Below are positions 1-30,444 of a DNA stretch of 30,444 nt, piece after piece. Source of the stretch: a virus (taxonomy: Duplodnaviria > Caudoviricetes). The translations under genes and the position numbers were made by a program. The notes under the pieces are model-generated. The model saw only the letters and a list, made by a program, of their open reading frames with translations, made no database searches and was not told the origin of the DNA. The first letter of the stretch is position 1. Each line of letters opens with the position of its first letter. The stretch spans positions 1 through 30,444 of IMG/VR virus record IMGVR_UViG_3300031965_000115. One strand, given 5' to 3'.

Positions 1-208
1 AGAGTCTACTGAGGAGCTCCTCCACTCGGGGCCACTGCCCCAGGTGTGGAAAGCTTCGACGCCAAACAACGTTCTCCCCCTCAATCGATCCTTTGTCGAA
101 TGGTTGAAAGTGCTCCGCCGATCCAATACACCCGCCATTGATGAGGATCCGCGTCGCCAGGCGCGTTCCGCTACCCTCTGGACCAACGACGAGGAAAGCT
201 CGCTTCAC
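1..208 (-). CDS. Sulfotransferase-like P-loop protein, N-terminal part (runs off the window edge)
   Basis: Not in the ORF track. GTG at 208 follows GGAGGG and the stop of the upstream gene. Translation MKRAFLVVGPEGSGTRLATRILINGGCIG... resembles the 5'-PSB loop (hhhGxxRSGTxhhxxhL) of sulfotransferase-family proteins. Only 69 codons are visible. Confidence 0.55.
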   Translation of the reverse strand, partial: MKRAFLVVGPEGSGTRLATRILINGGCIGSAEHFQPFDKGSIEGENVVWRRSFPHLGQWPRVEELLSRL

Positions 209-213
209 AACGA

Positions 214-627
214 TTACCCTCCAGGCTGTCCAAAGGTGATCTCAGCAAAGTACGGTCGATTCGTCCCGGGATCTGAGACTCCCTTGATGTCCATGATTGG
301 CCCGACTTCTCCATCAGGGAGCTCGAATCTATCACGGCGATCGATTGGTTGTGTTCTACTGAACCCACTCACAACCATCGGAGTCGGAGGCACCGCCTCC
401 AAGATCAACAAGCGGCCCACAACAGAGATGTATCGCCCGTCCGACGTGAAGACCTGCTTGTGCATCGGCTCGTAGATTCCCTTTCGAGCGACGCCAGAAG
501 CGAGCACTTGCTGGCCCTTAAAGTCTTGACCCACCCAGGCGCGGTGAGTCACCGTCACCTGGAGAGTCTTCGTCAGACTGTCCGCCGTCTGGATTGCGTT
601 CCGAAGAATGCCAGCAAACCCACCCAC
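214..627 (-). CDS. Putative head-closure / head-tail joining protein
   Basis: 137 aa, beta-rich; abuts the adaptor gene; position matches the siphovirus neck module. Confidence 0.55.
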   Translation of the reverse strand: MGGFAGILRNAIQTADSLTKTLQVTVTHRAWVGQDFKGQQVLASGVARKGIYEPMHKQVFTSDGRYISVVGRLLILEAVPPTPMVVSGFSRTQPIDRRDRFELPDGEVGPIMDIKGVSDPGTNRPYFAEITFGQPGG

Positions 628-1197
628 TCAGTCCACCTCAAAGACGAGCGTCGTGTTCTGAACGTCTTCCTCATCCGGCAACAACCACGACTGGACGAGG
701 AGATACTTCACTGCGTCAGGCAGAACAGCAGCCAGCGCATTGAGTTCTCGAATCGAACGAGCCACCAGCTCGCTGTTCTCTATGACGAGGTTCTGGAACC
801 CGATCTCAACGGATCCAGCCTTGATCCGATTAATCCCCTGGTTGATGATCGCGTTGTCAGCGGTACGGTCCGTCTCGATGAGTTGCCGCGCGAACTCGCT
901 CTGCGCTTGCTTCAACTCAACTGGAATGATCGTTGTGAGGATTACAAACCCGTTCCTGTTGAACATCCCGCTGCGGGGCCAACCCAACGCTTGGACAGCG
1001 CCAACAGGTGATCCAGTCCACGCACGTGGATTTGAGTCGAGGAGCAGCGCTGCCCACTTGAGAGCAGCTTCTTTCGTCGCCGTAGTAGCGTCATCCCACG
1101 ACGACACATGGAGTCGTGCCGCGTTGTAGGCGTCTGCCTCAGCTACACTTGCGTAGCTGTTCGCGGAGGCTCCGCCGACCGTCGTGTCCAAGGCCAT
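628..1197 (-). CDS. Head-tail adaptor (family often labelled 'DnaT-like')
   Basis: ANSYASVAEADAY, QALGWPR and IPVELKQAQSEFA motifs; lies immediately downstream of the major capsid gene. Confidence 0.75.
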   Translation of the reverse strand: MALDTTVGGASANSYASVAEADAYNAARLHVSSWDDATTATKEAALKWAALLLDSNPRAWTGSPVGAVQALGWPRSGMFNRNGFVILTTIIPVELKQAQSEFARQLIETDRTADNAIINQGINRIKAGSVEIGFQNLVIENSELVARSIRELNALAAVLPDAVKYLLVQSWLLPDEEDVQNTTLVFEVD

Positions 1198-1207
1198 CTC
1201 ATGGACT

Positions 1208-1277
1208 CCACGAGTAGTGCGAGGACGCCCCGCTGGTTGACCAAATCAAGTCGAAAGAGACGCCTCTCGCGGGTGGA
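1208..1277 (-). promoter_or_regulatory. Long stem-loop between the capsid gene and the adaptor gene, overlapping the adaptor SD
   Basis: Minus-strand pairings TCCAC/GTGGA, GCGAG/CTCGC and GGCGTCTC/GGGGCGTC (with GU pairs); no U-tract. Confidence 0.4.
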
Positions 1278-1280
1278 CGA

Positions 1281-2303
1281 CTACGTCATGTGGACGACGC
1301 CCGACCGCCCCTGCGCATCCGAGCGGATGAGAGGGATCTGGATCGCGAACGCCTTGAAGCGAACCTGGAATCCGCCCTCCACGTCCCACTGGACGCTCTG
1401 GAGTCCCTCACCGTCCACCAGCGACACGACGTCCCTGGTCATCTGCACGAGCAGGACCTGGCTCGTCGAGAGCTGATCCACGACCGTCACGCCCTGGATG
1501 CCGTCGACCTCGAGGACCCGCTGCCGGATGGTCTTGTCGCTGTTCGCCTTGAAGTCATTCGACAGCTTGGTGGAGACGTTCGTCGGAACGTAGATGCGGT
1601 ACGGGCCGAACATCCGAGCCGCCTCCGCAGCCGCGATGAGAGTGAGCACGTCGGCCAGGATGTTCTCCCCGGTCTTCGCCGTCGCGCTCCACGCACCGTT
1701 GGTGCCGAAGTTCGCCAGGTTGCGATCGGGATGGTTGGTGAGACCGTGGATGGCCTTCCCCCCGAAGGTGGGGCCACCCGCGAAGTAGATCTGCTCGAGC
1801 CTTTCGGCCACGAGCCGACCAGCCGTGCGTGCCTGCGTGGTGTCGAGTGACTCGCCCCGCTCCCGCGACGCGGACAGCGTGCGCAGGTTGATGTTGAAGT
1901 CCTTGTGGGTGATGGGCAGCGGGATGGAGTCCAGGCTGAACTCCTGCGAGTCGTCCTCGGAACGGTCGATGCCGCTCAGCGAGGTGATCGCAGGGTTCAT
2001 GTCGGTGACCTTCTCCCACTCGAGGAGCGTCTTCCCCATCGCGTTCGCGACGGGGATGGTGAGACCGGCCGCCATCAAGTCGGCGACCCCTCGGAGACGG
2101 ATCATACCTTCCTCGATCAACGCCTCGTCGAACGCTTTCCACTCGTCCTTGCGGAGAGTGTCCAACGTCCGAAGAACGTCGGGCGAGAACGGCAGACCCG
2201 AGTTCAGCGCTCGCAGAAGCTGCTCGCTGGCCCAGCGACCGCTCGCGCTGTAGAAGGTGCGTCCGGTCTCGATGACCGCCGCACCTGCCTTCGTTGCCTT
2301 CAT
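1281..2303 (-). CDS. Major capsid protein (HK97 fold, encapsulin/Linocin-M18-like clade)
   Basis: 340 aa; LRKDEWKAFDEALIE, PLPITHKDF and GLTNHPDRN motifs; strong AAGGAG SD; strongly biased codon use; follows the cement gene. Confidence 0.85.
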   Translation of the reverse strand: MKATKAGAAVIETGRTFYSASGRWASEQLLRALNSGLPFSPDVLRTLDTLRKDEWKAFDEALIEEGMIRLRGVADLMAAGLTIPVANAMGKTLLEWEKVTDMNPAITSLSGIDRSEDDSQEFSLDSIPLPITHKDFNINLRTLSASRERGESLDTTQARTAGRLVAERLEQIYFAGGPTFGGKAIHGLTNHPDRNLANFGTNGAWSATAKTGENILADVLTLIAAAEAARMFGPYRIYVPTNVSTKLSNDFKANSDKTIRQRVLEVDGIQGVTVVDQLSTSQVLLVQMTRDVVSLVDGEGLQSVQWDVEGGFQVRFKAFAIQIPLIRSDAQGRSGVVHMT

Positions 2304-2343
2304 GTCTCTGTTCTCCTTCTCAGTGGCCCAGGGGTGCGGTTCC

Positions 2344-2760
2344 CTAGACGATCTCGATCCTGATGCGCGTCGGGGTGACGGTGGCGTTCACGGCTTCGAG
2401 GGCGCGCGCGGTCGGCGTGTCGCTCCCGACGGCCTTGAACAGACCGACGTTGTCCGGCGTGAGGTACGCTCCCTTCGCGACGTTGACGCCCGACGCGATG
2501 AAAGCATAGACGCGGTGACCGGCGTGGCAGGAGCCAGCCTTCACCTTGTCTCCGATGGCGTAGGCGGTGGAGATGCCCTGACCGAGCTCGTCGCGCTCCA
2601 GCGCGAACTGCATCGCCACCCTCACACCGGCTGCGGTGTTCTTCTGGACTCCGGTTGACGTGAGCATGATGAGGTGGCCGGGGGTGAGAGCCTCCAGCGC
2701 CGACTCCTCTTCGTTGATCACGGGCAACGGACCCAGAAGGATGATCTTCGTGCGTGCCAT
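2344..2760 (-). CDS. Capsid decoration/cement protein
   Basis: 138 aa, Ala/Gly/Val-rich; lies between scaffold and capsid genes; AGGAGG SD. Confidence 0.7.
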   Translation of the reverse strand: MARTKIILLGPLPVINEEESALEALTPGHLIMLTSTGVQKNTAAGVRVAMQFALERDELGQGISTAYAIGDKVKAGSCHAGHRVYAFIASGVNVAKGAYLTPDNVGLFKAVGSDTPTARALEAVNATVTPTRIRIEIV

Positions 2761-2799
2761 GTTTCTCGTCCCTCCTGTTCAAAAGGTACGGAAGTGAGT

Positions 2800-4437
2800 C
2801 TAGTTGACGGCCCGGGATGTCCGGATGCGCTCCGTCAAAGACGGAGGAGGATCCGGACGGTTGACGTTGCCACCCGCGTCCCGAGGACCGCCGGCCCCCG
2901 AGAAGTCGGACTTCGGCTTGACGATCGCCGACGCCAGCTTGGTCAGCTGGTCGAGCGGCATCACCGTGAGGTCCGCCTCGCTGAATGCCCTCTGAGCATC
3001 CTTGAGCTGCGAGACGAGCGCGGTGCGCTTCGCGGCCTGTGCCGCCTTGTGCTCGGTGACGATCTCCGAGATGTCCGGGTTCTCCTTGAGCAACTTCTCG
3101 CGTCGCTGCTCGGGGGTCTCCTCCTCGTCGTCCTTGGTCGGCTCGGGCTCCGGGGCCGGAGCGGGGGCCGGAGCGGGGGCCGGGGCCGGATCCGAGGCTG
3201 CCTTGATGTGCTTCTCCAGAGCCTCGAGCTCCGCGTCGGGAAGCTGCCCCAGGGTGGCCTGTGATGCCGCCGTGAAACAGGTCTTGCCGCTCGCGATGAT
3301 CGCTGCGACTCTTTCCTTCTTCGTCATATCGACGTCCTCCTTCGGGGTTGCGGATGCGGCTCTCGGAAGGCTGCCCGCGCCACATCCGCTCTTCGCGGCG
3401 GCAGCCGTGACTGGTTCGTACTTCGTGACCTGACGCACCTCGGTGACTCCGGAATCGAGCGTGACCGTGTTGTTGTCCGAAAGCGTGTAGTCGCGCTGGA
3501 AGAACTTCACTTCTCCCTCGGGCGCGGTCGCGTAGACCACGCTGGTCACCTCGGGGAAGACTTCGACCACGCCGAGGAATCCTGGCTCTTCGGCGAAGAG
3601 TGCCTGCTCGAGCTGCATCCGAAGATCCGAGTCGCTCGTGCCCTGGTCGTCCTCCTGCGCTGGACGGAACTTGTCCATCAGCTCCCTGAACTTCTCCCTC
3701 AAGTTCTTCACAACACCACCTCCCTTTTCGGCCGCTCTCGGCGCGCCGCAGCCCATGTCCACGGAGCAGGCACCCTCGGTTCCCTCGGGCAGAGCGGCGA
3801 GATGGTCGGGGACGATGTTCCGCCACACACCACTGTACCGTCGTCCCTCATGCTCCCCACTCACGTCCTCCGTCTCGACGAAAACGCCAACCGAGACTTC
3901 CACCGTGTCGCCCGCACGCATCCGGTCCAGCACCCGCTGTCCTTCGGGGATCCGCGCTGCCCGGTCCGTATCGAGCCACATCTCCATCTTCAGGCGCTTG
4001 TCCTCGACGCGCGCGTGGAACGTCTGCCCCACCTGCATCCGCTCAAGAACGATTGGCTCGTTGGCCGAAACCCGCTGCCCGTTGAGAATGGGGTGGTCCC
4101 ACACAACGGGTCGCCCGTTCCACCCTTCGGGGAATCTCGCGAACTCTTCCGCGAGCACGAGCTCCGGAGTCGCCGAGTTGGAAGCGTGAATCACACCCTC
4201 CACCAGCGCCACCACAGGAGCCACAACGTGTTCACGCCCGTCGAACTCCGCCGTTCGAAGAGCACCAGCCAACGAGGCACGCAGAGAGAGGGAGCGCCGT
4301 CCTTCGCGCTGACTCTCGATCGCACGTTCCTGCGCTTCGGCCTCCTCGCGTGTATCGTGGCACCCGAGCTTACGGGAGCCATCACGCGTGAAGAGGCACC
4401 ACTGGTCCCCCTCTTTACGGATGACGCAGTGCCTCAT
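2800..4437 (-). CDS. Prohead protease (DUF2213-like) fused to scaffold
   Basis: WNGRPVVWDHP, EVSVG and PDHLAALP..GACS...GCG motifs; helical C-terminus with a PA linker. ATG 4437 overlaps the MuF stop (the ORF-track GTG at 4449 is also possible). Confidence 0.8.
   Translation of the reverse strand: MRHCVIRKEGDQWCLFTRDGSRKLGCHDTREEAEAQERAIESQREGRRSLSLRASLAGALRTAEFDGREHVVAPVVALVEGVIHASNSATPELVLAEEFARFPEGWNGRPVVWDHPILNGQRVSANEPIVLERMQVGQTFHARVEDKRLKMEMWLDTDRAARIPEGQRVLDRMRAGDTVEVSVGVFVETEDVSGEHEGRRYSGVWRNIVPDHLAALPEGTEGACSVDMGCGAPRAAEKGGGVVKNLREKFRELMDKFRPAQEDDQGTSDSDLRMQLEQALFAEEPGFLGVVEVFPEVTSVVYATAPEGEVKFFQRDYTLSDNNTVTLDSGVTEVRQVTKYEPVTAAAAKSGCGAGSLPRAASATPKEDVDMTKKERVAAIIASGKTCFTAASQATLGQLPDAELEALEKHIKAASDPAPAPAPAPAPAPEPEPTKDDEEETPEQRREKLLKENPDISEIVTEHKAAQAAKRTALVSQLKDAQRAFSEADLTVMPLDQLTKLASAIVKPKSDFSGAGGPRDAGGNVNRPDPPPSLTERIRTSRAVN
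3151..3190. repeat. Tandem GGGGCCGGAGCG-type repeat encoding a Pro-Ala linker
   Basis: cggggccggagcgggggccggagcgggggccggggccgga encodes the PAPAPAPAPAPAP stretch of the scaffold. Confidence 0.85.
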
Positions 4438-5486
4438 GTCGTCAACCACTTAGTGCTGATCCCCATCGTGCACCGGCAGAAGACGTGTGCTGGTGGACCT
4501 TGAATCCCGATGTCCGGGAACGGTTGGTCGATCAGCGCAGTCAATCCGTTGAGCGGTTCACAAATCGGGCAGAGTCGCTCGTCCGGCGTGACAAACCACT
4601 CCTTGACCTGATTCGATCCAAGGAGCCCCTCTTGCTGTGCCTGGATCCAGAGCTGCCGCTGTCCTTCATTTGACGCGGCAATCGTCTCTGTACGCGCGAT
4701 CATCCGACCCCGTAGGTTCAGCAACCGATTCGCGTACTGTTCGGTCCGACGCGCAATCAGTTCTTCTGTTACACCGGTCTTCGGAATCCGGATCGCCGTT
4801 TTCCCCGCGAAGATACGGTGACCGGCGTTCGCCGGATCCAGCATCTTCGCGCGCAGATTCGCGACAGCCGTCGTCTGTGGCCCAGTGAGCCCAACCATTG
4901 TGCGCAACATTCGCGCCGCAATCTCCGGTGGCCAACCTTCGATGAACGCCTGCGCCATTGTCGAACGGAGCGCAGCTCGCGTCTCCTCTGTCACTCGGGT
5001 CACAAGTTGCGCTGACTGTGTGCTGGCCCACGCTACTGCTTCGGGGTTGGCCTGATCAAAGATCAACCCTTCGAGCCCCTGCGCTGCACGGATTCTGGTT
5101 CGCTCGAACTGACCTCTGCGTTGCGCGTCCTGTGTCGCTGCTTTGGCTCCGGCCACTAGCGTTGACCGGACAAGTTCACGTGCTCGCTCCTTCAAGGTAA
5201 CACCAAGAGCCGCGATCGCGAAGCCTAGCGTCGACTCGGCCCAACTTGGCTCTCTTCGCTCAAGGTCCGCAGTGAGTTGTGCCACGTCGAGCACCATCTG
5301 TCCTTGGCGAGCAGCAGAGCGGAACGCAGCACTGAACCGAGCTTCGTGATCCCGAGCTGCGCGACTGACAGGGTCTTGAAGGGAATGAGCGTATCTCCGG
5401 TTCTTCGCTTCAGCCGTCGCGCGGGACGCGCTCTTACCGTAGTAAGTGCTGCGGGTGCGAGAACCGGAAAGAGAACCCTTGAGCAT
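4434..5486 (-). CDS. Head morphogenesis / minor head protein (MuF, SPP1 gp7-like)
   Basis: RGRMIARTET, KEWFVTPDERLCPIC and PPAHVFCRC signature; follows the portal. Confidence 0.85.
   Translation of the reverse strand: MLKGSLSGSRTRSTYYGKSASRATAEAKNRRYAHSLQDPVSRAARDHEARFSAAFRSAARQGQMVLDVAQLTADLERREPSWAESTLGFAIAALGVTLKERARELVRSTLVAGAKAATQDAQRRGQFERTRIRAAQGLEGLIFDQANPEAVAWASTQSAQLVTRVTEETRAALRSTMAQAFIEGWPPEIAARMLRTMVGLTGPQTTAVANLRAKMLDPANAGHRIFAGKTAIRIPKTGVTEELIARRTEQYANRLLNLRGRMIARTETIAASNEGQRQLWIQAQQEGLLGSNQVKEWFVTPDERLCPICEPLNGLTALIDQPFPDIGIQGPPAHVFCRCTMGISTKWLTT
5146..5178. repeat. 33-bp exact inverted repeat, copy 1 (partner at 16419-16451)
   Basis: gctccggccactagcgttgaccggacaagttca is the exact reverse complement of 16419-16451. 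Confidence 0.95.
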
Positions 5487-5545
5487 CGTCTTAAACGAAG
5501 AAAGTTGACCTTCAGGCGCCCCGGGCCTGCGTCCACTTCATCGAT

Positions 5546-6931
5546 CTACCTCTCTTCCTCAATGCGAACACCGCCACCAGTCTCATCCGGAATGGGACTC
5601 GTGTCTTCGTCCTCGAGCGGGTCGAGCCCCAGTACCCGATCTCGAATCTCTTCAGGTTTCACGACCGTACCACCGGCCTGCGAGTTGAGTTTGGACCACT
5701 TGTCAGCGATCTCGGCCTTCTCTCCCTCCTTCAGTTCGCCGAAGTCAGGCCACCGAACGTCGTACTGTTCCGGTTCGGGGAGAGCTCCATGATCGATGAG
5801 ACGCCCCACGAGATCCCTCACCAATGGCTCGGCGAACTCCGAACGTCGGTCGCTCACACGCTCGTTCCAATTGTCCTGGTCCTGCGTGCTAGCCAACTCG
5901 CCTCGCTCGCTGCCGAGGAGGAGCCTCTGTGGGATACCAGTCGCACCGCTGATCAGTGACATCAGCGAACGAACCTGACCGTCGAAGTTGCTAACATCAC
6001 CGCCCAGCTCCTGAATGTCGATCCCCCGCAGGGTGAGGAAACGTCGCAGCCCTTGGATGTATTCCTCAACCTGCTCTTCAATCTGCTTCTTTGCCTGCGC
6101 GTCGTGCTTGATCCCTTGCTGGAGATTCATCGCCATGCCACGATGGACACGCTGCCAGAACGCCTCGCTTCCACTGCCGACGACCTTGTCCAGATCGTCT
6201 AGGCGATTCCACACACGCTCGAGTCGTGACTGGCCGTAAACACGATCATCCAGCATGTTGTCCACAACGTGGATCACACGCGTCCAGTGCACGGTGAGCG
6301 ATGTGTTCGAGCGTCCTCGCGCCGAGACTCGCTTGATGTGGTAGGACAGAGGGAGCCCGAAGCGTGGGTTCTCCGAATCCTCTACGAACGCGCCGACCTG
6401 AGCCTCGTCCTCGCCATACGGCGAAAGGTAGAGCACTGCGTCCTGTCCACTCATCCGAGGTAGCTCTTCGGACGGACGACCTTCCGCGCCGATCAGGATC
6501 ACCGAGTACGCACCGAGTCCCGCAAGGATGTCTGCTCGAGCCAGAACAGACCACACACCGAGTCGGTCATTCAGTGCCTTCCACTCCTCCTCAAAGACAG
6601 TGCTGACCTCCGGGTCTTCATCCTCAACCAGTTCTGCTCCACCGCGCCACGTCGCCTTCGGCATCGCCTCAACGATCCGGCCGGCAACATCACCACGCCG
6701 ATAGCGATCCCGAAACTTGCTAGCGTTGAGCTCACGGTCGTAACCAAGGGCCTCGTAGAGATTCCGGTTCCCAAGGAAGCTGAGCCCCGCGTGCTGTGCG
6801 AAACTGGCTCGGGAGAGGAGATCCGACGCGACACGCAACGCGCCCACTTGGTCGAAGACCTCAGGAGCGTGCCCGTTACCTCCCGGAATGGGGAGGTTGT
6901 CCATGTCAAACCGATCCCTTGGATCGCTCAC
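5546..6931 (-). CDS. Portal protein (DUF1073-like)
   Basis: 461 aa; YRRGDVAGRIVE, VHWTRVIH, GIPQRLLLGSERGELAS and D..NW motifs; lies between TerL and MuF. Confidence 0.85.
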   Translation of the reverse strand: MSDPRDRFDMDNLPIPGGNGHAPEVFDQVGALRVASDLLSRASFAQHAGLSFLGNRNLYEALGYDRELNASKFRDRYRRGDVAGRIVEAMPKATWRGGAELVEDEDPEVSTVFEEEWKALNDRLGVWSVLARADILAGLGAYSVILIGAEGRPSEELPRMSGQDAVLYLSPYGEDEAQVGAFVEDSENPRFGLPLSYHIKRVSARGRSNTSLTVHWTRVIHVVDNMLDDRVYGQSRLERVWNRLDDLDKVVGSGSEAFWQRVHRGMAMNLQQGIKHDAQAKKQIEEQVEEYIQGLRRFLTLRGIDIQELGGDVSNFDGQVRSLMSLISGATGIPQRLLLGSERGELASTQDQDNWNERVSDRRSEFAEPLVRDLVGRLIDHGALPEPEQYDVRWPDFGELKEGEKAEIADKWSKLNSQAGGTVVKPEEIRDRVLGLDPLEDEDTSPIPDETGGGVRIEEER

Positions 6932-8292
6932 CAGACTGGACTCTCCTCTCCACCAACCAACGCCATCTCTGCTACTAGCCCGAGTACCGCATTGGCAACG
7001 TCGTCATGCGCGCCAGGCATGTGGTCGATGATGTCACGTCCACCCCGAGCTGTTCGCCGCTCGAGTCCCACGATCTGTGTCTTGAGCCTTGCCAAGTCAA
7101 GGAGCTCGACCCGCCCGCTGTTCAGCAGGGGAAGAGCATCGCGGTACAAGTCACTCTTTGCCTTGCTCGCCGGTTCGTACTCCACCCCATGCTTGGTGAA
7201 CATCTCACGAGGCCACTCTCCAGCGTACCGGTCGCCGTGAACCGTTGTTACTCCGTACCCTATCAGGGTCGTTGCCAAATCGCGGACAACAGCCTCCGGC
7301 GAGAACGGAGCTTCACGCTCAATTGCATAGTCCAACACAATTTTGTCACCAACGACGTGACCAATCGCCAACGTCATCGAATCGTCGCGGCCACCACTCG
7401 GGTCCACGAATGCACGATACTCGAGACCAACCTGTCGAGGCAAAGAGTGTCGCCCTCGCGCAACACAAGCCTCAACAGCTTCGAGCGTGACGTAGCTCTC
7501 CACGTCCTGACGGAAAGCTGCACCGTACTCTGTTGCGGCTGCGACAGGGTCATCTTCGTACGCCTTGCGGATTTCCTCTCTGTCAAAGCTTGGGTTGAGT
7601 TTCTCCGTCGGCTCGTGTACCAAAACGACCGTCGGATCTCCGTACGCCTCTCCCCCAGATCCGTATCTCTTGAATGCCTTCCAGAGCACACCGCGTTGTG
7701 CGTAGGGGGAAGAAACAACTGCGAGGAGGCTCCCGTGTACACGAGCCAGAGCCGGACGAAGAGCGCGAACCAACTCCACGTCTGGATTTGCGCTGTCTTC
7801 CTTCGGGAGGAATGCAGCTTCCTCTATTACGACAAGCGCATACGAACGACTCCGGGCAGCCTTGCCAGCCGTGAGCACCTCGATCGTGACCCCATTCGTC
7901 AGGTCAATCGACTCCTTTTGCTCATTCTGGATCATCCCTTCCATGTCCGGAAGGGAGTGTAGAAGACCAACGACGTAGCGGAAGGTGATGCGCGCCTGCT
8001 TCCGATCAGGGCCGAAGATCCCAACGTAGATTCGCTCGCCCGCTGCTCTTCGGTAGTGACGCATCGCGAATACACACGCGAGCACCGCTATTGTTCGACT
8101 CTTCCCGCTGCCACGGCCGGCGATGACGTAGAGTTCTCTGACTATCCGCGTGACACGACTCATTACTTCGCGCCACGCATCCCACGTGTCAGAGCGGAAC
8201 TCTTCGAGCTCCGACATGAGGGAGACCGGGTCTCGAAGACGACGTTTCCTGAGCTCCGACAGCACGGCCCCAGCAGATACGAGTGGAACCAT
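6928..8292 (-). CDS. terL: Terminase large subunit
   Basis: Walker A AGRGSGKS, Walker B VVIEEAAF, coupling motif VSSP, RNase H-like nuclease AFVDPSGG...HDDVANA. The start is uncertain (ATG 8292 or TTG 8355). Confidence 0.9.
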   Translation of the reverse strand: MVPLVSAGAVLSELRKRRLRDPVSLMSELEEFRSDTWDAWREVMSRVTRIVRELYVIAGRGSGKSRTIAVLACVFAMRHYRRAAGERIYVGIFGPDRKQARITFRYVVGLLHSLPDMEGMIQNEQKESIDLTNGVTIEVLTAGKAARSRSYALVVIEEAAFLPKEDSANPDVELVRALRPALARVHGSLLAVVSSPYAQRGVLWKAFKRYGSGGEAYGDPTVVLVHEPTEKLNPSFDREEIRKAYEDDPVAAATEYGAAFRQDVESYVTLEAVEACVARGRHSLPRQVGLEYRAFVDPSGGRDDSMTLAIGHVVGDKIVLDYAIEREAPFSPEAVVRDLATTLIGYGVTTVHGDRYAGEWPREMFTKHGVEYEPASKAKSDLYRDALPLLNSGRVELLDLARLKTQIVGLERRTARGGRDIIDHMPGAHDDVANAVLGLVAEMALVGGEESPVW

Positions 8293-8303
8293 AATTGGAG
8301 TGC

Positions 8304-8816
8304 TCAGTGAACCGCCTCCTCTTCCACCATCTGAGAGCGAGCCTTCTCGATCCAAGAAGCGAGCTTCTCGAGCTGATCCTGCTCAAGATACTGGAGCCAC
8401 ACAGTATCGTCCTCTCGCGAGAACTCAAGCTTCCGCGTCGCGGGAACACCTCCCCGGTCTGCAACCATCTGCGATGCCTTGAGCCGGTGTTCCTTGACTC
8501 GGAAGTCTTCGCCCATCCCCGCGCCACAAAAGGAGCACGGATCCGCCTTGCAGACGGGGCACTTCCCCAGATTCAACTCCGGCGTCTTCATCGCGGAGAC
8601 CATCACCCCGATGGCCTCCTCGGCATGGGCTGCAGCGAGAGCAATCGCTGCCTTCGTCTTGTTGCTTAGACCTGCCCCACCCTTCCACGCACGTGGATCT
8701 CCGGATCGGAAGCTTCCGGAGTTGGGCACATGCGACCACTTCTTCTTTTTCTCCGAGGCGGAAGGAGCCGGAGTTTCCTCACTCCTCGTCGTCTCTGATG
8801 AGCTCTGTTCGTCCAC
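8304..8816 (-). CDS. terS: Terminase small subunit (putative)
   Basis: Directly upstream of TerL; GSFRSGDPRAWKGG N-terminal motif; helical body with MVADRGG; CPVC-X4-CSFC insertion. Confidence 0.65.
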   Translation of the reverse strand: MDEQSSSETTRSEETPAPSASEKKKKWSHVPNSGSFRSGDPRAWKGGAGLSNKTKAAIALAAAHAEEAIGVMVSAMKTPELNLGKCPVCKADPCSFCGAGMGEDFRVKEHRLKASQMVADRGGVPATRKLEFSREDDTVWLQYLEQDQLEKLASWIEKARSQMVEEEAVH

Positions 8817-8828
8817 GAAAGCAAGGCT

Positions 8829-9140
8829 AACCCAGGGGGTGGTAGGAAAGCTAGCAAAACCCAGAGGGGCTCACGCGCGTAATGACTACCGGGGATGAAC
8901 GCCTCTGAACCCCTCAGGAAAAAGTTCAGTGTAAACCCAGAGGGGCTCAAAGGGCCGATGAGCGCCTCTGGTGAAATGAGGCTTTTTTCCAGATAAGCTC
9001 AGAGGCGTTCATCCCCAGGACAGAGGGGCGGCTTGAGCCCCTCTGGGTGAAATGAGGCTTTTCTAAGAAGAGCCCAGGGGGCGGCTCAAACCCCTCTGGT
9101 AGAATGAGGCTTTTTTCCAGAAAAGCCCAGGGCCGGCTTG
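8829..9140. repeat. Non-coding array of direct and inverted repeats (ori or cos/pac candidate)
   Basis: aaacccagaggggctca occurs at 8857-8873 and 8933-8949, with an inverted 15-mer at 9034-9048. A perfect 18-bp inverted repeat pairs 8891-8908 with 8999-9016. Three units of cctctg..aatgaggctttt..agc(t/c)cag start near 8965, 9040 and 9093. Confidence 0.85.
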
Positions 9141-9497
9141 CTAGGTTCGGCGTCGCCCACGGCGTCCCTTCAGGCTCCTGACGATCAGGTTTTCAACCTC
9201 GTCGGAAATGTGTCTTGGCTCTCCAGGGAAGCGGGGAAGCCTGAGTCTCGAGTAGTCACCGACCCCAATGGAAACCACCTCGAGCTGCCTCCTCGCGCGG
9301 AGGACATTGCGCCAGAAGATGCCTGACTCTCTCGCCAGCTCCTTGACTATCGGAAGAGGAACCTCGCCGACCGAGAGCGCGGACGAGAGGAATGTCCTCG
9401 CTTCGGCGTCTTCCCTTGCCTGGATCCTCGCGATCCTCTGTCGGAGCTCCGGGTTCATCTTCTCACGGATTGCGTAGTGGAGTTGATGTCGCTTCAC
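9141..9497 (-). CDS. Stand-alone winged-helix DNA-binding protein
   Basis: ARTFLSSAL..ELARESGIFWRNVLRARRQLEVVS aligns with the C-terminal AERLLKKIL..KAAEEAGISLASLRRAKLGLGVVS of the adjacent AAA protein; ATGA-coupled. Confidence 0.65.
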   Translation of the reverse strand: MKRHQLHYAIREKMNPELRQRIARIQAREDAEARTFLSSALSVGEVPLPIVKELARESGIFWRNVLRARRQLEVVSIGVGDYSRLRLPRFPGEPRHISDEVENLIVRSLKGRRGRRRT

Positions 9498-10684
9498 ATA
9501 TCCTCCGGAGGAAGCTCCCAGCCTATGACCTTAGCTGGCATTCCGGCTTTCCTACTTACAACACCAAGTCCAAGCTTTGCTCTCCTCAGTGACGCGAGGC
9601 TTATCCCAGCCTCTTCGGCAGCCTTTTCTATCTCGGTGATTGGCTTGAGTCCATCGGCAAGAATCTTCTTGAGAAGCCGCTCTGCAGTAACTATGTTGAT
9701 ATCGCTTCTTGGTCGACTCTTCTGTTTTGCCTCGCGGATCTGTTGCCACACATCCTCAGCGCTGCGCGGATCAACGAGTGTCTTCCCCTCAATTCCCCAA
9801 ACAACCTTACCTTCTGAGGAATCGCGCTCCCAGGAGTCTATCCTAAACCGGAGCGTCGTTGGTCTCTGAGCAAGGTAATTCGACTTCGAACAGAGGAAGA
9901 GTCTCGTCGGATCTGTTCCGTTCGCGATGGGGTCACGATAGACGTGAAGGATTCCACGACCTACGTTGCGGAATGCTGCGGAGCCACTGATAGAGTCTTC
10001 GATTCCACCGTCGATTGACTTCCTCGGATGCATGACGCCCCATCCAACGAGATCAGCTTCTCTACACAATGCGACGACTGGACTGATTGCACGTCGTACA
10101 TCCGCTTCGTTGTTACTCGACCATTGTTTTCGGCCTTCGGGATCTCCAAGGTGCTCAAGCATCGTTTCGAGATAGAGTGCTCCGGCTCCGAGTGCTTTAG
10201 CTTTCTCGGCCATGATTCCAGCATCTTCATCAAACGCAACTGGTCTTGGGAGGATCAGTCCTCCTCGGATCACTGGAGGACCTTCTACAAACAAGGCGCG
10301 GTCCAGATCAGCCCCGGCTGCTTCGAGACGAGCTGCTACACGCTCCTTTGAGTCTTCGGTCACGCAAATCAGAACATTCGTTGCTGGTCGTCCGTCTCGT
10401 TCCCCGGGGAATGGTTCCCCAGTCGTGAACCTCGCGACGAGATCAACGCTCACCATCCCTTTGCCAGCTTCACCTGGGCCAACGAGGATCTGTAGTGAAC
10501 CTCTGACGAGTCGTCCACCAAAGTACGTGCGCAGTCGACGACGCTCAATCTTACTTGCCGGCTGGATCTGAATGTCGGAAGGGACGTGGGTCTCGCTGTC
10601 AACCTGCTTGCGCGCCGCCCTCCGAACACGCTCGTCGAGAACGGCCTTCTTGATCTTAGCCTTGAGCGGGTCCTGCTCAGCCAT
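9494..10684 (-). CDS. AAA_25/RepA-like replicative helicase with C-terminal wHTH
   Basis: Walker A LVGPGEAGKG; ICVTEDS; HPRK...GSAAF..VGR; KSNY; follows the Prim-Pol gene. Confidence 0.8.
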   Translation of the reverse strand: MAEQDPLKAKIKKAVLDERVRRAARKQVDSETHVPSDIQIQPASKIERRRLRTYFGGRLVRGSLQILVGPGEAGKGMVSVDLVARFTTGEPFPGERDGRPATNVLICVTEDSKERVAARLEAAGADLDRALFVEGPPVIRGGLILPRPVAFDEDAGIMAEKAKALGAGALYLETMLEHLGDPEGRKQWSSNNEADVRRAISPVVALCREADLVGWGVMHPRKSIDGGIEDSISGSAAFRNVGRGILHVYRDPIANGTDPTRLFLCSKSNYLAQRPTTLRFRIDSWERDSSEGKVVWGIEGKTLVDPRSAEDVWQQIREAKQKSRPRSDINIVTAERLLKKILADGLKPITEIEKAAEEAGISLASLRRAKLGLGVVSRKAGMPAKVIGWELPPEDM

Positions 10685-11588
10685 TGATGTCCTTCATGAT
10701 CTTCTCGGCGATGGAGTCGTCGACCTCACGCTCGGCGAGCTCCAGGTCCCTCGAGGCGACGCCAAGTGCGACGCCGATGGCTCGGCGGTGCTCTGCATCA
10801 CCAGGAGCATAGGCGCACCCCCATCGCCCGTCGTCCCAGACTACTGCGTTATCTCTGTGACGATCACGCCCGCGTAGGTCGCGGCAAGCGGGGCACTGGA
10901 ACTTGACTCGACCAGCGCGACGACGTGCGCCAGGTTGGAGCATGGCACGACGCACCACTTCCTCCGGCTCCGGTCCATCCCATGGTTCTTCTGGTGGTGC
11001 GCCAATCGCTGAACGCTCGATGTGGTCGGGCAACGCAGGCGTTATTAGGTACTCAACCCACCAAGGTGGTAGTTCGTACGTTGGTAGCAGCAGGTCGATC
11101 GCTCCCGTCCAACAATAGTTACCACCGGGTGGGACACCTCGCTTCTCGCTGCCAGGGTACGGAGACGGAGGGAGAACTACCTGACGACGGGGGCCAGAGA
11201 CGACGTCACCAACACGGCGACCGCGCCACTCAATGCCAGATGGCAACCCATCACGGTGGGCTACATAGACATGAAGACCTCCGCTGGGGCTCGTGCTGGC
11301 CGGCGGAGGAAGAGGACCGATCTCGGCACACATCTCGACGAGGACGCCTGGCACATCTACGTCGAGGACGGCGATCCCGGAGTCGTGGACGGCGAGGCCA
11401 ATTCCGCCCCCGTGCTTGAGCCATGTCCTCGCTTCGGTTGGACTGCTGGTTAGACACTCGTCCCATGTACGACCAAGTCGGAGACGCTTCGTTCCCGGCT
11501 CGAGAAGGACGACTGTCCAGTGACGCTCAGCCATTGCGGTGAGAGTCAGTGTTAGGTCGTCCAGGATACGCCCCCCGTTCCGCCACAC
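10677..11588 (-). CDS. Bifunctional primase-polymerase (AEP Prim-Pol) with C-terminal Zn finger
   Basis: GGGIGL..SGIAVLDVD (DxD), TSPSGGLHVY and VVLPPS motifs; C-terminal CPAC...GRWGC...H. The start is uncertain. Confidence 0.85.
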   Translation of the reverse strand: MWRNGGRILDDLTLTLTAMAERHWTVVLLEPGTKRLRLGRTWDECLTSSPTEARTWLKHGGGIGLAVHDSGIAVLDVDVPGVLVEMCAEIGPLPPPASTSPSGGLHVYVAHRDGLPSGIEWRGRRVGDVVSGPRRQVVLPPSPYPGSEKRGVPPGGNYCWTGAIDLLLPTYELPPWWVEYLITPALPDHIERSAIGAPPEEPWDGPEPEEVVRRAMLQPGARRRAGRVKFQCPACRDLRGRDRHRDNAVVWDDGRWGCAYAPGDAEHRRAIGVALGVASRDLELAEREVDDSIAEKIMKDING

Positions 11589-12004
11589 TTCTGGCAGTTG
11601 TTTGGGTACTCATTCCTCTGGAGCTCGGGTGAGTACTCGGGTTCCACGCAGCCGGTTCCACCGCACTCCGGACAGGTGAGCAGAACGGCAGGTACAACCG
11701 GCTCATCACGAGCTGAGGCTATGTGCTGATTCGGGTGCAGGGAAGTGTCGAGGACCGTTTCTCCGTCATCCGTGCAAACTTCCATGGAGACGGGATGAAA
11801 CTGGTGATTGAACGTGTGGACCCAGAGTCTGATCCGTCCACCGTTCATCAAAGCGGAGAGTTCCTCAGCAGTGAACTTCCACTCCGTTAGCACGAGCCCC
11901 TTTTTGTCGATGGCAGCGGGGAGTACCTCGTGTTCTGATTGGTTCTTACCGAGAAGAGTCCTCTCCGCTCCCTCGTGGATCTTCTCCAGTATCACTGGTC
12001 TCAT
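11552..12004 (-). CDS. Hypothetical protein with CxxCxGxG zinc-finger pair
   Basis: ATG 12004 (MRPVILEK); CPECGGTG and CQKCGGTG; N-terminal LPA..TEWKFTAEELSAL..GGRIRL typical of small phage proteins. Confidence 0.6.
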   Translation of the reverse strand: MRPVILEKIHEGAERTLLGKNQSEHEVLPAAIDKKGLVLTEWKFTAEELSALMNGGRIRLWVHTFNHQFHPVSMEVCTDDGETVLDTSLHPNQHIASARDEPVVPAVLLTCPECGGTGCVEPEYSPELQRNEYPNNCQKCGGTGGVSWTT

Positions 12005-12212
12005 TCTTTTTCCTTTCCCTGATTGGCACCCAACCTTCGATGTGCCCGCAATAGATGCAGCTCTCGTTGATGTGGTAGTGCTCCGGGCGCCATCGACCCG
12101 CCTGACTGTGACAAACCCGGGGGCCACGGTACGGCGCGAACGAGTCACCCTCCGAAGAAGTTGGTGACTGTGGGGCAGGTGTCGAGCTTCGTCGCTGTCT
12201 TGGCTTACCCAT
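11946..12212 (-). CDS. Hypothetical protein (CxxC)
   Basis: ATG 12212 overlaps the upstream stop; EHYH..ESCIYCGH; overlaps the downstream gene by about 60 bp, so uncertain. Confidence 0.35.
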   Translation of the reverse strand: MGKPRQRRSSTPAPQSPTSSEGDSFAPYRGPRVCHSQAGRWRPEHYHINESCIYCGHIEGWVPIRERKKNETSDTGEDPRGSGEDSSR

Positions 12213-12552
12213 TCCTAGATCCTCCTGCCAATCTTGGATCATGCTCCCTCCAGTATGGTGGTGGTAGCCAACGACGACGCGGCCAGCGGGGCCACTTCTG
12301 ACGTATCTCGTCCCACGTGAACTCCCCGAGCTCGTATGCTTCCCGATCTTTGCAGAATAGATGCCGTGTCCACCCCAACTCAGTCAGCACCTCGGCGCGC
12401 CAGGTGATCTCTCGACCGTTTAGCATCCTGCGAGCGCGGAGCCCCTCGTGAAACAGTTTGGACCGCTCTCGGCTGATCTGAAGCGGTCCGGGATAGGTGC
12501 CTTGGTCGACACAGGACCGGACAGCCTCTTGGAATCTCTGTTTGGCGGTCAT
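12205..12552 (-). CDS. Hypothetical protein
   Basis: GAGGAG SD before ATG 12552 (MTAKQRFQ); Trp/Arg-rich C-terminus. Confidence 0.55.
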   Translation of the reverse strand: MTAKQRFQEAVRSCVDQGTYPGPLQISRERSKLFHEGLRARRMLNGREITWRAEVLTELGWTRHLFCKDREAYELGEFTWDEIRQKWPRWPRRRWLPPPYWREHDPRLAGGSRNG

Positions 12553-12562
12553 CGGCTTCTCC

Positions 12563-12784
12563 TCAGAACAACGAAAGTTGCTCGCCTCGTCGCTTCTTCT
12601 TGTAATTGTATATGGGGGCGGTTGAATCGCAACGCCACTGGTGTAGGACGACACTGCACTCTACACACGTCCACCGATCCGCAGCGAGCAACCCTCCGAG
12701 CTCATACGTCAACTCGACGCGAGTCTCGGAGAGTTGCCCGCAGCGTTGGCAGACCGCGAGAGTACGGTCTACGCGAACGCGCAT
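12563..12784 (-). CDS. Small zinc-ribbon protein
   Basis: 73 aa; CQRC...CVEC; starts 2 nt after the SSB stop. Confidence 0.5.
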   Translation of the reverse strand: MRVRVDRTLAVCQRCGQLSETRVELTYELGGLLAADRWTCVECSVVLHQWRCDSTAPIYNYKKKRRGEQLSLF

Positions 12785-12785
12785 C

Positions 12786-13565
12786 TTACATCTCTTCTTC
12801 GGTGCTGCCGCCCTCCGCGTCGTCGGTCCCGGGCTCGCGAGCGAAGTTGATCGTCTTCAGCTTCACCGCGTCGAACGCTTGCTCCGCGATCCCGTACGTC
12901 TCGGCGTCCTGGACGATGCCTGCCGACTGCACGACGAAGAGGTACCACGCCCCCTGGTCGTTCTTGAACTGCGACGGGACCAGACGGAACCTTCGTGCGA
13001 AGATCGGAATGGACACGCCAGGGCCGGCGGTTCCTGGTGTCTTGTAACGGCTGCGAAGCACACCGTTGAGCTTCCGGGCGATGTTCAGGCCCGTGCTCTT
13101 GTACGACAGCGCCATCGGCTCCAGGTCGGGCAGGGTCAGGACGACGTAGTCGTAGAACTTCGTCGCCGCTGGCTTGACCGCTTCGCCATCCTTGTTTGTG
13201 GTCCACAGCGTGCGCGGGTCGCCGTGGGGCACGTTGCGATCGAGCACGACCTTGCGGTCGTCCGGATCGAACTCGACCCAGCGGGGCGGATCCGCCCGAA
13301 CGAAGATCACGTCGATCGGGTCCTCCCCGAGGATCTCGCTGGTCAGGTCGTTGAAGGCTTGCCCGACCTCGAGTCCCTCGATCTTGGCAGGGTCGCCCTT
13401 CGTCACCTGGGGGCTCTGCGCGTGCGCGATCAGCAGGCGCGGGACCTGGAAGTCCTCCTGTGTCATGTGCTCCGTGCCCGACGCCTTGCCCGTCTTCACG
13501 AACTCGGGGACCGTCAATGCGGTCTCCTCCGTCTTCGCCAGTGCGTCCTTCTTCTCGCTGGCCAT
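12786..13565 (-). CDS. Probable single-stranded DNA-binding protein
   Basis: 259 aa; DFQVPRLLIAHAQSPQV motif; aromatic beta strands; acidic tail (DDAEGGSTEEEM); GAGGAG SD; replication context. Confidence 0.65.
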   Translation of the reverse strand: MASEKKDALAKTEETALTVPEFVKTGKASGTEHMTQEDFQVPRLLIAHAQSPQVTKGDPAKIEGLEVGQAFNDLTSEILGEDPIDVIFVRADPPRWVEFDPDDRKVVLDRNVPHGDPRTLWTTNKDGEAVKPAATKFYDYVVLTLPDLEPMALSYKSTGLNIARKLNGVLRSRYKTPGTAGPGVSIPIFARRFRLVPSQFKNDQGAWYLFVVQSAGIVQDAETYGIAEQAFDAVKLKTINFAREPGTDDAEGGSTEEEM

Positions 13566-13567
13566 AT

Positions 13568-13744
13568 CTACTCCTCTACCGGTATCTCGTTAACATCGAT
13601 GACGACGCACCGGCACCCGTCGTCACTCAAACATCCCATGAATGGAGGGGTGTGATTGGTGTGATCGTCGTCTGCCGCAAGTCCATCTTGCATCAGGCAG
13701 TACGCGCAGGTTTCCCCGTCTCCTGCCGACAGTACGATTCTCAC
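13568..13744 (-). CDS. 58-aa protein resembling the isolated MuF C-terminal Cys motif
   Basis: GTG 13744 overlaps the upstream stop (GTGA); DGETCAYC..QDG...TPPFMGC...GCRC. Confidence 0.5.
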   Translation of the reverse strand: MRIVLSAGDGETCAYCLMQDGLAADDDHTNHTPPFMGCLSDDGCRCVVIDVNEIPVEE

Positions 13745-14322
13745 TTCTGCCTCAGGACGACCTTGTTCTTCAGGAAGACCTTCACCCCCGGTGGCGGCTC
13801 TTCCGACGCGAGGAGTCGCTCCTTCGCAAGAGAGTTCACCGTCTGCCAGGGGAGTGTGAGTTGGGTCTCGTATCCGTTGGCCACAGCCCACTCGCGAAGC
13901 TTGTCGCGGTCCTCGACTCCGGTGTAGGGCTCCGGGTAAACAGTGACGGAGCCTCCGCTTGCGAGCCGAAGCATCTCGATGTTCTCGGCTTCGTAGTGGT
14001 CGACGACCATCTGGCTCGTCGCCTCGATCCTCAGATCCAGCGAGGACCGAATCGTCTCCAGATCGTCACGAAGTCGACGCAGCCGCTTATACGTTTCGGC
14101 TAGCCACGCCGCCCCACCGATGTCACTTGCTACGACGCTGTTGTTGCTGGCGTCGGTGGCAAGGAGCTTCAGCGAGCCCGACAGCAACTGAAAAACACCA
14201 GTCGTGCCCGGTGCTGACATCATGTCGGCCTTGGCGAGCTCGACGCGATGTTGGTAGTCCTCACTGTTGCCTCGCCATGGCAACGGCGGGAGCTGCTTGA
14301 TGACGTGATCGTACTTGCCCAA
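13741..14322 (-). CDS. Conserved phage protein upstream of the SSB (coiled coil plus C-terminal PPGV domain)
   Basis: AAGGAGG SD before a TTG start; LREWAVANG..LPWQTVNSLAKERL..EPPPGVKVF. Confidence 0.65.
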   Translation of the reverse strand: MGKYDHVIKQLPPLPWRGNSEDYQHRVELAKADMMSAPGTTGVFQLLSGSLKLLATDASNNSVVASDIGGAAWLAETYKRLRRLRDDLETIRSSLDLRIEATSQMVVDHYEAENIEMLRLASGGSVTVYPEPYTGVEDRDKLREWAVANGYETQLTLPWQTVNSLAKERLLASEEPPPGVKVFLKNKVVLRQK

Positions 14323-14323
14323 C

Positions 14324-14614
14324 TTACGCCTCCTTCCTGATAATCGGTATGACGTTGCGTCGACGATGTGTCTTTCTCGTCGTCGAGTAGAGACGCACGT
14401 TGACTAGCGGTGCCAACTGCTGAGATGTGAGTCCTTCGGCCATGCGCCGCTTGACGCGGGCGCGGTACTCCACGTCCTCGTCGAGAGTGAGTCGCCGGGC
14501 AGTGCAATCCTCAGCGTTCACACGCTTCAGATCGATCTTCAGCTCCGGCTCACGGAGGAGCTCCCACAGCCCAACCCACAGATCCCACAACAGCCACGTC
14601 ACGAATCTACTCAT
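14324..14614 (-). CDS. Hypothetical protein
   Basis: ATG 14614 overlaps the helicase stop; AAGGAGG SD; Trp-rich N-terminus. Confidence 0.55.
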   Translation of the reverse strand: MSRFVTWLLWDLWVGLWELLREPELKIDLKRVNAEDCTARRLTLDEDVEYRARVKRRMAEGLTSQQLAPLVNVRLYSTTRKTHRRRNVIPIIRKEA

Positions 14615-16197
14615 ACACCACCCTCCTTCAGTACTCTCTGCCAATACTCGACCGTTTGTGACGCAAGGTCTCGTCTGCCACGCAGCGCTCGGAGAACCAA
14701 CGAGTCCATTGTGGGTTCGCCGGCTGGCCCAGTGGTGACCAAGTCGTGATAGCCTACTGGATGAGTCTGCCCTGGGCCATGGGGCCGGTCTTCTGATTGA
14801 CTCCGCACGTGGAGCGACCAGTCGTTCGATGAGTAGACAACTTCGTGTGCACCAGCAAAGTTGAGCCCAAACTTGCCAGTATGGACTGTGCCAACGAGCA
14901 TCCCCGGTCCTGCCTCGAGCACTTCGGGGTGCATCAGACGGACTGCTTCAGTTCGCTCAGCACGAGTCTGCCCGCCGATGAGGAGCTCGGTGTGGACTTG
15001 GGGGAAACGCTCGCTGACGGCACGGTAAATTCGTCGGGCCTCGGGGCGGAACCGACACCACACGAGCATGCGCAACGATGGCTCTTCACGGAGACGATTG
15101 GAGATCCATTCGAGGAGCAGGTCCAGCTTCTCTCGCCCTACCTCGCGCGTGACTAGGTCGCCCGTTTCTTCATCCTCCCCCGGATCCGGCTCTAGGCCCC
15201 CAAGAAAGCCAGCGCAGACCTGGGCCAGTCTCATGGCCCGAACGCCGGCCTGAGCGGCGGAGACCGTCTCACCAGTCTCGAGCCACGTTATGAACTCCTC
15301 GCGGAGTTCACGATACGTGCGCCAAGCCTCACGCCCCAGCGGAACAGTGAGCGTGACTGGGTCGAGCTTTGGGGGGAGATCAAGGCAGTCTTTCCTCACA
15401 CGTCGGAGGACGTAGGGAGCGAGCTTCATCTGGAGCTCGTCCATCTCCTTCCAGCGGAGGACCTGAGTGGGTTTCTTGCCCCACTTCGTCTGAACCATGT
15501 ATCCACCCAGATCCATCACAGCGTGGCGCGCCATGAAGGCACTCTTGTACTGGAAGCCAAGGATCCGCCAGTCCATCACGTAGGCTTGTCCGAACAGATC
15601 TTCGGGGGAGTGACCGATTGGCGTCCCGTTGAGCAACCACACACGGCCACACTTCTTTCGCAGCACGAGGCACGCGCGGTGCTGGAGTGCACGATGGTTC
15701 TTCACTTCAATGGACTCGTCTAGAACCAGAACGGTGCTCTCGTCGCAGGCGTCGAGAAGTGGGTCGAGATTTGGGCCACGCCAACGTTTTCCTATGTACT
15801 CGATGTCATGACGAATGTACTCGTAGTTCGTGATGACCCACTGGAGACGATTGTCGGGGCCTGCGGTCCACTCTTGTCGACGCGCATGATAGCTGACTGC
15901 GTGAATGCCGCACTTAGGCCATCTGTGCTTCGCTAGCTCACCGAGCTCGGGGTCGAACCACACGTCACGGACTGGCGCGGGGCAGACGACGATGACGCGT
16001 CGTACTTCGCCCCGTTTCCAGAGGACTGTTGCCGCATCGATCACTTGCTTCGTCTTGCCGAGCCGCATCTCGTCAGCGAGGAAGAGGCCACCTGGAAGGA
16101 GCCGCCCCTCTTCGGGGCGAACAGAGTCGACGAGCCACTCCACGCCGACGCGCTGATGCGCGTAGGGTTCGCGTGCGGAGCCAGACAAGTCGATCAT
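14611..16197 (-). CDS. SNF2-family (SF2) helicase
   Basis: YAHQ Q-motif, LADEMRLGKT, VVCPA, LVLDES, LNGTP, GLNF and QSEDR.H.PGQ. ATG 16197 overlaps the upstream stop. Confidence 0.9.
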   Translation of the reverse strand: MIDLSGSAREPYAHQRVGVEWLVDSVRPEEGRLLPGGLFLADEMRLGKTKQVIDAATVLWKRGEVRRVIVVCPAPVRDVWFDPELGELAKHRWPKCGIHAVSYHARRQEWTAGPDNRLQWVITNYEYIRHDIEYIGKRWRGPNLDPLLDACDESTVLVLDESIEVKNHRALQHRACLVLRKKCGRVWLLNGTPIGHSPEDLFGQAYVMDWRILGFQYKSAFMARHAVMDLGGYMVQTKWGKKPTQVLRWKEMDELQMKLAPYVLRRVRKDCLDLPPKLDPVTLTVPLGREAWRTYRELREEFITWLETGETVSAAQAGVRAMRLAQVCAGFLGGLEPDPGEDEETGDLVTREVGREKLDLLLEWISNRLREEPSLRMLVWCRFRPEARRIYRAVSERFPQVHTELLIGGQTRAERTEAVRLMHPEVLEAGPGMLVGTVHTGKFGLNFAGAHEVVYSSNDWSLHVRSQSEDRPHGPGQTHPVGYHDLVTTGPAGEPTMDSLVLRALRGRRDLASQTVEYWQRVLKEGGV

Positions 16198-16382
16198 AGG
16201 AATGCTTTCCAGAGGCGACGGAGAAGCTTCAGCTTGTTTGAGAACCACTCGGCCACGCGGTCAGCGTCTGTTGTCGTCACCCACTGCGGGGTCACCGGAC
16301 GCTTCAGGCGTGGACCCAGCAGCACGCAGCGCCACCCGTGCGTGCGGATCGCCGCGAGAGTCAGGTCGAGGTCGGCGCTCAT
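16194..16382 (-). CDS. 62-aa ORF homologous to the Prim-Pol N-terminus
   Basis: MSADLDLTLAAIRTHGWRCVLLGPRLKRP...RVAEWF aligns with LDDLTLTLTAMAERHWTVVLLEPGTKRL...EARTWL of 10677-11588; ATGA-coupled at both ends. Confidence 0.6.
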   Translation of the reverse strand: MSADLDLTLAAIRTHGWRCVLLGPRLKRPVTPQWVTTTDADRVAEWFSNKLKLLRRLWKAFL

Positions 16383-17257
16383 CTCAGCATCCCCCTCAAC
16401 CACTCGATCGGGTCGTCCTGAACTTGTCCGGTCAACGCTAGTGGCCGGAGCTGACTGCTGACGCCGAGTGCCTGCCCAATTGCGCGGCGGCACTCAGGGC
16501 TGCGGCTACGGCATCCCCATCGCCCATTGGGGAAGACAATGGCGTTATCCTGGTGGCTGTCTCTGCGCAGTTTGTGACACAAGGGACATTGGAACACCAC
16601 ACCTCGTTGGGTGTGTCGAGCCCCAGGCTGCAGCATCGCTCTTCGCAGGAGCTCCTGAGAGCTGGGACCGTCCCACGGCTCTCCGTCCCACGGCTCTTCC
16701 GGGGGAACGCCCCTTGGCGACTGCTCAATGAAGTAAGGTGTTGAACTTAAGAACGCATGCCACCATGGAGGCAGCTCATACGGCGGAAGGAGCGGATCGA
16801 TAGCGCCAGTAGTGAATTCCGTCGGATGAACGTCATCATCCTGATAGAGCCTTCCGACGAATTGTCCTCGCCAGTAAACATCTGTATCCGGGATGTTGAC
16901 GTGTGCCAAGTAGATGTATGCCACTCCTGACTCACACTTGAAGGGCGGTGGTAAGGGACCAATTTCGGCACACATGTCCCCAAGGAAGGAAGCATTGATC
17001 CGAAGAGTGGAACACCTGAACATCTCGCGCGGATCGTGACGGCGTTTTGCTGATTCATATTCGTGGCAAGGTTCGCAGACTCCCTGGAGATCATCGAGCC
17101 GTTCATGGCCGTAGCGCTCATTGGTGCGATGGTGCGTCTGCTCAAATGGACGCTTGTTGCACCGTTCACAGACTCCACCACACCGCGCACGGACCTTCTC
17201 TCGAAGGAGTGCCCATTCGCGACTTGCCAGGTATCGGAATCGTTCGGCCCGAGTCAT
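16379..17257 (-). CDS. HNH endonuclease fused to a degenerate Prim-Pol C-terminus and Zn finger
   Basis: YLASREW..LR.KV..R..GVCERC...HH.T.ERYGHE..DDL..VC.PCH (HNH). This is followed by MCAEIGPLPPP, GAIDPLLPPYELPPWW, RRAMLQPGAR, FQCPLC and DNA....GRWGC, all shared with the Prim-Pol. ATG 17257 is coupled to the upstream stop. Confidence 0.8.
   Translation of the reverse strand: MTRAERFRYLASREWALLREKVRARCGGVCERCNKRPFEQTHHRTNERYGHERLDDLQGVCEPCHEYESAKRRHDPREMFRCSTLRINASFLGDMCAEIGPLPPPFKCESGVAYIYLAHVNIPDTDVYWRGQFVGRLYQDDDVHPTEFTTGAIDPLLPPYELPPWWHAFLSSTPYFIEQSPRGVPPEEPWDGEPWDGPSSQELLRRAMLQPGARHTQRGVVFQCPLCHKLRRDSHQDNAIVFPNGRWGCRSRSPECRRAIGQALGVSSQLRPLALTGQVQDDPIEWLRGMLR
16419..16451. repeat. 33-bp exact inverted repeat, copy 2 (partner at 5146-5178)
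   Basis: tgaacttgtccggtcaacgctagtggccggagc. Confidence 0.95.
16668..16697. repeat. 15-bp in-frame tandem duplication
   Basis: ccgtcccacggctct x2 encodes EPWDG-EPWDG; the intact primase has a single copy. Confidence 0.9.
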
Positions 17258-17454
17258 GCTGCTTTGCCCCGACACGTGTGATAGAAGCGAGGGTGCCACG
17301 TCCAGGGGACAACGATTATGTAGGCTGTTGCCTCCCTGACTATTGTCTTCGTTGTCCAAGCTGGCCCAGCGACCACTCTTTCGATGGTTGGCTTGCGCTC
17401 GCGCTTCTCGTATTCGTCGTAGAACGTCTCGAAGCTAATGTTGTCTGGTTTCAT
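17254..17454 (-). CDS. Hypothetical protein (66 aa)
   Basis: ATG 17454 overlaps the upstream stop, and its own stop overlaps the HNH ATG. Confidence 0.5.
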   Translation of the reverse strand: MKPDNISFETFYDEYEKRERKPTIERVVAGPAWTTKTIVREATAYIIVVPWTWHPRFYHTCRGKAA

Positions 17455-17687
17455 CAGTCTGGTACCTTCGAGCCGTGCTCTTTCTGCCAACGTCGCATGT
17501 CCTGGGCAACTGCTCGCGCCCGTTGAGCCTTCTCGTAAGTCGCCCCGCCATGACGCATCATGAGTGTGACGGCCCACTGCTCGACGACTTCAGGACCGAT
17601 TGCGTCCTGGGCACGGATGACGAAGATTGGTTCATCGGCTGAGACCTTCCGTAACTCGCAGAAGGTGTAATCTGAGCGACACTTCAT
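17454..17687 (-). CDS. Small conserved phage protein (DEPIFVIRAQD motif)
   Basis: ATG 17687 coupled; DEPxFxxRAQD...V..WA motif recurrent in phage small proteins. Confidence 0.65.
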   Translation of the reverse strand: MKCRSDYTFCELRKVSADEPIFVIRAQDAIGPEVVEQWAVTLMMRHGGATYEKAQRARAVAQDMRRWQKEHGSKVPD

Positions 17688-18106
17688 CGCTGCCTCTTGA
17701 AACAACTTCGCTTGAGCTCGGAGCGTAGCCTGTCGAGACTCGCCGCAACCCACTCACCGGTTGCCTTTGTCTCCACAACGTCCATGGCCATCTTCAGCAC
17801 GCTCCACACTTCACGTAGCTCTGTTTCGAGCTTATCGATGCGCTTGTGAACGTAGTTAACCCGAGCGTCGAGGTATGACATCGTCGGAGTGGTCCCCCGC
17901 ACAGGTGTCTTGGATGGAGCCCACAAGTGAACAACGTATGCGTGGAGTCCTTCCCATCCGAGCCCGGAGACGCTCCACTCTGCACCCTCTTCGTCTCTGA
18001 CGACGGAACGCAGTGTGACCTTCCGTTGAATCGAATCGCGGATGATTCGGCCGACCTGGTGTCTGCCTTCGACGAAACGGAAGTGTATTGCGGATGCGGA
18101 ATTCAT
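17684..18106 (-). CDS. Hypothetical protein with C-terminal coiled coil
   Basis: 140 aa; ATGA-coupled on both sides. Confidence 0.55.
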   Translation of the reverse strand: MNSASAIHFRFVEGRHQVGRIIRDSIQRKVTLRSVVRDEEGAEWSVSGLGWEGLHAYVVHLWAPSKTPVRGTTPTMSYLDARVNYVHKRIDKLETELREVWSVLKMAMDVVETKATGEWVAASLDRLRSELKRSCFKRQR

Positions 18107-18549
18107 GCTTGCACCTCACTAAGAGCTTCGCCTTCAAAGTTCCACTTCGCCTGGCCGTCCGAAAGCCATTCAACATCTGCATGGCGAAGTCTTGCTTTCA
18201 GGTGAAAACGTTGCGGCCATGGAACATCGAGGACGACGTCGAGTTCGACCTCTTCGTTCTCCAGCAGCCGGTCTTTCAGCTGCTCTGACTCTGGGACGTT
18301 GATCATGGAGAGTCGGAAGCGTGGTGGCCCGAGGATGTAGTCTAACGCTCCCTCATGGTCTCCGATTGGGGAGAAGATTGTCTTGTGCACATCCCGCCAG
18401 AGCTGGAAGTCGACGATTCCGCCGCTGAGTTTGATAGAGCCAATCGACATGGCCGGCTCGGCTGGTCCGGCGATAGCTTCTGGCTTGACGCCAACGAGCG
18501 TTGCTAAGCTCGCGACGCCAAGGATCTGAAGAAAGCTACGACGTTCCAT
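18103..18549 (-). CDS. Protein with twin-arginine (Tat)-like signal peptide
   Basis: ATG 18549 after GAGG: MERRSFLQILGVASLATLVGVKPEAIA (RRxFL, hydrophobic region, AxA). Confidence 0.6.
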   Translation of the reverse strand: MERRSFLQILGVASLATLVGVKPEAIAGPAEPAMSIGSIKLSGGIVDFQLWRDVHKTIFSPIGDHEGALDYILGPPRFRLSMINVPESEQLKDRLLENEEVELDVVLDVPWPQRFHLKARLRHADVEWLSDGQAKWNFEGEALSEVQA

Positions 18550-18718
18550 CTTTTTCCTCTGTACCCACTTCCTTCGCCTCTTCGCTTTGTTGAAGAAGAA
18601 TATCGAGCTGCATCTTCCGAAGGAAGTCGGGATCGTAACCTGCGAAACCGCCAATGCACTGTGTTGCCATTCTCAATAGGTCCCACAGTACTAGCGTCTG
18701 CTGCTCAGAAAGCTTCAT
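18536..18718 (-). CDS. Hypothetical protein (60 aa)
   Basis: GGAGG SD; ATGA overlap with the upstream gene. Confidence 0.55.
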   Translation of the reverse strand: MKLSEQQTLVLWDLLRMATQCIGGFAGYDPDFLRKMQLDILLQQSEEAKEVGTEEKDGTS

Positions 18719-19365
18719 AGCTCCTCCATCGTAGCGTCGAGAGCAGCCTTGAGTGCCCTAAGTTCACGCAGTTGCATCCATGCCTCAGGCATCAGTTTGT
18801 GAAGTGGGCAATCGTCTGGCAGGTTAAGAGGAGCGTTCAGGTCAGCGACTCTCCGGAATGGGTCCGCTGCCGCTACCACCAGCCGCAGCTTCTCGCGCGT
18901 CTCGGCGAGGGCGGTTTCCGCCTCTTCCACCATGTCGGCCAAGACGCCTGGACCTTCCTGGAGGATCGAGTGCCCGAGTGCAGGCATGCGGCGGTCGGCC
19001 AACCGCCCACCGGGCTGAAGGATCGCCGCCATCGCGCTGACAGCGAGCGCGTACTCCGCCTTGTAGTAGTCGCGCTCGGCCCGCGCTCCGTCCCCCTCGG
19101 CCCTCACCCAGTCTCGCTGCCGCTCCAGCTCGACGATCCGGGCCTCAGCCTCCATCCGTGCCTTGGTCTCGCTCGCAAGCTGGAAGCGGTAGTTGCCGTG
19201 CCCTTCCTTGAGCAGACTGTTCTCGATCTCCAGCCTCTCGATCTCCCTCGCCTGCTCCTCAAGGTGGGAGAGGATGGTCGAGGCATAGGAAACGCCGCAC
19301 TCAGATTCGTGCTGAAGCCACTTCTTCGCCTGCTCCAGCGGGCTCGTCGGTTTGTCGCTCATCAT
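18715..19365 (-). CDS. Modular coiled-coil accessory protein, paralog B
   Basis: GGAGG SD; MMSDKPTSP...LEEQAREIERL...AEARIVELE...REKLRLVV. Confidence 0.65.
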   Translation of the reverse strand: MMSDKPTSPLEQAKKWLQHESECGVSYASTILSHLEEQAREIERLEIENSLLKEGHGNYRFQLASETKARMEAEARIVELERQRDWVRAEGDGARAERDYYKAEYALAVSAMAAILQPGGRLADRRMPALGHSILQEGPGVLADMVEEAETALAETREKLRLVVAAADPFRRVADLNAPLNLPDDCPLHKLMPEAWMQLRELRALKAALDATMEEL

Positions 19366-19827
19366 CCCACCTCCACCCCCGGAGGGCACTTTGCCGCGTG
19401 TTCCAGACCGCCACCTCCGCCCACACCCTCCGGGAGACTATGTTGAAGGTCCCACCCTTGCGGGTTAGACGGAGGGTGAGGAGGATCACTTAAGCACCAC
19501 ACACAACGGGCATGGATCTCCGTGGATATTGAAAACGTGATCATGCCCCTTCAGCGCCTCCACCACCCGCCGCAGCTTCTCCCGCGCCTCGTCCAGCTCG
19601 TTCAGTAGGGCGATTGCGGACATCAGCTTGGCTGCTTCCTTGGCAAGCACTAAAGACTCCCCCCGTGCTTCATCCCTCTCCCACTCCAGCTCAGCGATGC
19701 GGGCCTCAGCGCGGCAGGCTGGACATGTCGGAGTAGCGTGTCGGAGCCAGTGTGGCGAGCAGTAGATCGAGGTACCTATTGTCACCAGTGCCTTCAGCCT
19801 CTCGATCTCCCTCGCCTGCTCCTCAAG
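19231..19827. repeat. 33-bp exact direct repeat shared by the two paralogs (19231-19263 and 19795-19827)
   Basis: cagcctctcgatctccctcgcctgctcctcaag at both positions. Confidence 0.95.
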
Positions 19828-20124
19828 ACGAGAGACAAGGGCGACGACGCGGGGCCACGGGACCAGTGGAAGTGTCCCTCCGGTCATGGTCGCGTAGACC
19901 AACAGGACGTCACCTACAGCCAGCCCCGCCGGCAGGACGCGATCCATGCACGAGAGGCACAGCACTCCCAGCCGGTAAACGTCCGGAACGTCCCGCCACG
20001 TTTCGTCAGCTATCAGAACGTCGAACGGCACCGCGTCTCCGCACTTCCCACAAGACAACGTCAGCCCATCCACCTCCAGATTCACCCCGAAATCCTCCGG
20101 CGGACCCGTCGGTTGGTCGCTCAT
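19486..20124 (-). CDS. Modular coiled-coil accessory protein with Zn-binding inserts, paralog A
   Basis: ATG 20124 (GGAGG SD, ATGA overlap); CGKC, CLSC, CPAC and CPLC motifs; shares blocks with 18715-19365. Confidence 0.65.
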   Translation of the reverse strand: MSDQPTGPPEDFGVNLEVDGLTLSCGKCGDAVPFDVLIADETWRDVPDVYRLGVLCLSCMDRVLPAGLAVGDVLLVYATMTGGTLPLVPWPRVVALVSRLEEQAREIERLKALVTIGTSIYCSPHWLRHATPTCPACRAEARIAELEWERDEARGESLVLAKEAAKLMSAIALLNELDEAREKLRRVVEALKGHDHVFNIHGDPCPLCVVLK

Positions 20125-20489
20125 CGTCCCTCCTCCGTGAGTTTGGCGAGGGCGGCGCGTAGCGAGCACCGCTCACACGTGCAGCGTGGTGAATGCAAAA
20201 AATCATCCTCGTCGGTATTGCGGCAGAGTAGCGACGACAGAGCTTCGGCTGCCTCCGCCACCTCCACGAGCGCGAGGATGGAGCGGGCAAGCTGCTCGGT
20301 GGGGCAGGGCCAGTCTTCGCCGCACTCGGTGCAGTAGGGGTGAGGGTCAACCCGGCCCGACGGCAGAGGACCGATACTGCGATGTCCTCGTCGTGCAATT
20401 CCGGTCCTCCGCTGAATCTTTGCCAGCGGCGTTCGCGGTGGATCAGCCTCGGTCCGGGGGCGCCCCTTTTCGTCTACTCGCTCAGCCAC
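20121..20489 (-). CDS. Hypothetical protein with Cys/His motifs
   Basis: GTG start after GAGGA; CTEC..WPC and HSPRCTCERC. Confidence 0.55.
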   Translation of the reverse strand: MAERVDEKGRPRTEADPPRTPLAKIQRRTGIARRGHRSIGPLPSGRVDPHPYCTECGEDWPCPTEQLARSILALVEVAEAAEALSSLLCRNTDEDDFLHSPRCTCERCSLRAALAKLTEEGR

Positions 20490-20619
20490 GTTCCTCTCCC
20501 TCCTCCTCTTCGTCTTCTGGGGTTACTACTCCCGCTTGGCACAGAGCCTCTTCAATCCTGTCAAGCCTGTTCTCGATCGAAGCGATGGCTCTCCGCAATT
20601 GGAGTTCAGTGGCGTCCAC
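20482..20619 (-). CDS. 45-aa acidic coiled-coil peptide
   Basis: Below the ORF-track cutoff. GTG directly after the upstream TAA with GGGAG SD; MDATELQLRRAIASIENRLDRIEEALC...EDEEEEGEERG; fills the gap exactly. Confidence 0.5.
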   Translation of the reverse strand: MDATELQLRRAIASIENRLDRIEEALCQAGVVTPEDEEEEGEERG

Positions 20620-21048
20620 TTAATCTACTCCCCGTTTCCAATAGAAACGTACGCACTCCTCGGCCTCGCGCTCCTTCTCCTCTTTCGGCACCATGGAGTA
20701 GACGTGCGCGTACTTGGCGTGGCACAGCTCGTGAAGCACGAGGTGGTGTTTGGACATCAGACGGCACTCCCACGAACGGTCGTCGTAGGCGATCCAGACG
20801 CCAGACCAATCTCTCGTCGTCGCGATGTAGCCGCAGGTCTTGCCGAGACCGAGAGCGTAGCGAGGCAGCTTGCCGAAGATCATGCCCGGCACCGGCTCGA
20901 TCTCCATGATTGCAGCCATCCGGATCGTGTGCCCTCGGAGGAGCTCCGCTCGGGACGCGCAGCCAAAGAGTAGCGCAGCCATCGTGGCTACCCAGATGAA
21001 GAAGACCGCCCACTTCACAGTCCGAAACGTCTTCTCGTGAGTCTTCAT
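20620..21048 (-). CDS. Putative lipoprotein with HExxH zinc-metallopeptidase motif
   Basis: ATG 21048 with AGGAGG SD; basic N-region, hydrophobic stretch, lipobox LFG-C; LVLHELCHAKY. Confidence 0.6.
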   Translation of the reverse strand: MKTHEKTFRTVKWAVFFIWVATMAALLFGCASRAELLRGHTIRMAAIMEIEPVPGMIFGKLPRYALGLGKTCGYIATTRDWSGVWIAYDDRSWECRLMSKHHLVLHELCHAKYAHVYSMVPKEEKEREAEECVRFYWKRGVD

Positions 21049-21061
21049 CGTTCCTCCTATG

Positions 21062-21089
21062 CAGCCCCGAACCCAAAGGTTCGAGGCTG
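21062..21089 (-). promoter_or_regulatory. 12-bp intergenic RNA hairpin
   Basis: Minus strand CAGCCTCGAACC-TTTG-GGTTCGGGGCTG (one GU pair); no U-tract; directly before the lipoprotein SD. Confidence 0.55.
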
Positions 21090-21109
21090 GAACGAGGTGC
21101 GAGGTACGA

Positions 21110-22309
21110 CTAGTCGTCGTTCTTGTTGAGGCAGGTGGTGTCACTCTGGCCCGGGGTGAGTTGAAAATCGTCGTGGCTGATGCCCGGCGGGTCAAACTGG
21201 CAGTGATTGTCGAGAGCCCCACCGTCGAAGTTCAGCCAGATGCCTTCTTCGCCCTCGCAGATCGACTGCTGCGCCTGATCGTCGCACTCCCGGTTGAACG
21301 CCACGAAATCCTCCTCCTGCTCCCCGCAACTGACGCGGTAGTAGCAGAGACCCTCCGTCTCGCACTCACACGGCTCGCTGTTAGCCGTGACAATCGTTTC
21401 GCAGCGTTCCTCCTGAGTGCAGGAGTTCACTTCGCATGTCGTGGTTGAGATTGACTGCGTCCGCGTACAGGTCGGCCGGCCGTTTTCATCCTCGCCTGTC
21501 GCGGTGCAGTCGCCGAACGCACCCTCCTCGATGACCGGCTCCTGGGGAATCCACTCCTCCTCGCACGGACACTCGACCTCGCGCTGATCGATCTCGGTGA
21601 TGATCCACTCTCGCTCTTCGCACCCGTTCGATTTGGTCACGGTCGTGGAGATCTCGAAGCACTCGAAGCAAGGCGCCTGGATGAGCAAGGATGGTAGGTC
21701 GATCTGGGAGCACTCGACGACGTCGCCCTCTTCGGGCTCTCCCCTCTTGATAATCTCCCACTCGCCGGGCTCGCACTCGCAGTACTGCTCGTCGGGCGCG
21801 TACACCAGCTTCTGGCCGCCGAGTCCCCAATGACCGATGTGCTCTCCCTGCCCGGCGGTGAAGTCGACCTGGACCTTCCGCTCTCCTCCCTCGCAGAGAT
21901 CAACGCCGATCTTCACGGGATCGCAGATGCTGTAGACGCTGACGGTGTCGCCCGTCTTCACGACCGCGTTCCAGGATCCCCAATCGTTGGTGTGCAGGGG
22001 CGAGGTGCAGACGGCACTGACGTGGTGTGGAATGGTTGTGGTAAAGGTGCAGGTGCCGGCCGCGTCGCAGACAACCGACGTGGGACCGGGACCACCTCCG
22101 GGATCGGGCGAAGGCTCCGGCGTGATGACCACCGGCGTGACCTGCTGGGGTGCCGGCGTCGAGACGACCACCGGATCCGGCATCGTGGGGCTCTTGCTGC
22201 CGTCGCACGATTGTGTGTACGTCATATACAGACCGAGCATTCCTGTGATCGCCACCACCAGGATTGCACGGTCACTCTTGCGTCGTCCAAACTTCTTTCG
22301 CTTCGTCAT
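21110..22309 (-). CDS. Membrane-anchored, acidic, cysteine-rich repeat protein
   Basis: Basic N-terminus, TM helix and Pro/Thr linker; 27 Cys by manual count; two roughly 70-aa CxCE..W repeats; AAGGAG SD. Confidence 0.7.
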   Translation of the reverse strand: MTKRKKFGRRKSDRAILVVAITGMLGLYMTYTQSCDGSKSPTMPDPVVVSTPAPQQVTPVVITPEPSPDPGGGPGPTSVVCDAAGTCTFTTTIPHHVSAVCTSPLHTNDWGSWNAVVKTGDTVSVYSICDPVKIGVDLCEGGERKVQVDFTAGQGEHIGHWGLGGQKLVYAPDEQYCECEPGEWEIIKRGEPEEGDVVECSQIDLPSLLIQAPCFECFEISTTVTKSNGCEEREWIITEIDQREVECPCEEEWIPQEPVIEEGAFGDCTATGEDENGRPTCTRTQSISTTTCEVNSCTQEERCETIVTANSEPCECETEGLCYYRVSCGEQEEDFVAFNRECDDQAQQSICEGEEGIWLNFDGGALDNHCQFDPPGISHDDFQLTPGQSDTTCLNKNDD

Positions 22310-22557
22310 TTCTGACCATCTCCTTTTTGGTTTACGACAGGTGAAAACGAACTCTCGAACAGATCGATGAGGACAGTATCCCCGGTGAGGTTGACGTGAC
22401 GACGAACCATCTCTTCCGCTTTCTCCTTACCGAAATCCCGGATCCACTCTTGGATGACCTTCGCGGTGAAGTTAGAACACCAAAGGATCCAGTATTCCGG
22501 TGTTCCTTGGGGATATCGATCTTCGAAAAAGTAATGCTCTTCGAGACTTGATAGCAT
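22306..22557 (-). CDS. Hypothetical protein (83 aa)
   Basis: GAGGAG SD; coupled on both sides. Confidence 0.55.
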   Translation of the reverse strand: MLSSLEEHYFFEDRYPQGTPEYWILWCSNFTAKVIQEWIRDFGKEKAEEMVRRHVNLTGDTVLIDLFESSFSPVVNQKGDGQK

Positions 22558-23327
22558 CAGTCACTCCTCGGATAGTTTCCTTCGAGCGCTGAGCGGACGA
22601 TACGCTTGACTGTCTCGGAGAACTCGCCCTTGTTCACCATCCACTGGAGATAGCTGCGATCCACCTTTCGGAGTGGAACCGTCGCATGCTTTCCGAAGTT
22701 GATTGTTGCCTCTCGGTGACGCCAAGCGAGTTTCCCATCTTCGTCAAGGTGACCGTCTGCCGGCTTCTCGAAAAAGATGCGATGGAGCTCTTCCACATTG
22801 TCAGGAAGATCCGGATAGCGTTCGAGCTGAGCCAGAAGGACATCAACAGTAGCCTGCGCGTCGGCTATCGCGCTGTGCTTTCTGATGTGGTCCTTGTCGC
22901 AGTAGAATTTGAGAGCAGCACTCAGATCGCGCGGCTCTTTGACTCGGAAGATCCGAAAGGCGTCCACGACTTTTGAGCCGTCCAGGACGGAGTATCCACC
23001 GACACGGTTGAACTCTGCTCTGAGGAAGCGAATGTCGAAGGCCACGTTGTAGCCTCCAAGGTCACATCCCATCAAGCCACCTGCTAATCGCGGTGCAACT
23101 TCGCGGAAGGTGGGGGCGTCAGCAACCATCTCGTCGCTGACCCCATGAATGGCTGTTACTTCTGGTGGTATTGGGCCACCGGGGTTGATCAACGTCTCCC
23201 ACTCCGTTCGTTGCCCATTAGGGTGAAGTTTGATGACGCCGATTTGGACGACGCGGTCCACTTGGGGGTGGGTCCCCGTCGTCTCTACGTCGAAGATCAC
23301 AAGTGGCCGCTCGAGTCTGAGTCTCAT
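22557..23327 (-). CDS. DEDDh 3'-5' exonuclease (DnaQ/ExoX-like)
   Basis: FDVETTG, GYNVAFD and HSAIADA motifs; C-terminal FGKH...YLQWM domain; ATG 23327 with AGGAG SD and ATGA overlap. Confidence 0.9.
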   Translation of the reverse strand: MRLRLERPLVIFDVETTGTHPQVDRVVQIGVIKLHPNGQRTEWETLINPGGPIPPEVTAIHGVSDEMVADAPTFREVAPRLAGGLMGCDLGGYNVAFDIRFLRAEFNRVGGYSVLDGSKVVDAFRIFRVKEPRDLSAALKFYCDKDHIRKHSAIADAQATVDVLLAQLERYPDLPDNVEELHRIFFEKPADGHLDEDGKLAWRHREATINFGKHATVPLRKVDRSYLQWMVNKGEFSETVKRIVRSALEGNYPRSD

Positions 23328-23701
23328 CTCTGGTTCTCCTCGATTACAGAGCGGACCCACTCTACAACGAGTGCATAATCGTGTCGCTTGGCAGACCGAA
23401 CACACTCGAGATGTTCGTCCAGTTCAGGACTGATGTAACCAACCCAGGTGAACCATGGTGAGAAGTGAACGTAGTAGGCTCGACCAACTTGCATGAGCCG
23501 ACGCATTGTTTCTCGTTGGACTCCACGACCGGTGATTCTTTCGCCTCGCTTCACTTCGAGCCAGACGGTGATTCCACCCCATGTCACGGAGATGTCCGGC
23601 ACCCCGGCAGTGGACAGATCGTTGTGCTTGAAGACGACCGCACCAGGAAGTTCGCGGCGGAGCCGTTGACACAACGTGCGGGAGAGGCTGGCCTCGTTCA
23701 C
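23324..23701 (-). CDS. VRR-NUC / PD-(D/E)XK nuclease (Holliday-junction resolvase-like)
   Basis: MNE......GVPD......WLEVK...Q motif. Confidence 0.8.
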   Translation of the reverse strand: MNEASLSRTLCQRLRRELPGAVVFKHNDLSTAGVPDISVTWGGITVWLEVKRGERITGRGVQRETMRRLMQVGRAYYVHFSPWFTWVGYISPELDEHLECVRSAKRHDYALVVEWVRSVIEENQR

Positions 23702-24255
23702 GATGCGTGCCGACAGTATGGGGAGTGTTCCGCGACGTAGTCGGAGCAGCCCAGCTCTTCGCAGGTCGCTTCTTTCACGTCATGAATTGGCTGCGCCGCC
23801 CCTACTCCGCAGATCAGGCACCCGGGCCACTGTCCCGAACCTTGGTAAGCGTGGGAGCCGTGGGGGAGAACAGATTGGGCTGACGTTTCTCGTTCGATGG
23901 CCCTATCGAGGTACCATCGTGCCTTGCGAAGATCCTCGAGGGGAGCTGCGCCGTTCTTCAGGCCGACGTAGTTTCCACCGGAGCGCCAGAGGTATTTCGT
24001 GCAGTTGTAGATGAATGCGTTGCGGTCCCACCCGAGCGCGAGTGCCACCTTCACATGCTCGTAGGGATTCTCGCCTCCGCCGTAGTGTGATGGATGATCC
24101 ACCTTTTCTTTCTGCATGATGTGTTGCTCCTCGACTCGCTTCTCCTTCATCGTGACCTCATGATTGTGCAGCTCGACTTCCTTCTCGGCGTACACCTGTG
24201 TCTCCGGCAATGATACGCAGCGTGCAGCGAGTGCCACCGCTTGTGCTTCGCACAC
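23698..24255 (-). CDS. DUF3310 family protein (T7 gp1.7 nucleotide-kinase-related)
   Basis: VDHPSHY...N.TKYLWR.G.KNG...EDLRKARWYL. The true start may be later (ATG 24150). Confidence 0.8.
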   Translation of the reverse strand: MCEAQAVALAARCVSLPETQVYAEKEVELHNHEVTMKEKRVEEQHIMQKEKVDHPSHYGGGENPYEHVKVALALGWDRNAFIYNCTKYLWRSGGNYVGLKNGAAPLEDLRKARWYLDRAIERETSAQSVLPHGSHAYQGSGQWPGCLICGVGAAQPIHDVKEATCEELGCSDYVAEHSPYCRHAS

Positions 24256-24261
24256 CAGATC

Positions 24262-25338
24262 CTAGTCTTCATTACGCCACCTCCACTTGTCGTAGCGTCT
24301 CTGGAGCCACTCGCTCATCGCCAGGCCCCAATCGGTTCCGAGATACGGCTGAAGTGTTGCGAGGGGTCGCGTGAACCGGACTGACGAGTCATACATGCGC
24401 CAGTCTCTGTGAGCCCGTAGCACATCGCGGTAGACTCGCACCCAAAGTGGCGCGTCAACGAAGTTGACCCCAGGAAATCCATCGGCGTCCTCGAGGATTC
24501 GTCCGATCCATTCGTCAATAGGAACATTGCTGTTGCTATAGACGTGGTCCGCCCTGACGACTATGTTGTTGAAGATAGTTGGCTGAACCAATTCGAGAGA
24601 GTACGGATCAATTGATCTCAGACCGTCGTCCGACTGGACTGACGAACTACGTGGCATGTCAAGAAGCTTCTGGTACCACTCCTCGTAGATGTGCCAGTTC
24701 ACACTCACCTGGACGTATCGCCCCTCAGTGCATCCAATCTCGTGAGCCATATACGAGAGGAGCATGGACCAATGTACCGCGTTGGCTCCATAGGCTCCCC
24801 ACACGAGATCGTTCGAGCGGCACAAGACGGTCATGTCGAGCTGACCGTTCGAGCGTCGTTGGAACGTCGCGGTCACGTTGCAGGGTGCGTCTTTCGTCTC
24901 ACGGTCCAAGTCGTAGTCAGAGTCCCACACCTGGAGCACACAACGTCGGTCATTCGGATAGTTGGTGAGTCGGCGAATGATGACACGAAGTTGATCTTGT
25001 CCAAACGTTCTCCGCCACCTGTAACCGTAGGCTCCTTGAAGGATCTGGCCGTCATCCGAGTACTCGGCGAACTGCTTCGTGTATCGAAGCAACGGCTCTA
25101 GATCCTGTCGACCCGCGAGCATCCACAGCGACTCGTAGAGATGGAGCGCGGGGTTGGCGTCGCGTACGGGCCAGAAGATCACTCGCTCCCACGGTCGCTC
25201 GTAGACGGTAACCACGGGGCCTGGCTCGATCAGTCGAACCGCTCCGTTCCGACTGCCCCTTCTCACTCCCTCTTCGTCAATCAAGCGGAGTGCTTGGGGG
25301 AGTGCCTGGTGAACGTTGCGGACGTGAATGACTTTCAT
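24262..25338 (-). CDS. Thymidylate synthase family; probable dUMP hydroxymethyltransferase
   Basis: ESLWMLAG, GAYGYRW, RR.VL..WD, catalytic PC, RSND..WG..GAN and NWHIY motifs; sits in the hypermodification cluster. Confidence 0.85.
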   Translation of the reverse strand: MKVIHVRNVHQALPQALRLIDEEGVRRGSRNGAVRLIEPGPVVTVYERPWERVIFWPVRDANPALHLYESLWMLAGRQDLEPLLRYTKQFAEYSDDGQILQGAYGYRWRRTFGQDQLRVIIRRLTNYPNDRRCVLQVWDSDYDLDRETKDAPCNVTATFQRRSNGQLDMTVLCRSNDLVWGAYGANAVHWSMLLSYMAHEIGCTEGRYVQVSVNWHIYEEWYQKLLDMPRSSSVQSDDGLRSIDPYSLELVQPTIFNNIVVRADHVYSNSNVPIDEWIGRILEDADGFPGVNFVDAPLWVRVYRDVLRAHRDWRMYDSSVRFTRPLATLQPYLGTDWGLAMSEWLQRRYDKWRWRNED

Positions 25339-25478
25339 GTCAGCTCCGAGCAGGCCCCGAAGCGCCCCCTGGGGTTTCGCCTCGGTAGCCGTTTGACGAG
25401 AACAGCCGGGTGTGTTCTCAGGACCTGCCGGGGGTCACCCGGGCAGTAGAACCACCCTGACCTGCTCGCAGCCGACAT
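25337..25478 (-). ncRNA. Candidate cis-regulatory structured RNA upstream of the TS-like gene
   Basis: A 20-bp closing stem (19 pairs including 2 GU) covers the SD and the first two bases of the AUG; three internal hairpins; loop-loop complementarity. Confidence 0.5.
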
Positions 25479-25483
25479 CATTC

Positions 25484-25897
25484 TCACGTTGATAGTTCCA
25501 TGAAGAGTACACCCTCGTAGCCGACAGTCTTCGCTAAGTTCTGGAGACGACGCTCGTTTGTCTTAGTGAGGGGGATCTCTCCGTCCCTCATCAGGATGTA
25601 GAAGGTTTCGGGATTCGGGAGACGTAGCCGTTTGATAATCCCGTCGCGACCGTTGGCTGAAAGCACAGCAGTTCTAAACTCGTTTGTAAGCACAGCACGA
25701 GGAGCCAGACGACGACCGGATCGACGACGGCCATCCTGGATGAGCTCTGGACGAGGAAGTCCAAGCCTATCGGCAAGATAATCATTGACGAGAAGAGACA
25801 CGGATACTCCAAGCTTGGAAGCACGACGTGAGATTTCTCGCTTGATTCTTTCGGTGACGTAGACCCCGAGGTAGCGATCACGTCTTGATTTCCTCAC
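25484..25897 (-). CDS. Ribbon-helix-helix DNA-binding protein
   Basis: YLGVYVTERIKREISRRASKLGVSVSLLVNDYL fits the RHH beta-alpha-alpha pattern; GTGA overlap. Confidence 0.7.
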   Translation of the reverse strand: MRKSRRDRYLGVYVTERIKREISRRASKLGVSVSLLVNDYLADRLGLPRPELIQDGRRRSGRRLAPRAVLTNEFRTAVLSANGRDGIIKRLRLPNPETFYILMRDGEIPLTKTNERRLQNLAKTVGYEGVLFMELST

Positions 25898-26721
25898 GGA
25901 TATCTCCTCTTCAGTCGTTCGCCTGCTGTCGCCCGCTCGTACTTGTCGAACTCACAGGCCCAATGCTCGACCTCTCTCATCTCCCATCGTGGCCAGATGT
26001 TGGACCATGCTCCACGTGAACAGTCAAGGATGTTCTTCATCACGTCACAGAGTAGGACCTGCCCTACGTTCGATCCTCGATGATATACGTGGGGATCGTT
26101 ATGGGTCACCCGACCAAGTCCCCGAGCACACCCGGGACCAGCTGAAGCCCACGTCATGATGTCGCGCGCATCAGAGAGGACGGGAGTCCATCGCAGGTCG
26201 GTGATAATTTCGTAGGCAAGGAACCGACCGAGCCCGGGAACGGCGAGGAGCGATGTGTGCGCTTCTTCGAGAGACGCTCCGCTCCACGAGGGATAGATTT
26301 GTCTGATGATTGGTAGCGCTTCCCCGATCATCTCGAGCAATCCGTCGAGTTTGTCGAATCCGGTTGGAGTTCTAATCATGTAGGCACCGGTGACCACAGG
26401 TCGAACATCATGGAGGCGACGACGAGCCTCTTTGCGATCCCACCCATTCAAGAGTAGATCCTGGATGATCTCGCCGATCTCGACGCGGTTGAACCATCGG
26501 AAGATCACCGTCGCTGCTACAACATGAAGACCGTCAAGCTTGGAACGAACATGATCACGGAACCACACGGTTGTCCGATCGTCTTCCCGATGTACGTTAC
26601 AGAACCGCCACCGTTGGAAAGCCGGATCATCAGTCCACGGCGAGGGATCGCCAGCATCTCGCTTAAGCTTGATGCGGTACCGCTCCCGTGCGGTCTCGAA
26701 GAATCGGTCGATCAGTTCCAT
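25894..26721 (-). CDS. aGPT-Pplase1 family / 5-hmdU DNA kinase helical-domain protein
   Basis: ER.RI..KR..G...PWTDDP....RFCNVHREDDRTT, FRWFN, GLGRFLAYE...DL, GPG..RGL and EH..CEFDKY. ATG 26721 overlaps the kinase stop. Confidence 0.85.
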   Translation of the reverse strand: MELIDRFFETARERYRIKLKRDAGDPSPWTDDPAFQRWRFCNVHREDDRTTVWFRDHVRSKLDGLHVVAATVIFRWFNRVEIGEIIQDLLLNGWDRKEARRRLHDVRPVVTGAYMIRTPTGFDKLDGLLEMIGEALPIIRQIYPSWSGASLEEAHTSLLAVPGLGRFLAYEIITDLRWTPVLSDARDIMTWASAGPGCARGLGRVTHNDPHVYHRGSNVGQVLLCDVMKNILDCSRGAWSNIWPRWEMREVEHWACEFDKYERATAGERLKRRYP

Positions 26722-27272
26722 CCTAGAGCTCTTAGACATGCGATCGCAGCCGACTCGCGATCCTTGCACCATTCCACTCTGACACCGGCCTTCTCGAGAT
26801 TACCGGCGTTCCGGATGGTGCCTCTCGCGCGGACAATCGTATTCTTCGGATTGACAGGATCCAGGTTGCCCCTCTTCGCTCTCCGTTCCTTGATTGCATT
26901 GAGACAGAGCTCTACCGGAACGTCGATGATCACGACGAGGAGATCGTGTTTCTTCGCGAGCTCTGCTGCGCGACGCCAATCACTTTGGATCAGAGCGCCA
27001 CCCTCGTAGATGACGTCATATCCAATCTGGGCAGCGTGCCAAATGTGATTGTAGATCAGGTCGATCTTCGGGATCGTGTCCCCGCCCCCGCAGGCTGTTT
27101 CGTAATGGCCAACAACCCAGAGGTCATGTCCGTCCGGCCGCACACACCGATAGCCGATTGGTTGCTTTCGTCCCTCAATGTGAACCGGTCGTCGTTCGTC
27201 GTAGCGGTCCATCACACGTCGTACGATCGTGCTCTTTCCGCTGCCGAATGTACCTCTTGGATTGACGATCAT
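26712..27272 (-). CDS. P-loop kinase of hypermodification clusters (candidate 5-hmdU DNA kinase)
   Basis: NPRGTFGSGKST, VVGHYETACGGGDTI, VIYEG and R..RG lid; adjacent to the aGPT-Pplase1 gene. Confidence 0.75.
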   Translation of the reverse strand: MIVNPRGTFGSGKSTIVRRVMDRYDERRPVHIEGRKQPIGYRCVRPDGHDLWVVGHYETACGGGDTIPKIDLIYNHIWHAAQIGYDVIYEGGALIQSDWRRAAELAKKHDLLVVIIDVPVELCLNAIKERRAKRGNLDPVNPKNTIVRARGTIRNAGNLEKAGVRVEWCKDRESAAIACLRALGWN

Positions 27273-27313
27273 GAGCGTTCACGCTGGTTAGAATTCTCGG
27301 AACGTTTGACCAT
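27269..27313 (-). CDS. 14-codon leader minigene
   Basis: TAAGGAGG SD, MVKRSENSNQRERS; its TGA overlaps the kinase ATG. Confidence 0.4.
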   Translation of the reverse strand: MVKRSENSNQRERS

Positions 27314-27362
27314 GAGAGCCTCCTTATATACTATTTTTAACTGGACGTAAAGCTTTTTTATT
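27306..27362. promoter_or_regulatory. AT-rich overlapping sigma70-like promoters
   Basis: Minus strand: TTTACG (27346-27351), 17 nt, TATAAG (27323-27328), with an upstream A-tract. Plus strand: TTGACC (27306-27311), 17 nt, TACTAT (27329-27334). Confidence 0.5.
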
Positions 27363-27382
27363 AGCTCAAGTGTTGACTCCGT

Positions 27383-27402
27383 AAAACCGAGCCAGGCTCG
27401 GC
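27383..27402 (-). terminator. Rho-independent terminator candidate
   Basis: GCCGAGC-CTG-GCTCGG followed by TTTT directly after the HD gene stop; the U-tract is short. Confidence 0.5.
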
Positions 27403-28001
27403 TAAAACATCGTCGTATCGCGGTTCAAGTCGCGCCATCGTACGAGAAACGCGGTCTCTGCTTCCTCCCACGTCATGTGCGGACGCCACAGACCGGAGGG
27501 AATCAACACTTCGTCGACCGCTTTCTTGTACTCATGGCGGTTCAGTGCTCCGTAGTTCTTGATGACTTGTCCACGATTGAAGGCAATCTCAAACTCGAGC
27601 CGGACCATTGTGCGGTCGGCCTGGGAGACAGAGTCGGCCTGAATGATCGGGAGCCCGAACGCAGTGTAGACCACAGTCTGCGCGCGATGTTCCGCGTCGC
27701 GATAGCCAGACATTTCGGGCGACGATTTGACCCACTTCGTCATGTCACCGAGGTACGCTTCGGAGCCGTCGTGGAAGAGTCCTTGCAGCGCTTCACGGTG
27801 CGACGCGACTGCGCCAGCCAACAGCGAGACGCCAACACTGTGCTGCGCTACGGATATTGGGAACCGAGAGTGGCCCGCGAAGCGGCTGCACAACGCGAGC
27901 GCATGCGCAATGTCACGAACGTCGATGTCTTCTCGTTTCAAGTTGAGTGGGTTGACATCGAAGCCAGTGAACGTCGTCATGAGCACAGGTTTTATCTCCA
28001 T
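27402..28001 (-). CDS. HD-domain nucleotide phosphohydrolase (YfbR/YfdR-like)
   Basis: DIAHAL...RFAGH...SVAQHS...LFHDGSEAYLGD...AD. Confidence 0.85.
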   Translation of the reverse strand: MEIKPVLMTTFTGFDVNPLNLKREDIDVRDIAHALALCSRFAGHSRFPISVAQHSVGVSLLAGAVASHREALQGLFHDGSEAYLGDMTKWVKSSPEMSGYRDAEHRAQTVVYTAFGLPIIQADSVSQADRTMVRLEFEIAFNRGQVIKNYGALNRHEYKKAVDEVLIPSGLWRPHMTWEEAETAFLVRWRDLNRDTTMF

Positions 28002-28453
28002 AGTTGATCATTCTCCTCTTCGAGGAGGAAGTCCTCGAACGCGCGGTTCTTGAGAAGCTTTGTCCCCCGGGCGATACGGGCCTCGGCGATCAGGTCGGCC
28101 ATCGGACGATTGGTGAAGTAGTACATCGCTAGGACTGCGACGAGTGCCGAGCGGTTCCAACCGGAGTCACAGTTGATCATCACTGCGCCGAAGGACATCG
28201 TCTTAGCGACCTCGCGGGCAATAGCTCGAATACGCTGAGGAACAAGCTTGGCGCCGGAGTCGTTCAACGGTTCATGACAATACGCCATCCCAACTGTTCG
28301 ACACGCGGCGGCAAGTGCCGGATCGTCGATCAAGGCAACGTTCATGATGAGTCTGACGTCATGGAGGCTCAGTACGGAGAGGACTGCTGAGCTATTGAGT
28401 TTCCTCGTATGAGGACGGATGTAGAGGCGATCATGTAGTCGATACAGATTCAT
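27992..28453 (-). CDS. Cysteine-dependent (CX5R) dual-specificity/PTP-fold phosphatase
   Basis: VMINCDSGWNRSALV catalytic loop; upstream PLND acid loop; R....N..F C-terminal motif. Confidence 0.8.
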   Translation of the reverse strand: MNLYRLHDRLYIRPHTRKLNSSAVLSVLSLHDVRLIMNVALIDDPALAAACRTVGMAYCHEPLNDSGAKLVPQRIRAIAREVAKTMSFGAVMINCDSGWNRSALVAVLAMYYFTNRPMADLIAEARIARGTKLLKNRAFEDFLLEEENDQLWR

Positions 28454-29427
28454 GACTTCTCCTTCCAGAGCGGAAGCTTTTTCCTAAATGTCCCCTCGGT
28501 TAGCATGACTTGTTCGTTGGTCGGCGAGCTGTACACGGGGAGAAGCCCAAAGCGTGGAGCTGACGGTGCGTCACAAGACGCACAGATCCCGAACGCACGA
28601 TCAGCTTGATACAGCCTCGCACGAGCCGCTTCCATCCTGGGATGACGCCAGATCTCTCTCAGGGTCATCTCGCATACGTTTCCAATCACGAACTCCTGAC
28701 GCCAGTCGTCGCAGCATAATGGCACAGAGCCATCAGAATGGATCACGAGCTCACGGAATGGCCGCGAGCACGTCCGCCGAAGTGACTCAGGAATCTGGCT
28801 TGTCGGGTTGGCACCCGCGTGTGTTTTCACGAGACGTGAACCGTGCTCACCATCATGAACTGACAGATCGTCCATCACACAGAGAATCTTCTTCCCGCGC
28901 TGATTGCTGTAGGGTGATCGGCCCCGACCGGCCCAGTCACGGAAGAAGTCGACGACTTCCGCACCAACAAAGGCGAGTGCTTCCTCACGAAGCGCATCGC
29001 GTCGCTCCTTTGGGTAGTATGTATCAAGGAGCAGGAGATTGAGACCCGCGTCGAAGAGTTGAGTCACACGCTCTTGTAGATGCCCACGAAGCACGTCGCC
29101 GTTCGTTGTGAGCATCAGGCTAGCCTTTGGGAGTCGATCGCGGAAGTGAGCAACGATGTCCCTCGCCTTCGGATGTATCAACGGTTCCCCACGCATGGCG
29201 AACTCAACGCGAGCCGTCGGGCAGAAGTCGACCATCTGCTCGACGATTTTCTCGACCGTCCCGTCTGACATATACTCGTAGTTCCCCGGGCCACTCCGGA
29301 TAGCGTTGAGTCCGCAGAAGTGACAGAGTCCTCCAGAGCCGGAGCCGAAGCGCATGGAGCAGCCGGTTACGAGCTCCGGCTGGATCACCCAGGGTCGACC
29401 ACCCTCGTCAGCGCGTAGCTGCCTCAT
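28450..29427 (-). CDS. Radical SAM enzyme with SPASM/twitch domain
   Basis: C-X11-C-X2-C (CSMRFGSGSGGLCHFC), RGEPL and TTNG; C-terminal CSRPF...DG.V.LCC.D....GNV....L.EIW...CASC. Confidence 0.85.
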   Translation of the reverse strand: MRQLRADEGGRPWVIQPELVTGCSMRFGSGSGGLCHFCGLNAIRSGPGNYEYMSDGTVEKIVEQMVDFCPTARVEFAMRGEPLIHPKARDIVAHFRDRLPKASLMLTTNGDVLRGHLQERVTQLFDAGLNLLLLDTYYPKERRDALREEALAFVGAEVVDFFRDWAGRGRSPYSNQRGKKILCVMDDLSVHDGEHGSRLVKTHAGANPTSQIPESLRRTCSRPFRELVIHSDGSVPLCCDDWRQEFVIGNVCEMTLREIWRHPRMEAARARLYQADRAFGICASCDAPSAPRFGLLPVYSSPTNEQVMLTEGTFRKKLPLWKEKS

Positions 29428-30440
29428 CCGTTCCTCCTGATCGGGTGAGAGAAGTCCCCCGTCTCTCGCGTTGCGTGGTAGTCATAGAGGCTATCAGTCC
29501 AAGTGTATCCGTACTCCGAGACGACGCGTCCGAGGTAACCAAGCCGTTCACCCGGGTCCCAGTCCTGGACTTCGCCGAGTGACCACTCGGGATGAAGCCG
29601 ACGACGCGTCTTCATGTGTTCCGTTTCTGGTTCGTGCCCGGGATACGGGAGAGATCCCCAATACGGCTCGATAGAGCGCTCATAAGAGAGCTCGCTGTCG
29701 AGTGACCGGCCGGGATACTGACGCTTCGTGAGGAAGGAGGCCTTGTATTCACAAAGCATGACCTCGTATTGAAACCACGAGAGCCTCATCAGCTCGGGTC
29801 TGGAATTCTTTAGATAGAGTGCGCGCTCCTCAGCTTCAATCACGGCACGATAGGAGTCGTCCCTTGGATTGTCTGTCCGTTCCAGTACCATGTTCAGGCA
29901 CGTCCTCGGGGACCACCCATTCTTCGCCCGTATATCGCGACACTCTGCTCGGATGAGTCCAATCCGATACCAGCACTCGCAGAGCTTCGTCGCTGCGTAA
30001 CGCCCGACATGGGGCAGACGCATTGCGAAGCGCCACACTTGCTCAAAGTCGTCCTCATCTTCGAGCCAATCCAGGGCCTCAATCGTCGTAGCCACTCCGT
30101 CGCAATAGTCGACCATTCGCTCGCCGCGAGTCGAGTCGAGCGCAACGGACTTTCGTTCACGTCGGAAGCGGAGTCCATCCCAATGCTTCTGGAGGAACAA
30201 CAGGAGTTTGTCGGGACCGGGCGACTCTGGGAATCGGCACCATGTTGCCTCGGCTGTCGGGACGTTGTAGAATCCAACGTAGAGGGCAATCCGCCAGATC
30301 TGCTGCTCTCGCGGGAGCGGTCCACACATCTCGATGACAGCGCGCAGATGCGGATCAGGTCCGCCGCAGAGTTGCTCATATCGACAGAACTCCTCGAAGA
30401 GTCGGAGATGGTTGGGATTCGTCATGTTAGGTTTTTTCAT
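29424..30440 (-). CDS. Amino acid:DNA transferase-like protein (aGPT-Pplase2, HhH-glycosylase fold)
   Basis: GPDPH, FRRERK, HhH LPHVGRYAATKLCE, E..LCEYK and YPG..LD motifs; clustered with the kinase and the TS-like gene. Confidence 0.7.
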   Translation of the reverse strand: MKKPNMTNPNHLRLFEEFCRYEQLCGGPDPHLRAVIEMCGPLPREQQIWRIALYVGFYNVPTAEATWCRFPESPGPDKLLLFLQKHWDGLRFRRERKSVALDSTRGERMVDYCDGVATTIEALDWLEDEDDFEQVWRFAMRLPHVGRYAATKLCECWYRIGLIRAECRDIRAKNGWSPRTCLNMVLERTDNPRDDSYRAVIEAEERALYLKNSRPELMRLSWFQYEVMLCEYKASFLTKRQYPGRSLDSELSYERSIEPYWGSLPYPGHEPETEHMKTRRRLHPEWSLGEVQDWDPGERLGYLGRVVSEYGYTWTDSLYDYHATRETGDFSHPIRRNG

Positions 30441-30444
30441 TCCT

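Follow-up and report, generated by a model that had tools for sequence, protein, structure and literature searches.

The window, a 30,444-nt stretch of DNA from an uncultured virus (Caudoviricetes), carries at positions 24262-30440 all seven genes of the thymidine-hypermodification set named in the initial annotation (Table 1). They were described as contiguous and mostly coupled, and this holds: all lie on the minus strand, they mostly overlap, and their order recurs in relatives. At the transferase end, the AADT-like gene overlaps the radical SAM gene by 4 bases, the radical SAM gene overlaps the phosphatase gene by 4 and the latter overlaps the HD gene by 10; a gap of 129 bases precedes the kinase, and two extra ORFs (137 and 50 aa, with overlaps of 4) are situated between Pplase1 and TS. 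The family assignments stood in HMM searches, with the AADT (PF18724) and phosphatase (PF00782) matches falling below the Pfam cut-offs. The same gene order without the radical SAM gene is present in lineage L164 and the AADT-phosphatase-radical SAM arrangement is seen again in L082, L165 and L167; the arrangement is therefore not a product of chance. The right edge of the contig as analysed lies 4 bases upstream of the AADT gene, and one public contig extends 1,145 bases beyond this edge of the window.

Table 1. Genes of the cluster, with their positions in the window and the matches on which their assignment rests.
Feature	Positions	Strand	Support
AADT-like, divergent clade-2 aGPT-Pplase, putative 5-PmdU:donor transferase, 338 aa	29424..30440	-	PF18724 E 0.0025; Cys230, Glu226
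Twitch-type radical SAM (predicted), BtrN-like, 325 aa	28450..29427	-	PF04055 E 8.5e-7; PF13186 E 1.4e-14
PTP/dual-specificity-fold phosphatase (CX5R), 153 aa	27992..28453	-	PF00782 E 2.6e-5
HD-family 5'-deoxynucleotidase	27402..28001	-	phrog_318 E 2.4e-37; PF12917 E 0.0011
P-loop 5-hmdU DNA kinase (predicted), 186 aa	26712..27272	-	45% to PaMx11 gp49, E 1e-42; PF18748 E 0.004
aGPT-Pplase1 (PF18723, now named HMUDK_hel)	25894..26772	-	PF18723 E 5e-39; 44% to PaMx11 gp50
137-aa ORF, no family	25484..25897	-	syntenic homologue in L164, 28%, E 5e-11
50-aa ORF, putative gene, 4-base overlap with each neighbour	25335..25487	-	ORF call
Thymidylate-synthase-family dUMP hydroxymethylase (predicted), 358 aa	24262..25338	-	phrog_5131 E 2e-103; 45% M6 gp58, 46% PaMx11 gp51

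The locus is almost certainly a thymine hypermodification cluster. Its core had been held to be that of the known thymidine-hypermodifying phages, and the identities to M6 and PaMx11 proteins (TS 45-46%, kinase 45%, Pplase1 44%) bear this out; the kinase-Pplase1-TS order of PaMx11 is retained, and the TS active-site region is near-identical to that of M6 but not to that of Cr30, whose TS is canonical. By homology, the TS-family protein is a predicted dUMP hydroxymethylase supplying 5-hmdU, and the P-loop protein is predicted to be a kinase of the 5-hmdU kinase/AADT type, PaMx11 gp49 being listed as a 5-hmdU DNA kinase (Table 1 of PMC8989533). The pyrophosphorylated intermediate of the initial annotation is outdated, since the known pathway proceeds through the singly phosphorylated 5-PmdU, and its transferase identity also needs correction, as the transferases demonstrated so far belong to clade 2 (AADT) and the clade-1 protein gp55 of M6 is not needed for the first adduct (PMC8989533). 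The Pplase1 alignment to PaMx11 gp50 begins at residue 18, and the true start of the gene is probably 26721 or 26739; Pplase1 co-occurs with TS, not with TET, and its role is possibly the conversion of unmodified sites back to T. The HD 5'-deoxynucleotidase likely removes dTMP, judging from the pathway description in PMC8989533. The 137-aa ORF, with no match in Pfam, PHROG or NCBIfam, looks by eye like a small DNA-binding protein, and the 50-aa ORF had no family match in Pfam or PHROG.

The transferase matches PF18724 with 18 bits, under the Pfam cut-off of 26.2, while 91 of the 109 members of its family match at E<=0.001. The family HMM finds M6 gp51 (E 5.4e-6) with the catalytic Cys aligned; to PaMx11 gp46 the relationship is remote (E 0.019 with the family HMM, E 0.028 with hhalign). 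C230 and E226 align with C247 and E243 of PaMx11, the clade-2 catalytic Cys and nearby Glu, and the residues named in the gp46 structure (PMC11472151) align to D29, Y54, Y58, E95, K152, E226 and C230. As judged from its sequence, the enzyme is a member of a divergent AADT clade and not an orthologue of the characterised transferases. The glycine-binding (carboxyl) Lys of the PaMx11 AADT is replaced by Glu (E231), a substitution that is weak as evidence, as the AADTs of CaiB and Kozie are also acidic there and stand beside an oxidoreductase resembling FAD lyase.

A phosphatase gene adjoins or is fused to AADT in 42 of the 43 viral lineages of this clade, and the kinase is present in 39; the phosphatase accompanies the AADT clade as a fixed partner, not as a loose tailoring gene. 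The CX5R loop is found in the window protein and in 51 of the 52 relatives listed, the PF00782 match reaches 24.5 bits (Pfam cut-off 33.5), the PDB holds no sequence match at E<=0.01, and the AADT subclade of the window has a distinct variant of the phosphatase motif. The phosphatase had been placed outside the characterised pathways, with which its absence from all five M6/PaMx11-type control lineages agrees. From gene context, it would act either on the adduct once attached to DNA or on inositol phosphate that is still free, ahead of transfer.

A gene for inositol-1-phosphate synthase (INO1) lies near AADT in 22 of the 43 lineages, on several branches of the tree, and in 20 of the 37 that have at least 3 kb upstream; PF01658 confirmed its identity in five of five proteins tested (E 1e-32 to 1e-38). 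AADT, phosphatase and kinase were in turn found near INO1 in 38 of 48 viral INO1 lineages, a count not independent of the forward one, as AADT-linked INO1 proteins served to make the query and the locus sets overlap. This INO1-linked AADT/phosphatase/kinase module is seen in relatives and is not a published family; INO1 occurs in none of the five control lineages. It is also absent from the window, from the whole records of L164, L165 and L167 (75%, 69% and 41% complete) and L003 (100%), and from every member of the five-member AADT subclade of the window. L201, nested among INO1-bearing lineages, lacks INO1 in its complete 82-kb genome, so the gene can be absent in close kin; the same genome has a family radical SAM gene and no TAGT match. 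A GFO/IDH/MocA dehydrogenase is encoded in two lineages of the clade. The cultured phage Cr30 has TET, AADT, TAGT, INO1 and kinase together, and its AADT is of a different clade from that of the window.

The radical SAM enzyme, with a predicted fold of pLDDT 96, has BtrN as its best match both in structure (Foldseek, 4m7t, E 4.7e-15, TM 0.75 by target) and in profile (hmmsearch vs PDB, E 5e-23). Its Cys23/35/38 form the main cluster motif, with an 8-residue Gly-rich insertion, and Cys220/238/239/282/285 lie in the C-terminal domain; these eight are invariant in 114 of 114 alignment rows, the main motif having canonical spacing in 108 and the 8-residue insertion in 6 (the window counted twice). 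Cys220/238/282/285 align to four Cys of BtrN, which we take to be the ligands of its auxiliary cluster, and the sequence assigns the enzyme to the twitch type with one auxiliary cluster. Full SPASM domains, with two auxiliary clusters, have a seven-Cys motif; a two-cluster SPASM was rejected on the five conserved C-terminal Cys, and the SPASM-type label given earlier is replaced by a one-cluster twitch. An enzyme like M6 gp53 was also discarded (profile E 0.61, hhalign probability 1%), and SP10 gp185 was no match to the profile either (E 0.36); in placing this enzyme outside the characterised pathways the initial annotation was right. The additional invariant Cys239 could return hydrogen, as epimerisation would need.

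BtrN has a cyclitol as its substrate, and by fold and context the enzyme of the window resembles those acting on cyclitol or sugar rings. A glycosyltransferase is encoded near it in 66 of the 67 lineages of its family, within 2.5 kb in 64, while INO1 is found in 0/67 and AADT in 4/67; a TAGT-type gene adjoins all five of the closest full-length relatives, and the radical SAM enzymes that accompany INO1 (L177, L182) are set apart on a long branch of their own. The window brings together the AADT/phosphatase module and the BtrN-like radical SAM module. An inositol-type ring on thymine is likely because the transferase travels with the phosphatase, with INO1 in half of its relatives, and beside a BtrN-like enzyme.

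We propose a pathway in which thymine is likely replaced by 5-hydroxymethyluracil and 5-hmdU is likely phosphorylated in DNA by the kinase, as in the characterised orthologues. Gene context suggests that the divergent AADT would swap this phosphate for host-supplied myo-inositol phosphate, that the partner phosphatase would strip the phosphate off the inositol, and that the BtrN-like enzyme may oxidise or epimerise one ring hydroxyl. From this context, an inositol-type donor in the AADT subclade of the window has slightly better than even chances, and with such a donor it is about even, or a little better, that the radical SAM enzyme acts on the attached ring, oxidation (as by BtrN) and epimerisation being about equally likely. 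The pathway as a whole is plausible at somewhat less than even chances. In its support, the genes, homologies, catalytic residues and co-occurrence counts are directly established; against it count the lack of INO1 in the window and its closest relatives, the mostly glycosyltransferase-linked radical SAM family, and the L164 cluster without this gene.

The glycosyltransferase linkage, the pairing of the window's radical SAM branch with AADT and TAGT in L082, L165, L167, L003 and L084, and at least 1,145 upstream bases outside the window would fit an enzyme serving a TAGT-type glycosyltransferase past the contig edge, which would tailor a sugar on the AADT adduct or on free 5-hmdU, or the NDP-sugar donor. 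This is unlikely, though far from negligible: our own HMMs on six frames detected no glycosyltransferase in the window; TAGT follows the radical SAM gene in L082, L165, L167 and L003, where the window has phosphatase and HD genes; synteny with L164, in which a DNA polymerase gene and no glycosyltransferase occupies the slot upstream of AADT, predicts a polymerase; and in L169, L177, L182 and L201 family enzymes occur with no glycosyltransferase detected. The radical SAM gene could also be a relic of a lost glycosyltransferase module, as the L164 cluster, the same but for this gene, and the TAGT neighbours of its closest relatives might indicate, the base then being the plain AADT/phosphatase product (likely inositol-thymine) that L164 would make. 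The full length of the gene, its coupling on both sides, the retained eight Cys and the well-predicted fold render a relic quite improbable.

Other readings concern the donor. The initial annotation took M6, ViI and PhiW-14, with their amino acid or amine donors, as its model, and every characterised AADT takes an amino acid or a diamine (PMC8989533, PMC13458397); the phosphatase would then erase left-over 5-PmdU and the radical SAM enzyme would isomerise the adduct to a known base or close analogue. Y148 corresponds to a Tyr singled out in PhiW-14, and the basic phosphatases (median pI 9.0) fit DNA binding. However, the radical SAM enzyme matches BtrN and is unrelated to M6 gp53, phosphatase fusions are mostly to AADT, M6 and PaMx11 work without the phosphatase, and INO1 near AADT would be left unexplained. 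The comparative evidence points instead to inositol (phosphate), amino acids and amines are improbable as donors, and such a reading is as doubtful as the relic. The donor might also be another phosphorylated alcohol (sugar phosphate, glycerol phosphate or phosphoserine), with the phosphatase removing its phosphate and the radical SAM enzyme tailoring the polyol: the subclade never has INO1 and has its own phosphatase motif, 10 of the 67 columns that INO1-linked AADTs conserve differ in the window AADT, and just two pocket residues switch the donor in a related enzyme (PMC13458397). Yet the other 57 columns are retained, the tabulated pocket-motif columns are identical to those of INO1-linked members, and the 43 lineages share no recurrent gene for making a different donor, which leaves this improbable.

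Returning to inositol, the base would be a thymine with a cyclitol ether, oxidised (inosose) or epimerised on the DNA polymer by a BtrN-like enzyme whose family would also serve glycosyltransferase-installed sugars; we offer this structure tentatively and regard it as possible rather than likely. The cluster itself is a genuine and previously undescribed version of a known pathway, its final base being a candidate new one. If true, DNA chemistry would gain three novelties: the inositol donor, the phosphatase step and a ring oxidation or epimerisation of the BtrN type. In the literature consulted, the characterised thymine transferases have amino acid or diamine donors and the M6 isomerase is the sole radical SAM enzyme described as installing a DNA modification. 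A cyclitol ether would bring the chemistry of aminocyclitol antibiotics to a genome, and a single radical SAM family would serve transferase-installed inositols and glycosyltransferase-installed sugars. Widely distributed, with 242 matches in viruses and at least 392 in metagenomes, and lacking close relatives in a set of 50,697 phage records (6 weak matches at 20-21%), this family marks a large class of candidate modified genomes. An inositol-thymidine would equal glucosylated hydroxymethyl-dU in mass, and surveys that rely on mass alone could misidentify it.

The 5-AcNmdU cluster of PaMx11 consists of gp46 (AADT), gp47 (FAD lyase), gp48 (acetyltransferase), gp49 (kinase), gp50 (Pplase1), gp51 (TS) and gp52 (HD). 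The window shares with it the core enzymes, their order and the two catalytic residues (Cys and Glu) of its AADT, and has the phosphatase and twitch radical SAM enzyme instead of the lyase and acetyltransferase in the visible cluster (best E 0.099 for gp47 and gp48 in 11 cluster proteins, not significant). The 5-NedU pathway of M6 (gp51 AADT, gp52 PLP decarboxylase, gp53 radical SAM isomerase, gp54 kinase) likewise has a radical SAM gene between transferase and kinase and a TS 45% identical to that of the window; its gp53, of 480 aa and described as spore-photoproduct-lyase-like, shows no detectable similarity to the window enzyme, and gp52 had no match among the 11 cluster proteins in view. 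BtrN (2-deoxy-scyllo-inosamine dehydrogenase, PDB 4m7t/4m7s; cf. SpeY) shares the fold, profile and four C-terminal Cys, whereas the window enzyme is 21% identical, about 60-80 residues longer, has the insertion in its main Cys motif and a fifth invariant Cys that is Phe in BtrN, and stands in a viral DNA-modification context. In 66/67 lineages the radical SAM family resides in phage clusters that combine a DNA glycosyltransferase with TET or TS (bioRxiv 10.1101/2023.12.21.572611), in contrast to the window, with no glycosyltransferase in view; the available part of that preprint mentions epimerases, phosphotransferases and secondary glycosyltransferases and no SPASM/twitch enzyme. Acinetobacter phage SH-Ab 15599 encodes the diamine DNA transferase dapT (PMC13458397, whose main text has no 'phosphatase' or 'Pplase1'), which differs in its diamine donor and offers a parallel in that clade-2 donors shift via few pocket residues, with host metabolism as their source.

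The left part of the window carries terminase, portal, head, primase and SNF2 genes (Pfam/PHROG), thus it comes from a tailed phage. Read from the right edge, the minus strand holds a divergent transferase (AADT), a radical SAM enzyme (rSAM), a phosphatase (PTP) and an HD protein, then a 129-base gap, a 5-hmdU DNA kinase, Pplase1, two small ORFs and a dUMP hydroxymethylase (TS), followed by DUF3310, a nuclease-like ORF and an exonuclease. Only 4 bases separate the AADT start from the end of the contig, and one public contig has 1,145 further bases past this edge. The stretch occurs in two sequencing runs with a soil metagenome label, which may be its source; runs X3 and X4 contain just short pieces and were left aside. 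The viral contig search yielded no contig near-identical to the window. A promoter and terminator scan of the window returned 5 and 6 sites versus 2.5 and 3.5 expected, none of them on the coding strand of the HD-kinase gap, so a second transcription unit is unsupported.

Coordinates of the cluster genes and other features of the window
Feature	Position	Strand	Remark
AADT	29424-30440	-	divergent transferase
rSAM	28450-29427	-	radical SAM enzyme
PTP	27992-28453	-	phosphatase
HD	27402-28001	-	
HD-kinase gap	27273-27401		AT-rich; by eye, a short hairpin then T's, and a 14-codon ORF overlapping the kinase start
Kinase	26712-27272	-	5-hmdU DNA kinase
Pplase1	25894-26772	-	PF18723
TS	24262-25338	-	dUMP hydroxymethylase
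399-aa ORF	21110-22309	-	Cys-, Pro- and Glu-rich; N-terminal hydrophobic stretch; no Pfam/PHROG match

The core of TS, kinase and Pplase1 is of the usual kind. Its TS shares 45% identity with M6 gp58 and 46% with gp51 of PaMx11, its kinase 45% with PaMx11 gp49 and its Pplase1 44% with PaMx11 gp50; these identities of 44-46% bear out the initial annotation, which had assigned the window the same core as the known thymidine-hypermodification phages. The TS active-site region is almost identical to that of M6, unlike that of the canonical TS of phage Cr30, and keeps the Asn that as a rule selects dUMP over dCMP. The same annotation had a pyrophosphorylated intermediate on DNA, a step now outdated, since PMC8989533 shows that 5-hmdU DNA kinases attach a single phosphate and that the transferases are clade-2 proteins using a Cys plus a nearby Glu; there, the first adduct forms without M6 gp55 of clade 1. 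For the window kinase, PHROG gives the label "terminase small subunit", which M6 gp54 and PaMx11 gp49 bear as well and which was rejected. This mislabel of 5-hmdU DNA kinases comes via phrog_800 and RefSeq records and is also found on Cr30 gp114. Of the lineages in the rSAM-anchored loci (L001-L160), 42 of the 44 with TS carry Pplase1, as do 0 of the 8 with TET, and 40 lineages with TS and Pplase1 have no kinase in the locus. This TS-linked, TET-free and often kinase-free distribution suggests that Pplase1 has a role connected with complete substitution by 5-hmdU, perhaps the restoration of T, and is a poor fit to the Pfam name "kinase helical domain".

The window AADT scores below the Pfam cut-off for PF18724, a family matched by 91 of its 109 aligned relatives at E<=0.001. 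With the family profile, M6 gp51 scored E 5.4e-6 among 15 proteins, and one AADT-domain chain in the PDB scored E 0.034. The protein belongs to a distinct transferase clade, its fold being assigned from sequence profiles and its phylogeny from a quick tree; the predicted model has pLDDT 95. Residues named in the PaMx11 gp46 structure report (PMC11472151) align to D29, Y54, Y58, E95, K152, E226 and C230 of the window protein; Y148 stands in place of gp46 W146, and E231 in place of the Lys that follows the catalytic Cys. In YuA this Lys helps bind the glycine carboxyl, according to PMC13458397. As a clue to the donor, the change to E231 is only suggestive, because the AADTs of phages CaiB and Kozie, encoded beside oxidoreductases, also have an acid there, an Asp directly after the catalytic Cys. 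Both phages are cultured (Gordonia phage CaiB gp1-5, Microbacterium phage Kozie gp1-4), and carry TET, AADT, kinase and the oxidoreductase without PTP. No cultured phage with the module of the window was found, the AADT queries reaching no closer than distant proteins of Gordonia and Microbacterium phages, and a weak search of GTDB genomes with one pattern gave no confirmed cellular or prophage copy of this clade.

The PTP belongs with the AADT transferase. A total of 53 loci, equal to 43 lineages at 90% identity, came from the AADT-alignment scan of viral contigs, and PTP was adjacent or fused to AADT in 42 of these lineages, with kinase in 39, TS in 24 and TET in 6. Six AADT-PTP fusions were present among the 120 homologues listed of 149, with PF00782 at E<=2e-5 in three and at E 0.003-0.03 in three. 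A related cluster without PTP (L003) has a HAD hydrolase upstream of AADT, and PTP was found in 0 of 5 M6/PaMx11-type control lineages, a small control with one locus short. PTP is able to fuse to the kinase too, as a 354-aa ORF scoring as both shows (L188:11056-12120, also L272). Three high-GC loci (L180, L192, L205) have AADT and PTP and no kinase, TS or TET in the DNA available. The pI of PTP is too crude a measure for placing it on DNA.

The clue to the donor is inositol-1-phosphate synthase (INO1), the commonest extra neighbour of AADT (22/43 lineages; 20/37 of those with at least 3 kb upstream), mostly lying no more than two genes upstream and present on several branches of the quick tree. 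PF01658 confirmed the assignment in all five proteins tested. An INO1-anchored search gave 65 loci in 49 lineages, and 38 of the 48 whose downstream DNA was long enough had AADT, PTP and kinase; this count is not independent, because the query consisted of 17 AADT-linked INO1 proteins and contigs were common to both sets. Other extras of AADT loci, i.e., methyltransferases (12/43) and a GFO/IDH/MocA dehydrogenase (2/43), suit a hydroxyl-rich ring. INO1 matched 19 of 50,697 phage records. Against an inositol donor, INO1 is absent from the window and from the records of L164, L165, L167 and L003, and none of the five rows in the AADT subclade of the window (SH-aLRT 100) carries INO1. A host supply of inositol is favoured by L201, a complete genome without INO1 yet nested among INO1-bearing lineages, and the window AADT keeps 57 of the 67 columns conserved in INO1-linked AADTs, which favours an inositol donor so supplied. 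An inositol base could be looked for directly in the cultured Caulobacter phage Cr30, whose gp114-gp129 span TET, a canonical-clade AADT, TAGT, INO1, kinase and, by eye, a HAD-like ORF in about 9 kb. Ralstonia phage RP13 (ORF118-127) has INO1, Pplase1 and a HAD-like ORF, a divergent TS elsewhere, and a 590-aa ORF that is AADT-like by eye and matches no profile. The 7-deazaguanine genes of Stenotrophomonas phage Mendera for GTP cyclohydrolase, QueC and QueE have INO1 and a HAD-like ORF among them (gp37-gp43); its genome gave no AADT-clade, TS or TET match, and inositol may decorate some other base there.

The gene context of rSAM raises the alternative that it acts on the product of a TAGT-type glycosyltransferase (GT) out of view. 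Loci were taken from the viral set (the 80 best of 242) and from the metagenome set (the 80 best of at least 392). They gave 117 lineages, of which 67, the window not one of them, had 2 kb to either side and were counted. A GT was present in 66 of these, within 2.5 kb in 64, as judged by profiles built from the same rSAM loci and labelled from Pfam at E 9e-15 to 0.008, with one family labelled by eye; TS or TET occurred in 52, AADT in 4 and INO1 in none. AADT is accompanied by a TAGT-type gene in every one of the five closest full-length rSAM relatives (L082, L003, L002, L004, L084). On a separate rSAM branch beside AADT and PTP, no GT was detected in four of five lineages, two of these carrying INO1. 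No GT was found in the window, and L164 repeats its gene order from AADT to the exonuclease minus rSAM, with a polymerase upstream. The context cuts both ways between the AADT product and the GT product as substrate; the simplest one to suit both is a six-membered ring with hydroxyls on the thymine methyl, put there by either enzyme. Further extras beside rSAM in L047, L049 and L133 and in L032, L037 and L085 are a protein that by eye resembles sulfotransferases and has no Pfam match, methyltransferases (FkbM and Methyltransf_24), and another radical SAM family, whose 752-aa copy in L032 has an intein-like insert by eye.

About 64 of the 68 matches to rSAM in the protein collection are clear relatives, and cultured phages gave no close one. 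Profile comparisons showed it to be unrelated to M6 gp53 and SP10 gp185, so neither is its orthologue, and the initial placing of the enzyme outside characterised pathways was correct. The SPASM type also claimed for it did not survive in its two-cluster form, which was rejected on Cys conservation in a 114-row alignment. BtrN, a cyclitol dehydrogenase, is the best match both to the predicted structure (pLDDT 96; E 4.7e-15, next family 2.5e-7, SpeY fifth) and in the profile search (E 5e-23, next 6e-5). Eight Cys are invariant in 114/114 rows. Three of them belong to the SAM cluster, four align with Cys of BtrN, and the last is Cys239, where BtrN has Phe. In the epimerase NeoN an extra Cys is a hydrogen donor (PMC10991966), as one reportedly is in HygY, going by the title of a paper; epimerisation is therefore as open as oxidation. 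A Cys-Cys pair is also common in this domain type. Of 7,998 candidates with E<=1e-20, none was a longer, fused rSAM form, which is weak evidence.

On the reading with an inositol donor, TS would make 5-hmdUMP while HD drains dTMP, as the orthologues and the published pathway indicate, and the kinase, like its 45% orthologue, would form the singly phosphorylated 5-PmdU in DNA. Cys230 of AADT would then attack C6 and the phosphate leave, a mechanism taken from PMC8989533, and a hydroxyl of inositol or inositol phosphate, the donor pointed to by context, would add to the exocyclic methylene. PTP would strip the inositol phosphate before or after transfer, rSAM, going by its fold, would abstract a ring hydrogen to give a ketone or an epimer, and Pplase1 may return leftover sites to T, in line with its TS-linked distribution. 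By formula, inositol-O-methyl-dU would have a mass of 420.138, equal to that of glucosyl-hmdU, its phospho form 500.104 and its keto form 418.122. The whole six-step chain is tentative, and we rate its chances at somewhat below even.

Full-text literature searches on DNA modification and on twitch enzymes (sources include PMC5889632, PMC13390438 and PMC12686479) brought up no paper about an inositol-bearing DNA base or about a BtrN-like enzyme on DNA. In a bioRxiv GT paper "Inositol" is the name of a structural match, as it is in the one passage considered from PMC13326640, which has three occurrences of the word; PMC13229309 has zero occurrences of inositol, radical and phosphatase. There may be an earlier bioinformatic mention of these neighbours. 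The cluster is genuine and a variant of a known system type, and its base is a specific, testable prediction. To the known systems the window adds, with no GT in view, the AADT/PTP and BtrN-like rSAM modules in one coupled run.
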